NCBI GenBank assembly: GCA_023205875.1 | Contig: CP060764.1 | Location: forward strand, 310,001 to 374,000 | Reading direction: 5' to 3' | DNA length: 64,000 nucleotides | DNA from: Chloropicon primus | Taxonomy: Eukaryota | Shown here: positions 1 through 64,000 of the stretch, in pieces | How positions within the stretch are numbered: the first letter of the stretch is position 1 | Layout: every line of letters starts with the position of its first letter | Made by a program: the position numbers and the translations under genes | Notes under the pieces: model-generated | What the model saw: the letters and a program-made list of their open reading frames with translations, nothing else | What the model was told of the DNA's origin: nothing | Databases searched by the model: none

Positions 1-1822
1 TCACGACCACCTTGCTGTTCCAGGGCATCAAGTAAATGTATGCGGTGGCAGTCTGAGTGCCCCACAGGCTCGAGTAGCAGCTGAACGTCACGCTGTTCTG
101 ACCCTCTTTCAGATTCAGCATTTCAAGCTGCGCTGAGCTTGGAGTGAACATGCTGGAGGCCGATTCACTTTCCTCAGCGCCAGAAGCCTCTTCGGGGGCC
201 ACCTCCTGGTTTTCGATGTCCGCTTCCGGGGCAGCATCGGGGCTCTTTCCGTCCTCTCCCTCCGCCTTGCCCTTGTCTTCCATCCCCTTTTCCGGGGTCC
301 TGAAACTCGAAGAGAGCCAGGAGAAGAACCTCCATTTTTCTTCCTGCCTTTTGGTCCGCTCGATGATGTTCCAACTGAGGTTCACGGGCTGGCTGGGCTG
401 CAAAGCGATGACGTGCTTTGGGCACTCCTTCGGGCACTCCTGGAATGCCAAGAAGGCCATCGTGATGCTCGAAACGTCGGACCACTTCATGAGAACGTTG
501 CCAACCCTGCACACAAGGTCGTCCACGACGGCGGCACCATCAGGCACTCCCTTTGCGCCTCCTTTGAGAAGATCATCCAGGTCGGCCTTGGATATGATCT
601 TGCTGTTGAAGATTTCTTGCACCTCGGCCGACGTCATCTCCAGCTCCCCCGCTTCCCCTATCGGCAGGGTGCCCGTCATCGCCTCGACGGAGGACTTGTC
701 GTTCTCTATGATACAGTTTGCTAATTCTTGCCCGCACGCGGATATCTCCATGCTCTTGAAAGCCTTCAAGCCCGACCGCTTGAGCAAGCTCCTTGCCTCC
801 GCTGCGAACTCCATGCTCCAACTCGTGGGCATCGAGTCCAGCGTGCTGTCAAGCGGAGGATCGCCTGGCTGGCTGCTGCTCGCGCCGTTCTCGCTACCCC
901 TGTCCGAGTTCCCAGCAAGCTCAGCACCCAGGCTCACCTCCTGGTCCCCCTCAAAGGCGTCCACGTCGCTCACTACTAGCTCCTCCAGGGTGCACCCTTC
1001 CGCCATCTTCCTGATCCTCTCCTCCAGGGAGTTGGCCTTGTCCAGATCAACGCCCTCGTAAGCGTCCAAAGAAGCGGTCCTGTTGTGCGAAACCCGCACG
1101 GTCCCGTCTCGCATGATCTCAATGCCAGCTTGGCTGTCCAGGGAGAGGCTTCGGTCCAACGAGTAGTAGTTCTTCCCCGAGTTAGCGAGCGCCAACTGTG
1201 CAATAGGACTCATCCCCCCATCCTCCGGCGAGCTGTAGCCAGTCACGCCCAACGAGTCCAGCGAATCCCCGAGCATGGTCCCTGGGATGTCCTTGGCCCC
1301 CTCCGTGGCGCCCTCCTTCACCACGGCCTCCAATTCCCTCGCAGACTTGTCTATCGACTGCTTCCTCGATATCGTCGCGAGCTCATTCGTGTTGCTCGTC
1401 CCCGGAGCAAAGTAAGCGACCCCAGTCCTCCCCAGGCGCATGCTCCATGGCATCGTCACCCCATTCACCGTGATGTACACCTCCTTCTCTCGCCGCTTCA
1501 GCAGCCCCTGGTACTTGCCGAAGCGTACATAGAAGGGGCTTGAAGCGATGGAGGCGTCCTTCTTCTTGACGCACACGATGTCGACCGCTCCACTCAAGTG
1601 AGGGAACGGCAGAGTCACCGCATCCGTCACAGAGAACGAGGACGGGGACTGAGTCCCAGACCTGATGCTCATGATATCACCTGATGATGGACAGTGTGTT
1701 TGCACTTTGGAGTTGTGTCTCCTCCTCCGTCGTCGTCGACGAACGCGAAACTATTTACCGAGGCTTTGGCTTCGTGCGCACGTCCAGTGGTTCGTCATCG
1801 TCATTCCAGTCGATCCGCTCAT
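1..1822 (-). CDS. PAH1: Lipin / phosphatidate phosphatase, 5' part (runs off the left edge)
   Basis: Reverse-strand translation gives the N-LIP motif LSGAVDIVCV..SSPFYVRFGKYQGLLKRREKEVYITVNG. Start is either the ATG at 1672 or an upstream exon (ATG 1822) joined by a GT-AG intron at 1681-1758. It is absent from the ORF track because no stop falls inside the window. Confidence 0.85.
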
Positions 1823-2194
1823 CCCTCGCTCGCTCTCCCCCTGCCGCTTCCGACCGTCCTCGTCCTCTGCCGCTCGTCGTTTCAGCTGCCTCGCCCGAGG
1901 GACTGCTGGCTTTCTTCGTCTCCCAGATGGATGCTCTTGTGCTTGGCTGGAGAGGATGAGAAGGATGATGATGGGGGAGGGGGGGTGATGGGGGAGGGGG
2001 AGGGGGGCAGGAGGGGCAGGTTAGGTGCAGGGGGCACAAGCATCTCTTCCTCTTTCTAATGAGCCCCGCCCTCGATGGAAAAGATATTGAAAGAGGGGGA
2101 CGAGGGGGGGGACGAGGGGGGGGGGGGTGAAGGAGGGAGGGCGGTTTTACTGCAGTAAAAATACCAGATAAATTAATTGGGTTTCGTTTTTTTA

Positions 2195-3724
2195 TTACTC
2201 AAATGGCTCCTCCATCTCGTCGTCGCTTCCGATGCCCCTCGACTCTTGCGCTTGGAAGCTGGTCTCTTCGGAGATGGAATCGGTGTGACCGTGGCCGTGG
2301 CCCATGTTGTCGAGCACCACCTTGGATTCGTAGGAGCTAGGCAGCGGCTCCTGGTAGCTGCCCCTGGACGCGCTGCCGAACACCATGGCGTCCGTTCCTC
2401 TCGCGTAAGGGCCCCTTGGCGTCTGAACTGGCGTGTTCGCCACGGAACCAGCGCGGCTGGCCGCGGGAGAAATGAGACTTCGGCCCAGCCTGAAACTGCG
2501 AGCCATGGTGTTGGTGAAGATTTTTCTCATTCCCCTTCCCCCCTGGTCCTTCGAGGAGTTGACCTGCGCCGTCTTACCCAGTGCGCTTGGCAGCAGGGGC
2601 TCCCTGATTTCCTCGGAGATTTGGGGCAAAGTAAGCTCCCTCTTCTTCTTCTTGTCGCCCGGCCCCTTGATGATGCCGTTGAACATGCTCGTTCCGCTTA
2701 TCAGCACCAGGAACCCGAGGACCTGGAAGGAGATCTTCATCGCTCCCTTCTCCTCCCAGCCCACGTGGAGGCTGTACATCCAAACGAACAGAGTCCTGCA
2801 GGCGTCTATGGTCGCCCTGGAGGCACCGGAAAGCCTCTTCGTGAGCGTGATCCCGAAGAAGTTGAAAAAGGCGATCGAGAAAATGCTTCCCAGCGTCGCG
2901 ATCAGGAGCGGTCTCGAGGCCTTGATCTGCTCGATGGCTATGGGGAGGGAGTCGAAAGGCCTCCCGTTCGAGTCCTTGACCTGGGCCATGACGGGCAGCA
3001 GGATCATACAGGCAAGGAAACCCCAAATTCCCTCCAGGCCTACCGCCACGTGAGGCTGGACCCCGTACTTGCCGAGGTACTTCTCCTCCACAATGAACTG
3101 GAACGCTGCCGCGATCTGGGCGCTCACGACCAAGAGGTTCCCGAGCATGGGGTTTGACGCGTCGTCGTTGCTACTATTGTTTTGGTGCTTGCCGAAGTGC
3201 AGCACGGAGACAGAGCCCACAATGCCTGCTCCGAGCACGATAAGGACGAGAGACCACCACTGCGCCTTCGTTAACTTTTTCCCCAGGAGAGAGTAGGTGA
3301 ACATACCGGCGAAGAACACCACGGTGCCCCTGAGCATCTGGTACACGGAGGGGTACGTGAAGAAAATCCCCACGTTCAGCAGAGTCGTCCCCGATACGTC
3401 GCACATGGCAGGCACCGCAAAGCTAAACAGAGCCTTGAACCTTCTATTCCACGAGGAGCCTTCCCCATTCTTGTCGCCCCTCGATCCCCTGCACAAGTTG
3501 TACACGACCGAAATGAAAGCCGGTATCAGGCAAAGCATCTCTCCCATGAACATCTCCGCACTCTGCACGGCAAAGTGCTCGAACTTCTGCACGCACTCGT
3601 TCTTCTCGTTGTACTTGACGCACTGTATGTCCTGGTACTTGGTCGCTATCGTGTTCACCGTCCCTGTCAGGAGCATCAGGACGATGAGTATCAGCGTGAT
3701 GAAGCTTTCTCTGTTCAACTCCAT
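2195..3724 (-). CDS. SLC35F6-like drug/metabolite (nucleotide-sugar transporter family) membrane protein
   Basis: About 10 TM helices; motifs MFMGEMLCL, SVYQMLRG, QFIVEEKY, VGLEGIWG, RATIDACRT. Probable start is MELNRES. Confidence 0.85.
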   Translation of the reverse strand: MELNRESFITLILIVLMLLTGTVNTIATKYQDIQCVKYNEKNECVQKFEHFAVQSAEMFMGEMLCLIPAFISVVYNLCRGSRGDKNGEGSSWNRRFKALFSFAVPAMCDVSGTTLLNVGIFFTYPSVYQMLRGTVVFFAGMFTYSLLGKKLTKAQWWSLVLIVLGAGIVGSVSVLHFGKHQNNSSNDDASNPMLGNLLVVSAQIAAAFQFIVEEKYLGKYGVQPHVAVGLEGIWGFLACMILLPVMAQVKDSNGRPFDSLPIAIEQIKASRPLLIATLGSIFSIAFFNFFGITLTKRLSGASRATIDACRTLFVWMYSLHVGWEEKGAMKISFQVLGFLVLISGTSMFNGIIKGPGDKKKKRELTLPQISEEIREPLLPSALGKTAQVNSSKDQGGRGMRKIFTNTMARSFRLGRSLISPAASRAGSVANTPVQTPRGPYARGTDAMVFGSASRGSYQEPLPSSYESKVVLDNMGHGHGHTDSISEETSFQAQESRGIGSDDEMEEPFE

Positions 3725-4740
3725 GATGATGCCGTCCAAGCAACAACAACAACAACAACAACAAAAATGAACAAGTCTTCTATCCAATTCTCCAATCTAT
3801 ATCTCAATGGACTCGCAAAGAAAGCCCTTCCCCGGTGCCGCCGTCGACTCGTGCGTTACGACTGACTCCACAAATAAATAAACGAAATGAATCTATCCAC
3901 CGCAGCGCCGCCACCCCAAAGCCTTCAACACTCTCCCGGACCGACCGCCGTTCCTTAGTCCAGCATGTTCTTCTTCCTCTCAAACAATGAAGAATGGAAT
4001 AAAGGAAAGAAAAAAAATGAAAGAGGAAGCAACTCGGAGGAGAAGAACGCGGCAATCCTTCGCGCCCCGTCAAGCGTTACACCGTCCTCGACCTCTCCTC
4101 GACAGCTCACTTCTCCTTTCCCGGCTCTTCGCAAAACGAGTTGGAGATGGAGAGAGGGGAGACCATTCCATTTTCAGCAACTCGCTTGATGAAATCTGGG
4201 AGGAAAGCGACGGGCGAGGGCTCATTCGAGAGAGGAAGAGACAAAGCTTCGATCTGTTTCTTTCCCCCTCCCCAAAGCTCCCGTCCCGTGACCGCAACTC
4301 GGCCGCAAACTCACCTTTTGTTTCCCGGCCCTTCGTCGCGATGGAATTGGTCTGCAAAGTCAACTAAAGTCTCTGGCGAACCAGGAGGGAGGGGAGGGAG
4401 GGGATGATGATGATGATGGTGGTGGTGGGGAGGGAGGATTGGGAGGGGATTGTGTCTTGCATGGTCTCTTCCACTGGATCTTGCTCCTTTCACTGGATCT
4501 TGCTCCTTGTACCACTGCTCTGCTCCTTCCAAAGAGAAGAGTCCTTTGATGGATGGAGGAGGAGGAGGGAAAGGGAGGTACAGAGACCAGGAGCCAAGGG
4601 AGGACTTGCTTGGGGGGGGGGGCATCGGTCAGCAGGAGAGTGGAATCTATTAACTTAAAACCGATTTTTTTATTGCACAATGAAAGGATGGTGGCCTCTC
4701 TCTCCCTGCCTCTCTGTCTCTATGGTATCTGGCTGCTTGA

Positions 4741-5757
4741 CTACTTCGAGAACCCGACAGACCAGCCCTCGGTCGCGTTCGAGAAGCTTCCGAGGTAAGA
4801 GTCTACGGACTTTTGCTGAGCTTGAGACGTAGCCGATGGCAAGTAAAAGCCGGACTTGATGATCTGCTTTTGCGTCTCGGAGAGCACCTTTGGGAAAAGA
4901 ACCTCAAAGGCGACGACAAGGCAACCCTTGCCTCCGTTTCCCGTGGGCAAGCCCTCGTCCTCGATCGTCAACACGTCTCCCGTTTGCACAATGTTCGTGA
5001 CAGGAATGCAGAGCGTCCGCTTGTCGAGCGTCTGAAGGTCGATACTGAAACCGGTGAGGGACTTGACCAAAGGTATCTGCACCTTGAAGATCAAGTCCGC
5101 CCCGTCCCTCTCGAACAGAGGGTGGGCCTCCTCCTCCACGACGTAAACGATTGAGCCTGCCTTGCACCCAGGCACCTGGTGGCCCGCCCCATCGAAGACG
5201 TACCTCGTGCCGGACTTGCACCCTGGGCTAATGGGGATGTTAAACTTCTTGGTCTCGGCCTTGACCGTCCCGTTCTCGAAAAGGATCTTCCTCTCGTTCT
5301 CCACCATCTTGTTGCACCCCGTGTAGATGTCCTCCAGGGACACTGGGAGCTTGATCGTCTTCTTCTTGCCCGGCTTGAGCACCGGAGTGCCGAGCACGGA
5401 CTGCAAGCTCTTGGACAAGTCCTCCAAGGCAGCAAAGGGGTTCTCCGTTCCGAAGAACTCCACGAAAGTCTCCAAAGGCGTCTTCTTGCACGCGTAGAAG
5501 CCTCCCTTCTTCGTTCCCTTGCCATCCGTCACGCCATACTTGATGCCCTCCTCGCCGTAAAGGTCGTAGAACCCCTTGGTCTTTGGGTTGCACAACACGT
5601 CGTACGCCTCACTTATCAGGCCAAACACGGCAACAGAATCCTCGCTTGAGGTTCTGTCCGGATGGTGCTTCAGAGCGAGCTTGCGGTAAGCCTTCTGGAC
5701 ATCTGCCGTAGTCGCAGTCCTCTGAAGGGAAAGTATCTCGTAATAGTCCAAACCCAT
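4741..5757 (-). CDS. RSP16: Type II Hsp40, radial spoke protein 16 / DNAJB13 orthologue
   Basis: J domain (HPD) plus DnaJ C-terminal domain. MGLDYYE, YDVLCNPKTKGFYDLYGE, FFGTENPF and ETQKQIIKSGFYLP closely match Chlamydomonas RSP16 as recalled. Confidence 0.8.
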   Translation of the reverse strand: MGLDYYEILSLQRTATTADVQKAYRKLALKHHPDRTSSEDSVAVFGLISEAYDVLCNPKTKGFYDLYGEEGIKYGVTDGKGTKKGGFYACKKTPLETFVEFFGTENPFAALEDLSKSLQSVLGTPVLKPGKKKTIKLPVSLEDIYTGCNKMVENERKILFENGTVKAETKKFNIPISPGCKSGTRYVFDGAGHQVPGCKAGSIVYVVEEEAHPLFERDGADLIFKVQIPLVKSLTGFSIDLQTLDKRTLCIPVTNIVQTGDVLTIEDEGLPTGNGGKGCLVVAFEVLFPKVLSETQKQIIKSGFYLPSATSQAQQKSVDSYLGSFSNATEGWSVGFSK

Positions 5758-6374
5758 CTCGACAAGAAGAGGTTCTTCGCTTCAATGGAATGGAATGCGA
5801 CCGACTGACTTTCCGACCAAGTGGTTCCCGTCACAAGTGAGTGAGTTGTGTGTTGGAACAAGGTAAAGGTGAAGTCTTTAGATTTGGGTTCTCAAGGTGA
5901 TGGGCCGTGGTCGTGTTCTCTCTCTTGCCCTCGTCCTCGTCTTGCTCTCCCCCCTCGGCCCTGGCTCGCTCTTGGTCAAACCCGATAATTCTTGTTGGGT
6001 TTGACTTCAATGAGAGAGGAATGGAATGGCAGGGAGATGAGCCGGAGCAGAGGATGGCCATGGGATGGGCCATGGGAGGAGGAGGGAAGGACGGAGGAGG
6101 GAGGGATGGGGGGGAGGGATGGGAGGGATGGGAGGAAGAGGGTGGGAGGCGTTGACTCTGCTTCCTCTCTTTTCAAGATGAACAAGGGTCACTTGGAAAA
6201 GGAATGAGGAGGGGAGGGGGGAGACCATTCTTTTTATTTTGCCGGAGACGACTGACGACACAAAGGACAAAGGGAAGGAAACGTTCATCACCGACATTAC
6301 GTTATTCGCTGGTCTTCTTGCGCACGTAAAACCTTTTGCAAATTACGCTTGGCTTTAGGTCTCTTTTGGATCCA

Positions 6375-7491
6375 TCAACGAACCTTCTCCAGCTTGCCGT
6401 TCTTGAGTATGTAGGAGCCCGGCGACCCGATGAAGTAGTTTGCGTCAAAGGAGGGCTTGTCCCACTCGTACTCTCCGTCGTTGAGCACGAACTCGAGGTT
6501 CGAGGCGGTGATACTAAAAATTTTGTGGTTTGGCAGCTCCCCCGTTTTCATCTTCATGCCAGGGGAGTCGGTCCAACCGGACTGCTCTGGGCTGTTGAAG
6601 TGGATGAAGGCGGGCTCCCAGGACGTCTCGTACAAGATCGAGATCACCCCGGTCGCCGCCTCGAATGGCGTCCCGCCGCCCTCGTCGTCGTCGTCGTAGT
6701 CGGACAAGAACACCTCGGTCTCCTGCTCGGCTTGCTCCACCGCGACCTCGCCCCCGGCCGGAGACCCGCTCGCGCCGTTCGCAACCTTCTTCTCGACCTC
6801 CTCCCTCTTCGCCTCCTGCTTCAAGCTTGCCGCCTCTTGCGCCACCGCCATCGTTACCCCAAAGGCGTCCTTCTCCGCCTGCGAGAGCCTCTCTTCTAGG
6901 TCTATGATCTTGGCCCTCGCCTCCGCGAGCTCTTCCAGCGCGTACAGCCTGCTCTGGTTCAGGTCAATGATGCGCTGCTGGGCCTCTTTGAACATCTCGA
7001 GCACGTCCTGCGCGTTCGTTCCGACCAAGGGAGCGGGACCGGGCAAGGCAAAGGAACCGCATCAGTAAAACCGCCGGGTGGGAAGGGGCACAACTCCAAT
7101 CTTCTTCTTCTGAGGAGGAGGAGGAGGAGGTTGTGGACGTGGATGTGGTTGTGGGTTGGTCTCTCTCCCCCTTTCCTCAGCTTCCCGCCCTCTCCTTCCT
7201 TACCTGTGGAATCGCCGGATCGGTCACGTCGGACGCCATCGAAGCAGAGGATGACCTTCCCTCCTCCGCGCGAACAGCAGAAGACGACGAGGGCAACGAG
7301 GACTGGTGTTGGCGTTGGCCCTGGCCCTTCCCGAGGCGTCGTCGTCCACCACCTGCTCTCAACCGTGGACTCAGAGGCATCGCATGCCTCCCGAGCCTCG
7401 TCAGCCGCCGCGCCGACGCCGAGGCCCCGCCAACCCGCGAAGGCCCCGCCACCGACATGGACACACTCACTCCCGTCGCCAGCGTCGTCAT
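6375..7491 (-). CDS. Plastid-targeted coiled-coil + CBM25-like starch-binding protein (intron 7008-7203)
   Basis: Exon 1 encodes an S/R/A-rich transit peptide ending CAG|gtaagg. The branch site and cag acceptor join it in frame to DVLEMFKEAQQRIIDLNQSRL. The C-terminus ILYETSWEPAFIHF..GWTDSPGMKM..LEFVLNDGEYEWD..NY resembles CBM25. Confidence 0.7.
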
Positions 7492-8107
7492 CTAATCCCT
7501 CTCCTCTCCGTGGTGATCGCCTCCTCGTTTCCTTGTCTCAAATCCTCACCACTGGGCCGTTTCTTTCGAGCGAGGGCACTCTGAAAAGAGAAAGAGACGA
7601 TGATTTCGCCTGCCCACCTCTGGTCTTCCCTGTCTCCCCTCTCCTCCTGCTATCCCGGCGCTCGCCCTCGCGTTCTCTCCCTCTCTCCCTCTCCCTCGAC
7701 GAGAACTAGATTTTTTTGCCGGGAAAATCCAAAGATCCTTGGTTCTCAGGGCCAAAGGTGACCAAAGGTGAGTTTCGGCGCGGTTTGGGCGAGGACTGCG
7801 GCCGATGGGGTGCCAAGGAGGCATTGTGGGGGAAGAATCGCGTCCTTGTCTTTCCGAAGAGCTTTCGCTCGAACGATTTGGTATTCATTTGAGGTTCTGA
7901 GACAACTTTTGTGTGTTTGTGTTTGGTACCAGACAGAGGGGAGGCCAACTGCAGGATAGTGGGAAGCGGTTGGGACTGGTGAGTGAAGGTCTCGGGGGAC
8001 TGCGTCACTGGGGAACGGATCAACCACCGAAGGTCCTTTGGTTGGGTTTCCTTGAACCCTGAAGAGCCTTGAGCCACAGCTATGCGCACACAAGCCACTG
8101 TGGTGTG

Positions 8108-9214
8108 ATGGACGTGGAAGGCAAAGATAGCGCGAGGGGTGACCAAGGGGACCGCGAGGGGGCGGAGGCGATGAAGCAGGAGGCCCAAACGAAGATGGGA
8201 AGGGTCACGAGGACCTCAAAAATTGAGTTCATCGAGGAGGAGGAGGAGGAGGAGGAGGCCGAAGTGGCTGAGGAGGAGGGCCCAGAGACCTCAGTCAGCG
8301 AGGGTGGGAGTGGCGAGGAGGAGGAGGAAGAAGAAGAAGAAGAAGAAGAGGGCTTCAAAGTTCATGACGCCATCATATCCCCAGTGAAGACATCGAAAGT
8401 TCCCGCGTCGAAGCCTTGCAAGCACTACATCGACGTGGAGTTCACGCAGCCAACCGAAGTGAACTTCTTGTCTTTCCGGAACCACTACACGGCCTTCTGC
8501 ACGATAAAGATGAAGGTTTGGATGATAGACACGTGGATCACCCTAGCGGAGAGCGAGAAGCTCATGGGGAACCTTCACATCGAACACGATGCCCTGGACC
8601 ACTACGTGCTTCGGCTGGAAAGTCTTGAGCACGACTTGACGCGTGTCCAGTGCATCCGGATTTACTTGTGCCAGCCCTCGCCCATGTGGCTCCACGTCAA
8701 GTTTTCTCTGCACGACCTCGCCTTTTACCGGTCCGAGACCGCCGAGGATGTCTGGCAGTACATCGCCGAGAGTGGCGGGGAGGATGTCGCTGAGGGGAAC
8801 CGGCTGCGTGGCCTGAGCAGGGTCAATGGCCTTTCAGGAAGCACGGCGAACGGGAACGGGAATGGAAATTTTCACGAGCTTGACGCCTTGCCTCACAACG
8901 ACAGTGATGATTACAACGAGGTCAACGAAGACCAGGAAGACGACGAGGACTCCGAAGACGGGGATGAGGAGCTGGACGGCGAGCTGGTCATCGACGAGGA
9001 CTTGCACAGGAGGTAAGAGAACTGGAATGTGCTTTCCAGTTAGCACGCAATCGCGCGACATCGCTCTAACGACTCACGATTATTGGGTTTCGACAGGCTG
9101 TGCAAGTACTTGAACATCACCGCAAATGAGCTTGAGTTCGAGAACAAGGAGAGGGTGAACTTTGGATCTCAGGCGAGGGACAGGACGACGACGGTCAGGC
9201 TGGCGCCACCCTGA
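8108..9214 (+). CDS. NICN1: Nicolin-1-like protein (tubulin polyglutamylase complex subunit); probable intron 9013-9096
   Basis: IDVEF..LSFRNHYTAFCTIK..W..LM..H.EHDA..IRIYLCQPSPMWL matches the nicolin-1 core, with acidic flanks. A gtaaga donor, ctctaac branch and cag acceptor give an in-frame last exon ending TGA at 9214. Confidence 0.7.
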
Positions 9215-9388
9215 AACCGAACGAACGAACGAATGTACCACAAGACGAGCCACGCTAAAGTATCGTAAAATGTATCACAAAACAAAGCACCGCCACCACC
9301 ATTCTCTTCTTCAAAACTTGGATTCGTGCGACGACTTGCTCTCTCTCTCTCTCCATCAAAACTTTTCTTGCCCCTTGACCCTTGACCC

Positions 9389-10366
9389 TTACTCCTTGAT
9401 TTCCGACTCGCCTTGGATCCCTCCCTTCTTCAGCACGCTTCCCACGGCCAGGAGCAGCCCCACCATGAGCAAAAGGGGCTTTGGCCCGAACGCTCTCTGC
9501 AGTGCAAACAGACCGGCCCCAAGGGCGGCTAGGACGCCTCCGACAACGACCCAGGCGAGCTTCGAGGGCTCCCTTTCCATCTCCTTGAGAACTCCAGGGC
9601 TCTTGCTCTTCTCGTCCACGGTAAACACGAACAAGGACCCCCGCTTGCCCCGGCCGATCCTAATTTTGTTGGCATAGAGCGCCGGCGTCTCGAGCTCCAC
9701 GGAGGACTTCGGACCAAAGTTAAACGTCTGGCCAAACAGAGTGAACTTGGGCCTCTCGAAGACGACTTGGACTGTCGAGTTCTCCTTGGTCACGAAGGTC
9801 CCCGCCAACTGAATGCTCCCGGGAAGCAGGCCGAACAGGTGGAAAGTCACCATGTTCTTGACAATGTTGGGCCTCAAGATGGCCTGGTACAGGCCAGAGG
9901 TCCTGAACAGCAGGCGCCCCAACTTTCCCCTGAACCTGCCCCCCGCAGGAGCGTCTCCCTCGGGCACGCCCGGCCCGGGGGAAGTGTAAACGACGCTGTA
10001 CGTCGCGAACAGCCCGGGGTTGGAGAGGGGGGACTGCTTGCTCGAGAGGTCGATCAGCTTCTCGATGTTGCCATCAATCTTCTTCCTCTTCTCCGGCGTC
10101 GCAGCTGCGCCGCTGTCCGTCCCCTTGACGTCCTCCAATATCGCCAGGATGGTCTCGTTCAACTCCCCCTCGTTGCTCAGCAGCTGGGATTCCGCTTCGC
10201 CCGCGTACGTTAGAAGCACCTGGGAGTAACGGCTTCTCCTCCGACTTCCGCGTGAGTCGCTCTGGAGGCCCTTGGCGCGGTAGCAGTGCGCTCGAACCGA
10301 GAGACCGTGGCCACGCTCCAGGCTCCTGCCAAGCAGGCTGCGACTTCCCGCAGTGCTCGTCGCCAT
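9389..10366 (-). CDS. Plastid PAP/fibrillin-domain protein with C-terminal TM hairpin
   Basis: Transit peptide; VKGTDSGAAATPEKRKKIDGNIEKL, YSVVYTS, APAGGRFRG, IRIGRGKRGSLFVF are fibrillin motifs. Confidence 0.75.
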   Translation of the reverse strand: MATSTAGSRSLLGRSLERGHGLSVRAHCYRAKGLQSDSRGSRRRSRYSQVLLTYAGEAESQLLSNEGELNETILAILEDVKGTDSGAAATPEKRKKIDGNIEKLIDLSSKQSPLSNPGLFATYSVVYTSPGPGVPEGDAPAGGRFRGKLGRLLFRTSGLYQAILRPNIVKNMVTFHLFGLLPGSIQLAGTFVTKENSTVQVVFERPKFTLFGQTFNFGPKSSVELETPALYANKIRIGRGKRGSLFVFTVDEKSKSPGVLKEMEREPSKLAWVVVGGVLAALGAGLFALQRAFGPKPLLLMVGLLLAVGSVLKKGGIQGESEIKE

Positions 10367-10932
10367 CCCAACCGTTTCCGTCAAGTGAGGGACCGATCGA
10401 AAGATCGCGAGATGCACCGTCAAGCTCTGTCCACTTCCGTCACAAAAACTTCCGCCCTCGGTCCTTAAAAGTCGCTTGAAACCGCGCGGCGTCCCTCGCG
10501 AGGCGACGACCTCCCAAAACGTTTTGGTTTTTCACGAGATGCAGATTGCGGATAAAGCGGTCTGGACTTCGACGGTCGAGGTGAGTGCGCGTCTTTCTCG
10601 GGGGGGGAATGGCGGACGAGTGCGACGAGTGAGGCCGAAGGAGGCTTCGTAATCGGAATCCTTGTCTCTCTCTCTTTTGTTTGAACCCTTGGGCGAGGCA
10701 TTTGGCCACCGGGAAGAGGATGAAAGGACTCAAAAGCTTCTGTCTCGACGTTTGAATGGAATGCCTCCATAGGTGCAGCAGAGAGGGAGGGAGCGAGGGA
10801 GCGGAAGGTGAGGCGGAGGGTCTCACTCTAATGGCGCCGCGGACAAGCACTGCGTCGTCTGCGTCGCCGTCGTCGTCGTCGTTTTCAAGGGATTGGGATT
10901 GGGATTGAGTTTGGTGTTTGAGTTTGGGAAGG

Positions 10933-13773
10933 ATGCTTTGGTCCGGGACGAGGCTGACGAGGCTGGCGAGGCTCGGCGTGGTCTCGGCGCTGGCGGGGAC
11001 GGTGGGCTACGGGTGGTCTTCGACGACGCGGGAGGTGGAGGAGAGGGAGAGGGGAGGGGAGACCGCGAGCACGAGCAAGGGCTGGCTTTCCCTGAAAATG
11101 GGAGAGGACGACTTGACGGGACTCATGATCCTTTTGAGGACTGTCCGGAACATTGTGTTCGACAGCTCGTCCCTTGGGCCGGGGATCAGCGGGAACATCA
11201 CGCGGGTGCTTGACGCGCTCTCGTCGAGCCCGACCCTTGTGAACTCGATGCTCTCCGCGGGCGACGAACACCTCGTGAGGTGGCTCCTCGACCAGCTGCG
11301 CAAGGCCCCGGAGACGGCGGAGAGGAAGGGGGCGGAGCACATACTGGCCCAGATGCTGAAGCACCCGGCCAGTGCCAGGCTGCTACTCAGCCACTCGGAC
11401 CTCTTCCCGGCCCTTTTGGACTACATCGTCGTGAACAAGTTCAGCGACGTCAGCGCGGCTTTGAAGGAGGCCTCCCGCGTCATTGTTCTTGGGTCGCCGT
11501 CCTCCCCGCGGGTCGTTGAAAAGGTGCTGGATACCCTGCAAAAGACGCACGCGGAGAACGACCAGGACTACTCGCTTTCCCACATCTGCTGCTGGGCTTT
11601 GGCCTGCTGGTCGAAATCCGAGGAGGCGAGGGCAATGCTGCAGGAGCTCGAGTCTCTGGCAGCCATATCAGAAGTGCTGAGCAAAGGGCCTCCGCTGGAG
11701 GACGAGGACAGAGCCATGCTCCTGGAGACGACCTTCAACCTGCTGCCCTGTGCCGAAAGCGCAAGCGCCGGAACGTTTGAGCCGAGCATAGTGAAGAAGC
11801 TGTTGATTCCCATTATTCACAACGGGGCACACGCGGTGGCGAACCTGGACGAGGACCTCCTTGCTTGCACCATCAACTGCTTGGCTTCGCTGCTGGAGGC
11901 AAGAGCAATCGAGGCGGAGACAATGCAGAGCGAAATCGATTCGATCGCTTTGCTTCTAAAGCTGATCTCGAAAACCTTCTTCATCGAAGCGGATCTCTGC
12001 AAGGACCCTCTGAGGGCTGCGCTGGCCCGCTTCATACGAGCTTCAGCCCGTTGCGAGGACGAGTTTCGGATAATCGAGACAGAGATCTGGGTGCCGAGGC
12101 TGATGACTTGGCTTTTCGAGAGCTCCAAACCGCAAAAGTACACGCAAGCTTCGAATCCCTTGGGAGGCAGCAAAATCGCAGCGGAGAAGGTTTACAAAAA
12201 TTCTCTTGAAGCCATGATCTCCCTGATGGGCGAGGAGAGGGGCAACTTTGGGATTCAGATCGCAAGGGAATGGCTTGCTCGCTTTGCCCTCGCCCTGTGC
12301 AGTTTCCACGAGCAGGAGGCCGCAAAATACGAACGGGGCGGGGCGACGATAGGAATGCTTGAAGAGAGGGTAAGAGAGACCAAGGATGCTTCAAGCGAGT
12401 TACTCAGCGCGTGCAGGAACGCGACCATTACCGCGGTGTCCCCCCCCAAGCTCCCGCCGGGGGTTCAGGAAGTTGATGCAAACCTCCCGAAAGCGTACGC
12501 TGCCGCCGCGATCCAAGTCGACGAAGCGGTCGCCAGCATGGCCACCTCGAAGGCCATGAACGCTCTGGGTGATTTGCTTTCCGACAACAGGCTGAGTCAG
12601 GATTGGTTCCTCAAGTCCGGGGCGCTGTGCTTGCTGCACAAGATTGCGAGCATTTACCACGACAAGCCCTTGAGCGAGGACCAAGTCACGAGCCTCGACA
12701 AGGTCCTGTCCCGGCTCCTTGCCCTTCTGTCTGTACACGACAGCTGCAAGAGCGAGATGAGATCATCCGAGTACGAAAAGTGGCTTCGCCGTCTCTCTAC
12801 CTCGACGAATAGCAGGGTGAGCAGCAACGCGGAGAGGGCCTTGCTGAACTCAAAGTCGAAGGTTTCCGTTTCAGGAAAATGTTTGGAGATACTTGATGGT
12901 GTTCACCTGCTTGTGCCGAACGCGGACCACCACATCAAGCTCGTGGATAGCTGCAACTGCAACAAGGATGGCTCGAACTGTGACATCGAGGCAGACATCG
13001 TTTTCGTCCACGGTTTGTTCGGCGGTGCGTTTAGCTCCTGGCGCCCAGGCACTGTGAAAATGCCGTCAGAGTCGCAGCAGTCCTGGCCCGCGATGTGGCT
13101 CGCAAAGACGAACCCAAAGCTGCGCCTGCTTTCCGTGGAATACCAGACCAAGGTCTTTGACTCGGAAGGGTCCCAGCACTCCTTCAGGGAGCTCACCTCA
13201 AAGATGCTGAAGAAGCTCTCGGCGGCGGGGGTGGGCCAGCGGCCGGTCATCTTCGTGACCCACTCCATGGGAGGCCTGATGGTGAAGGAGATGATGATGC
13301 AGGGTGCCGAGTCTGACGGCGACATCATCGACAAAAGCATCCAGGACATTGTCACCAACACCAAGGGCGTAGTTTTCTTTAGCACGCCCCACCATGGCTC
13401 TTGGATCGCCACGGCGTCTTGGAACCTCTTCTACATCCGTGGCCTCAAGGACTTCGTGAGCATTCTGAGGCCCGGACCCTATCTCGAGGAGCTCAACGAT
13501 TTCTTCAAGAGCTTTTGCAAGGCGCGCGACATTCCGGTTCTGAGCTTCTCGGAGTCTGACCAGACCCACTTGATGGGCCTGAGCATGGTCAAGGCCGAGG
13601 TGGTCCCCGCCGAGTCTGCATACCCTGGGTTCGGGGACTTTCACGTCTTGGAATCAGATCACATTCAAGTGTGCAAACCGGTTTCGGAGTCTGATCCTTC
13701 TTACAAAAAGGTTGAGACCTTCATCGAGAAGGCACTGGAAGAGAGAGATGCGGGCGCCAATACTACCAATTAA
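10933..13773 (+). CDS. SERAC1: SERAC1-like protein (ARM repeats + alpha/beta hydrolase)
   Basis: DIVFVHGLFGG..SWR, WPAMWL, RPVIFVTHSMGGLMVKEM (nucleophile elbow), GVVFFSTPHHGS, VVPAESAYPG, DHIQVCKP; N-terminus looks like an organellar presequence. Confidence 0.85.
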   Translation: MLWSGTRLTRLARLGVVSALAGTVGYGWSSTTREVEERERGGETASTSKGWLSLKMGEDDLTGLMILLRTVRNIVFDSSSLGPGISGNITRVLDALSSSPTLVNSMLSAGDEHLVRWLLDQLRKAPETAERKGAEHILAQMLKHPASARLLLSHSDLFPALLDYIVVNKFSDVSAALKEASRVIVLGSPSSPRVVEKVLDTLQKTHAENDQDYSLSHICCWALACWSKSEEARAMLQELESLAAISEVLSKGPPLEDEDRAMLLETTFNLLPCAESASAGTFEPSIVKKLLIPIIHNGAHAVANLDEDLLACTINCLASLLEARAIEAETMQSEIDSIALLLKLISKTFFIEADLCKDPLRAALARFIRASARCEDEFRIIETEIWVPRLMTWLFESSKPQKYTQASNPLGGSKIAAEKVYKNSLEAMISLMGEERGNFGIQIAREWLARFALALCSFHEQEAAKYERGGATIGMLEERVRETKDASSELLSACRNATITAVSPPKLPPGVQEVDANLPKAYAAAAIQVDEAVASMATSKAMNALGDLLSDNRLSQDWFLKSGALCLLHKIASIYHDKPLSEDQVTSLDKVLSRLLALLSVHDSCKSEMRSSEYEKWLRRLSTSTNSRVSSNAERALLNSKSKVSVSGKCLEILDGVHLLVPNADHHIKLVDSCNCNKDGSNCDIEADIVFVHGLFGGAFSSWRPGTVKMPSESQQSWPAMWLAKTNPKLRLLSVEYQTKVFDSEGSQHSFRELTSKMLKKLSAAGVGQRPVIFVTHSMGGLMVKEMMMQGAESDGDIIDKSIQDIVTNTKGVVFFSTPHHGSWIATASWNLFYIRGLKDFVSILRPGPYLEELNDFFKSFCKARDIPVLSFSESDQTHLMGLSMVKAEVVPAESAYPGFGDFHVLESDHIQVCKPVSESDPSYKKVETFIEKALEERDAGANTTN

Positions 13774-14077
13774 ACCCTAGCCATGAATCCCTTTCCTTGC
13801 CTGCTGTTCGATTGACTCCTCATATCGTCGATCTCATCTCGTCGCGTGTGGTGGATTTCGGCCCTCTAGAAAAATAAGAAAATAACGGCCGAGGCCCGAG
13901 GGCGAACGAGGACGAGAAAGAAAGAGAGAGAGAGGGAAAGAAACGACGAGGACGGCGAGCGCGCGGCGTGGAAAAGGGAGACGGAGGACAGGATAGACGG
14001 AAGCGTCTTGTCTTGCTCTTTCGAAAGAGCCATCGCTCGAAAGAAACGACCGAGCGTCGAGGATTTGAGGAGGAGGG

Positions 14078-15181
14078 ATGGGAAGGAGACGAGGAGGAGG
14101 AGGGGGGGAAGGAAAGAAACAAGGGAAAAAAGCAGGAGGAGGAGGAGCAACGGGTCAAGCGAAGAGGGAAAAGAGAGTCTCGACTCCTCAGGCGGTGGCA
14201 GGGAAGAATGCAGCGACGAAAAAGGTTCCTTCGAGCTCGTGGGCTTTGGAGTCGAAGACGGATGCGAGGACACTGCTGATGAGAGGGACGAACAAGACAA
14301 TGCTTGTGGAGATGTTGCTCGACCTTCAGCACGCGGCGTTGGAGAGGTTGGAGAAAGCGTCAGGATTTGTGAAAGTCCCGGACGAGGTGTGGTTCGTGGT
14401 CGCCAGGCACCTGAACCCCCAAGACCGCATCGCTTTTGCGTTGACCTGCAGGACGTTCCTCGAGGCGGTGAGGGCGGCGAGCCCAAAGACGGAGGGGGAG
14501 AAGGTTGTTTTGAAGACGCATCTGGAAGACTGGATGTCCACGCCTTGCTTCAGTTTGAGTTGGTTCCAGTGGGTGTTTCGCTCGTTCAAAAGGCGGAAGG
14601 GAACACGGCAGCTTATAGCCAGGGGCGCCTTGTCTAAGCACGACAACCACTTTTGCGACTCTGACCTGATGTACCTCGCTGCTTTCCAGGGCAGCAAGGA
14701 GGTGATAGAGTGGTTGGTGAGCCAAGGGGTCCGTTTGGATATCAAGCAATGTGATGTTGGGGTGGCAACAGGAGCTGCTAGCGGAGGCCATCTTGAGCTG
14801 CTGAAATGGTTGAAGGGCAAGGGGTGCAAGTTTCATGGGCGGACCTGTCTTCATGCAGCTCGGGAAGGTCGCCTCCATGTTTTGCAGTGGCTTCGCAGTC
14901 AGAATCCGCCTTGCCCTTGGCACATGAGGACTTGTGAAGCGGCAGTTGATGGAGGCCAACTAGAAGTTCTGCAGTGGCTTCGAAGCCAGGATCCGCCTTG
15001 CCCTTGGAACCTAGATATGTGCGGCATGATAGCGCTTGAGCTCGAGCACCACGACATCCTTGACTGGATCGCCGAGGAGGAATGGGACGAAGAAAGTTAC
15101 GATGACGATGACGATGACGATGAATTCGATTACATTGTTGACCGCTTTGGCCAAGTTCTTGAGATTGTTGACGAGTCCTAA
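14078..15181 (+). CDS. F-box-like + degenerate ankyrin-repeat (PCPW-type) protein
   Basis: VPDEVWFVVARHL..IAFALTCRTF (F-box-like), followed by repeats AA..GHLELLKWL..GC and LHVLQWLRSQNPPCPW. Confidence 0.75.
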   Translation: MGRRRGGGGGEGKKQGKKAGGGGATGQAKREKRVSTPQAVAGKNAATKKVPSSSWALESKTDARTLLMRGTNKTMLVEMLLDLQHAALERLEKASGFVKVPDEVWFVVARHLNPQDRIAFALTCRTFLEAVRAASPKTEGEKVVLKTHLEDWMSTPCFSLSWFQWVFRSFKRRKGTRQLIARGALSKHDNHFCDSDLMYLAAFQGSKEVIEWLVSQGVRLDIKQCDVGVATGAASGGHLELLKWLKGKGCKFHGRTCLHAAREGRLHVLQWLRSQNPPCPWHMRTCEAAVDGGQLEVLQWLRSQDPPCPWNLDMCGMIALELEHHDILDWIAEEEWDEESYDDDDDDDEFDYIVDRFGQVLEIVDES

Positions 15182-15503
15182 GGAGAGCCCAGGACCAGAT
15201 GAGGGTTCGATCCCCCGCAGCAAAGGTACTGGAGCACCGTTAGCGACGAGCGATGAAATCATGCGATGTGAATGGAATTCTCCTCTCCAAGACACTTGCA
15301 CTCCTTTCACAGCATCGCGGAGTGGACCGAGGAGAACATTCTCAATCCTAAAAGATCCTTCAAGCACCCTTTTGTTTTGTTCATCCATGTTTTTTTGTTC
15401 AAGCGTTCTCTCTCCCCAGCCGTCACACCTCTCTCTCCCCAGCTGTCGAGGTTCAGCAGAGAGAGGCGCTGAGATCATCATCGATTCCGATCGTCGTGCC
15501 GCG

Positions 15504-16679
15504 ATGTCGCTCGGCATAGAGCACCGGAGCCCTGGCTCGGACCTCGAGCTGAACGCGTTGGAGGATGTGGACGACTTGCTCATCCGGCGAACGAGGAAGC
15601 AGCCGCGCTCCAAGGCGAGGAAAGTATGCGGTTGGTGCTGCTCGAAAGAGGTCCTCCGTGTCGTGGCATTCTCCCTGGTGTTTCTCATCCTTGGTGCCAT
15701 CATCGGACACGTTTCGGTGAGGATAACGACGACGGACAGCGGGCTTTACACTTCTGCGGTGGCGGAGTCTCAATACACTACCAAGTTCATGGTCGTTGGG
15801 GATTTTGGCCGGGAGGGGAAAGATCACCAGAGCGACGTGGCCCTTCAGATGGCACTCGTTGGAGAAATCTTCAAGCCTCACTTCATCGTCTCCACGGGTG
15901 ACAACTTTTATCCGTCGGGCCTGAAAGTTGAGAATGACCCGCAGGTGATGAGGACCTTCAGCTCGGTGTACGCTTATCCCTCGCTCAAGGTGCCGTGGTA
16001 TGCTGTTTTGGGAAATCATGATTATGGCGATGGAAGCGACAAGCATGACATGCGTACCAGCCCAAGCTTGCAGTCTTCTGAGTTCATGCAGGTCCTGGAC
16101 GAGCGCTGGATCTGTTGCGGAGGGAGGGATTTCGTGTCCGAGAGGGTCAACTTCACGGACGATGGCCTGTTGGAGCTGTTCTTCGTGGACACTTCTCCAT
16201 ACGTGCACGAGTACTACAAGGAGCCGTGGGCGTCCGTGAGCGGCGGCATTCTTGACGAGAAGGAGAAGGTAGAGGCGAAACGAGGCGAGCTGGACCTCGC
16301 GATTGAGATGTCCATCGCCCCTTGGAAGATTGTTGTGGGTCACCACCCCGTGCGAAGCAACGGTATGCACGGCGACACCCCCGAGCTCCTGTCCGTCTTT
16401 CCTGATCTGCTGAACAAGTACAAAGTGGACTTTTACTTGAACGGCCACGAGCATGACTTGCAGGACATCTCGGAACCGGGAAACCCCTCGCTGAGGTACA
16501 TCACGTCTGGCGCTGGCTCGAGGACCAGGATAGAGAGCGGGTACGGTCACAACGAAAAGAATTACTTTTCATTCAAATCTGGTTTCGTGACCATCGCCCT
16601 CTCCAAGAAGAGGGCGAGGGTGCAGTTCTGGCACTACGACTCGACAATGGCTTACGAGTACTACGTCGACAAGGCCTAG
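15504..16679 (+). CDS. Membrane-anchored purple acid phosphatase (TRAP/ACP5-like)
   Basis: Metal-binding motifs GDFG, GDNFY, GNHDY, GHHP, GHEH; one N-terminal TM helix. Start codon uncertain. Confidence 0.9.
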   Translation: MSLGIEHRSPGSDLELNALEDVDDLLIRRTRKQPRSKARKVCGWCCSKEVLRVVAFSLVFLILGAIIGHVSVRITTTDSGLYTSAVAESQYTTKFMVVGDFGREGKDHQSDVALQMALVGEIFKPHFIVSTGDNFYPSGLKVENDPQVMRTFSSVYAYPSLKVPWYAVLGNHDYGDGSDKHDMRTSPSLQSSEFMQVLDERWICCGGRDFVSERVNFTDDGLLELFFVDTSPYVHEYYKEPWASVSGGILDEKEKVEAKRGELDLAIEMSIAPWKIVVGHHPVRSNGMHGDTPELLSVFPDLLNKYKVDFYLNGHEHDLQDISEPGNPSLRYITSGAGSRTRIESGYGHNEKNYFSFKSGFVTIALSKKRARVQFWHYDSTMAYEYYVDKA

Positions 16680-16816
16680 CGGTGGGCCAGCAGCTCGGGT
16701 GTTGATGGAGTGTTTGTAGCATATGGAGTTAGTAGCCTTGTTTCCTGCTTCTGTTTTTGCCCTTGATCCAGCCAGCTTCTGCAGCTTATTTGGATGAGAT
16801 TCCTGAAGGGGATGCG

Positions 16817-17160
16817 CCTTTGAAGAGCGCATCCCGGGCACAAGCTTCCTTCCTCCACACAACACGCGCGCCTTGACCCTCCCCTCCCTCCTCCTCCCCT
16901 CCTCAATCGATTGATGATTGATGCTGCAGGTTTGGTTTGGATGAGATCCCCTTCACTTCACTTGTGGATGAGACAGATGGGGTATACAAGGGGTCTCAGG
17001 ACACCTTTGAAGAGCGCACCCCGGGCACAAGCTCCCTTCCTCCACACAACGCGCGCGCCTTGACCCTCCCCTCCCTCCTCCCCTCCTCAATCGATTGATG
17101 ATTGATGTTGCAGGTTTGGATGAGATCCTTCGTTTTCGTGGATGAGACGAGACAGAAGCC
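16817..17160. repeat. Imperfect tandem duplication, period ~187 bp, ending at the TGD3 start codon
   Basis: cctttgaagagcgca..ggatgagatcc occurs at 16817-16949 and 17004-17128, with weaker similarity continuing downstream. Confidence 0.95.
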
Positions 17161-18282
17161 ATGGCGAGGACGGCAGCGTTGTGGACGAGAAAGGCGGCCT
17201 CCGCGAGGGTGAGCCGCCTCGGCGGAGGAGCGGACGCTTCGTTGGCGTCGTCGTCGCTGTCGCTGCCTCCGACCCGGCGGCGACGGCGCCACGGCGTGAC
17301 GCTGGCGTGGGGTCGCGGCGAAGGAGGGAGCCAGGCCTGGGATAGTGACGACTGGGGAGACCCGTATGAGAATGAGGTTCTCAGTCGCGGAGGAGATGCG
17401 GAGTTTTCGGACCGAGGGAAGGAGGACGACGTCGTGATAGAGTTTAGAGATGTCTGGAAGTCTTTCGGGAGCAAAGGTGTCCTTCGAGGCGCGAGCTTCA
17501 AGATTAAGAGGGGAGAGGCCATCGGGATCATAGGTCCCTCAGGGACGGGCAAGAGCACGGCGTTGAGGTTGATAAGCGGCCTTGTTTCTCCCGACAGCGG
17601 GGACATTCTGGTGGACGGGAGGAGCATACTGGAGGACAGGAGGAAGAAGGGGACGGGGGACGGAAACGGCGCGGAGGATGTCCTGGGCGCGGCGACGGAG
17701 GGCAGGGCGAAGACAAACATCCAGCTTCAACTCGGGCTTGTTTTCCAGAACGGCGCCCTCTTCGACTCGCTCACCGTGGGCGAGAACGTTGGGTTTCGGT
17801 TGTACGAGCACTCCTCCCTGAGCCAGGGCAAGATCATGGAGAGGGTGTCCGACAGTTTGGCCAAGGTGGGTCTGAACGGCATAGAGGAGAGGTACCCGAG
17901 CGAGCTTTCGGGCGGCATGAAGAAGCGGGTGGCCCTTGCCAGAGCGATCACGAACGACGGCGACGGCAGCGGGGTGAGGGCGGAGGGGGAAATGGTGGAG
18001 GAGCTCATCATGTACGACGAGCCTACCGCTGGGCTGGACCCGGTCGCGTCCACTGTGGTGGAGGACCTCATCAGATCCCTCAAGGACAAGGGAGGGGTGA
18101 GGACGTACATTGTCGTCACTCACCAGGCGTCCACCATCGCCAGGGCGGTGGACAGGATCATCTTCCTTCACGAGGGAAAGGTCGTGTGGCAGGGCGACCA
18201 GCAGGACTTCAAAACCACCAAGGAGCCCATAGTGGACCAGTTCAGGTCGGGCAGTTTGTCCGGACCCATCAGCTACGTGTAG
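17161..18282 (+). CDS. TGD3: Plastid ABC ATPase TGD3 / MlaF-like
   Basis: Transit peptide; Walker A GPSGTGKS, VFQNGALFDSLTVGENVGF, LSGGMKKRVALARA, YDEPTAGLDPVASTVVEDLIRS. Confidence 0.92.
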   Translation: MARTAALWTRKAASARVSRLGGGADASLASSSLSLPPTRRRRRHGVTLAWGRGEGGSQAWDSDDWGDPYENEVLSRGGDAEFSDRGKEDDVVIEFRDVWKSFGSKGVLRGASFKIKRGEAIGIIGPSGTGKSTALRLISGLVSPDSGDILVDGRSILEDRRKKGTGDGNGAEDVLGAATEGRAKTNIQLQLGLVFQNGALFDSLTVGENVGFRLYEHSSLSQGKIMERVSDSLAKVGLNGIEERYPSELSGGMKKRVALARAITNDGDGSGVRAEGEMVEELIMYDEPTAGLDPVASTVVEDLIRSLKDKGGVRTYIVVTHQASTIARAVDRIIFLHEGKVVWQGDQQDFKTTKEPIVDQFRSGSLSGPISYV

Positions 18283-18429
18283 GTGGTGACAAAGCGAAGG
18301 ATCGAATTGTGTTTTTCTAATGAATTGTTGTAATTCCAGGCCCAAGGCCCCCTTACCGCGAGTCCCTGGCCGCCTTTGTGTGATTTGTGAGCCAACAACA
18401 AAACTTTGTAATTCTTCTCCCGCCGGGGC

Positions 18430-18768
18430 CTACAGGATGTCCAGCCTGGACAGAAGCTTCTCGAGCTGCGACTCTTGGTTCCGCGTCCTCTTCCGGACGG
18501 AGAGGATGCTCAGGCACTTCTCGACAATTGGGATGCGGTGCCGCGCGTACCGCGACGCTTTCGGGAGCTGCTTCAGGGTGTCCAGCTGCAATCTGAGCTT
18601 CTTCTCTAACGCCTCCTCTTCCTTGGCTTGGGCGGCTTCGTCCCTGGAATCTCCCGTCGTGGATTCGAATGTTTCGGAGGTGGTGGTGGAGCTCGAGGTC
18701 TCGCTCTTCCCATCGGCCGAAGCCTCCGCCTTGCCGGCCCGCCGTCGCCCTCGCACGGGCCTCCTCAT
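18430..18768 (-). CDS. Small hypothetical protein
   Basis: 112-aa ORF fills the gap between genes, with coding-like codon usage and a helical C-terminal half. No family recognised. Confidence 0.5.
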   Translation of the reverse strand: MRRPVRGRRRAGKAEASADGKSETSSSTTTSETFESTTGDSRDEAAQAKEEEALEKKLRLQLDTLKQLPKASRYARHRIPIVEKCLSILSVRKRTRNQESQLEKLLSRLDIL

Positions 18769-18878
18769 CGAAGCCCTTCTCTCTCGCTCCTCTGCCTTGC
18801 CAGGAGAGTGAAAAATTTTTCAGAGTTGGAGTTGGATGGAAGGCGTTGGCGTTGTATTGTACAATCATGAAGTCCTAA

Positions 18879-19910
18879 TTAAGTTTGTAGTCCGTTCCAC
18901 GTGGCTTGGGTCTCCCTGACCGAGTAGTCCCACAGGTCCCTCAGCAAGCTCTCGTCCCGCGCCATCGGACTGATCACGACGTCTTCCTCGGCGTACTGCC
19001 CTGGCTTGAGCTTCATCGTTTGGTCCGCGAAATACTTCCCGCTGACACCTTGCAAGCTTTCGGAGACCGCCACGTCGATTTGGGTCCTCGCACCTTTCTC
19101 TGGAGTCAAGACGAAAAAGTCTGGGAGGAGTTTGAAGATACCAGTCACGAGGGGGCTCATGTAGCGACCGAGTTTCGTTTTCACGAGCCCCGGATGAACG
19201 GCGTTGACCGTCACATTGGCGATGCCCCGCTCCTTCAGACGCCTGTCGAGCTCGAACGTGAACATCAAGTTACCCAGCTTGGAGTTCCCGTACGCTTGCC
19301 AAGGATCGTAGTCGTCCCTGTAATTCAGGTCCTCCAAGTTGCCCAGAGACCCGAAGGAGTTTGCAGCGGACGAGACGTTCACAATCCGTGCTTCTTCCGT
19401 GCTTCGCAGACTCGGAAAGAGCTCGCTCGTGAGCAAGTAGTGGGAAAGGTAGTTGACCCCCCAGTGCTCTTCGTACCCGTCGTCCGTGAGCCTGAGATCC
19501 GGTATCATCATCACCCCAGCGTTGTTCACAAGGAGGTCGAGGCGGCCGAAACTGTAAGAGAAAACTTTGGCGAAACCTCTGACAGAACTCAAGCTGCTCA
19601 AGTTCAGTTGCTCCACGACCATTTTTCTCTCGGAGGTGGACTCGCCCGTGCCCCGAGCGATCTCACTCCGAGCCTCGAGGCCTGCCTCCACGCTCCTGCA
19701 AGCCATGACCACGACCTCGTACTCTCCCCCGCTCACGAGTGACCTCACGGTCTCCTTTCCAATGCCAGAATTGGCACCGGTCACGACAGCAACCTTTCCT
19801 CCCCCGCGAGACGACAACGACGACGACGACGCGTTGGCAACCACTCGCCTCCCCCTCTCCCTCCCTCCCAACCCCCACGCCGTTGCTCTGCTGACACCAG
19901 ACCCACCCAT
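18879..19910 (-). CDS. Short-chain dehydrogenase/reductase (retinol DH / Tic32-like)
   Basis: TGANSGIG, NNAG, VNVSS, YGNSK catalytic motif, HPGLVKT. Confidence 0.92.
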   Translation of the reverse strand: MGGSGVSRATAWGLGGRERGRRVVANASSSSLSSRGGGKVAVVTGANSGIGKETVRSLVSGGEYEVVVMACRSVEAGLEARSEIARGTGESTSERKMVVEQLNLSSLSSVRGFAKVFSYSFGRLDLLVNNAGVMMIPDLRLTDDGYEEHWGVNYLSHYLLTSELFPSLRSTEEARIVNVSSAANSFGSLGNLEDLNYRDDYDPWQAYGNSKLGNLMFTFELDRRLKERGIANVTVNAVHPGLVKTKLGRYMSPLVTGIFKLLPDFFVLTPEKGARTQIDVAVSESLQGVSGKYFADQTMKLKPGQYAEEDVVISPMARDESLLRDLWDYSVRETQATWNGLQT

Positions 19911-20133
19911 CAGCAGATTGTTGTGCTTGTGTGATCAAATCCTGCTGGTTTTCTTCCACGAAAGGTTCGTTGGAAAGCTCCAGAGGTCCAGAGGTCCCCG
20001 TTCCTTGGGTCTGCGCGACCTAAAACCTCCCTCCTTCCTCCTCGTCCTCAAGTCCCTCGCTGCTGCTCAGTGAAAACGAAGTCTGTGGCTCAGAACAATC
20101 CTCATCGAGATCTGCGTTATCCAAAACGACGCG

Positions 20134-20742
20134 ATGGCGTCGACGACGACGGAGTGCAGGAGGATGACGAGGGTGGTGGCGGGAGGGGCGAGGGCCTCGA
20201 CGTGTGGAGCTTCTCTTCCGGCTGGGTTGAGGCCCAAGCGCGTCGTCGCGAGGCCGAGGGGGGGGACGACAACAAGGCTTGTCGTACGCGCCTCGCCTGA
20301 CACGAGAGAGACGACTGTGATACCCGAGCCGAGTTACAATGTTCCCCTTGGCTTGGTGGGACTCTCCGGAATCTCGGCCATCGGGTTGAAGAGCGTCACG
20401 CTGAGCGGGCTCTTCGGGGTCCTCGGGCTTTTCCTTTTGTTTCAAGCGCAGCGCGTCAAGTTCTGCTTCGACGACGAGGCCCTCGAGGTCCTCATCGGGG
20501 ATCAGTTGGAAGAGTCGGGGCCGAACGCTTTCGTTGGCGGGAGGAACAGGTGGAAGTACGACACTTTCGTGAACTGGGAGTTCTGGTGGCCGGGGTTCCC
20601 GTGCTTGGTTTACTTTAAGGAGACCCAAACGAAGCCGGAGGGTCAGATTCACTTCTTTCCCATTATCATGGACGGCGAGCAGCTCTACGACGTGATGAGG
20701 GAGAGGTGCGGGTCGAGCCAAAATAGCTTGCCAGAGAATTAG
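20134..20742 (+). CDS. Plastid DUF3119-family membrane protein
   Basis: Transit peptide; PSYNVPL, FLLFQAQRVKF.FDDEALEV, FVGGRNRW, LVYFKETQ..QIHFFPII. Confidence 0.85.
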   Translation: MASTTTECRRMTRVVAGGARASTCGASLPAGLRPKRVVARPRGGTTTRLVVRASPDTRETTVIPEPSYNVPLGLVGLSGISAIGLKSVTLSGLFGVLGLFLLFQAQRVKFCFDDEALEVLIGDQLEESGPNAFVGGRNRWKYDTFVNWEFWWPGFPCLVYFKETQTKPEGQIHFFPIIMDGEQLYDVMRERCGSSQNSLPEN

Positions 20743-20833
20743 AGGGACCGGGACTCGAGGGGTTTTTGCTTCAAACAAGAAAGAAATTACGATCAAACTG
20801 ATGCTTTGAACGACTGCGAGACAAGATGTCTCT

Positions 20834-23773
20834 TCACTTGCCCCACATTTCCTCGTACCTCTGCTGGTGCATGCGAATGCTCTCCTTGGCCTCCGCGATG
20901 CCGCCCTTGCAAGCCTCGTTGCCGGGATCCGCCTTGAGGCCCGCCTTGTAGGTCTTCAAGGCCTCGCCGGCTTGGCCCAAACCGAGCAGGGCGGCCGCCT
21001 TCCTCGCGAAACCTTTGCCCCAATTCGGCGAGATCTTGATGCAGCGCTCGCCGTCCTCCAGTGCGCTCTGCCAGTTCCCCTGGCACGCGTGCGAGGCAGA
21101 CCTGTTGCTGTAATTCACGTGGTTCCCCGGGTCCAGACGGATGGCCATCGAGTAGTGGTAAGTGGCCTTCTGAAAATCACCACTCTGGTAGGCCTCGTTC
21201 CCCTTCGATTTCGCCTTCATGGAAAGCGCCTTCAAGCCATCCTCGTCCCCGTTCCCAGCTTTTCGGCTCGCGGCTTTCTCCTTCCCAAGGCGGTCCACCG
21301 CTTGCTTGGACAGGGACGCCCCTTGAGCCGAGACGAGGCACCTTTCCTTCACCTCCTCGGTGCTTCTGGACGGCTTGCGGGGCTGAGGGAGGTCTGCCAG
21401 CAAGTTGTCCACCGCCTTTTGCAGGTCAGGCTTTTCCAAATAGTTGGACTCCTTCCTCGCGAGGGTCAGGACAGTTCTCATGGCCTTGAGCGACCAGCTG
21501 TCCCGACTCTCGTCTCGAAGGACCTTCACCTTGACGGAGAGATCGAGCAGAGCGGCCATGCTCTCGCTCCAGTCCTTCCCCCTGGCTATCACGCTGTCCC
21601 TCGGGAGGTCGCCCAGACCATCGGTTACGGTCGCGTCGCCACCGAATTCGAAGAGGAGGATCTTGGCGGTGCCCATCTGCCCGTTCACGCCAGCCGAGTG
21701 GATCGGCGTGGATCCGGCATTGTTTGCGCCGTTCGGGTCCCCTCCCTGCTCCAGAAGCCAGCGAAGGGCGTCCTCGTGGCCCTTGGCAGCGCACCAATGG
21801 ACCGCAGTGTTGCCAGTGAAGCTGTAATTTGTCCCGCTCCCCTTGTAGAGAAGATAGTACAAGTCCTTGTCCAGCAGGGCCCTCAGGGCCTCCAAGTCTC
21901 CTGACTTGGCCGCGTTCATCCACCTCCTGCCTTCCTCCTTGCCGATCCGACCTTTGAAGTGAAGACTTTCTGCTGGGTGATCCGATGACGAGCTTGGTTG
22001 GGATTCCACGCTCGGCCCCTCACTCCTGCTGCACGCGTTCCCTTCCTCTGCCGCTTTTTCGTCTACAACGCCACGATCCGTTGCTCGTTGCTGAGGAGTT
22101 GGAGCTGGAACATCCGAAGACTCTTCCGCTTGTACGCTGTCACATTCCTGACACGCTTTGTCCTCCGCCAAAGCCCCGTTCTCGCCGGCGGAGGCGGCAG
22201 CAGGTTCATTCCGAGCCCCAATCGACTCTGACGTGTCGGGACCTCCCCCGATGCGGGGCGCTCTTTCCAAGGTCTTGTGTATGTCCATGTGCTTCCTGTC
22301 CTTGGCGATTTTGGACGCGGTCTCCCCGTAAGAGTCCCTCACGAACGGGTCGGCCCCGTAATGCAAGAGCATCTGAACGCACTCCATGTTCCCGTTGCTT
22401 GCAGCGGCGTGAAGGGGGGTGCTCCCCTCGTTGTTCCTCCTGTTCACATCCGCCCCCTGACCCACGATCCAGACCACGAGGCCCTTGTAGTTCTTCGCGC
22501 ACAGCCAGTGCAAAGCAGAGTGGCCCACGCCTGGGCCACAGAAGTTCAAAAGACTTGGATGCTTCCCCAAGAGCGAAGAAAGAGCACCAGAGTCTCCTGT
22601 CTTTGCGGCGGCAATCCACTCCTTTCCGACCTTGTTGCTGACGGCCCCTTGGCTCCCTGAGCTAGCACCTGCCGCAGCAACCGACGTGGACGTCCCCCTG
22701 TCGCTTGGGGGAATCTCCGCAATTGCTGTAACCTTTTCCTCCTTGCCCCCCTCCTCCCCCGGAACATCCAAGCCCATTGCCGATTGCATGAGCCTCTCCA
22801 TGCCGGCCATGTCGGTAGGTATGTCCTTCATCTGCCCGCCCAAGATCTGGAAGAGCAGCTCGTCAGAGGCTTGTTCGAGATCCTCGAAATCAAAATCTGC
22901 TTTGGGCCTGCTCCTTTCTGACCTCGAGGCCTTCCCTCTCCTCCCCTTCCTCCTTTGCGAGCCGCTTCCTTTCGCCTTTCGAGAGAAGGGGGAAGCCGCA
23001 GCCAGCATGTCCTCCAAGCCCAAGCCCATGCGTAGCAAGTCGCTCTCGTCGAAGTCGCCGCCCAAGTCGCCACCGCCACCGCCACCAAAAGCGCCACCGA
23101 ATGGGTTACCACCGAAGAATCTGTTCCTCCTCCTCCTTTGCTTTGCCTCGTCCTCATCTTCCTCGTCGTCCCGATCGATCCGGTCGGCAGCAGCCTCGAA
23201 CAACTCCCCGAGTCTCTCAGGCTTGTCGCTGTTCAGTATCGAGCTCACCGAGGGAGGTACGCCCTTCAGGCCCTCGCTGCTGCACCTCAGGCCAGAAGGG
23301 AAGGTCCCTTGGGGGAAGAGCTCCTTCGGAAACGGAAAGGGTGGCATCATCCGCACCTCCTCCTCGGTCATCCCCTCGAGCATATCCTTTATGGACGCAC
23401 CAGCCATCAGTTCCACCATAGTCTCCCTGAACATCGCCATGAAGTCCTCTGCAGAGAGGTCCACGTCCTCCGTGTCACCCGTCTCGTCGTAATACGCCCT
23501 CTTGTCCCCATCGGACAGAATGTTGTGAGCCAAGCTAATCTCCTTGAACACGGCTGCGGCCTCCTGGTTCCCTTGGTTCTTGTCAGGGTGGTACTGAAGT
23601 GCCAGCTTTTTGTACGACCTCTTGATGGTCTCCAAGTCTGCGTCCTTCTCGACACCCAAGACGGCGTAAAGGTCCTTCCCTTGCTTTCTTGGGAAGGCGT
23701 CCAAGCCATCCTCGTCCTCGGAAGCGCTTGGGGGACAAGGCCCCGGGTAATGGAACACGCCCTCCGCCTCCAT
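20834..23773 (-). CDS. J-domain + two ankyrin clusters + C-terminal TPR co-chaperone
   Basis: YHPDKN J domain; ankyrin repeats GHSALHW, GSTPLHAAA, GNTAVHW; TPR KSKGNEAY..YSNRSAS..WGKGFARKAAAL. Start uncertain. Confidence 0.85.
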   Translation of the reverse strand: MEAEGVFHYPGPCPPSASEDEDGLDAFPRKQGKDLYAVLGVEKDADLETIKRSYKKLALQYHPDKNQGNQEAAAVFKEISLAHNILSDGDKRAYYDETGDTEDVDLSAEDFMAMFRETMVELMAGASIKDMLEGMTEEEVRMMPPFPFPKELFPQGTFPSGLRCSSEGLKGVPPSVSSILNSDKPERLGELFEAAADRIDRDDEEDEDEAKQRRRRNRFFGGNPFGGAFGGGGGGDLGGDFDESDLLRMGLGLEDMLAAASPFSRKAKGSGSQRRKGRRGKASRSERSRPKADFDFEDLEQASDELLFQILGGQMKDIPTDMAGMERLMQSAMGLDVPGEEGGKEEKVTAIAEIPPSDRGTSTSVAAAGASSGSQGAVSNKVGKEWIAAAKTGDSGALSSLLGKHPSLLNFCGPGVGHSALHWLCAKNYKGLVVWIVGQGADVNRRNNEGSTPLHAAASNGNMECVQMLLHYGADPFVRDSYGETASKIAKDRKHMDIHKTLERAPRIGGGPDTSESIGARNEPAAASAGENGALAEDKACQECDSVQAEESSDVPAPTPQQRATDRGVVDEKAAEEGNACSRSEGPSVESQPSSSSDHPAESLHFKGRIGKEEGRRWMNAAKSGDLEALRALLDKDLYYLLYKGSGTNYSFTGNTAVHWCAAKGHEDALRWLLEQGGDPNGANNAGSTPIHSAGVNGQMGTAKILLFEFGGDATVTDGLGDLPRDSVIARGKDWSESMAALLDLSVKVKVLRDESRDSWSLKAMRTVLTLARKESNYLEKPDLQKAVDNLLADLPQPRKPSRSTEEVKERCLVSAQGASLSKQAVDRLGKEKAASRKAGNGDEDGLKALSMKAKSKGNEAYQSGDFQKATYHYSMAIRLDPGNHVNYSNRSASHACQGNWQSALEDGERCIKISPNWGKGFARKAAALLGLGQAGEALKTYKAGLKADPGNEACKGGIAEAKESIRMHQQRYEEMWGK

Positions 23774-24223
23774 CGCCTTCGCTGCTGCTTCTCTCCCAGA
23801 TCCCAAGATGGCGGGAAAGAATTCTTCCACAACCCTTTGGGAAGAGCTGATGGATGCATGTGCGAGGGAGGAAGGGATGGATGGCAAGATCCATGACCAG
23901 GATGCCTCTAGCCCGTGGACGATCGTAGCTCCCACCACCTCTCTCTCTCTCTCCCTTTCTCTGGTGTAGGGGAAACACTTCCGTTCTCCTCACGAAAAGA
24001 GACAAGTGCAGCAGACAAGAAGAGACCTTGATGGATACAAGGGAGTGCAGTGCAAGGGGAAAGGTGCGTTGATGACAAGATCCGTGACCAGGAAGCCTCA
24101 AGCTCGATCAAGCCTTTGGACAATCAGGAGAGGAAATTCTTTTCACACAAACAAACCGGCACACGCCGGCGGTGAGTGCGGCGTCGATAACCATACAGAC
24201 AGTTTTTCTTAGAAATACATCAT

Positions 24224-25060
24224 TCAAGAGGACGGTGGTGAGTCTTTCGTGATCAGAACGGAAAGCTCTAGGACCACCCTAGCGATGTCACGGAGTGCAT
24301 TCACTCCTTCAGTTGGTGGCAGGTGGACAAAGACCACGGGCATGAGTCGGCCGTCCTTCATGTACATCCTCCTCACAACACGCAGGGTTCTGTAAAAAAT
24401 CTCGTTGCAGTAAAAGTGGCCTGCGTCCCTCGACCACATCTCTTCCGGACTGCTTCCGTCGACTCCCGATAGAGCTGGCGCCAAATCCAACGCCCCCAAG
24501 TCCACCGTTGTGGGTAGAATCGTCGAGCCACCATCAATTATTGTTGAGTTATCCTTCGCCCTGCAAGCAGAGTTTGAAAGAGCTCGTTAAGGTTAGTAGC
24601 GATGCTTCTAGCCCGAAACCCACCACCGCCAATGATGTCGACGACGCGAACAAACAACGCCCTTGCTGCTCCCAACGACTTACTTGTTGTTCAGGGCGGC
24701 CACTTCCACCTTGAGCCCCTTCGTTGTTGACTCGAGACCCAAATGGATGATTGCTTCCCAGGCTTTCGGATTCCCTTGCAAAAGAAAGTTCTGCGCGACC
24801 TGAACCCCGGCATCATCCACGGGAAGCTTCATGCCCTCGACGCAGATGGTGTCCTGAAAGCACTGGCCGTCCAAAAGCTCAGCAACTTCTCCACTCGGAT
24901 TGTGATCGTATTCATGGCCATGGTGATGGAACGGACCGAAACCAGTGACGAGGACACGTCCAGGTGCCGCGGAGCTCCTCGAGGGGCCGCCAGCGGTCTC
25001 GGCAGAAGCCCCTAGGATCGGCAGGAGCGCCAGAAGGAGCCAAGCGCAAGCGAGGGCCAT
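24224..25060 (-). CDS. Pyroglutamyl-peptidase I (C15) with signal peptide; intron 24561-24683
   Basis: VLVTGFGPF, NPS, IHLG, E, SRDAGHFYCNEIFY (catalytic Cys), FVHLP. The splice joins two track ORFs in frame. Confidence 0.88.
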
Positions 25061-25168
25061 CCTTCGACTTGGCCTTCACCGCCAGGTGGTAGGGTGGATA
25101 TGTGGAAGGGAAGCAAAAGGCAGCCACCTCCATCGAGTATGAAAGTGAAATCGATTGATAAACTTCTT

Positions 25169-26131
25169 TTATGCTTTGTTGGGGGAGCACTCTGTGAGAA
25201 TGTTTCGTGCGGCGCCACCGTAAGTGGTTCTCCTTCTCATCATCGGTCTGAGACTGGGAAGGCTTGGGACGACTGCAGCCGTGGAGAAGTCGCTCTGGTC
25301 GCTGCAAGGAGACGGCACGATGTTTTCCTTCATGTCCTCCTCGGGCTTCGGCTTGCCGGCAGGGCCCTCTTGGAGGTTCGCGGGCTCGTCCTTCGCCGCA
25401 ACCTTGTGCTTGATCTCAGATTTCGCGGCATTCGCTTCTTGCGAGTCTTGGGCCTTCTCCCCTTGCTCTCCGACGGGCTCCAAGTTCTGCTCTGCCTTGC
25501 CGCGCGTCAGCCTGATTGCGAGCGGCAGTCCAGAGACGCCGAGCACGAGGACGAGCGTCGTGAAAGCCATCCAAGCCACGTCCCTCGCGCCGGGTAGGAG
25601 GAGCAACGCACTTTTCACTGCGGGCGGAATCAGGGGCACGTGCAGCTTGTTTTCCACCTTGTTGCGATGGAATCCGTAACTCGCGGTCGTCTCAGCGCCC
25701 TTTGCGCTCACGGTGTCCAAGCCGGTGCACCCCGCCAAGGATGATCCGGTGAGATCGGCGTAGTCGAGCATCGAGAAAGCGAGTCCCGACTCCACCAGGG
25801 TGGCGAACCGCATGCTGGCACCATTCGCAAGCATTCCTTCCATGCTCACCCTGTGCAAGAGCGCGTTGTCAAAGGTGGAACCAGCCACGTAAGCACCCCT
25901 CAGACTCGAGTGCGCCAGGTACGCCCCGTCGAAGCGCGAGTCGGGCAGGTACGCTCCGTCGAGGTTCACCCCTATCAGTCGTGCACCCGTGCAGTTCACG
26001 GGCCCAGCTCTCCATCCCTCCAAGCAATCATGGCTCGCCGCCGCAGCGGCCACTCCAACGAACGCATGCAGAAACCATGCCGTGATTCCCCACAGCGCCC
26101 CTGAGAACCTCATCCTCGCCACCGTCGTCAT
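25169..26131 (-). CDS. Pentapeptide-repeat protein with signal peptide and single TM helix
   Basis: A(D/N/S)LxG-type repeats (ARLIG VNLDG AYLPD SRFDG AYLAH SSLRG); hydrophobic N-terminus; TM FTTLVLVLGVSGLPLAI. Confidence 0.75.
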   Translation of the reverse strand: MTTVARMRFSGALWGITAWFLHAFVGVAAAAASHDCLEGWRAGPVNCTGARLIGVNLDGAYLPDSRFDGAYLAHSSLRGAYVAGSTFDNALLHRVSMEGMLANGASMRFATLVESGLAFSMLDYADLTGSSLAGCTGLDTVSAKGAETTASYGFHRNKVENKLHVPLIPPAVKSALLLLPGARDVAWMAFTTLVLVLGVSGLPLAIRLTRGKAEQNLEPVGEQGEKAQDSQEANAAKSEIKHKVAAKDEPANLQEGPAGKPKPEEDMKENIVPSPCSDQSDFSTAAVVPSLPSLRPMMRRRTTYGGAARNILTECSPNKA

Positions 26132-26175
26132 CGCCACACTCGAGCAGGTGGGTCTTCGCCACCAAGCTAACCCTC

Positions 26176-26502
26176 TCTCTCGACAATTCCGTCAAGCGAG
26201 ACGTCGTTGAAAAGCTTGCGAGACGTACTTTCTTCCCGTGCGAGTCTCCTTGCCCCTTGGTCGCCTCAAGTCGCAATTGTTCCCGCTTCAAAGTGCTTGG
26301 CGCCCCTCGAGGTCGAGGTCTGACAGGTTCGAACTTGAAGTTCTCACGGTATCTCTCGACAATTCCGTCAAGCGAGACGTCGTTGGAAAGATCTCGAGAC
26401 GTACTTTCTTCCCGTGCGAGTCTCCTTGCCCCTTGGTCGCCTCAAGTCGCAATTGTTCCCGCTTCAAAGTGCTTGGCGCCCCTCGAGGTCGAGGTCTGAC
26501 AG
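26176..26502. repeat. Near-identical duplication, period 176 bp (26176-26326, 26352-26502)
   Basis: tctctcgacaattccgtcaagcgagacgtcg..gaggtctgacag occurs twice, between the divergent pentapeptide and NSF genes. Confidence 0.97.
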
Positions 26503-26805
26503 AACAATTTGAATCCAGAGCCATAACGCTCGTCGCTTTTGTGTCGAGAGACGAAAACCCTGAAAGGCTGTGGGCTACTTTTTCGAGGAGGTGAGGAAGT
26601 GGGACGTTTTCGAGGACCGATATTGGTAGTAGGGGGAGGATAGGGTCGAGGGCGAGGACGTAAACGGACTCTTCGTGTCGTGGTCTTCCGAACGAGCCGT
26701 CGCTTGAAAAGATTGGCTCCATTTTGACCACGTTTTGACCGAATTGTTGTGTTGTTTGTCCCCCCCCAAGCAGAGTTGGTTTCTCATTATTGCATGCTGT
26801 TGGGT

Positions 26806-28968
26806 ATGTCGAGGCTTACGGTAGTGAACTGTCCTTCGCAGGACTTGGCGATCACGAACAAGGTGTTCGGAAGCCAAGAGACTCTGCAGATGATCGGCAC
26901 GCCTTACGTTCAGATCGAGAATGGTTTGGTTTACTTGTTCGCTGCTCACCCTGGGCTGGAGACGGGCACGATAGCCTTGAACACGGTGCAGAGGAGGAAC
27001 CTGAGGGTGTCGAGCGGGGACTCGCTGGAGGTGGCGGCGTTCGGGAGGAGGCCGGAGGAGTGCCTGGCGTCGAACATGATCATAGACATACAGTTCTTCA
27101 CCATGAAGAAGGGGAAGGAGGAGACCTTGGACGCGGCTAGGATATCGGAGAGGGTGAAAGGTATGCTCGGTGGACAGATATTCACGGTGGGCCAAAGGTT
27201 TGTCCTGTCGTACATCGACACGAACTATGCCTTGACTGTGATCTCCGCGACGGAGGAGGCGACGGGGGAGGACGCCCAGGTGGGGCTTCTCGACGCGGGC
27301 ACGGGCCTGATTTTCGAGACGCCCAGCGGGAGCGGGGTGAAGATCACAAACCAGAAGACCACGGCGAACAAGCTCTTCAGGACAAAGGAGTTCAACTTCG
27401 AGAGCATTGGGATCGGTGGGCTTGACTCGCAATTCGACGAGATCTTCAGAAGGGCCTTTGCTTCCCGTGTCTACCCCCCGCACGTGATCGAGAAGCTTGG
27501 AATCCGGCACATTAAGGGCATGCTGCTGTTCGGCCCTCCCGGCACCGGAAAGACTCTGATCGCGAGGCAGATAGGAAAGATGCTGAATGCCAGGGAGCCC
27601 AAGGTGGTGAACGGTCCAGAGGTCCTGAACAAGTACGTTGGCGCGTCCGAAGAGAACGTGAGAAAGCTCTTCGCGGAGGCGGAGGAAGAGTACCAGGCGA
27701 AGGGGGACGAGTCCGAGCTTCACATCATCATTTTCGACGAGATCGATGCCATCTGCAAGTCGAGGGGATCGTCCAGGGATGGGACGGGGGTGCACGACAC
27801 GCTTGTCAACCAGCTGCTGACGAAGATCGACGGAGTGGACGCCCTCAACAACGTCCTGCTCATCGGAATGACAAACAGGAGGGACATGCTCGACGAGGCC
27901 ATGCTGAGGCCTGGAAGGATGGAGGTCCAGATCGAGATCGGGCTGCCGGACGAGAAGGGGAGGGTCCAGATCCTCAAGATTCACACCAGCAAGATGCAGA
28001 CCAACAGCTTCCTGGGAAGGGACGTGGACCTCGCCAAGCTCGCGGAGATGACCAAGAACTTCAGTGGCGCCGAGATCGAGGGCCTTGTGAAGAGCGCAAG
28101 TAGTTTTGCCCTGAACAGGCACGTGGACGTCAACGACCTCTCCGCCCCGATTGACGAGGAGAACCTCAAGGTGGAGATGACGGACTTTGAGCACGCCATG
28201 GACGAGGTGAAGCCCGCGTTTGGCGTGGAGAGCGACGCCTTGGAGAGGCACAAGCTCCAGGGGATCATCCCCCACGGCCCCGAGTTTGAGCACATGATCA
28301 AGACCTGCAAGACTTTGGTGGACCAGGTCAAGAACAGCGAGAAGACCCCGATGGTCACGATGCTGCTGGAGGGGGCCGCCGGGAGCGGGAAGACTGCGGT
28401 CGCGGCCAGCCTTGGGCTGGAGTCCGACGCGCCTTTCATCAAACTCATCAGCGCGGAGAACATGGTCGGGTACTCGGAGGGCTCCAAGATCAGCTACATG
28501 GTCAAGGTCTTCGACGACGCCTACAAGAGTCCCTTCAGCATCGTCATCCTGGACGACATCGAGAGGATCCTCGAGTACGTTTCCATCGGCCCAAGGTTCT
28601 CGAACCCGGTCCTCCAGGCCCTCCTGGTCCTGCTGAAGAAGCAGCCCCCCCTGGGAAGGAGGCTGATGTGCATCGGCACAACGAGCTTGGCAGGCGTCAT
28701 GGAGAGCATGGAGCTCACGAACGTCTTCAACGTGACCCTCAACGTGCCGAACTTGAACGGCCAGGGCGTGAAGACCGTCCTCGAGCACATCAAAGCTGTC
28801 TCGGTGGAGGAGCTCGATGCCGCCACGAACCTTTTGGACGACACAAATGGCGGCGGCCTTCCCGTGAAGAAGCTCTTGCTTCTCGTCGAGATGGCCAGGC
28901 AGAGGAGCAATGAGCAGGTCGTGCCATTCTCCTACCTCGTGGAGTGCATGCAGGACCTCGCCCTCTAA
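26806..28968 (+). CDS. NSF: Vesicle-fusing ATPase NSF / Sec18
   Basis: GIGGLDSQFDEIFRRAFASR, GPPGTGKT, LHIIIFDEIDAICK, second AAA GAAGSGKT, IGPRFSN. Confidence 0.97.
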   Translation: MSRLTVVNCPSQDLAITNKVFGSQETLQMIGTPYVQIENGLVYLFAAHPGLETGTIALNTVQRRNLRVSSGDSLEVAAFGRRPEECLASNMIIDIQFFTMKKGKEETLDAARISERVKGMLGGQIFTVGQRFVLSYIDTNYALTVISATEEATGEDAQVGLLDAGTGLIFETPSGSGVKITNQKTTANKLFRTKEFNFESIGIGGLDSQFDEIFRRAFASRVYPPHVIEKLGIRHIKGMLLFGPPGTGKTLIARQIGKMLNAREPKVVNGPEVLNKYVGASEENVRKLFAEAEEEYQAKGDESELHIIIFDEIDAICKSRGSSRDGTGVHDTLVNQLLTKIDGVDALNNVLLIGMTNRRDMLDEAMLRPGRMEVQIEIGLPDEKGRVQILKIHTSKMQTNSFLGRDVDLAKLAEMTKNFSGAEIEGLVKSASSFALNRHVDVNDLSAPIDEENLKVEMTDFEHAMDEVKPAFGVESDALERHKLQGIIPHGPEFEHMIKTCKTLVDQVKNSEKTPMVTMLLEGAAGSGKTAVAASLGLESDAPFIKLISAENMVGYSEGSKISYMVKVFDDAYKSPFSIVILDDIERILEYVSIGPRFSNPVLQALLVLLKKQPPLGRRLMCIGTTSLAGVMESMELTNVFNVTLNVPNLNGQGVKTVLEHIKAVSVEELDAATNLLDDTNGGGLPVKKLLLLVEMARQRSNEQVVPFSYLVECMQDLAL

Positions 28969-29257
28969 TCTTAGAGGCCAAGGCTGGTTCGAAGCACCAC
29001 TTCAAACTTTTCTTTTATATTATATTATTTGGTGATGTGAGCGACCTTTGTATGACACCGAGAGCGACAACGACGTCGTGAACCCTCGGACAACGACGTG
29101 AACCCGCGCACACCCATCCTTGCATCCATCCTTGCATCCACTTCCCCCTCTCTCCCCAAGGAGGCCCAAAGCCGTTACATTACGACGACCGAAGACGATT
29201 TCCAACGCGCGTGATCGAGAATCGAGGAGCGAGGAGCGAGCAGCCCAGCCATTGAGG

Positions 29258-31191
29258 ATGATGCGGGCGTCGTCGACACGAAAGGGGAAGCTGGCGTGGG
29301 TGTCGCTCGTGCTGCTGTCGTCCCTCGCGACTGCGAGGGCAGCGACCCTTCTTCCTCCAAAGGTCCCTCTTGAAGAACTCGACGAAGCGGTCCTTCCGGT
29401 GCTTCACGCCTTCGAGGAGTCCGGCCTGCTTCTCGTGGATGGCGCAAGGGACTTCGAGGCAGCGAGGGTGGAAGCCCTCGCCAGGCTCGAGGAGTGCGTC
29501 GACGTGGAAGCGGATCACGTCCGCACCGCGTCGCTGGCGGACGGAGTGCTGAGGCACACGATAGCGACCAAGGGAGAGTTCTCCGAGGAGGTGAAGAGGG
29601 CGTGTCCCGAGTTCGCCCGAGCGGCGGGGGAGCTCCGGAGGCTCAGCCTTGCGGCGACGAGGAGGGTCGCGAGGGCTCTGCAGCGAGGTTTGGACGAGAG
29701 CCTCCCGCGAGCACCGTCTCGGGATGGTGGGATCGGCGTCGAGGAGAGCGTCGAGTCGGGCGAGCACCTCGAGCACTTCCACGTTTACAGAAGGGACTCG
29801 CCGCCGGGGGCAAGGGTCGAGGGGGGAGGCACGAGCGGACCGGTGCCGACGCTGGATATGCACACGGATCTGGGGGTGCTTCTGACCATGGCCCCTGCCC
29901 TTTACATGAAGCCTTCAGGGGGTCGCGGCAAGCAGCAGGTGGTTGCGCGCGGGAGCGGCTTGTTCGTCGAGACGAGAGATGGAGAGGTGAAGGAGGTTGC
30001 GATCCCGAGCGGTGAGTGGAATGAGTTCGTGCGGTAGAGCAACTCTCGGCGTGCGATGTATGGACTGACCCGTCCTCCCTTCCTTTCTCTTTTCGCAAAA
30101 CAAACCGCAAAACGACAGACGGGATACTTTTCATGCTGGGCGAAGGGGTAAACATGTGGGTCGAGCACAGCGCAGCCTTCCACATACCGAAACACGCCAT
30201 GGTGATGCCCGACGAGAACGAGGGCCCGATGACGAGGGCCTGGTACGGGCGAATGGTTCTCCCCCCGCACGGCGCAAAGCTTCAAGTGCAGGACGCGGGA
30301 GTGACTTACGGTGACTTCAAGGAAGTCGCGAAGAGAAAGTTGCAGGGCATTCAAGAGGAAGGCGACTCGAAGCTCCTTGACGCGATGCAAGGCGTCAGCT
30401 GCAGCCACGGTCGGACCCTCCTGACCAGCCTCAGCGTCCCGGGCCATCAGGACAAGGACGAGTGCGGGGAGGGGGAGATCTACTGCTGGATGCAGTGCAT
30501 GCCAACGAAAAGCCTGAACTGCTCCACGGAGGACATCCGGTGCGCCAACGAGGACGGCAAGATCTGGAAGAAGGAAACCGCGGAGATGTGCCCGAGCTGC
30601 CAGCTGCGCTGCGAAAGTCCCCCGACGCCCGAGTACAAGGTTTGCAACCCAAACTTTACGCCAGTCTCCATGTATATGAGCGGCTTCACTTGGGGGTTCA
30701 ACCCCAACGACCCGTGCTTGGTCTACCTCTTCCAGGGCCTCGTGCTCGACAACCAGTGGAAATTCGTTCTGGCCTGCTTCGTAACGGTGGGCCTCGGAGT
30801 CATGGCGGACTGCTGCATTCTCCTGAGGCAGTGGGTGAGGGAGAATATCAAATCGTGCGGGAAAGGCTTCAAGCTCGTCCTTTGGGAAACCGTCGGAGTC
30901 GCCTTCTTCACCTCGCAAGCGTTCTTGTCGTATGCCCTCATGCTGGTTGCGATGACGTACAAGGGCGAGCTCCTCTGCAGCCTTTTGGCGGGCCTGGCCA
31001 TCGGTTACTTTTTCTTCAAGAGGGAGGCGCGCCAAGAATCTCCCGAGCTTTGCTGCAACATCACCCTCTCCTCGAAATCCGCCCAGGAGCTGGAAGCCCC
31101 CAAACAGAAGAAGGAGGCGGAGCAGCTGCTGAGCAAGGATCACATGGACAGCAGTTTGCGGTGCTGCCAAGAAGAGCAGACCACGGATTAA
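29258..31191 (+). CDS. Signal peptide + 2OG-Fe(II) oxygenase-like domain + Cys-rich linker + Ctr copper transporter; intron 30012-30118
   Basis: Splice AGC G|AC GGG joins two ORFs in frame. HTD..H..R motifs; CWMQCM; SMYMSGF; TM MLVAM (MxxxM) and GLAIG (GxxxG) are Ctr hallmarks. Confidence 0.75.
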
Positions 31192-31351
31192 TTACCTTTC
31201 TTCTTTTTGTAATTGGGACAAAGCCAAGCAACACCATCCACCATCCATCACCACCTTCGCCTCTATCTCCAAGAGCGAAGCAGGTTCATAACCGACTCCA
31301 GGGTGAGGCGCAGACAGCAACGAGGAGGCGGAGGCAAGGAGGAAGAAGAAG

Positions 31352-32266
31352 ATGAAGGTAGGTCGAGGCGTCGCGTGAGGGTGCGTGGACTCGTTGGCTG
31401 AACCACCCGCTCACTACTCGTTCTTACAGGTGTGCGTGACAGGGGCGAGCGGACAGACCGGTTCCATCGTCACACGAAAGCTTGTGGAGAGGAGCAAGGG
31501 ATTCGTGGCTGTCGTTCGATCAGAACACTCCAAGGCCAAGCTTCTCAAGGGCACTCCTGGTTTGAAGCCAGGCGACGTTTTGGTTTGCTCGAGTTTCTGC
31601 AAGGACGAGCTCGTTCATGCTTTTCAAGGGTGCGAACAGCTCGTCATCTTGACTTCAGCGATGCCAAAGTTGGCATTATCCAGCTTGCCTGGTGTGATTT
31701 TCAGCAAGTTGATGGGGAGGAAGGGGGTTCGGCCCAGCTTCTACTTTGCTGAGGGCCAGTCACCCAAGGAGGTGGATTGGCTGATGCAGAGGGAGCAGAT
31801 TGATGCCGCTGTTGCTGCTGGGGTGAAGCACGTCGTGCTCATCTCGAGCATGGGAGGGACGCAGCCAGACCACTTTTTGAACACGATGGGCGACGGGAAG
31901 ATTCTGCTCTGGAAGAGGAAGGCGGAGGTGTACCTCAAGGAGAGCGGGATGAAGTACACCATCGTGCACCCCGGCGGGCTCTTACCCCACCCTGGTCCGG
32001 TGAAAGAGAGCAGTGCGGGTGGCCTGCGAGAGCTCAGGGTAGGGGTCGACGACGAGTTCCTCGAATCAGAGGAGAGAACGATTCCTCGGGAGGACCTCGC
32101 GGAGGTCACAATCCAGTGCCTCACTACGCCAGAAGCCGTCAACACCTCGTGGGACTTGGTCTCGAGAAAGGAAGGGGTTGGCGTCACTTTCACTTCCCTC
32201 TCCAAGCTCTTGGGGGCCGCGGAGAGCCTGCAGTGCGACTACAGCAGGCCGGCCCTGCCAGTCTGA
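31352..32266 (+). CDS. Atypical SDR / NAD(P)-binding Rossmann protein; 6-nt coding first exon, intron 31358-31429
   Basis: MK|VCVTGASGQTG, QIDAA..GVKHVVLISSMGGT, ILLWKRKAEVYL, YTIVHPGGL, IPREDLAEV. Confidence 0.88.
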
Positions 32267-32349
32267 TCTTTTCCTTGCCTGGGTTGTAACTCGACCATTT
32301 TCCCTCCCTTCACCTCCCTCTGTGGATTACCCAAAAGAATAATAGTTAG

Positions 32350-33222
32350 TCACAGCACGACTTCCTGCTGCTTGAAGAGCGTCATCCCTTGCGGGGCGAT
32401 GCTTTCGAAAAACTGAGCCGTCTGATCCGGGTTGCTGTGGGCGTCGATGGACGCCTTGAGCCCCATCCTCGCGGTATCTAGCCTGGTCTCGCAGTGTTTC
32501 ACCTCCCTGACAACCCTGGCCGGTGCCCCGTCGTCCCCAAAGGCGCAGAACAACCGTGTGTCGTTGCACCGGATCACAACGTTGTCCACCCTGAGCCAGT
32601 ACCTCATGAGCACGTACCAGCACGTGGGCATCACGCGCATCTTGATGGTGAGGTTGCACATCCCGTGGTCGTCGAGCTCGGACTCGTAAAGGTCGAACTC
32701 GTCGTAAAACAGGATGGGGTCCCTCCGCATCAGCAGCTCCCTGTCTATGCCCACCTGCGTGTCTCTCCAGACGTTGGCCTCGGGAGCGCAGCCCTCTCTG
32801 AAGACGGTCCCCGCGTACGGCGTCGTGAAGGTCCAATCTGTCTCCATCTTCTTCACCCCAAGCTCGCGGATGTCCTGCATCCTTTCCCTCTGCCAGTCCT
32901 GGGCCACCGTCACCTGTATCGGGGGCAAAGGGTGAGCCCTCCAGTCCTTGAGGGCCTCGAGGGCGGTGAAAGTGAAGTGCACCTGGGACGCCACATGCTT
33001 CAGATCGACCCCCGCCTCGCTGAACAGCAACTCGGGCAGAGTGCTCGTCTGCAGAGCCTCCTCGAACTGCTCGATCGTCGCCGCGCTCGCAATACTCGAG
33101 TGCCTGCTCTTGATCTCCCAACCCTTGATGCGTATCCCTCTCTCCTGCCCGTCGTCGGACTCAGGCATGCGCTCCGCTCCCTCGCTCCTGGGCGTCGTCA
33201 CGAAAACACCTCCGCGATTCAT
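32350..33222 (-). CDS. TIP41: TIP41-like PP2A/TOR regulator
   Basis: LPELLF, DWTFTTPYAGT, PILFYDEFDLYESELDDHG, KMRVMPTCWYVLMRYWLRVDNV, DTRLF. Start may be 33168. Confidence 0.93.
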   Translation of the reverse strand: MNRGGVFVTTPRSEGAERMPESDDGQERGIRIKGWEIKSRHSSIASAATIEQFEEALQTSTLPELLFSEAGVDLKHVASQVHFTFTALEALKDWRAHPLPPIQVTVAQDWQRERMQDIRELGVKKMETDWTFTTPYAGTVFREGCAPEANVWRDTQVGIDRELLMRRDPILFYDEFDLYESELDDHGMCNLTIKMRVMPTCWYVLMRYWLRVDNVVIRCNDTRLFCAFGDDGAPARVVREVKHCETRLDTARMGLKASIDAHSNPDQTAQFFESIAPQGMTLFKQQEVVL

Positions 33223-33556
33223 CGCCGCTCCTCAAGTCAATCCTCAAGTCAAAACCAAACCTCGAGTATCGTATCGTATCAATCAAATCAAACAAACAAT
33301 AGTGTCACCCAGCGATGATGCGGCAAAGGGACTCTCCTCTCGAGCGAAACGGGAACCGATTCGGGCAAACGAGAGGTCAATCGAGAGGTCGCGATATAAG
33401 CTACAAGCTTGAATTGGTCTCCCTCCCAGCCTCGCTCGTCCTCGCGGTCGAACTCCGTCCACAAGAGCGCGTCCTCGTCAAACCCAAAGCCCCTTAAAAT
33501 ACTAGAGGATTTTAGAAGATATTTTTATCAATCAAAACGTTTTCTCGCGACAGAGG

Positions 33557-33895
33557 AGAAGGAGGGAGCGTCGAGGGGATAGCGCGTGCGAGGGGAGCCT
33601 CGAGAGGGGGAGAGGATTGCACTGGACGAGAGATTGTCTCAAGATCTTTCGAAAGAGCCCTAACTTGGCCAGTTTCGCGGAAGGCGTGGTCGGGAACGAG
33701 AGGCGTGAGCTTCACGTGTCCAGGGACAGAGCCACCCAAGAAGGAGGGAGCGTCGAGGGGGTAGCGCGTGCGAGGGGAGCCTCGAGAGGGGGGGAGGATT
33801 GCACTGGACGAGAGATTGTCTCAAGATCTTTCGAAAGAGCCCTAACTTGGCCAGTTTCGCGGAAGGCGTGGTCGGGAACGAGAGGCGTGAGCTTC
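33557..33895. repeat. Near-identical duplication, period 182 bp (33557-33713, 33739-33895)
   Basis: agaaggagggagcgtcgagggg..aggcgtgagcttc occurs twice, ending 25 bp before the calredoxin ATG. Confidence 0.97.
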
Positions 33896-33919
33896 GTTTT
33901 TTCTGTTTAGCAAGACGGG

Positions 33920-35295
33920 ATGGGCCTGGGCACGAGGACGGTGCGTGTTGGGAGACCGGGGAGCTCCGCTGTGGTGTCTGCTGGACGGAGGAGCGCTTCG
34001 ATCGTATCGCCTTCGGGCAGATCCAGAGTCCGCAGCGTTGCGATCCGGCAGAGGTGTGGCTCGAGGAGGCTCCGCGGCGAAGCTCGGGGAAGGGATGAGA
34101 CGACGACGACGCTGGTGAGGGCGACGGGGTTCGAGAATGAGGTCGAGCGCGAGGACGAGGGCTCCTCGATGTCGTCCACGGACTTCGATGCGGAGAAGCT
34201 CTCCGTGCTGGAGGCTCAGTTCGTCGAGGCGGATGTCGAGGGGACGGGAAAGCTGGGGACGAAGGAGATACGGTCGCTCTTGGAGTGCGCGGGGTCGTTC
34301 TGTTACTCTCTTCACGTCATGACCGAGGCGGAGACGTTGAAGATCATCAAGAAATACGACACGAACGGGGACGAGCGCTTGGACTTCCAGGAGTTCATCA
34401 AGTTTGCCAACGACAAGCTCCTTCTGGAGGCCCACCTGAAGAACTACGAGGCGGCGTTCAAGATGCTGGACAAGAAGGGGACGGGGCGGCTGTCCGTTCT
34501 CGAGCTCAGGGAGCTGTTTCACACGCTCATACTGGAGGGGAGTAGCGTTAGGGAGATGAGTGACAGGGAGATCAACCACTTGGTCATCAAGTACGCTCAG
34601 ACCGACACCAAGGGTCTCACGTTCGACGAGTTCCTCATCATGGCGAGGAACGTTCTGCCCGAGATGGACGACATCATGAAGTACCTTGACATGGAGGAGG
34701 CGCAGCCAGAGGCGCCGAAGAAGGCAAAGAGGGGGTTCAAAGCTCTTCTGGGGATGCTCGAGGACAGCCTGAATAGCAACGTGGAGGTAGTGACCAAGAA
34801 GAAGTGGAAGAAGAAGGTGGTGAACGAGGTGAAGAGCATGGAGGAGTTCCAGCTCTTGTTGCAGGAGGAGAAGGGCCCCATCATTCTGGAGGTGGGCTTC
34901 ACATTCTGCAAGCCTTGCAAGAAGTTCGATCCCAAGTACAAGCTGTTCGCGGAGCACTACGAGGACGTGCTCTTCCTCAAGGTTTACGGGAACAGAAACG
35001 AGTCTTGCAAACGTAAGTGTGCTCTCGAGGGCTCTCCCTTTTGACTATTGATTCGGCGACCTGACTGGACCTTTTCCTTGTCTCCGCTTTTTTCCTTCTC
35101 GCCCCGTCCCTCGAAACGACCACACACCACGCACACCAAAATATAGAGTTGTGCAAGCAAATCCTCGGCGTCAAGGCAACTCCAACCTTCTACCTGTACT
35201 CTGACGGCAAGCTGGTCGACAAGCACATCGGCATCAAGGAGGATCCTTTCCGAAAGAAAATCCTGACGCTCCAGAAGAACTTCAACGCGTTTTAG
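33920..35295 (+). CDS. Calredoxin-like plastid protein (EF-hands + thioredoxin); intron 35013-35146
   Basis: Transit peptide; EF loops DVEGTGKLGTKE, DTNGDERLDFQE, DKKGTGRLSVLE; thioredoxin FCKPC; spliced exon adds GVKATPTFYLY. Confidence 0.85.
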
Positions 35296-35346
35296 GGCGG
35301 GTCCAAGGGGAATAAATACAGTTACACAAGTAAAGAAAAATGTTTT

Positions 35347-36648
35347 TCAAGCGTTCGTCGCAGCTTGCTTGGCCGGGTCGAACTTGTTCCCCCAAGGCCC
35401 CGTGTCCATGCTGTAAAAGTCCATTCTGTAGCTCCCGTCCCTCTCCTGGTCGGTGAGAGCCTGCCACGCTTCGTAGGGGCTGAGTATCGGCAGGTCGAAC
35501 CCCTCCCCCCAATCGATGGACAGCCTCGGGCACGCGATCTGGATCCAGGCCTCCACGTCCCTCATCATCGCCAGCTTCTGCGGGGTCAGCTCGGACATGA
35601 GGCAGATCACGTAAGGCAGGCCGCGCGACTCGAGGAGCCTCTCGAGCCTCTCGAGGATTTTGGGATTCCCCTGCCTCCCCAGCGTCCCGAGGACGAGCCC
35701 GAACGACTTTGCTTTGGAGGCGGCCTCGATGGCCGCCAGCCTGACCCTCCGCATGTCCTCGTGGTCGTACTTCTCGAGGGTGAGGACCCTGCCGTAGGGG
35801 TCGTACCTGTAGGCCGGAATCGTCGGGTTCGCGATCATCAGGGCCTCGAGGTGGAACCTCCCGTCCGCGATGAACACGATGACGTCCCCCTCCTCGGAGA
35901 CGCGGGGGGCCGTGCACCCAAGAACCTCCCCGGAGGACAGGGGCTTGCACTGGGGCACGTAGACCGTCTCGAAGTGCTCCTTGAAGACCTTCTTGGCCTG
36001 GTGCATCTCCTTGTTGAACTGGATCGTCCCCGCCAGGATGATTCGCGTGGTCGGCTCGAAGGAGAGCTTCACGCTCTCGACAAAGTGCTGCAAGTCTATC
36101 TTCATGTTCACGAAGATGTACATGCAAGGGATGCTCGTCTCGTCCACGGGCACGAGGCAGCTATGGCCGTAGTGGATCAGGATCTCGCACCCCATGGCCT
36201 TGGCGCTGAAGTCGTCCACGCAGCACGCCCCGAACGTCGTGTCCCCCAGTATCACGGTGTGCTCGACGCCGGCAAACCTCTCGAGTATGTCCGCTATGGC
36301 GCACGAGTACATCATGAGGCCCTCCGGGAACTGCAAGCAGACCTTTTTCACCCCTCCCTTCCTCACCCTCCACACCGTCTTGTGGACCTCGAAGTCGTAG
36401 TTCACGTTCAGCACCTTGATGGCCTCGTTCAGCTCCTCGTTCTTCAGTATCTCGTCCGGGATGAGCTGCCTCACGACACGTCGAGCCGCGGGCTTCTTCC
36501 TCCGAGGCTGCTGCTGCTGCTGCTCGGTCGACGGCACCACCTCCTTCGAGGGGGTCGAGCATCCGCAGCAACCCGCCGAGGACCTCGAGCTCGAGCAAGT
36601 CGAAGCGTTCGCACCGTCATGGCAAGCCTCCGCATCCGTCGGCGCCAT
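35347..36648 (-). CDS. DPH1: Diphthamide biosynthesis protein 1
   Basis: NYDFEVHKTVWR, LQFPEGL, TFGACCVDD, HYGHSCL, GEVLGCT, DGRFHLEA, GTLGRQG, IACPRLSIDWG. Likely start is MAPTDAE. Confidence 0.95.
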   Translation of the reverse strand: MAPTDAEACHDGANASTCSSSRSSAGCCGCSTPSKEVVPSTEQQQQQPRRKKPAARRVVRQLIPDEILKNEELNEAIKVLNVNYDFEVHKTVWRVRKGGVKKVCLQFPEGLMMYSCAIADILERFAGVEHTVILGDTTFGACCVDDFSAKAMGCEILIHYGHSCLVPVDETSIPCMYIFVNMKIDLQHFVESVKLSFEPTTRIILAGTIQFNKEMHQAKKVFKEHFETVYVPQCKPLSSGEVLGCTAPRVSEEGDVIVFIADGRFHLEALMIANPTIPAYRYDPYGRVLTLEKYDHEDMRRVRLAAIEAASKAKSFGLVLGTLGRQGNPKILERLERLLESRGLPYVICLMSELTPQKLAMMRDVEAWIQIACPRLSIDWGEGFDLPILSPYEAWQALTDQERDGSYRMDFYSMDTGPWGNKFDPAKQAATNA

Positions 36649-36764
36649 TCTTCTTTCTTCCTCTTTCTTCCACTTCTCCTTCGTCGTCGAGAGTCTTTCT
36701 GCTGCTGCTGTTGAGAGACTCGCGCGGCGAAGAGGAAGCGTCCTCGTGACGGCGTCCTCTCTCT

Positions 36765-37196
36765 CCCTCCCTCTCTCCCTCCCTCCCTCTCTCTCCCCTC
36801 CCTCTCTCTCCGGGTGCGACGACCGCGCACAAGGTCCTCTCCCCTCCCTCCCTCTCTCTCCCTCCCCTCCCTCTCTCTCCGGGTGCGACGACCGCGCACA
36901 AGGTCCTCTCCCCTCCCTCCCTCTCTCTCCCTCCCCTCCCTCTCTCTCCGGGTGCGACGACCGCGCACAAGGTCCTCTCCCTCCCTCTCCCTCCCCTCCC
37001 TCTCTCTCTCTCCCTCCCTCTCTCCCTCTCTCTCTCTCTCCTCCCTCCCTCTCTCTCCGGGTGCGACGACCGCGCACAAGGTCCTCTCCCCTCCCTCTCC
37101 CTCCCCTCCCTCTCTCTCTCTCCCTCCCTCTCTCCCTCTCTCTCTCTCCCTCCCTCCCTCTCTCTCCGGGTGCGACGACCGCGCACAAGGTCCTCT
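36765..37196. repeat. Minisatellite: 5 copies of cgggtgcgacgaccgcgcacaaggtcctct separated by CT-rich tracts
   Basis: Cores at 36811, 36880, 36949, 37058, 37167; periods 69, 69, 109, 109. Confidence 0.97.
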
Positions 37197-37535
37197 ACAA
37201 CCCTCTCCCCTCCTTTGTCTGCAGCAGAGATCTGTTGTACAATTAGGCTGAGGTGGCCCGTTTCCCGCTTCGAAAAAAACAAGTTTGAAAAAAGGGACCA
37301 GGGGCGGAGGAAGGACGCGAAAACCCCAAGGTAAGGCGACTCCACGGGAGCGCGACCACGTGGGAGAAGAACAGAAGCACGCGCCCTCTCGAAACCTTTC
37401 CAAAGAGCCCTCGTTCGAAAGGTTTGGACGTCATGACTGAATGCAACGTCTTGTCCCTTGTTCGTCGTTGTCTTTGCTTGTTCTTCTTCCTCGCCCCATG
37501 GAAGTGTAACGGAAGGTGCCCACCGTCACGACGAA

Positions 37536-38189
37536 ATGAGGTTCAGGTTCATCAACAAAGGCAACGACCTTGCCTTGGCGAGGTCCAATTGCGTTGGCGT
37601 GGTCGCTCCCAGGAGGCGTGAGGTCTCTCGAGAAGGTCGAGGACCGGCGACCATTTTCGCTGGAGGATTCTACGTCCCGAGCGAATCGTTCGGGGGTCGC
37701 TCTCCCGAAGCAAAGGCTGCGCAAGCCATGAAGGTACGGGGCATCTACTTCCTCACCCTCTCGAGTTCTCCCACCGGCAGACTGACCAACCACCTCTTCC
37801 TCACGCACGCACACCTTTCCTTGCAATTCTGCTAGACGCTCTTCACGATGTGTGCTGTTAAGATTGTGCTGGCCCAGTTGGAGGGGAGCAGCGCTGGGCG
37901 AGGAGCCTCGGCGTTCGGGTCTTTCAACCCGGAGCAGTGCGAAATGCTTTACAGCCACCTGGACGAGCACCCGCTCAAGGACGGCGACGAGTGGCTCAGG
38001 CTTCTGATGAAGAAGGACAAGCTTCTCGCGCTCCGGCTAGCCGAAGTTCGCGAGAGCTATGTCCAAGAAGGCTTCGAGTGGGACAGCATGCGGAGGGCCT
38101 CCATCAAGGAGATCGAGCAAGGCAACATCAGCATATTAAGGGAAGGAGCGGAGGCCATGTTGGGACGAGCGGAGGGTTCGACAAAGTGA
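37536..38189 (+). CDS. RBCX: Rubisco assembly chaperone RbcX; intron 37734-37835
   Basis: YVPSESFGGRSPEAKAA..LFTMCAVKIVLAQLEG..LALRLAEVRESY..FEWD; transit peptide; in-frame splice. Confidence 0.88.
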
Positions 38190-38333
38190 AGAAAAAAAGC
38201 GAGCCCCACCACAACCTTGGCGTCCTATAATCCCGTCGCGTGTACTAACAAGTTCTTATGAGTTGTATAAAAAGTTCTCCTAATTTCCCACGCGGTTGAC
38301 GAACCCCCCCGCTCGCACCCTGGCACCCCGCCA

Positions 38334-39281
38334 TCAGAAGTCGCAGTAGAAGACCCGATTCCCGTGAATGTCGTTCTTGGCCAAGAGCCTGCTGAGCTTG
38401 GCGGTCACCTTCCCCGGGAACCCACTTACGAGGAAGCTCGGTTCGCTGTTCGGTTTCACTATGCTCGTCCTGATCTGTCCTTTCTGGTCGAAGATCTCGC
38501 CCTCGATCACGCTGGCGTCATTCCCGAGGCAGGGCCTGACGTGAACCCCGGCCTCGCGCCAGCTCTCAAAGTCGTCGACGAAGGCAGCGGACTGGAGGGT
38601 CTCCATGTGGTAGATGAGCGTGACGACGTGGCCGTTCCCGGCGTACGCCTGGACCGGCGCCCAATCTACGACCGACCTCATGGGCCCTATCCCCGTGCCG
38701 CTTGCCACCAGAATCAGGTCCTTGCCCTCCTCCAGCGAGAGACCCAGCTTGTCCTCGTCGTGAAAGAGCGACTGGAACCCCTTTCCCAAGACGTTGCTGG
38801 ACTCGAACTGCTCCCCCGGCGCCATGTCGCCGAGGCCCAGTATGCCGCCCACGTTCCTGTCCACGAGAATCTCCACCTTCGAGGCGCTCAGGAAGGCGGA
38901 CTCCTTGTGGGCCTGGTACGGCGTCGAGGACAAGCAGACGCGCTCCTTCTTCCCCTCCTCATTCCTCACCACGATGTACTGCCCCGGATTATTGAAGTCA
39001 TCGATCCACCTGGGGTTCTCCAGCCTCTCCAGGCTCGGGGTCGAGCCGAACCTCCTTCCGGACAGCTGCCTCACGTCGTCGTCCACGCTCAGGAGCAAAG
39101 TCCTCAAGCTCCCATCAGCAGAGGCGCTCCTGTTCTCCACCACAGTCGTCGTGGTCCACTTCAGGTCACCGTCCTCTCGCCCAGTCGCACGCAACCTGCT
39201 CGAACGCCGAGGCGCTGCCCTTCGAGGGCGGCAAGGGGAAGACCGCGAGGATCCCAACCGGCGCAAAATCCTGCTCTCCAT
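38334..39281 (-). CDS. Plastid FNR-like FAD/NAD(P)-binding oxidoreductase (pKIWI502-like)
   Basis: Transit peptide; PGQYI, S..LGKGF, LILVASGTGIGPMRSVV, W..AGVHV. Confidence 0.75.
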   Translation of the reverse strand: MESRILRRLGSSRSSPCRPRRAAPRRSSRLRATGREDGDLKWTTTTVVENRSASADGSLRTLLLSVDDDVRQLSGRRFGSTPSLERLENPRWIDDFNNPGQYIVVRNEEGKKERVCLSSTPYQAHKESAFLSASKVEILVDRNVGGILGLGDMAPGEQFESSNVLGKGFQSLFHDEDKLGLSLEEGKDLILVASGTGIGPMRSVVDWAPVQAYAGNGHVVTLIYHMETLQSAAFVDDFESWREAGVHVRPCLGNDASVIEGEIFDQKGQIRTSIVKPNSEPSFLVSGFPGKVTAKLSRLLAKNDIHGNRVFYCDF

Positions 39282-40071
39282 CGCTCGACCCTTTGTCTCC
39301 CTCCCTCCTCTCTCTCTCTCTCTCTGTTCGATCGAAAAGCATGAAGACACACAACCGAGATGGATGGTTGGGTTCAGTCTCTCGACATCATTCTCACAAG
39401 ATGACGTCCAAATCTTTCGACCGAGGGCTCTTTCGAGAGATAAACAGGCAATCAAGGCATCTGACGAGGGTTTACTCCCCCCCCAAACTCGTCATCGTCG
39501 TCCAAAAGCTTTTGAAATCCGCTTCAATCTGTCATTGAGGCAGGCACCACCACCCTTCTCGTCTACTCAACCACCTCCCCCTCAGATGACGTCCAAATCT
39601 TTCGAGTGAGGGCTCTCTCGAAAGAGAAAGAGACGATTCTTCCGCACGTACCTCGATCTACCGCCGCAACGCCACTGCTGGAGGCCTCCAACGCCCCTCA
39701 AGTCCTCGCACTCAGTCGTCAAGCTTCAACTCCTCTGGAGGAATTGAGGACGAACTCATTTTGGAAAACCACTGGATCAACAGGAGACGGACGAGTGCGA
39801 GGGAATTAAGGCCGCCTGACGCGTCAGTTGCGTCGCCTTGGGTGACAGAGTTGAAATCAGACAAAGAGCCTTCTCACGAGCTTTCCAACGATACCTCACT
39901 TGAAGGCATTCGAGTCGAAGGGACGACGCAGAGGCTCTAGACTTTGCTTGGTGCTGAAAGGATTCGGTTGGGATTGAAGGGGTTGAAGGGATTGGAGTGC
40001 GAGAGGAGGGCGGAGGGCGGTCCACTTGCTTGTGAAGGGTGGCCGAGTAGCTGCATTGGTGTTTGGAGAAG

Positions 40072-40854
40072 ATGGAGGAGTCCGCATCCCTTCTGAAAAT
40101 CGACCAGGAGACCCTGACGAAGCTGTCCAAGGACAAGTTGGGACAAGTCAACTTCTCTGGAGCAAAACTCTCGGAGCTTGCCGTCCAGGTCATCTCGTAC
40201 GCCGTGGAGAAAGCCAACAACGTGTTCTCGGTCAATTTGGCGGACAATGGCTTCACGAGCGGCGTGTGCCGGGACCTGTCGAGGATGCTCTCGGTGAACC
40301 AGAACCTGGTGTTCGTGGACTTCAGTTACAACAATATAGACAACGAGGGGGCGGAGCACCTCGCCGCGGGGCTGCTCAAGGAGAACAAGATCAAGACGCT
40401 CTACCTCAACTCGAACGCCATCGGGTCGATGGGGATCAGCAAGCTGTCGATATCGATAGCGAGGATGAACAAGCTCGTGTCGCTCGACCTGAGTCAGAAC
40501 CCCATCGGGGATGAGGGAATCTTGTGCCTCCTCAAGGCGTACAAGGAGTCCTCGGAGGAGAGCAACCTGCAGTCCCTCTACGTGGACGATTGCGGGATCC
40601 AGGAGGAGGGCGCAATGGCCGCAGCGGCCCTGATGAGCCACATCCCCTCCCTGGTGACCCTCCACATCGAGGACAACCCCATATCGGACCGCGGCGCGCA
40701 CGCTCTCCTGTCGATGGCGGACGTCCCCGGCAACAAGCTCTTCCTGACGACGGGCGTGGCCAACATCGAAGACAGCGGGACGCAGAAGAAGCTTCCCCCA
40801 CTGGAGCTCGATCCTCACTTCTTGAAGGAGGCACGAAAGTACATCCCAGCTTGA
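40072..40854 (+). CDS. RNI-type leucine-rich-repeat protein
   Basis: Repeats LxLxxNxIxxxG (DFSYNNIDNEGA, LYLNSNAIGSMG, LDLSQNPIGDEG). Confidence 0.85.
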   Translation: MEESASLLKIDQETLTKLSKDKLGQVNFSGAKLSELAVQVISYAVEKANNVFSVNLADNGFTSGVCRDLSRMLSVNQNLVFVDFSYNNIDNEGAEHLAAGLLKENKIKTLYLNSNAIGSMGISKLSISIARMNKLVSLDLSQNPIGDEGILCLLKAYKESSEESNLQSLYVDDCGIQEEGAMAAAALMSHIPSLVTLHIEDNPISDRGAHALLSMADVPGNKLFLTTGVANIEDSGTQKKLPPLELDPHFLKEARKYIPA

Positions 40855-40942
40855 GTCGATGCGTGCGTACGATGGAACCAGAGCCGGTCACCAGGGAGAG
40901 CGAGAGGGGGGGAGAGCGAGCGAGCGAGGATGACGGCTTGTT

Positions 40943-40987
40943 GCCATCGCCATTGCCATCGCCATTGCCATCGCCATTGCCATCGCA
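40943..40987. repeat. Short tandem repeat (gccatcgccatt)n
   Basis: About 3.5 copies of a 12-mer in the 3' region of the LRR gene. Confidence 0.9.
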
Positions 40988-41251
40988 CGTCCTCCTGATC
41001 TGATGATGATGGCGATGATGTTGTAACGCTTAACGCTTGATTCGTCACATGTCATCACTGGTGTGTCCATCCAAACTGAGGCAGGCGCGACTCTTCGGCA
41101 AAGGCTAGGTCAATTGCGCGTGAAGGGCGGCGAGCGAGGACGACAATAGAAGAAGAAGGTGACCTCGTGTGATCCTCTGTGCAAAGCCAGAACACAAACC
41201 TCTTTGTATCATCCCACATCAGCGGCGACGACGACGAGGAGGAGGGTGATC

Positions 41252-42991
41252 ATGCAGTGGCAATCATCATCCGTGCTTATTGGCCTCGCCTGCCTCGTCC
41301 TCTTCGTTTCCGGGGTGGCGGCAGACGGGGTCAACCTCGAGAATGTGGAGAACTGCAAGACAATGGAGGTTGACTTCATCGTCAACGAAGGAGATGCCAC
41401 AGCCAAGGCGATCGAGGACGACATCGTCAGCGATTTGGCCAAAGTCGGCATTAAGGTCAATACTCGGCTCTTGTCGAAGGACGATCTCAACGAGGCCATG
41501 GTGAACGGCGACTTCAACCTGGCCTTCTCGGAGTCGTGGGGTGCTCCGTACGACCCCCAAGCTTTCGCTGCGTCTTGGTCCACGCCGGACGAGGCGTATC
41601 ACGCCGCCCTGGACGGCCTGGAAGGGCCTTACACGAAGGAGGCCCTGAGCGGCATGATCCAGGAGGCCCTGGTTAAGGAGACGGAGGGGGAGCGCGAGGA
41701 AGCGTGGACCGAGATCCTCGAGGCCTTGCACAGTCAAGCCACCGAGCTGCCTTTCTCTGGGAAGCGCATCCCTGCCGTGATCAACAAGCGGCTGACGGGT
41801 TACATCCCCGGAACCCAGCAGTTCGATTATCCGGCGCACACGCTCAGGGTACTCACTGGGAGCAAGACCGTAACCGTCGCCCCGGGGGCACAGACGGGCC
41901 TCTTCAGCAACGAGACTGGCGTGGGACGCTTGGATCCCCATACGTACCGCCCAAACGAGTTCTTCGCGAACAACTGGGTGTACGATGGTCTCGTCGAGTA
42001 CGGACCCTCCGGGACCCTGATCCCCGCCCTCGCGGAGTCTTGGACCGTCGCCGATGGGGACGGCGAGGGACAGACGTACACCTTCAACTTGCGAAAGGGC
42101 GTCAAATTTCATGATGGCGCGCCTTGGAACTGCGCGGCCGCAAAGTTGAACTTTGATCACGTGCTGGCTGCCCCCCTCGTCACCGCCGATTACCATGGCT
42201 GGTACGCTCTACCTGGGCAGATCAAAGACTGGAAGTGCATCGATGACTACACCTTTGTTGTTGAGACCAAGGGCAAGTACTACCCCCTTCTCCAAGAGCT
42301 GTCTTTCATTCGACCGCTCAGGATGCTGTCGCCAAACCTGTTTGTCGGTGGCCTCGACAGCGATCCGCTGACGGAGAACTCGTGCCACGTCGGTTGGGGC
42401 AACGTGTCCGACTCTGGCGTCACGGTGCAGTGCGCTGGGATCGTGGGCGGAGGCGTCTCGAATGGCGGCACTGTGAGCGGCACAGGGAGATGGATCTATG
42501 ACAAGACGGAGATGGATGGGAGCGCTGTCAAGAGGGTTCACTTCAAGATCAATCCCGACCATTGGGATGCGCCCTCCGGACAACACCCCGAGGAGCTTGT
42601 CGTTGTGCACTACCCAACGCACACCGAAGTCAAGGACGCCCTTCTCGACGGGTCCCTGGATGCGGTGATGGGCTCTGGTGTCTTGACCGAGGCGGAGGTG
42701 GCGATGCTCAAGAGTGATCACAGCGACAAGTTGTCCGTCTCCCTGACCGAGCCGATTCAGAACCGCATCATCGTCATGAACACCGCGAAGGCTCCAACGG
42801 ACAGCCTTCAGAACCGCAAGGTCATCATCCACTCGATCGACAAGGCCTCCATCATCAAGAAGGAGCTTGCGGGATTGGACGAGCCTGCCGTATCGCTCTT
42901 CCCCAAAAATGCTCCGTACAGCGGCGCTCACCTGACCCCTCTGCCGGACTACGACATCGAGAAGGCCAGGCTCCTCAACTGCCCGGTCTAA
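41252..42991 (+). CDS. Secreted NikA-like (SBP family 5) nickel/metallophore-binding protein, circularly permuted
   Basis: Signal peptide; SWGAPYDP (NikA TWGAPYDP); LDPHTY..NNWVYDGLVEY..IPALAESW..YTFNLRKGVKFHDG; RPLRM; YDIEKA. The segments occur in rotated order. Confidence 0.88.
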   Translation: MQWQSSSVLIGLACLVLFVSGVAADGVNLENVENCKTMEVDFIVNEGDATAKAIEDDIVSDLAKVGIKVNTRLLSKDDLNEAMVNGDFNLAFSESWGAPYDPQAFAASWSTPDEAYHAALDGLEGPYTKEALSGMIQEALVKETEGEREEAWTEILEALHSQATELPFSGKRIPAVINKRLTGYIPGTQQFDYPAHTLRVLTGSKTVTVAPGAQTGLFSNETGVGRLDPHTYRPNEFFANNWVYDGLVEYGPSGTLIPALAESWTVADGDGEGQTYTFNLRKGVKFHDGAPWNCAAAKLNFDHVLAAPLVTADYHGWYALPGQIKDWKCIDDYTFVVETKGKYYPLLQELSFIRPLRMLSPNLFVGGLDSDPLTENSCHVGWGNVSDSGVTVQCAGIVGGGVSNGGTVSGTGRWIYDKTEMDGSAVKRVHFKINPDHWDAPSGQHPEELVVVHYPTHTEVKDALLDGSLDAVMGSGVLTEAEVAMLKSDHSDKLSVSLTEPIQNRIIVMNTAKAPTDSLQNRKVIIHSIDKASIIKKELAGLDEPAVSLFPKNAPYSGAHLTPLPDYDIEKARLLNCPV

Positions 42992-43368
42992 ACGTTTTGT
43001 TCAAGCAATACAAGTTTTCCTCCTCCTCCTTTCCTCTGATCATCACCGGGGACTCTTTCACACGAAGCAGGAGGACACTCACTGAGATCCGAGCCATCCA
43101 CTCTCACTCCGCCCTGCTCCAACCTCTGACCGCTCCGAGCTTCTGGTTACACCCACCCCACACACACACACACGCCAGCCCCAGAAGCAACAATGGCCAG
43201 CAGCAGCAGAAAAAAGATTGTGACAGAAGCTGAGCAAATCAGCAGATGCATCACCAGAGTCACCACCAAGGACTCTCTCTCGTGCCAGCCTCATCCTCAC
43301 CAAGTTCCAACCCATCCATCACCTCTGCTCTGGCCAAGCTTTTCAAACTGGCCTGACAGACAGAGCTG

Positions 43369-44367
43369 ATGATGGCGTGGAGCTCGGGCTCGGTAGCGCC
43401 GTGGTTGGTTCGAGTCTCGTCCTCGAGCGCGGAGGAGGAGAGGCACACCGTTGCGCCTTCCGAAGTGCCTCTGCTCACCCTCAACGACGCCACCGTCTCG
43501 ACTTCAAGCGGCACGCAACGCGAGCGCATCCTCACCGTGGGACGAGTGAAGAAGAACGATGTGATCCTCCACTGCAAGCACTTGCCTGGCCTCGTGTCGA
43601 GAAGGCATGCTCAAGTTCGAGCGCGGTGGTCGGGGGCGACGACGGTGGCGGAAGGCTCGAGCGGTGGCATCGCTGTGGAGTTGAGGGATCTCGGTGGCTG
43701 CAATGGCACCTTCATCAACGGCGAAAGGGTCGCGAAGGATGTGTGGAGCTTGGTGAGGAAAGGGGACGTGGTGAGCTTCGGGGGGAAGGAGGTCATCGCG
43801 AGCGGGTGCGAGACAACGGCGAATGCCTTCGTCTATCGGTTGGTGGAGCGGGAGGGGGGGTGTCCGGTTCTCGAGGGCGAGGCTGCTGAAAGGGTTGAGA
43901 AGAGCGAGGTCCAGGGGCCTTGCTGCTCCAGCTACAAGATGAGGGACACAGTCTTGGATCAAGTAGAGGAGAACTTCACTTGCATTATTTGCCAGGACTT
44001 CCTTGTCGGAGCCCAGTGCGTCGTTCCTTGCGGGCACATGTTCTGCAGGTCTTGCCTCGGCCCGTGGCTGAAGAGAACGCGGACGTGTCCCATCTGCAGA
44101 CAGAAGTGCAGCGCTCAGGTCCCCGTGCGAGGCGTCGACAGCTTCCTGGAGTCTTTCCTCGTGCCGCTCCTCGACGCGAGCGAGAGGAAGCTGTTCGAGG
44201 AGAGGGTGAGGGAAGACAAGGTGCCGGGAAAGCAGAAGCCACAAGGCGGCCAACCAAAGAAGAGGAAGGTTGGGGAGGTTGTGGATTTGACGACACCTCC
44301 GCCCTCGACGACAAGGTTGCCACGGGGGAGGGACTTGGCCGGACTCGTGTATGTGCCAAACTTCTAA
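43369..44367 (+). CDS. FHA + RING E3 ubiquitin ligase (CHFR/RNF8-like)
   Basis: FHA motifs VGR, VSRRHA, DLGGCNGTFING; C3HC4 RING CIIC..CGHMFCRSC..CPICR. Confidence 0.9.
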   Translation: MMAWSSGSVAPWLVRVSSSSAEEERHTVAPSEVPLLTLNDATVSTSSGTQRERILTVGRVKKNDVILHCKHLPGLVSRRHAQVRARWSGATTVAEGSSGGIAVELRDLGGCNGTFINGERVAKDVWSLVRKGDVVSFGGKEVIASGCETTANAFVYRLVEREGGCPVLEGEAAERVEKSEVQGPCCSSYKMRDTVLDQVEENFTCIICQDFLVGAQCVVPCGHMFCRSCLGPWLKRTRTCPICRQKCSAQVPVRGVDSFLESFLVPLLDASERKLFEERVREDKVPGKQKPQGGQPKKRKVGEVVDLTTPPPSTTRLPRGRDLAGLVYVPNF

Positions 44368-44399
44368 CACATATTCTAAAGAGATTCTTACTACGATGA

Positions 44400-46640
44400 C
44401 TAACCAAAGATATCAGCACACCTGGAAAAATCGCCGGTCTCCCTGGCTTGCCAATACTCGCCCGTGTAGACGAAGTTTGAGTCGAACTTCCACTTCTTCG
44501 GGTTGGACCCCGGGGCGAGGTTGAACCACTTTGGCTTGTAGCCCTCCCCCTGCTCCGCGGCCTTTCTCGCGGCCCTCTGCTTCTGCTCCACCCTCAGCTT
44601 CTCGTCATTCGCCTTGCTGTACCTACCAATCTCCAAAAAGTGCTGGTCGGGCCTCAGCCTGGTGTCCGTGGGGCAGATGGTGTCCTTCTCGTCGTCGAAG
44701 AGCTCGTTCAGGGTGATGGTGAACTTTGGCAGGTTCCTCGATCCCGGAGCGCCCTCGGGCTTCAGGTCGTGCTGCCACAGGCACTCCTCTCCGTTCTGGT
44801 GCTCCGCGATCAGCTCCACGCTCCACTGGCCCCTGAGGGAGGCAACTTTCTGGCCCTCCCGGTTCTGGACGTAACCCTTGAGCATGTGGGAGTACCTGTC
44901 AAGGATCCCGGTTTCCTTGAACTTGATCTTGGCCCGAGTGCCCGCGTTCGACTCAAACTTCATGGGGCCGCTGTGCTCGATCTTCATCTTCCCTATAATG
45001 ATGTTGTTCACCAGCGTCGTGACCTTATTGTATGTTACAACCTCCCCGTCGTGGAACTCCAGGGTCAGGGTGCCGACGGGGATGACCTCCACGGACCTCC
45101 CCCAGAACTTGCTCTTGAGCTCGCCAGCGGTGTTCCACTTCCAGCCCCGGCCCTCTGCAACCGCTGCGAGGATGGTTGGGTGGTGGACCACCTTCTCGCT
45201 AAAGAATCTGAAACCTTTCTCCGGCGAGAGGTACTCAAAGGTCTCCCCAAGCAGAGGGTTGAAGGGCTTCCTCGTCCTGCCCTCCGTGTTGCTGTAGCCG
45301 CTGACCGCGAAGGCGCAGCAGTGCATCATCCTCTCCACCGAGCCCTTCTTCGCGAGGGCTGCCTTGTCCAAGAGATCCAAGTACACGAAGTCCTCGCACA
45401 ACTTCTGCAGGGCAGAGATAGGCTCGTTGAAGTACACAGGCAGGCACACCCTGGTCAAGTCCTTGCCGACCATGTCCCTAATAATGGTCCAAAGGCTCAC
45501 CTTCTTCTCCTTCTCCACGGGATCGGGAAGCTTTTGCCTCCTGTTGCGCCGCTTGGCGAGCTCCAGGCCCTCCGGAGCGGGCAACCCGGCGGCGCCTCCC
45601 TGGCCCTGGTCTCCCCTCATGGAAAGCCCAGCAAAGTCATCCGAGAAGGACTCCCTCTCGCAGTCGTAGAAGTCATCGTCGTCGCTCCCGACGCCATTGT
45701 TTTGGTCACCCTCATCGTCACTGCTCGCCACATTGTCGTCCTGGTACTCCTCCCCGTCCGACTCCACGCTCGCTCGGTCGGACATCCGGTCTGCGTGGAG
45801 CAAAGCAGACGCTGGCGCGTGGGCGTCCCCAGCGAGGCTAATCCGGGTGTGGTTCTCCGCCAGCAGCTTGGTTTCCAGCTCCTGCTTGTCATGCTCCAAG
45901 GTTTTGACGTACTCCAGCAGCTTGACCCTCTTCTCCCTCTCCACGTACAGCTGGTCCATGACCTTGGACTGGATGTTCTGCAGAAGGGTCTCCACCTCGT
46001 TCAGCAGGTCGTCATTCGCTCCGTTGGCCTTCATCAGGTCCATGAACTTCCTCACGTCGTCCCTGATGATGTCCGAGGTCGCGAAGACCGTGGCAATCGC
46101 AGGCGTAGCCGGGGTCATCGGAGTCTTCGGCGTCTTTGCAGCGGCCCTCTCCGACTTGAGGGCGTTGAGCCAGGCGGTCCTGTCCCTCGAGCTCTCCGCC
46201 TTGAGCATCATCGTCATCGTCCCGCTGTGAATGTAGAACTTCCTCAAGTCCGACCCGCTGGCTCTCACCTTGGACACGTCCACGTGAACCGATCCCTTCT
46301 CCTCCAGATCCTCAATGTGTTTCTGCTGGGATGGTTTGAACTGGGCCCTGGCGTCCGTCTCAAACCTCGTCGTCATCTCACCGATGAAATCCACCTGGCC
46401 GTTGTTCCTGCAATAGTCCGTGATGTAAGCCACGTTCGAGAGCTTGTCTCCTGAGACCTTGAAGTACCGCAAGATCTTATCTTGGAGCACAAAGTATCGA
46501 GGGCGCCACCCTTTCCCCAAGTTGACATACTTGTACAATATTCCGCACACAATCACTGGCTCGTCCGAGTCGAACACCGCTGTATCGACCGCAGGAGGCC
46601 GAGCCAGTCCTCTTTGGGAGTTGGAGTGATTCCCGTTCAT
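44400..46640 (-). CDS. Oxysterol-binding-protein-related protein (PH + ORD)
   Basis: PH domain GILYKYVNLGKGWRPRYF; FFAT-like DDFYDCE; ORD motifs LPVYFNEP, KPFNPLLGETFE, SEKVVHHP, DTRLRPDQ. Confidence 0.95.
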   Translation of the reverse strand: MNGNHSNSQRGLARPPAVDTAVFDSDEPVIVCGILYKYVNLGKGWRPRYFVLQDKILRYFKVSGDKLSNVAYITDYCRNNGQVDFIGEMTTRFETDARAQFKPSQQKHIEDLEEKGSVHVDVSKVRASGSDLRKFYIHSGTMTMMLKAESSRDRTAWLNALKSERAAAKTPKTPMTPATPAIATVFATSDIIRDDVRKFMDLMKANGANDDLLNEVETLLQNIQSKVMDQLYVEREKRVKLLEYVKTLEHDKQELETKLLAENHTRISLAGDAHAPASALLHADRMSDRASVESDGEEYQDDNVASSDDEGDQNNGVGSDDDDFYDCERESFSDDFAGLSMRGDQGQGGAAGLPAPEGLELAKRRNRRQKLPDPVEKEKKVSLWTIIRDMVGKDLTRVCLPVYFNEPISALQKLCEDFVYLDLLDKAALAKKGSVERMMHCCAFAVSGYSNTEGRTRKPFNPLLGETFEYLSPEKGFRFFSEKVVHHPTILAAVAEGRGWKWNTAGELKSKFWGRSVEVIPVGTLTLEFHDGEVVTYNKVTTLVNNIIIGKMKIEHSGPMKFESNAGTRAKIKFKETGILDRYSHMLKGYVQNREGQKVASLRGQWSVELIAEHQNGEECLWQHDLKPEGAPGSRNLPKFTITLNELFDDEKDTICPTDTRLRPDQHFLEIGRYSKANDEKLRVEQKQRAARKAAEQGEGYKPKWFNLAPGSNPKKWKFDSNFVYTGEYWQARETGDFSRCADIFG

Positions 46641-47440
46641 CCTCCTCCTGTCAAGGCCAACGCACTCGTCCCCTCAATCTCAATCAATCCCCTCCACCCC
46701 AAAGCGCAACACCCAGCGTCACTCCCCCCCCCACCGCACCTTTGATGAGTCAGAGAGACGCGCGTTCTTGCAGTGAATGAAGTTCTTTCCATGAGGGTAA
46801 ACCACTCCAAGTGTAATGTGTTTTATCGAACAAGAAAGCCAGCAGAGAGGAGGAGAACGAGGAGGAGAACGAGGAGGAGAACGAGGAGGAGGAGGAGGAG
46901 GAGGAGGAGGAGGACACTTTTGTGACGATTAGGACGAGACACAAGGGACCACTCGTCTTGCACCTCGTGGCACTTCCAGTCCAATCCAAGAGAAAGACAA
47001 AGGGAACACACATGCAACAATTCGAGGATTGAGAGAGAGTCCTTCTCTGTCCCTCTCTCTCTCGCTCGCTCTCGAGCCATTACCTCCATTTTTCAAGTTT
47101 CGTACTTCATATTTGAAGTAGGAAAAAAAAACCTAAAACGATGATATTAATATTTTGTCTGAGTTGGCGAACAAACCAGCGAGGAGGAGGCACAAAGAGG
47201 TGAGTCAAGTGCGCAAGGCGGCGCAAGGGGAGGAAAGGAGAGGCAAGACATCGATGCATCGTGGCCTCCTCTCTCGAATGAGCCCTCTCTTGAAGGGAAT
47301 GGCGCCGTGGTGGAGACTGAGGCGGGTTTTTTTTTTTGGTGTGTGTGTGTTTGTTTGTTTGTTTGTTTGTTTGTGTGTGTGTGTGTTCGTTCATCGATAA
47401 GGCAGGAGGTGGTGACAACGAGACGGACGAGGGGCGCACG

Positions 47441-48367
47441 ATGGGTCTGTTTACGGCCTTCCTTGACTGGCTGAGGAGGTGAGTCCAGTCTCCTGTCCAC
47501 GAGCTTTGCTTCTCCTCGAAAAGTTCTTCTGTTTTCTTCTGCAGGACCCATCGAGAGAGAGAGGAGAGTTGCTGACGTTCTCCCTCCTCTCGTCTCTCTC
47601 ATTTCTCTCTCATCTCTCTCCCTCTTGATCTCTCGACAGCCTCTTCTTCAAGAAGGAGATGGAGTTGTCTCTGATTGGGCTGCAGAATGCGGGAAAGACT
47701 TCCTTGGTGAACGTCATAGCTACGGGAGGTTTCGACGAGGATATGATACCAACGGTGAGTGGGGTGATGAGCTGAACCTCTTGCGCGCACCACCACCCAA
47801 GCGTCTCGAGGCATCAGCAGCAGCAGCAGCAGTAGCAGAAGCAACTACAACAGCAACGCGATCGTTCTCTCGTTGTGTCGTCGTCGTCGTCGCCGTCACT
47901 GACGCTTGACTCCCACCTCGCTCTTTTGCTTTGCAACCTTCTCCTTCTTCGTTGTCCGTCGTCGGGCACAGGTCGGCTTCAACATGAGGAAGGTGACCAA
48001 AGGTGCTGTCACGATAAAGTTGTGGGATTTGGGTGGCCAGCCTCGCTTTAGGAGCATGTGGGAGAGATACTGCAGGGGAGTGAACTGCGTGGTGTATGTC
48101 GTGGACTCGGCGGACCACGAGAACGTTGAGATAGCAAAGAGCGAGCTCCACGACTTGCTCTCAAAGCCCACGGTTTCTGGAATCCCCTTGCTGGTCTTGG
48201 GAAACAAGAACGACCTCCCAGGCGCCTTGTCCACCTCGGAGCTCATCGACAGGCTCAACCTCAAGAATTTCCAGAACAGGGAGGTGTGCTGCTACTCCAT
48301 ATCGTGCAAGAATAAGAACAACATCGACATCACGATCGAATGGCTCACAAAGCACGCAAAGTCGTAA
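47441..48367 (+). CDS. ARL8: Small GTPase ARL8; introns 47479-47639 and 47755-47971
   Basis: Spliced product [65 protein letters not shown]. Confidence 0.96.
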
Positions 48368-48495
48368 AATAACAAACAACAGAAGGTTCTGCGACGACGA
48401 CGTTCTAGAGCTTACAGAAAAATATAATTACATAACAATTCTCTCAATTTTTTTTAAAGTTTCTTTTGCGGCTCTCTACGCACTATCGCACTCGT

Positions 48496-51400
48496 CTATT
48501 GTTTCGGGGCTCCAAACTTTATCTTCAGAGTCAAGCCCCCAGTGGGCGCGCTCGGCTTCTCCTTCGGGGGGCTCGGAGCGTGCTCGGCCTTCACATCGCC
48601 CTGCGAGGGGTAGGCCTTCGCCACTCTCTCCGAGGATTTTCTCGCTTCCCTGTGAATCTTCTTGGGGCTCTCGGACTTGAGGACGCACCGGGAGAACTTC
48701 TTCTCGAACTCCCCCTCCTCCCAGAGACCATGGAAGACCTTTTGAAAGTCCTCGACCTTGGAGTGCAGGAGGTCGTTGCCCTCCACTTCCCTCAGCAGGG
48801 CCTGGAACTGGAAACGCAGGTCGTCCCTGACTTGGGTGGGTTCCTTGTACTCCCTCGTTTTGAGCTTGCGGGCGATCGGACCAAAGTCAAAACCGATTCC
48901 GTCCATGGCGGCCACCTCCGTCTTGAGCGAAGCGTAGCTCTCGTGATCAACCAACGACCGGAGGAAGACCTCCGCGGAGGAGAATATGTCCTCAAGGATC
49001 GATGCGGCTTGTGGCTCGAGGGCGAACTTCCTCTCGAACCCGCCCCAGCGCTTCATGAACACTCTCTGCAACTCTTTCGCGCTGACGAAAACAGGATCAA
49101 CCGCGTAGTTGAACCGGTAGCAATTCTCAAAGATCTGCGTGACGTCCTCCCAAAGATCCTTGGGTGCATTGATCTCCTTCGACTTCAGCTTGTTGTGGAT
49201 GGTCGTGAGGTCCATGGGCTTGGTGACAATCTGCTGGTATTTCCCCCACAAGGCGGGGTCTCCGAACGTGTCGGCGGTGACGGGATTCACGAACGCTTCC
49301 GCTACTTTGTTCTTCTTGAGCATGAAAATCAGCTTGAGGCATTCTTGGAATTGCGCGGGGGTGAACCCCGCATCCCCCTGAGCGGCCAGCTGTGCTTCCT
49401 CCTTCACGACGTGCACTTGAGACGATCCGGGGTTGTCACTCTCGCCCTGGATCTCCAGGGAAACCTTCTTGGGGGGCAGAGACTTCAGCCTTATTTTGGG
49501 AAAGCCGTTCGAGTTGTCTGGAGCGGCGGCCTGGTCAATCTCCATGCCCTCTCCACCGCCCCGGACCCCCTCCGCGGTCTCATGCCCCCCAGCCCCGACG
49601 TCGTCGATTTCCATCTTCACTGGTGGGGAGACCCCATGCAGAGGCTTCTCCTTCGACAACACCTCGGCATGATGCTTAGAAGTGTCTTGGCTTTGGCCAG
49701 AGTCGTTCGTCAGCAGAGTGGTCTCGGGCACGAGTGTGCCTCCTTCGCTCAGTGTCGCCGCGAGCGAATCTTCCCCAGACACACAAGCGCTCTCTGCCAT
49801 CAAGGCTTCGATCTTCGCATCGCTCCAGAGCTCACCAAAGACCTTGTTCAACTCCTCGCCCCTGGTCGAGAGTGGATCGCCCTCCTTGTTGTACTGCCTG
49901 CAATTGGCGAACAGAAGGTCCATGTCCTCCTTCACTTGCACGGGACTGGCGTACTCTTTGTTGTGAACCTTGGACTGGATGGCTCCAAGATCGATTGGTG
50001 TCTTGATCACATCGTAGTAGTCCGGCACGCTTATCTTGTCGACAGGAGCCCGGAATGAGATGGCCAGGTCATTGTTGAATATTTTGCTGACCACCTCTTC
50101 CACCCGTTTCCATGCCTCCAGGTCAGGCTTCAGCCTCTCTATTCCGAATTTCTCTTCCAGCTTTTTCCACCTCTTCCTGAACCCACGCTTGAGGTGCTTG
50201 CCCGCCTTGTGGACAGGATCTCCCTCAAAGTTGAACTTGAAGCAGTTCTCGAAAACCAAATTCACGTCGTCTTTGAACTCGTCAATAGAGCTGTACTTTC
50301 TCCTCCTCTGCTTACTCGCAATGGTTGAAATATCCATGGGGGTTTTCACGACGTCTTGATACTTTGCCCAAAGCTCCGGCAGTTGCAGCATCTCTTGCGT
50401 AACAGGTTTCAGGAAGGGCTCGGCGTACTTGTGCTTTTTCAGGAAGTGCACAATCCTGTCGCACTCCTTCATCATTTCATCTTCCTTCGTCAGCACTTTA
50501 TTTTCCACCAGAAGCTTGGACTCGATGTCGTGCTTGTCCCAACTCAATTTGAAGAAGACTTCCAGATCATCGCCCAGCTTTCTCACGGCATTGTCCTCCA
50601 CTTTGTTGTACAGTCGGCAATTCTTGAAGACAAGCTCCATGTCAGACTTGAATTCGGACACATTCTCATACACCCTGCGAGCCAGCTTGTCCGTGACCGT
50701 GTTGAAGTCCATGGGCTCCTTAACGACCTCAAAGTAGTCCGGAGCCTTGTCCTTCTCAGGATCCACCGGCTTCAAGAATGGCCAGGCATTAGGGTGGGTC
50801 TTCACCTCCCTCAAAACTTGCAAGCAAAGACCCCACATCTTCTGGGTCTGCTCGTCTTCAAACTTCACCTTGCCACGGAAAGACTGACTTCGGTTTGAAT
50901 CGTGCAGAGTGTGCGCCCGGGACTCCACGCGGGTAAGAGATCTGATTTCACCCGCTTCCCAGAGCTCCTCAATGTGGCTCTCTTTCCACTTCGTTTCAAA
51001 AGTCTCCGAGAGCTTTTCCCCCGCCTTGTACACGATGGATTCTGGGTGATCCACATTGAACTTCCGGGAGTTTATGAAAATCTGTCGAACGTCGTCTCGG
51101 AATTGCAGAGGACTCTCGTACTTGGCTCCCCTAGTTTTCTCTGTGACAGTGCCGAGATCCATAGGATTGCCTTCGATCACCTTCAAGTACTCCTCAAAGG
51201 CCTTCTCCTTCTGCTCTTGGGTCTCCCCACCAAAGGAAGCGACGCTGACGGGATTCATGAAGTACGCGGCCGCCTTTGCGCTGCGGAGGCCGTTCAAAAT
51301 CTTCGAAGCAAGTCGCATCAACTCTTCCACCAGCTTTTGTTTCTTCTCCTCTTCCGTCAGGGGTTTCTCTTTCGATGTTTCAGACACCAGTTTTGCATAC

Positions 51401-54400
51401 AAGCTCTTTGCATCAGCATCTCCTAGCTGGTTCAGGTCGATCTTTGACTTCTTCGAGGACTTCTTGGCGTCGGTGACAAGCTCCTGGGCCGAGGCGCTTG
51501 TAAATTGCCATCCGCCTTCTGGGATCATTCGAACAATCGGGACGTCCGTTTCGAGATCCCCGTCATCATACAGGATGTCAAAAGTTCCACTCTGATGGAT
51601 TTTGGTGATGGATCCTCCGTACCAATCTGGGCCGTTTCTCCATTTCCCTTTAACGCGCTGGCCAACCTGGAACGTGTGCCCAGACTCCATGGTGAAGCTT
51701 CTTAGGCACGGCGAAGGCGGTTCATCGGCTTCAATAACCACAGGAATGTCTACAGTCATTTTGCTTGGCCTTGGCCTTTGGGTTGGCGCCCTCCTCTCCA
51801 ACTCGATGGGCACCTGGAGATGACTATGCTCTCGCTGCAGCTTCACGAAAAACTCTCTGTGGAGTGCCTCCTCAGAAGCTCGATGCAAGGAGAGAGGCCT
51901 CTTCCCCAAAAGCTGTACAAACTCGAAGAGTTTGTAACTGAGCTGAATGGGGCTCCCTTTGTCCAGGCAGAGTTCAAGAGCGTCCAGAATGTCCCCCGTG
52001 TTCAAAGGTTCGTGCATCGATCTCCTGTACAAGACGAAAGATTCCTTCACCTTCTCGGTGACTTCCATCTTGACGTAAGAAGAAGTCTCGTCTTCCAGCA
52101 TATCCAGAAAGCTTTGAAAGGCTCTCTTGCACCCATGCCTTATCGACTCGAGGAGGACAACGCAAATATTTGCTACCGTCCTCACGGTGCCACTATGGTG
52201 ATTCGAGGTGTAACTCTTCGTAAGGAAGAGGTACTCATCCATGCAGCCGCAATCGCTCTCCGGGTTTCTTCTGTAAAACTCGATGAGTAGAGAGCAAATA
52301 CTTTGCAAGCAAGCACAAGTGATCGACATTCCATCGGACACAAATATTTGGTCACGCTGCAGGAATGTGCGGATTCTCTTGAGGCAGGCTTCCAACCTTT
52401 CCTTGGAATCGATGGCAAGCACGCCAATTCCTTTGAGCAGAAAGGTGATTCTTTCGTTGACAGAGTAGGCGATGCCGTCGTGTGGCGCGTACTTCAAGAG
52501 CTCGAGCAAGAAGTCGGTTGCCTCCTGAGGGGATAGCCCGTCTTCATCTCGCAGCAGCCCTATCGCAACAGAAGCCGAGTGACTCACCAGCTGGTCAGCA
52601 ATCTGCAGGGCATTCTCCTTCGACGTCGTCAATGACGAGTACGTATCTGGGTTGAAGAATATTTCCCTGTACAAGTTGAGAAGAGTGTTGATCCCAGTCC
52701 AGTTTGTGCTTTCTCCAACCGTCCTCGCAAGTGCTAACGCAGCTTCTGACCGTACGCGGTGGTACAAATCTTTGTTTCTTACGCAGGCGTTCAGCGCGTT
52801 CACTGCGGAGTACGTGGGCGCGTCCAAATGCACGAGCCCTGAGATCGCATCAAGTTGGAGTGTGATGCTTTTCGAGCTCTCCAACTGACTGATCCACATT
52901 TTCTCAGGCTGAGAAACTTCAAAGGAAGCAAACCACTCGTAATTGTGGTGCACCCCGAGCCAGTTGACAGGGCCACACGGCAATCCCTTCTCCTCGGGCT
53001 CCTCCTTGTCATCTTTCCTCTTCCTCTTTTTCGCGACCAGTTTTCCTTGGCATTTCACATCCTCGAGAACCAGGTCCTGGTCACCAAGGAAAATTTTGTT
53101 CTTGTGTATGCCGTCCGTCTCCCCGGTCACCAAGGCAATCATCCCCAACCCCGAACCTTCTTTTCCGCAACATTTGACTGACGCCGACCCACTCACGTTG
53201 GCCGACTTGAGCCCCCTTTGCTTCAACGCCACACTGATGGAATGATGCTTCCGATTGAAGCAGAACGCGACGTAGATATGCGGGCAACCTCTCCCAATGA
53301 CCCACCTTTCATTAAAGCCTTGAAGCCACTTTCGATCCACTCCAGTGTCGAAAACTTTGGCCACCTTGTCAAAAAAGGTTTCCACGGCAAGAAAATACTC
53401 TGCCTTCTCCTTGAGTGCAGCAGACACGATGTTCTGCGTTACCTTCTGGAAAGGCTCCACCCCCGTGCGGTTTTCGACCATCCACACCAGAAGGTCTGTC
53501 TTGAACTTCAGCACGTGATTCGAGGTGTACCTCTCCACAAGAGGCGCCAGGACAAAACCCATTTTGCGATCGTAGAGAGAAGGGGACGCTTCATCCTGCT
53601 CCTGGACCACCAGGTCCAGCTTCCTGGACCACTGGTACAGGGCTTCGTTCTCCCCAAAGTGAGTTGAAACATACTTCGAAGTCATAAGCCCCGACAGCCC
53701 CGTTACCAACCACCTATCCTCTACCGACGCTGCCCTCAGAAGGTGGCCAAACCATTGGTCCGCCACGGCCCTCGCCATTTTGGTCCTGGACTCGATCGAG
53801 CCCAAGATGCTTTTCTCCTCCATGAGAAGGTCAGACGACAAGAGAATGACGCCACTCCCGACGATCACATCGTCCAGGAGGCAGGCCGGCGGCAGGAAGC
53901 AAAACGACAACCGCGGCAGCGGAAAGGGGGCCTCGAGGTACTCGAGGTACCTCTCCATCGCACCCTTGAGAAAGCCGGTGATGCCTTTCACCCTCTGCCT
54001 CAGGGACTCTTCCGCGAAGAAGCTCATTCTCATGCTCGGCCTCTTAGGATCGGCCTGCTCCAGCGTGAACCCCTCTTCCTCGAGCTCCCTCATCGGGCCC
54101 ACCGCAAAGCAGACTGACGATAAGGGGCAAGACCCCTCGGTCACGAACTTGTACACGTTCTCCCCCGACTCCTCAGACTTCGAGAGAAGCTTCCCGCTCG
54201 AGACCACCACCAGGTTCTTGTCCACCCTCAGCTCCAGGGAGAGCGGATACGCCGCGGTGACCCAAGCCGAGGAGTCCGAGAAGTACCCCTCCACGCAAGG
54301 CAGCCACGACTTGGTTGGCATGAAGTGGGACCCGGTGAAGCAGAAGCCTTTGTCATCGAAACTCAGCGCCTGGCCGTTAGCGAAGCTAACCACGTACTGA

Positions 54401-55005
54401 ATGCTCAGGCACGCGACCTCGCCCGCACCGGTCTCACCCAACGCCGACGGAGAGAGCTTCTGGGAGAGGTCAACCACGAAGCGAGCCGTGGTTTCTTCCG
54501 CGAGCTTCTCGTTGTATCTGTGCCACAACTCGTCCGCAAAGCGTGTGAGCCCCTTGCTGTGCACGCTCTCCTTCCTCCTATCGTTCGCGAGCGAGGCGTC
54601 GTAGCCCCTCCTCTCGTTCGAGGCCGGAGCGCACGAGTACGAGACGCTCTCGCCGCCGAGCGTCACGTCCTTCACCTCGAAAGCTTTCTTTTGCAGCTGA
54701 CTCCCCCCGACAGCCTCGCTCCCCGCCGCGCAGTGCAGCCTCACCCCCGCCGCGCCCTCTGAAACGAGGTCCTTGAGCGAGAGGAAGATGTCCGTCCTTC
54801 CGCTTATCATCTTCGCTGCAGTGTCCACCGTGAGCCTCGCCACCTGGTGTTGGATCTTCGGCACCACGAAGACCTTGGGCCTCTCGGCTCGCGGAGGAGA
54901 CGAAGCCGGCAAGTTGTCCGTCGCCTCCATCGCCTCCACCCTGGCCTCCATCGCCTCCACCAACCCGCTCCTCCCCTCCACCGTGGCCTCCACCTCCATC
55001 ATCAT
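48496..55005 (-). CDS. TAF2: TFIID subunit TAF2 with Tudor-like domain and 5-6 bromodomains
   Basis: Inactive M1-aminopeptidase fold (QWFG..DRWLVTGL), QPEKMWISQLE, YHRVRSEAALAL; Tudor FQVGQRVKGKW..WYGG..FDILYDDGD; repeated PV..PMDL..N bromodomains. Confidence 0.9.
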   Translation of the reverse strand: MMMEVEATVEGRSGLVEAMEARVEAMEATDNLPASSPPRAERPKVFVVPKIQHQVARLTVDTAAKMISGRTDIFLSLKDLVSEGAAGVRLHCAAGSEAVGGSQLQKKAFEVKDVTLGGESVSYSCAPASNERRGYDASLANDRRKESVHSKGLTRFADELWHRYNEKLAEETTARFVVDLSQKLSPSALGETGAGEVACLSIQYVVSFANGQALSFDDKGFCFTGSHFMPTKSWLPCVEGYFSDSSAWVTAAYPLSLELRVDKNLVVVSSGKLLSKSEESGENVYKFVTEGSCPLSSVCFAVGPMRELEEEGFTLEQADPKRPSMRMSFFAEESLRQRVKGITGFLKGAMERYLEYLEAPFPLPRLSFCFLPPACLLDDVIVGSGVILLSSDLLMEEKSILGSIESRTKMARAVADQWFGHLLRAASVEDRWLVTGLSGLMTSKYVSTHFGENEALYQWSRKLDLVVQEQDEASPSLYDRKMGFVLAPLVERYTSNHVLKFKTDLLVWMVENRTGVEPFQKVTQNIVSAALKEKAEYFLAVETFFDKVAKVFDTGVDRKWLQGFNERWVIGRGCPHIYVAFCFNRKHHSISVALKQRGLKSANVSGSASVKCCGKEGSGLGMIALVTGETDGIHKNKIFLGDQDLVLEDVKCQGKLVAKKRKRKDDKEEPEEKGLPCGPVNWLGVHHNYEWFASFEVSQPEKMWISQLESSKSITLQLDAISGLVHLDAPTYSAVNALNACVRNKDLYHRVRSEAALALARTVGESTNWTGINTLLNLYREIFFNPDTYSSLTTSKENALQIADQLVSHSASVAIGLLRDEDGLSPQEATDFLLELLKYAPHDGIAYSVNERITFLLKGIGVLAIDSKERLEACLKRIRTFLQRDQIFVSDGMSITCACLQSICSLLIEFYRRNPESDCGCMDEYLFLTKSYTSNHHSGTVRTVANICVVLLESIRHGCKRAFQSFLDMLEDETSSYVKMEVTEKVKESFVLYRRSMHEPLNTGDILDALELCLDKGSPIQLSYKLFEFVQLLGKRPLSLHRASEEALHREFFVKLQREHSHLQVPIELERRAPTQRPRPSKMTVDIPVVIEADEPPSPCLRSFTMESGHTFQVGQRVKGKWRNGPDWYGGSITKIHQSGTFDILYDDGDLETDVPIVRMIPEGGWQFTSASAQELVTDAKKSSKKSKIDLNQLGDADAKSLYAKLVSETSKEKPLTEEEKKQKLVEELMRLASKILNGLRSAKAAAYFMNPVSVASFGGETQEQKEKAFEEYLKVIEGNPMDLGTVTEKTRGAKYESPLQFRDDVRQIFINSRKFNVDHPESIVYKAGEKLSETFETKWKESHIEELWEAGEIRSLTRVESRAHTLHDSNRSQSFRGKVKFEDEQTQKMWGLCLQVLREVKTHPNAWPFLKPVDPEKDKAPDYFEVVKEPMDFNTVTDKLARRVYENVSEFKSDMELVFKNCRLYNKVEDNAVRKLGDDLEVFFKLSWDKHDIESKLLVENKVLTKEDEMMKECDRIVHFLKKHKYAEPFLKPVTQEMLQLPELWAKYQDVVKTPMDISTIASKQRRRKYSSIDEFKDDVNLVFENCFKFNFEGDPVHKAGKHLKRGFRKRWKKLEEKFGIERLKPDLEAWKRVEEVVSKIFNNDLAISFRAPVDKISVPDYYDVIKTPIDLGAIQSKVHNKEYASPVQVKEDMDLLFANCRQYNKEGDPLSTRGEELNKVFGELWSDAKIEALMAESACVSGEDSLAATLSEGGTLVPETTLLTNDSGQSQDTSKHHAEVLSKEKPLHGVSPPVKMEIDDVGAGGHETAEGVRGGGEGMEIDQAAAPDNSNGFPKIRLKSLPPKKVSLEIQGESDNPGSSQVHVVKEEAQLAAQGDAGFTPAQFQECLKLIFMLKKNKVAEAFVNPVTADTFGDPALWGKYQQIVTKPMDLTTIHNKLKSKEINAPKDLWEDVTQIFENCYRFNYAVDPVFVSAKELQRVFMKRWGGFERKFALEPQAASILEDIFSSAEVFLRSLVDHESYASLKTEVAAMDGIGFDFGPIARKLKTREYKEPTQVRDDLRFQFQALLREVEGNDLLHSKVEDFQKVFHGLWEEGEFEKKFSRCVLKSESPKKIHREARKSSERVAKAYPSQGDVKAEHAPSPPKEKPSAPTGGLTLKIKFGAPKQ

Positions 55006-55478
55006 ACCCTTCCCGAGACCTTTCTCTCCGACCAAACCAACCCACCCACCAAGCAAGCGACAAGAAGAAGAAAGAGAACGCGCTTTCGGAGGAAGCGCGA
55101 GCGAATGGAAGCGGATCGCGTCCCTCTCCGCCCCTTCCCACTCCTGGCCCTTCCTACCAAGGCCCCTCCCTCTCCTCACCACCGATCGCGATCGCTTCCT
55201 CCCCTTGTGGCTTCTCTCTGTCTCTCTCTCTCCTCAAGGGATCGATCGATCGGAGAGGAGAGGAGAGGAAGAGAGAGGGAGGGAAAGAGAGAGAGGGAGA
55301 GAGAAAGAGAGGCGAGCACGATCGCACGCGAACACGGGACCGTGATCGTGATCGCGATCGCTATCCTTCTCCTTGCCCGCGATCGCCGCGATCAGGGTTC
55401 CTCGCGACTTCGCGATCGGTCGATCGATCCATCTATAATTAACTTCACCCGGAGAAACCTTTTTTTCTTTCGGAGCCG

Positions 55479-55480
<2 letters not shown>

Positions 55481-55516
<36 letters not shown>
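55481..55516. repeat. (AG)n microsatellite in the eIF3k 5' leader
   Basis: About 18 AG units directly before the ATG at 55523. Confidence 0.95.
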
Positions 55517-55519
<3 letters not shown>

Positions 55520-55522
55520 ACG

Positions 55523-56333
55523 ATGGAGCTCAAAGGAAAGGACAGATATAACCCGGAGTTGATCCCGAGACTGGAAGAGTAAGTGACCGACCCGTGGAGG
55601 AGACCTTCGTGTGTTTTTTTCTTTGGGTTTCCTTCACCTGCCTGTCGCTTCTCGCGTTGTCGTCGTCGTCATCGTCGTGAAGATGAAGATGAAGAGAAGA
55701 AGATTGGAACTGACTGGAAGGTTACTCTCTTTCTCTTGTCGCGTGCGTTCTCGTTCGTTACGCAGGTCGGTCGACAAGCAGATCTCAGACAACACGTTTG
55801 ACTTGTCGACGAACCTCGTACTGCTTCGCATGTACCAGTTCTTCCCTGACCAGACGAACTCGACGGTGCTTGTGAAGATACTCGTCAAGGCGTTGATGCA
55901 GCTTCCTGGCACGGACTTCACGCAGTGCGCGTACCTCGTGCCCCAGAGGTTCCAGCTCGAGGAGCCCATTGCGAACTTGCTGACCCTCGCTCAGTACGCA
56001 GAGTGCATGCAGTTCAAGGAGTTCTGGGAGGTTGCTTCCAAGTGCAAGTACCTGTGGGAGAGCATCCCAGGGTTTGAGGAGAGCATAAGGAACTTCGCGT
56101 TGCACGCGATCAACTTGACCTTCTCGCAGATCAGAAAGCAGAAGCTCGGAGAGATTTTGTCCTTGACCGGCAAGGACTTGGACGCCCTCGTAAAGGAGAG
56201 GGCCGCAAACTCGGGCTGGCAGGTCGTGGGGGAGGTTGTGCACTTGGGGAACGCTTTGAAGAGCCAGATCGGGAAGTCGTCAGGATCGAACGTCTTGGAG
56301 GTCTCGCAGTTTGGGCCCTTGATGGGACTGTGA
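55523..56333 (+). CDS. EIF3K: Translation initiation factor 3 subunit K; intron 55579-55765
   Basis: DRYNPELIPRLEE|SVDKQ..FDLSTNLVLLRMYQFFP..ILVKALMQLP.TDF..C.YL..IPGFEESIR. Confidence 0.93.
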
Positions 56334-56466
56334 GGGGCGCGCTCGGAGAGCACAAGGAAATGGAGAAAGAACGAAAGAAAAAATAAGATATATACACAAC
56401 ACGACTTGTTTTCTGTTTTCGACCAGAGGCTGTTTTTGTTTTTGTTGTTGTTGGTTTCTTCGGGTC

Positions 56467-57354
56467 TCAAAAGTTGCTGAGGTTTCGCCTCTTCCTCCCG
56501 GTGTACTTCGTGTCTGGTTGGACGTCCATGTAGCCCCGCTTCCTCCTGAGCGCCTTTTTCTTGAGGATCCAGTCCCTTCCCTTGGCCTGGGGGTGCCGCT
56601 TCGAGCCCCCGTGGCCCCCATGGCCCCCATCTTTCCGCCTCTTCCCCTTGGCGCTGGTGCGCTCGTAGACCTTGACTTGACCCATGTGCTCGTCCTCGAG
56701 GGCTTGGGGGAGCTGGGGCACCCCCGCCGACGAGGTCATGAGCACGAGGTAGTGCTTCTTCGCCTTGGAACTCTGAGGAAAGTCCACCACGACTCCTCCG
56801 GTGAAGCCGCTCTTCATCGCCGTCACGGTGATCATCTCGGCCTGCACCGCGTTCTCCGGGTACATTTGGAAGACCGCCCTCGCTCCCCTCGCAAGGCACT
56901 TGTAAAGGCTGTCAAAGAGGCACTTCAACCTCAGCTTGGGGTTCTGCTGGGAAGTCTCCGCGTTGCACAGCCACTGGAGGGCCGAGATGCTGATGGCGCC
57001 GTCGTAGCAGCCTGGCCTCAGCCCCAGGCCTTGGCCCAAGTCCTTCCTGCAGAGGTCTCCCTCCGTCTCCCGCTCCTTGGCCACCTCCAGCATCGACATG
57101 CTGATGTCAAACCCAGTCCAGTAGTGCCCCCGCTCTGTCAGCGTCTCCCCACTCAGCCCAGAACCACACCCGAGGTCGAGCAAAAGCCTCGGCTGCCCAT
57201 CTTCCGGCAGAGCCAGGAGCTCCATCGCTCTCTCCGTCAGCTGCGTCTGAATGTTCATGATCCTCGAGTTCGTCGTGTACTTCCTCGCCTCCACGTCGTC
57301 GTAGAACACGTCCGGCGGAGCCGTATGCTCCGGCCTGTCACCCGATCGTCCCAT
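56467..57354 (-). CDS. BUD23: 18S rRNA m7G methyltransferase
   Basis: RPEHTAPPDVFY..EARKYT, LLDLGCGSGLSG, ISISALQWLCNA, TKYTGRKR. Confidence 0.97.
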   Translation of the reverse strand: MGRSGDRPEHTAPPDVFYDDVEARKYTTNSRIMNIQTQLTERAMELLALPEDGQPRLLLDLGCGSGLSGETLTERGHYWTGFDISMSMLEVAKERETEGDLCRKDLGQGLGLRPGCYDGAISISALQWLCNAETSQQNPKLRLKCLFDSLYKCLARGARAVFQMYPENAVQAEMITVTAMKSGFTGGVVVDFPQSSKAKKHYLVLMTSSAGVPQLPQALEDEHMGQVKVYERTSAKGKRRKDGGHGGHGGSKRHPQAKGRDWILKKKALRRKRGYMDVQPDTKYTGRKRRNLSNF

Positions 57355-57383
57355 AGTATCCTCTTCCTCACTCTTGCTCTAAC

Positions 57384-57745
57384 GTCTCCCTCTCTCGTCC
57401 ACTCCGCGGGTCAACCGAGGTACCGACAGAAAGCCCGTGAGACGCTCTTTCGTTTGACGCGACTCTCACTCCTGGCCTCCGTCGCCAACCGCCTCCAAGT
57501 CGCGCTCCAAGTCGACGCTTTTCCTTTCAATCGCCGCCAGGTGGTCGGTCGATGAATGAGAGAGTCTCCCTCTCGCTCTCGTCCACTCCACGGGTCAACC
57601 GAGGTACCGACAGAAAGCCCGTGAGACGCTCTTTCGTTTGACACGACTCTCACTCCTGGCCTCCGTCGCCAACCGCCTCCAAGTCGCGCTCCAAGTCGAC
57701 GCTTTCCCTCTCAATCGCCGCCAGGTGGTCGGTGAATGAGAGAGA
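57384..57745. repeat. Head-to-tail tandem duplication, period ~181-184 bp
   Basis: gtccactcc..tcaaccgaggtaccgacagaaagcccgtgagac..caggtggtcggt..gaatgagagag occurs twice and fills the BUD23/SELENOH divergent promoter. Confidence 0.97.
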
Positions 57746-57768
57746 GAGGGGAACGAGAGAGGAAGAGG

Positions 57769-58261
57769 ATGGCGGTGAAGAAGAAGATCGAGAAGAAGAA
57801 GGCGCCGGCCAAGAAGAGCCAGGAGGCCAAGGCCAAGGCAGTCGGGAAGGTTGTGGAGATCGAGAGGTGCAGCTCATGAGGCGTGTTTCGGTCCAAGGCG
57901 AACAAACTCGAGCGTCTTCTCAAAGAGGAGGGCATCACTAACGTGAATCAGAACCCAACGAAACCGAGGAGAGGGACGTTCGAGGTGCGCTGCGGAGGAA
58001 AGGCCATCGCCAGCTTCGAGGCCATGCCGAGACCCTTCAAGGCGTTGAGGGAGGCGGACTTGGAGCAGATTGCAAAGGTAAGGAGAAGCCTCTCTCTCTT
58101 TCTCTCTCTCACTTCCGGCTTGGTTTCTTTTTTTTGGATTAAACTTTGGGTCTGACTCGTTTCTCTCCTTTGCTTTCCGTCGCTTCTGTCCCTCTGCCGG
58201 TCCGCCTGCCTGTCCCTATTTGGGATCCAAGGACGTTGCGGCGGCTTACAACGAAAAGTAA
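57769..58261 (+). CDS. SELENOH: Selenoprotein H (CxxU; UGA-Sec at 57877-57879); intron 58078-58231
   Basis: K-rich N-terminus, VEIERCSS-UGA-GVF, NPTKPRRGTFEV match SelH. The frame stays open past the UGA, and a SECIS lies downstream. Confidence 0.93.
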
Positions 58262-58302
58262 GCAGTACACTACTCGTTGTTTTGGAAGAGAACGGGGTGG
58301 AG

Positions 58303-58368
58303 GGGGGCATCTATGACGCGGCAAGAGGAAAGATTGATCGCTCTTCCCGCTGATAAGCTTTATGCACC
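58303..58368 (+). promoter_or_regulatory. SECIS element (type II-like) in the SelH 3'UTR
   Basis: ATGA at 58313; helix gcggcaagag/ctcttcccgc; unpaired AAA; gat/atc mini-stem; TGAT at 58351; basal gcat/atgc pairing; TGTAA poly(A) signal at 58369. Confidence 0.88.
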
Positions 58369-58474
58369 TGTAATGCGACCCCACCGCTTCGTCCTTTCGA
58401 TCAAACCACCTTGCCCCCTCCGCGTACAGGGGAGAGACGAACTAGGGAACCCTCGCATGATGATGACCCCATCC

Positions 58475-58988
58475 CCGCTCTGTTCTGCCCCTCTCCAGGA
58501 AGCCATCCGATGCCTGGCCCTCAAGTGAGCACACCAATCGAAAGATCCCGAGGTCTACTTTTGTGCTAGACCTCCTCCTTGGGGTTTGCCCACCCCTCCC
58601 GTCGTTGATCGCGACCAATCAAGTGCCCCTCTCCCTCATCCTCGTCACCGCTCTGTTCTGCCCCTCTCCAGGAAGCCATCCGATGCCTGGCCCTCAAGTG
58701 AGCACACCAATCGAAAGATCCCGAGGTCTACTTTTGTGCTAGACCTCCTCCTTGGGGTTTGCCCACCCCTCCCGTCGTTGATCGCGACCAATCAAGTGCC
58801 CCTCTCCCTCATCCTCGTCACCGCTCTGTTCTGCCCCTCTCCAGGAAGCCATCCGATGCCTGGCCCTCAAGTGAGCACACCAATCGAAAGATCCCGAGGT
58901 CTACTTTTGTGCTAGACCTCCTCCTTGGGGTTTGCCCACCCCTCCCGTCGTTGATCGCGCCCATCAAGTGCCCCTCTCCCTCATCCTC
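58475..58988. repeat. Three tandem copies of a 173-bp unit upstream of KAE1
   Basis: Units start at 58475, 58648 and 58821 (ccgctctgttctgcccctctccaggaagcc...). They are nearly identical; the third has a small deletion. Confidence 0.97.
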
Positions 58989-59091
58989 CCCCTCCATTCA
59001 TCGAGCAGGCGAGGCTCGAGGGCTGAAGAGCCACGGCGGCTGAAGCAGCGAAGGGAGAGAGTGAGCGAGCGTTTGGCAAGAGGAGGGAAGG

Positions 59092-60277
59092 ATGACGAAG
59101 GGGAAGGTGACGATATGCATGGGCTTCGAGGGCTCCGCGAACAAGATCGGTGTCGGCATCGTGACCTCCGAGGGAGACATCTTGGCCAACCCAAGGGAAA
59201 CGTTTATTACTCCACCCGGAACAGGTTTTCTCCCGAGAGAGACAGCACTCCATCACCAGCAAGTTATCGTGCCTCTGGTTCAGAAGTGTCTCAAGGAGGC
59301 GAACCTGACGCCAAAGGTGAGTGACCGGACACGCGTCTTCATTCTTTTCGTTTGCTTGTGCGCTTGTTCCTTCCGTTGCGAACGCGCTCCATGTCGTGGG
59401 GAATTGAATTTGTGATGGATGGATGTGCTGACAGGCTTTTGTCTTCTTCTCTTGCTCCTCTCGTCTTCGGAAGGACATTGACTGCTTGGCGTACACCAAA
59501 GGCCCGGGAATGGGAGCCCCTCTCGTCTCAACGGCGGTCGTCATGCGGACCCTCGCTCAGATCTGGAACGTGCCCATCGTTCCAGTGAACCACTGCGTGG
59601 GTCATATCGAAATGGGAAGGCTCGTGACTGGCGCTGTGGACCCCATCGTACTGTACGTGAGCGGTGGCAATACCCAGGTCATTGCCTACTCCGAGAAGCG
59701 CTACCGTATCTTCGGGGAGACCATTGACATTGCCGTGGGGAACTGCCTGGACCGCTTCGCCCGTTGTTTGGGCTTGTCGAACGATCCTAGCCCGGGCTAC
59801 AACATCGAGCAGCTCGCGAAGAAGGGCAGCCAATACATCGAGATGCCGTACAACGTGAAGGGAATGGACGTGTCCTTCTCCGGGATTCTCTCCTTCGCTG
59901 AAGACACCGTGGTGAAGATGCTGAAGAAGGGAACTGCGACCAAGGCCGACTTGTGCTTCTCCTTCCAGGAGACAATCTTCGCCATGCTGGTGGAGATTAC
60001 GGAGAGAGCCATGGCCCACTGCAACACGCAGGACGTCCTCATCGTCGGGGGAGTTGGTTGCAACAAGAGGTTGCAGGCCATGATGAAGATCATGGCCGAC
60101 GAGAGAGGCGGGGTGCTTTACGCCACGGATGAGAGGTACTGCATAGACAATGGCGCCATGATTGCTTGGCCTGGTCTTCTTGCCTTTGGGCAAGGGGACA
60201 CGATTCCTGTGGAGGAGTCTTCTGTGACCCAGAGGTACAGAACTGACGACCCCGTCATCAACTGGAGGGACGACTGA
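59092..60277 (+). CDS. KAE1: tRNA t6A threonylcarbamoyltransferase (KEOPS); intron 59317-59473
   Basis: [64 protein letters not shown]. Confidence 0.97.
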
Positions 60278-60330
60278 AGAATCAAGAAACAAAATCAAAT
60301 TAGACTAGGCTTGTAAAACAAATAAAAACC

Positions 60331-61673
60331 TCAAATCTTGGCTTTCTTGTTCTCTCTCCGCTCGGGCCTGTCTTGGTCGAATCTTCGGATTCCGGTGATG
60401 AGTGGGACGGTCTCCCTCCCCTCCTCCGTCCCGTCCTCGATCTGGAATCGGTACTCGTGCGTCACTGGGTTCTTCGGCGCGTTCAACTGGGGCTTCAAGG
60501 GAAACGCAAACTCGCACCTGTACGCCCCCCTCTCCTCGCAATCGAAGTAGGACCACCCACCAACCTTACCGACCAGGGGCTCGAGGACCTTGCCGCTCGG
60601 GGAATACAGGGTCTGAGAAGCGGAACCGTCCAGGAAAGGGATGGGGCAACCTTCGCCGTGCACGCTGGTTGTGCGAACACCGAACACTGTGTTGTTCTGC
60701 TTTTGCTTCTTGCTTCGGACGACATGCTTTGCGTTGCTCGTGTGCTCCACCACCAGCTCGCTGTACCTGGTGTAAGGAGGTATTTCCATCCCGAGCACGT
60801 CCATCAGCCGGGCCATGACCCGGTCACACCTGCAGAAAACCGAAAGGAGAGAGAGGTGGGAGTTAGTCGCCGACCGGACCAGGGTCGACCCGGGGAGCTC
60901 ACTTACTTTGCGTGTATCTTCAAGTCGCTGTGCTTGTCTTTCGGGGTCTTCTGCAGGTTCACGATCACGAGCTTCCCTCCGCATTTTTTTGTCAGAACGG
61001 GGATCTGGCACGCGGGAGCGATTCGCAGGGAGGTCCCCAGGCACAGAGCCACGTCCGTCTTGCTCCTGGCGTACTCTTCCGCTTTAGCGAGATCGTCCTC
61101 AGGGAGGGCGTCGTCCCAATCAAGGACAAAGTCTTTCAGCTTGCCACGGCACCCCCTCTTGGTGCACCGCCTCCCCGTGAACTTGAACCCCGCGGTGAGC
61201 ATCTCAAAGTCTCTTCGATACGTCGCCTTGCATCGGTGGCACTTCTCGAGGAAGCAGTTGCCGTGGAGCTCCGCAAGCTTGTCTTCCGGAACCCCCGAGC
61301 GCCGGTGCAGGTCGTCAACGTTCTGCGACACGATGAGCTTGATCACGCCCCTCTTCACGAGCTCCGCGAGAGCCATGTGAGTGAGCGAGGGACTGGCAAG
61401 CTCCAGCGTCATCTCCGTTTTGGGCAGCGGTAGCCCTTGAGCCTGGAGGGTCCATATGCCGTTGGGCCCTCGAAAGTCGGGGATGCCGCACGAGGTGGAA
61501 ATTCCGGCCCCCGTGTACACCGCCACGCCCCTGCTCTCCGCTATGACCTTCCCCAACTCGTCCACCGCCGCGTTCACGCTGACGTCCTCGTCCTCGTACT
61601 CCCTCTCCCCCAACTTTCCCCCGAGCGCCTCCGCGCCACGAAATGTGAGTCGATCCGCGTACCCACCGGACAT
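60331..61673 (-). CDS. SRT1: Class IV sirtuin (SIRT6/SRT1-like); intron 60830-60906
   Basis: GAGISTSCGIPDFRGPNGIWT, SQNVDDLH, AELHGN, Zn-Cys pairs, LDWDDALP, LGTSL, IVNLQKTPKD. Confidence 0.93.
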
Positions 61674-62700
61674 CTCGCGAGATGGGAAAGGGGGGACCGC
61701 TTTTGCGTTCCTACCGCTCCCGTCGACGGCGAGGCACTGCTACTCTGCAGAGACCATCTAAACCATCTCCCCTCGAGGAGGGGGAAGAAGAAGAGGAAGA
61801 AACGAAGCAACGGGTTGCGGAGTCCAGGTCAGGTCGAGGCTGACACGATCAGGCCTCGCGGATCCGAGATTCACTTCCCCAACCGTAGCAGAGCAACCCT
61901 TGTACGCATTAATGCAACTAACGGCAATGTGGAAACAGAAACGTTTTAGGCTCTCAAATCCTCATCCCTCCGTCATTCTTTTCCATCGAGGGGTCCACGG
62001 AAAGAGGAGAAAGACACGATTCTTCGATTATTGCCCACGTAACACGCCTCACCCCCGCCTCGCGCTCGTAACGGCCGCCAAACGACGCCCAAACCGCTCC
62101 AGTGCTCCGACCAGAGTTTGTTTCGTAGATGATGTAAAGTTTTGTACACGTTTTTTGAGATGCTATTCATGAAAAACCTAATTGGAAGAACAAGGCCTTT
62201 CTTGATCTTTTCCATCAGCAAGAGCATCTCAACAAGGAGAACCGAGGTGCGTTACTGGTCCTTGGTGTCCTTCTCTTTTTCCAGGGAAGGCCGATTTCGT
62301 GGTCTAATCCTCTCTCTCCCTTCCTCTCCCCTGCCCCTGGCCAGGTGCGTTACCTGACACCCCAGTTGAAAGTTGGGACAAAGGGCAACAAGTTGGACAA
62401 AGGTAGCGCCTTTGTGAGGGATAGGTAGCTTTGGTGGAGGCAGAGAGCGGAGACGTTCGATCAGGAGTGCGAAGGGTGCCGAAAGATTCCATCTTTTTTG
62501 CGGCAAGACTTCTTCTTCTTCTTCTCCAAAGCAAGAGACTCTTGTTCTTTCTTGCTCTTGTGGGTTGGGTTTTGAACAGAGGTGGGTGACGTCCTCCGAC
62601 AGGGTTCGAGGGCGAGGAGGCAAGCAAGTTGGTGTCTTCCAGGCGAGGAAGCGGGGGTTGGGATTTGAGAAGAGGGAGCGTGGGCAAGGAAGGCAGCAGC

Positions 62701-64000
62701 ATGTCAACGAAGAGCGAGAAAGGGTCACCGACCAAGGACCCCGATGCCCCCGTGGAAGTGGCGTCCTCCGATATGGACGACCTCGAGCAGGAGGCTCAGG
62801 AAGCTCACGAGATTTTGGACGAGGCGAAGGGCAAGTCCCTCCGCGAGCTTCAGAAGGAGTCCATCCGCATCGAGGAGAACGTCCTCATCGCTCAGAAGAG
62901 GGTGCAGTTCCAGCGCCAGCAGCTGCAGCAGAAGCTCACGGAGGCCATGGAGGCCAAGCACTTGGATGAGAGGCAAAAGGTGCAGAGGGAAAAGATCGTG
63001 TCGAACGAGAAGAGGGAGGAGGAGGACAAGAAGAAGAGGAAGCAGTACAAGCGCGTCATCATCTCTCTCTTCGAGGAGCTCAAGATGAAGACGACCGAGC
63101 TGTTTCCCTTGATTGAGGCCAACAGTAAGAGGAACAGCCAGAGGAAAATCGTTCTGGAGAAACGCATGCAGTTCCAAGATACGGCCAAGATGCTCGAGGA
63201 GAGGGAGAAAAACGAGAGAGCCGAACTCCAGCAGTCCCACGAGCGCACCGCGAAGAACTTGGCCGTCTGGCAGGACCTGAACATGAGGCACGTCTCCTCG
63301 GAGAAGACGGAGGGCCTCCTCAGGGTGAACAGGTTGATGGCCCAGCAGCTCAGGGAGATCCAGAGGAAGGAGGCGGAGCAGCTGAGAGAGATGCAGCAGC
63401 TGAAAGCCAAGTACAAGCTCTCTGAGTTCGACACGGAGCTCGAGTTCGTGGCCGAGTACGAGCTGAAAAAAGCGGAGCAGCTCTTGATTCGAAGCCAGAA
63501 GACGAGCGGGCTGAAGAACGTGAGAAGAGAAGCGAAGAAGAACATACTCAGGCTCAGGGAGCAGGCAAAGGCGGCGAACAATTTGGAGCTCAACGCCTTG
63601 AAGGCGAAGCAGATGAAGGCCATCGAGGAGAACCGTGCCAAGGAGTTGAAAGCCTTTCAGCAAAGGGAAGCGAAGAGACTGGAGGCCTCGTTCGAGCAAG
63701 AGATTACGGTGATGGAGGGCGAGATGAAAGACAGGCTGGACGACAAGGGCTTCAACATGAGCACCTTCTCGAAGAGCACGAGCCACACGGGGGGACACTC
63801 CACGGACGCAGGCAGCCTAGGAACCAAGTCTCAATCCGGCGCGAGCGGCACTCAAGCTTCCGCAAGATCGATGGACAGCGAAAGTTCTTTGTCAGGAGGG
63901 AACGACTCGAGCGAGCAGGAGAAGCAGATGATGAAGGACGACGATATCGAATTTCGGAAGAGGGTGCAAGCCATGAGGGAGCAAGCCCAAGACGCGTTGA
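62701..64000 (+). CDS. Long coiled-coil protein, truncated at the right edge
   Basis: Open frame from ATG 62701 (MSTKSEKGSP..) with no stop seen to the window end; E/K/Q/R-rich heptads. Absent from the ORF track. Confidence 0.8.
   Translation, partial: MSTKSEKGSPTKDPDAPVEVASSDMDDLEQEAQEAHEILDEAKGKSLRELQKESIRIEENVLIAQKRVQFQRQQLQQKLTEAMEAKHLDERQKVQREKIVSNEKREEEDKKKRKQYKRVIISLFEELKMKTTELFPLIEANSKRNSQRKIVLEKRMQFQDTAKMLEEREKNERAELQQSHERTAKNLAVWQDLNMRHVSSEKTEGLLRVNRLMAQQLREIQRKEAEQLREMQQLKAKYKLSEFDTELEFVAEYELKKAEQLLIRSQKTSGLKNVRREAKKNILRLREQAKAANNLELNALKAKQMKAIEENRAKELKAFQQREAKRLEASFEQEITVMEGEMKDRLDDKGFNMSTFSKSTSHTGGHSTDAGSLGTKSQSGASGTQASARSMDSESSLSGGNDSSEQEKQMMKDDDIEFRKRVQAMREQAQDAL

What the first reader, a model, noticed from the sequence alone, without database searches (positions are those of the whole stretch)
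41252..42991. Circularly permuted, secreted NikA-type nickel/metallophore-binding protein in an alga
Seen: after the signal peptide, the first block (~41360-41846; DFIV..AIEDDIVSDLAKVGI..SWGAPYDP..LHSQATELP) matches the C-terminal third of bacterial NikA. The second block (~41870-42980; LDPHTY..VYDGLVEY..LAESW..VKFHDG..RPLRM..YDIEKA) matches its N-terminal two thirds, so the chain is rotated. The cut falls just after the YDxxKA helix. An Asn-Cys pair sits at each new end (Cys codons 41354 and 42980). Known: NikA binds Ni-chelate complexes through W100, R137, W398, Y402 and H416 and delivers them to the NikBCDE ABC importer. Equivalents HGW, RP and WGAPY appear kept, while the H416 position seems to read Glu. 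Inference: a horizontally acquired gene re-engineered into a free or surface metallophore scavenger, with the new termini stapled by a disulfide. No permease or matching ATPase is nearby, which implies an undescribed eukaryotic uptake route.
Basis: partly seen in the sequence, partly recalled or inferred. Interest (0 to 1): 0.88.

Follow-up and report, generated by a model that had tools for sequence, protein, structure and literature searches.

The report
Rewired algal metal-chelate receptor with reductase
This algal gene encodes a predicted secreted relative of bacterial nickel-binding proteins whose two chain halves are in swapped order; it belongs to the family of the diatom zinc/cobalt-starvation protein ZCRP-B, and because many relatives sit head-to-head with a membrane reductase gene, it likely catches organically bound metal (probably cobalt) that a reductase would then free for uptake.

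Summary
The circular permutation is real. Residues 38-186 match E. coli NikA 342-484 and residues 223-575 match NikA 13-318. RNA-type contigs from two studies cover the intronless gene without a difference. It is not unique to this alga: none of 286 relatives has the bacterial order, while 63 of 63 bacterial loci do. The family includes diatom ZCRP-B, a published Zn/Co-starvation surface protein, which proves to be permuted too; I found no paper saying so. Trees favour one transfer into eukaryotes in normal order, then one permutation. The terminal cysteines are kept in 91 of 93 rows and flank a deleted hairpin. New here: in 19 of 19 environmental loci with at least 3 kb upstream, a NOX/ferric-reductase gene lies head-to-head, as in diatom FBP1-FRE2. 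The best reading is a chelate receptor working with a reductase instead of an ABC permease. This copy lacks the membrane anchor and has no adjacent reductase. Ligand, metal and disulfide are untested, and nickel specificity is doubtful.

The parts
41252..42991 (+). Intronless ORF, 579 aa: circularly permuted NikA-like family-5 solute-binding protein
   Evidence: the exact protein is also held by mmetsp and eukprot
41252..41323 (+). Predicted signal peptide, about residues 1-24
   Evidence: Hydropathy peak 3.2; pLDDT under 50 for residues 1-26; cleavage site judged by eye
41348..41854 (+). Block A, residues 33-201, equal to NikA ~335-500 (C-terminal third). Holds W96, Y100, E94 and E114 (NikA W398, Y402, R396, H416)
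41846..41869 (+). New junction: the old C-terminus (NikA ~500) joined almost directly to the old N-terminus (NikA ~5), residues ~199-206
   Evidence: P0001 201 = NikA 500; 206 = NikA 5; pLDDT above 90 in the blocks covering it
41861..42985 (+). Block B, residues 204-578, equal to NikA ~2-322. Holds Y232, E236, W317 and R354 (NikA Y22, Q26, W100, R137)
41354..41356 (+). Cys35, N-terminal half of the predicted staple disulfide (at NikA 337)
42980..42982 (+). Cys577, C-terminal half of the predicted staple disulfide (at NikA 320); the stop follows two residues later, with no membrane tail
42131..42238 (+). Cys294 and Cys329, a second conserved pair found in the permuted clade
   Evidence: 108 of 108 rows each; 0 of 9 unpermuted eukaryote-like rows
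42347..42475 (+). Insertion relative to NikA, with Cys378 and Cys394; shared with unpermuted eukaryote-like relatives
   Evidence: Gap between matches; Cys in 107 and 106 of 108, and in 7 of 9 unpermuted rows
41080..43025 (+). Extent of the likely transcript; one contig ends in a run of A at 43025
   Evidence: contigs 41080-43019 and 41121-43025 from two studies, 0 differences, 0 gaps; that these runs are RNA is the tool's guess

Best explanation
The gene encodes a circularly permuted, NikA-derived binding protein of the ZCRP-B family that is predicted to be secreted and likely captures organically complexed metal at the cell surface when zinc and cobalt are scarce, after which a NOX/ferric-reductase-type membrane enzyme, not an ABC permease, would free the metal for ordinary cation transporters. 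Shown: the permutation, the intact NikA-like model, family membership, and the head-to-head reductase gene in relatives. Inferred history: one transfer of a normal-order nikA into eukaryotes, gain of a Cys-bearing insertion and a C-terminal anchor, then one rotation, probably through a tandem duplication. The rotation removed the NikA 321-336 hairpin and a disulfide is predicted to replace it. Inferred cargo: Zn(II) and Ni(II) cannot be reduced by such enzymes (established chemistry), so the reductase points to a redox-active metal. I commit to cobalt(III) chelates (about 0.3), with Co(II) then standing in for zinc. The window's copy has lost the anchor and would work as a soluble shuttle, perhaps held inside the cell wall, with its reductase encoded elsewhere in the genome.
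For: Order and fold. Family: 0 of 286 in bacterial order. P0431 carries both peptides encoded by the published P. tricornutum ZCRP-B primers (12 of 12 and 11 of 11 residues), is permuted and aligns collinearly with P0001 (42%, E 3e-159). ZCRP-B rises at low Zn/Co and is at the membrane (PMC9010474). That paper gives 41% between the P. tricornutum and T. pseudonana proteins, which is the level between the His-type and the other subfamilies (medians 41.8 against 58.6 within the His type), so the T. pseudonana protein probably lies outside the His type. Reductase: Pfam Ferric_reduct on the divergent neighbour in 20 loci; 19 of 19 loci with at least 3 kb upstream and 24 of 28 with at least 1 kb; 0 of 20 downstream flanks; 0 of 63 bacterial loci, 61 of which have NikB/C-like genes; 0 of 80 environmental loci have those. 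The pair occurs in 8 of 10 clusters at 70% identity, including Diacronema-like, diatom-like and Triparma-like loci. Conserved His and FAD/NADPH-type motifs are present and the closest structures are NOX2, DUOX1 and NOX5. COG0523 chaperones (the ZCRP-A family) lie nearby in 5 of 80 loci. Three exact plant zinc-deficiency elements lie between the two genes in L106. The same layout is published for FBP1-FRE2 (PMC6876252). A T. pseudonana protein annotated NikA falls under iron limitation (PMC3797725).
Against: The window gene has no reductase or COG0523 gene in the window, no zinc-deficiency element upstream and no anchor; its genome was not available. No ligand, metal, reductase substrate or disulfide was measured. 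The pocket differs from both NikA and P. tricornutum ZCRP-B, so the Zn/Co response is carried over by homology only. The T. pseudonana ZCRP-B sequence was not retrieved. Reductase pairing was testable only in the Glu-type subfamily. Four pelagophyte-like loci with 1.0-2.4 kb upstream showed no reductase, and 52 of 80 loci were too short to test. Many paired loci are close kin. The zinc element was found in only 1 of 38 upstream regions, and its plant regulators are reported absent from green algae (PMC9643250). ZCRP-B counts correlated significantly with Zn but not with Co (p 0.034 against 0.353).
Confidence: 0.5

Rival explanations
1. It concentrates Zn(II) or Co(II), free or weakly chelated, at the surface and passes it to ZIP transporters or is endocytosed, with no redox step (the model of Kellogg et al.). 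The reductase would be a co-regulated neighbour with its own job.
For: PMC9010474 section 10; the response is strongest to Zn; a conserved cytosolic tail motif GxP[LVIM]F in 139 of 250 anchored members could serve sorting; the window gene has no adjacent reductase.
Against: The head-to-head pair is kept across distant lineages, and the two proteins' identities run together (Spearman 0.92 on 35 of 55 pairs, kin not independent). A soluble form without an anchor fits endocytosis of a tethered receptor poorly.
Confidence: 0.2
2. It is a reductase-coupled receptor as in the best reading, but for Fe(III) or Cu(II) chelates.
For: Same layout as the iron-siderophore pair FBP1-FRE2. NikA structures hold Fe-EDTA and other Fe chelates (titles). 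Some members are fused to a PF01497 binding domain (P0044, P0177). A Ctr copper-transporter gene lies 10 kb upstream in the window.
Against: A NikA-annotated T. pseudonana protein was the most down-regulated protein under iron limitation (its identity with ZCRP-B was not checked). The COG0523 neighbours and the zinc element point to zinc regulation.
Confidence: 0.15
3. It scavenges a nickel metallophore for urease or Ni-superoxide dismutase.
For: The nearest families and structures are NikA; W100, R137, W398, Y402 and Y22 are kept.
Against: H416, which a PDB title calls essential for nickel uptake (3qim), is Glu in 107 of 108 rows; R97 is lost; the score is below the NikA cut-off; a reductase would not act on Ni(II). 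The His-type subfamily, not this one, keeps the NikA-like pocket.
Confidence: 0.1
4. The ligand is not a metal complex but a cationic organic nutrient held in an aromatic, acidic pocket.
For: Pocket changes towards acidic residues (E94, E114, E236) beside several aromatics; family-5 proteins bind many organic ligands.
Against: Metal-related neighbours and the published Zn/Co response.
Confidence: 0.04
5. The order is an artefact: a mis-assembly or a fragment of a tandem gene.
For: Tandem multi-unit genes exist in the family (L123, P0061, P0087, P0102).
Against: Single contigs from two studies span the gene with no difference; there is no other block in the window; 278 of 286 relatives are plain single permuted units.
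Confidence: 0.01

Closest known systems
Diatom ZCRP-B (P. tricornutum 49168 / XP_002183815.1; T. pseudonana XP_002297477.1; PMC9010474)
   Same: Same family and same permuted order. P0431, identified through the paper's primers, aligns over 557 columns at 42%. Both are NikA-like; the paper found no NikB/C partner.
   Different: P0431 has a C-terminal membrane helix (the paper's text says near the N-terminus) and keeps the H416 and R97 equivalents. The window protein has no anchor and is of the Glu type. The paper's text and the text of its supplements mention no permutation, and its main text mentions no reductase.
E. coli NikA of NikABCDE (PDB 1zlq, 1uiu, 3qim); Brucella NikA (4oer)
   Same: Fold and five pocket residues.
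   Different: Rotated chain, deleted 321-336 hairpin, six conserved cysteines, an insertion, changes H416E, R97Y, R396E, Q26E and Y382N, and no permease genes.
S. aureus CntA, staphylopine-metal receptor (PDB 5yh5, 5yh8, 5yhe)
   Same: Next closest family; binds Co and Ni through a metallophore (structure titles).
   Different: Scores 183 against a cut-off of 800; normal order; works with an ABC importer.
P. tricornutum FBP1-FRE2 siderophore uptake pair (PMC6876252)
   Same: A binding protein of bacterial origin at the cell surface, encoded divergently from an NADPH-oxidase-type reductase; both are needed for uptake.
   Different: FBP1 is FhuD/DesE-like, iron-regulated and tested by knockouts. 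This is a family-5 protein linked to Zn/Co and untested, and the window copy is not next to its reductase.
Chlorophyte NIKA from horizontal transfer (Bracteacoccus; PMC11811186)
   Same: Reports NikA acquired from bacteria early in chlorophytes.
   Different: No permutation is mentioned in the main text; I did not obtain the sequences, so their order is unknown.

Membership tests
Family-5 / cluster C solute-binding proteins (PF00496) | Pfam score above the curated cut-off | tested here: met
   145.9 against 32.4 bits
Family-5 / cluster C solute-binding proteins (PF00496) | NikA/DppA-type fold | tested here: met
   pTM 0.89; best matches NikA; the aligners covered block B only
Family-5 / cluster C solute-binding proteins (PF00496) | Usual chain order | tested here: not met
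   Blocks swapped
NikA (TIGR02294) | Score above the equivalog cut-off | tested here: not met
   299.4 against 393; the permutation itself may lower the score
   Y232, W317, R354, W96, Y100
NikA (TIGR02294) | His416 and Arg97 | tested here: not met
   E114 and Y314; Glu in 107 of 108
NikA (TIGR02294) | Adjacent nikBCDE permease and ATPase genes | tested here: not met
   No NikB/C-like match in the window or in 80 environmental loci; present in 61 of 63 bacterial loci. The rest of the genome was not available
NikA (TIGR02294) | Binds a nickel chelate | not testable with these tools
   Needs a binding assay
CntA (NF047575) | Score above the cut-off | tested here: not met
   183.2 against 800
ZCRP-B family | Full-length collinear homology to ZCRP-B | tested here: met
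   42%, E 3e-159 to P0431; P0431 identified indirectly by two primer-encoded peptides, not by accession
ZCRP-B family | Single membrane anchor | tested here: not met
   Stop two residues after Cys577; highest hydropathy after residue 30 is 1.0; transcript-like contigs show no extra exon
ZCRP-B family | Same subfamily as P. tricornutum ZCRP-B | tested here: not met
   The His-type clade is separate, 100/100; the window protein is Glu type
ZCRP-B family | Induced by low Zn/Co | not testable with these tools
   Only contigs were available
FBP1-FRE2-type receptor-reductase system | Binding protein of bacterial origin | tested here: met
   Eukaryote-like rows form one side of a 100/100 branch against NikA-like prokaryotic rows; the direction is inferred from rooting on bacteria
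FBP1-FRE2-type receptor-reductase system | Divergent NOX/FRE-type reductase gene next to this gene | tested here: not met
   None in the window
FBP1-FRE2-type receptor-reductase system | Divergent NOX/FRE-type reductase gene next to relatives | tested here: met
   19 of 19 loci with at least 3 kb upstream; 24 of 28 with at least 1 kb
FBP1-FRE2-type receptor-reductase system | Both genes needed for uptake of a metal chelate | not testable with these tools
   Needs knockouts

The most novel reading that the evidence does not exclude
Marine algae from several supergroups share an ancient, undescribed reductive uptake system for ligand-bound cobalt(III): a circularly permuted, disulfide-stapled NikA descendant catches the inert complex, a head-to-head NOX-type reductase releases Co(II), and a COG0523 chaperone allocates it, letting zinc-starved eukaryotes tap the chelated cobalt pool of the surface ocean.
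Probability: 0.25. Interest if true: 0.87.

Novelty: new variant of a known kind. Interest (0 to 1): 0.66.

Why it matters
ZCRP-B is used as a field marker of zinc stress, yet its ligand and uptake partner are unknown, and one field study traced its hits to bacteria (bioRxiv 10.1101/2023.11.05.565706). The swapped order gives a junction that would separate the permuted algal proteins from bacterial NikA. Two pocket types suggest two cargoes under one name. The conserved reductase partner turns 'how do algae take up chelated zinc and cobalt' into a direct knockout test, with FBP1-FRE2 as the template. Normal-order, tandem and permuted forms all survive in one clade, so the family is also a natural record of permutation by duplication.

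Tried and rejected
No whole genome was held, so permeases, urease, NiSOD and reductases elsewhere in this organism could not be sought. Viral contigs gave four weak partial matches only. The ESM Atlas gave generic family-5 clusters for the whole protein and nothing for the membrane tail. My first primer test against a Glu-type profile placed only one of four primers, and my guess for where a second one lay was wrong; the exact match came. The two screening primers matched no protein convincingly. The idea that the His-type subfamily branches first was rejected (AU p 0.003). The idea that the Diacronema protein was permuted independently looked open against the quick tree (constrained tree 14.8 log units higher, p 0.73) and was rejected only against the better tree (p 0.0125). 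The careful mixture-model search did not finish. No shared upstream motif emerged from 11 representative regions. A search for permuted prokaryotic relatives found none: 0 of 63 loci, no junction-spanning match in 301 sampled genomes (at most 4 candidates scored each), and 0 of 20 stretches fetched; this does not exclude distant Opp/Dpp-type permutants. A receptor-reductase complex prediction was not folded, so nothing is known about contact. Model coordinates are not returned, so the Cys35-Cys577 distance was not measured.

Full report
Observation. The stretch 41252-42991 (+) is one open frame of 579 codons among eukaryotic genes (LRR, FHA-RING, oxysterol-binding protein, Arf, TAF2). Its GC at third positions is 0.78, against 0.78-0.86 for four neighbours. 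I infer a green picoalga from the neighbours and from the nearest named relative, Pycnococcus provasolii, 68%; this was not verified. Against solved structures, residues 38-186 match E. coli NikA 342-484, 223-365 match 13-148 and 409-575 match 160-318. The model built from 108 aligned relatives has pLDDT 92.6 and pTM 0.89. Foldseek ranks NikA first, and residues 203-575 align with NikA 2-318 at Z 25.8, rmsd 2.4. No other copy of either block lies in the window. Contigs from two studies cover 41080-43019 and 41121-43025 with no difference and no gap, one ending in a run of A (RNA status is the tool's guess), and the exact protein is in mmetsp and eukprot. The permutation is real and is not an assembly error or a fragment.

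Anatomy. With the fetched E. coli gene as ruler, residue 201 is NikA 500 and residue 206 is NikA 5, so the old termini are joined almost directly. Cys577 sits at NikA 320 and Cys35 at NikA 337; the segment between is deleted. I recall that segment as a surface hairpin whose ends lie close together. Both cysteines are present in 91 of 93 aligned rows that reach both ends, in 0 of 9 normal-order eukaryote-like rows and in 0 of 51 prokaryote-like rows. In a tandem gene they are three residues apart in frame. A staple disulfide is therefore likely but unmeasured. Two more cysteine pairs are conserved (294/329 in 108 of 108; 378/394 in 107 and 106 of 108). Y22, W100, R137, W398 and Y402 are kept; H416, R396 and Q26 become Glu, R97 becomes Tyr, T23 becomes Arg and Y382 becomes Asn.

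Family. The first search gave 790 hits, 120 listed, most full-length and collinear. Of the 286 proteins listed by three searches, 278 are single permuted units, 3 are tandem pieces, 5 are partial and none has the bacterial order; 250 have a C-terminal membrane-like helix, 13 a short tail like the window protein, 12 a long tail without one, and 11 could not be classed. Named members include green algae, diatoms, bolidophytes, pelagophytes, dinoflagellates, a cryptophyte, a haptophyte and a picozoan. In a scan of 185,579 prokaryotic genomes with three family patterns, all 63 confirmed loci have the normal order, as do 20 further stretches picked from a sample of 301 genomes. Earlier AI notes from this scan describe distant Opp/Dpp-type prokaryotic proteins with a similar rotation. 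I did not recover any, so I treat them as a lead that this cut site is reused, which lowers the surprise of the rotation itself.

Link to ZCRP-B. PMC9010474 (read: abstract, sections 6 and 10, parts 2 and 4 of the text, the first part of the methods, term passages, supplements 1 and 4, searches of the review file) describes ZCRP-B, a NikA-like diatom protein that rises at low Zn/Co and lies at the membrane. Its knockout primers encode two peptides found exactly in P0431 (12 of 12 and 11 of 11 residues), so P0431 is the P. tricornutum protein or its cluster representative. P0431 is permuted, has a C-terminal anchor and aligns with the window protein at 42% over 557 columns. It belongs to a His-type subfamily that keeps H416 and R97; the window protein is Glu type. 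The paper's 41% between P. tricornutum and T. pseudonana matches the between-subfamily level, so the T. pseudonana protein probably lies outside the His type; I did not obtain its sequence.

Literature. 'Permut' occurs 0 times in that paper's text and four supplements, in the two preprints that mention ZCRP-B (passages only) and in PMC11811186, which reports NikA transfer into chlorophytes (passages only). 'Reductase' occurs 0 times in the main text and review file of PMC9010474. Its Supplementary Figure 6, the alignment, is a picture I could not see, and the supplements of the preprints and of PMC11811186 were not read. Searches listed no paper on the permutation or the pairing (listings only; one search showed 20 of 194). 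The library lacks most subscription papers. Two earlier AI notes report the same permuted family in other algae; they are not independent evidence.

History. Blocks were aligned separately and concatenated. FastTree on 113 rows, a quick mixture-model tree on 61 of them and a careful LG+G4 tree on the same 61 all separate eukaryote-like from prokaryote-like rows at 100. Nine normal-order eukaryote-like proteins branch at the base, and the permuted rows form one clade (96; 95; 99/93; 100/100 without the Diacronema protein). An independent permutation in Diacronema was open against the quick tree and rejected against the careful tree (p 0.0125). No bacterial donor group stands out. The labels of unnamed rows are inferred, and several rows have odd composition. 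Tandem genes in the family show that the duplication route is available, but they may be secondary.

The partner. Of 185 confirmed metagenome matches, 80 were returned; 75 show the single permuted order. Pfam found a ferric-reductase membrane domain on the divergent upstream gene in 20 loci, and a profile built from ten of them added four. The counts are 19 of 19 loci with at least 3 kb upstream, 24 of 28 with at least 1 kb, 0 of 20 downstream flanks of at least 2 kb, and 0 of 63 bacterial loci. NikB/C-like genes show the reverse pattern: 61 of 63 bacterial loci and 0 of 80 environmental loci. The pair is found in 11 of 15 clusters at 90% identity and 8 of 10 at 70%, including loci 82% identical to Diacronema, 80% to Triparma and 57% to diatom proteins; the four misses are pelagophyte-like with 1.0-2.4 kb upstream. 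The reductases keep conserved His residues and FAD/NADPH-type motifs and resemble NOX2, DUOX1 and NOX5. COG0523 genes lie nearby in 5 of 80 loci, from two lineages. One locus has three exact plant zinc-deficiency elements between the two genes (motif confirmed in PMC9643250, passages), but 37 other upstream regions, the window's among them, have no exact copy. PMC6876252 (passages) shows the same layout for FBP1-FRE2, where both genes are needed for siderophore iron uptake. The window gene itself has no such neighbour.

Mechanism. Shown: rotated chain, NikA-like model, ZCRP-B family membership and the conserved reductase pairing in relatives. Inferred: secretion, the staple, chelate binding, and reductive release followed by import through ordinary cation transporters. 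Zn(II) and Ni(II) are not substrates for such reductases, iron limitation lowers a T. pseudonana protein annotated NikA (PMC3797725, passages), and the regulatory hints point to zinc scarcity. I therefore favour cobalt(III) complexes as cargo, at about 0.3 within an overall confidence of 0.5. That seawater cobalt is largely held as inert Co(III) complexes, and that carboxylate suits trivalent ions better than imidazole, are recalled and come from no call. The rivals are a non-redox Zn/Co concentrator (0.2), Fe or Cu chelates (0.15), nickel (0.1) and a non-metal ligand (0.04). Whether the two proteins touch is open.

Verdict. A new variant of a known kind. The protein family is published; its circular permutation, its two pocket types and its reductase partner were not found in print. 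Interest 0.66; 0.87 if reductive uptake of chelated cobalt is confirmed.

Noticed in passing
L065-L140 (24 loci), upstream of the match on the - strand: A NOX/ferric-reductase-type gene (about 740-900 aa where complete) lies head-to-head with the binding-protein gene; the profile matches are 0.3-1.4 kb apart.
   Followed up: yes
L106:1389-1653: Three exact copies and one one-mismatch copy of the land-plant zinc-deficiency element between the reductase and the binding-protein gene of a Diacronema-like locus; 0 of 20000 shuffles reach two exact copies.
   Followed up: partly
L123:2015-4671; L112; L131; P0061, P0087, P0102: Tandem multi-unit genes. In L123 the end cysteine of one unit and the start cysteine of the next are three residues apart in frame, and the two A copies are 86% identical in DNA.
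   Followed up: partly
P0044; P0177/P0389 (Diacronema lutheri); P0250: Fusions with a second binding domain: PF01497 before (P0044) or after (P0177) the permuted unit; P0250 appears, by eye, to continue into another family-5-like domain. P0177 lacks the terminal cysteines.
   Followed up: partly
P0192, P0193, P0200, P0203, P0215, P0252, P0254, P0260, P0278: Normal-order relatives that branch below the permuted clade. Only the P0278 cluster has a named organism (Calcidiscus leptoporus); the rest are judged eukaryotic from their tails and tree position.
   Followed up: yes
C-terminal tails of family members: A cytosolic motif with core GxP[LVIM]F after the membrane helix in 139 of 250 anchored members, also in some unpermuted ones; function unknown.
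   Followed up: partly
P0015 and P0521 (Pycnococcus provasolii): Both subfamilies lack the membrane anchor in this green alga, as does the window protein; loss of the anchor in walled cells is a guess.
   Followed up: no
P0431 and relatives P0429-P0541: The His-type subfamily nests inside the Glu type in all trees yet has the NikA-like pocket (H416, R97), which suggests reversion or recombination.
   Followed up: partly
window 30133-31191 (+): Ctr copper-transporter family gene 10 kb upstream; no link shown.
   Followed up: no
window 17161-18282 (+): Stand-alone ABC ATPase whose best family is MlaF, below the cut-off; probably unrelated.
   Followed up: partly
L066:6277-7542 (-): A D5-like primase domain downstream of the binding-protein gene, possibly an integrated mobile element.
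   Followed up: no
L117:4363-5097 and L118:6360-6983: DUF1826 genes near pelagophyte-like members.
   Followed up: no
window 36800-37350 and 40941-40986: Simple tandem repeats in flanking non-coding DNA, seen.
   Followed up: no
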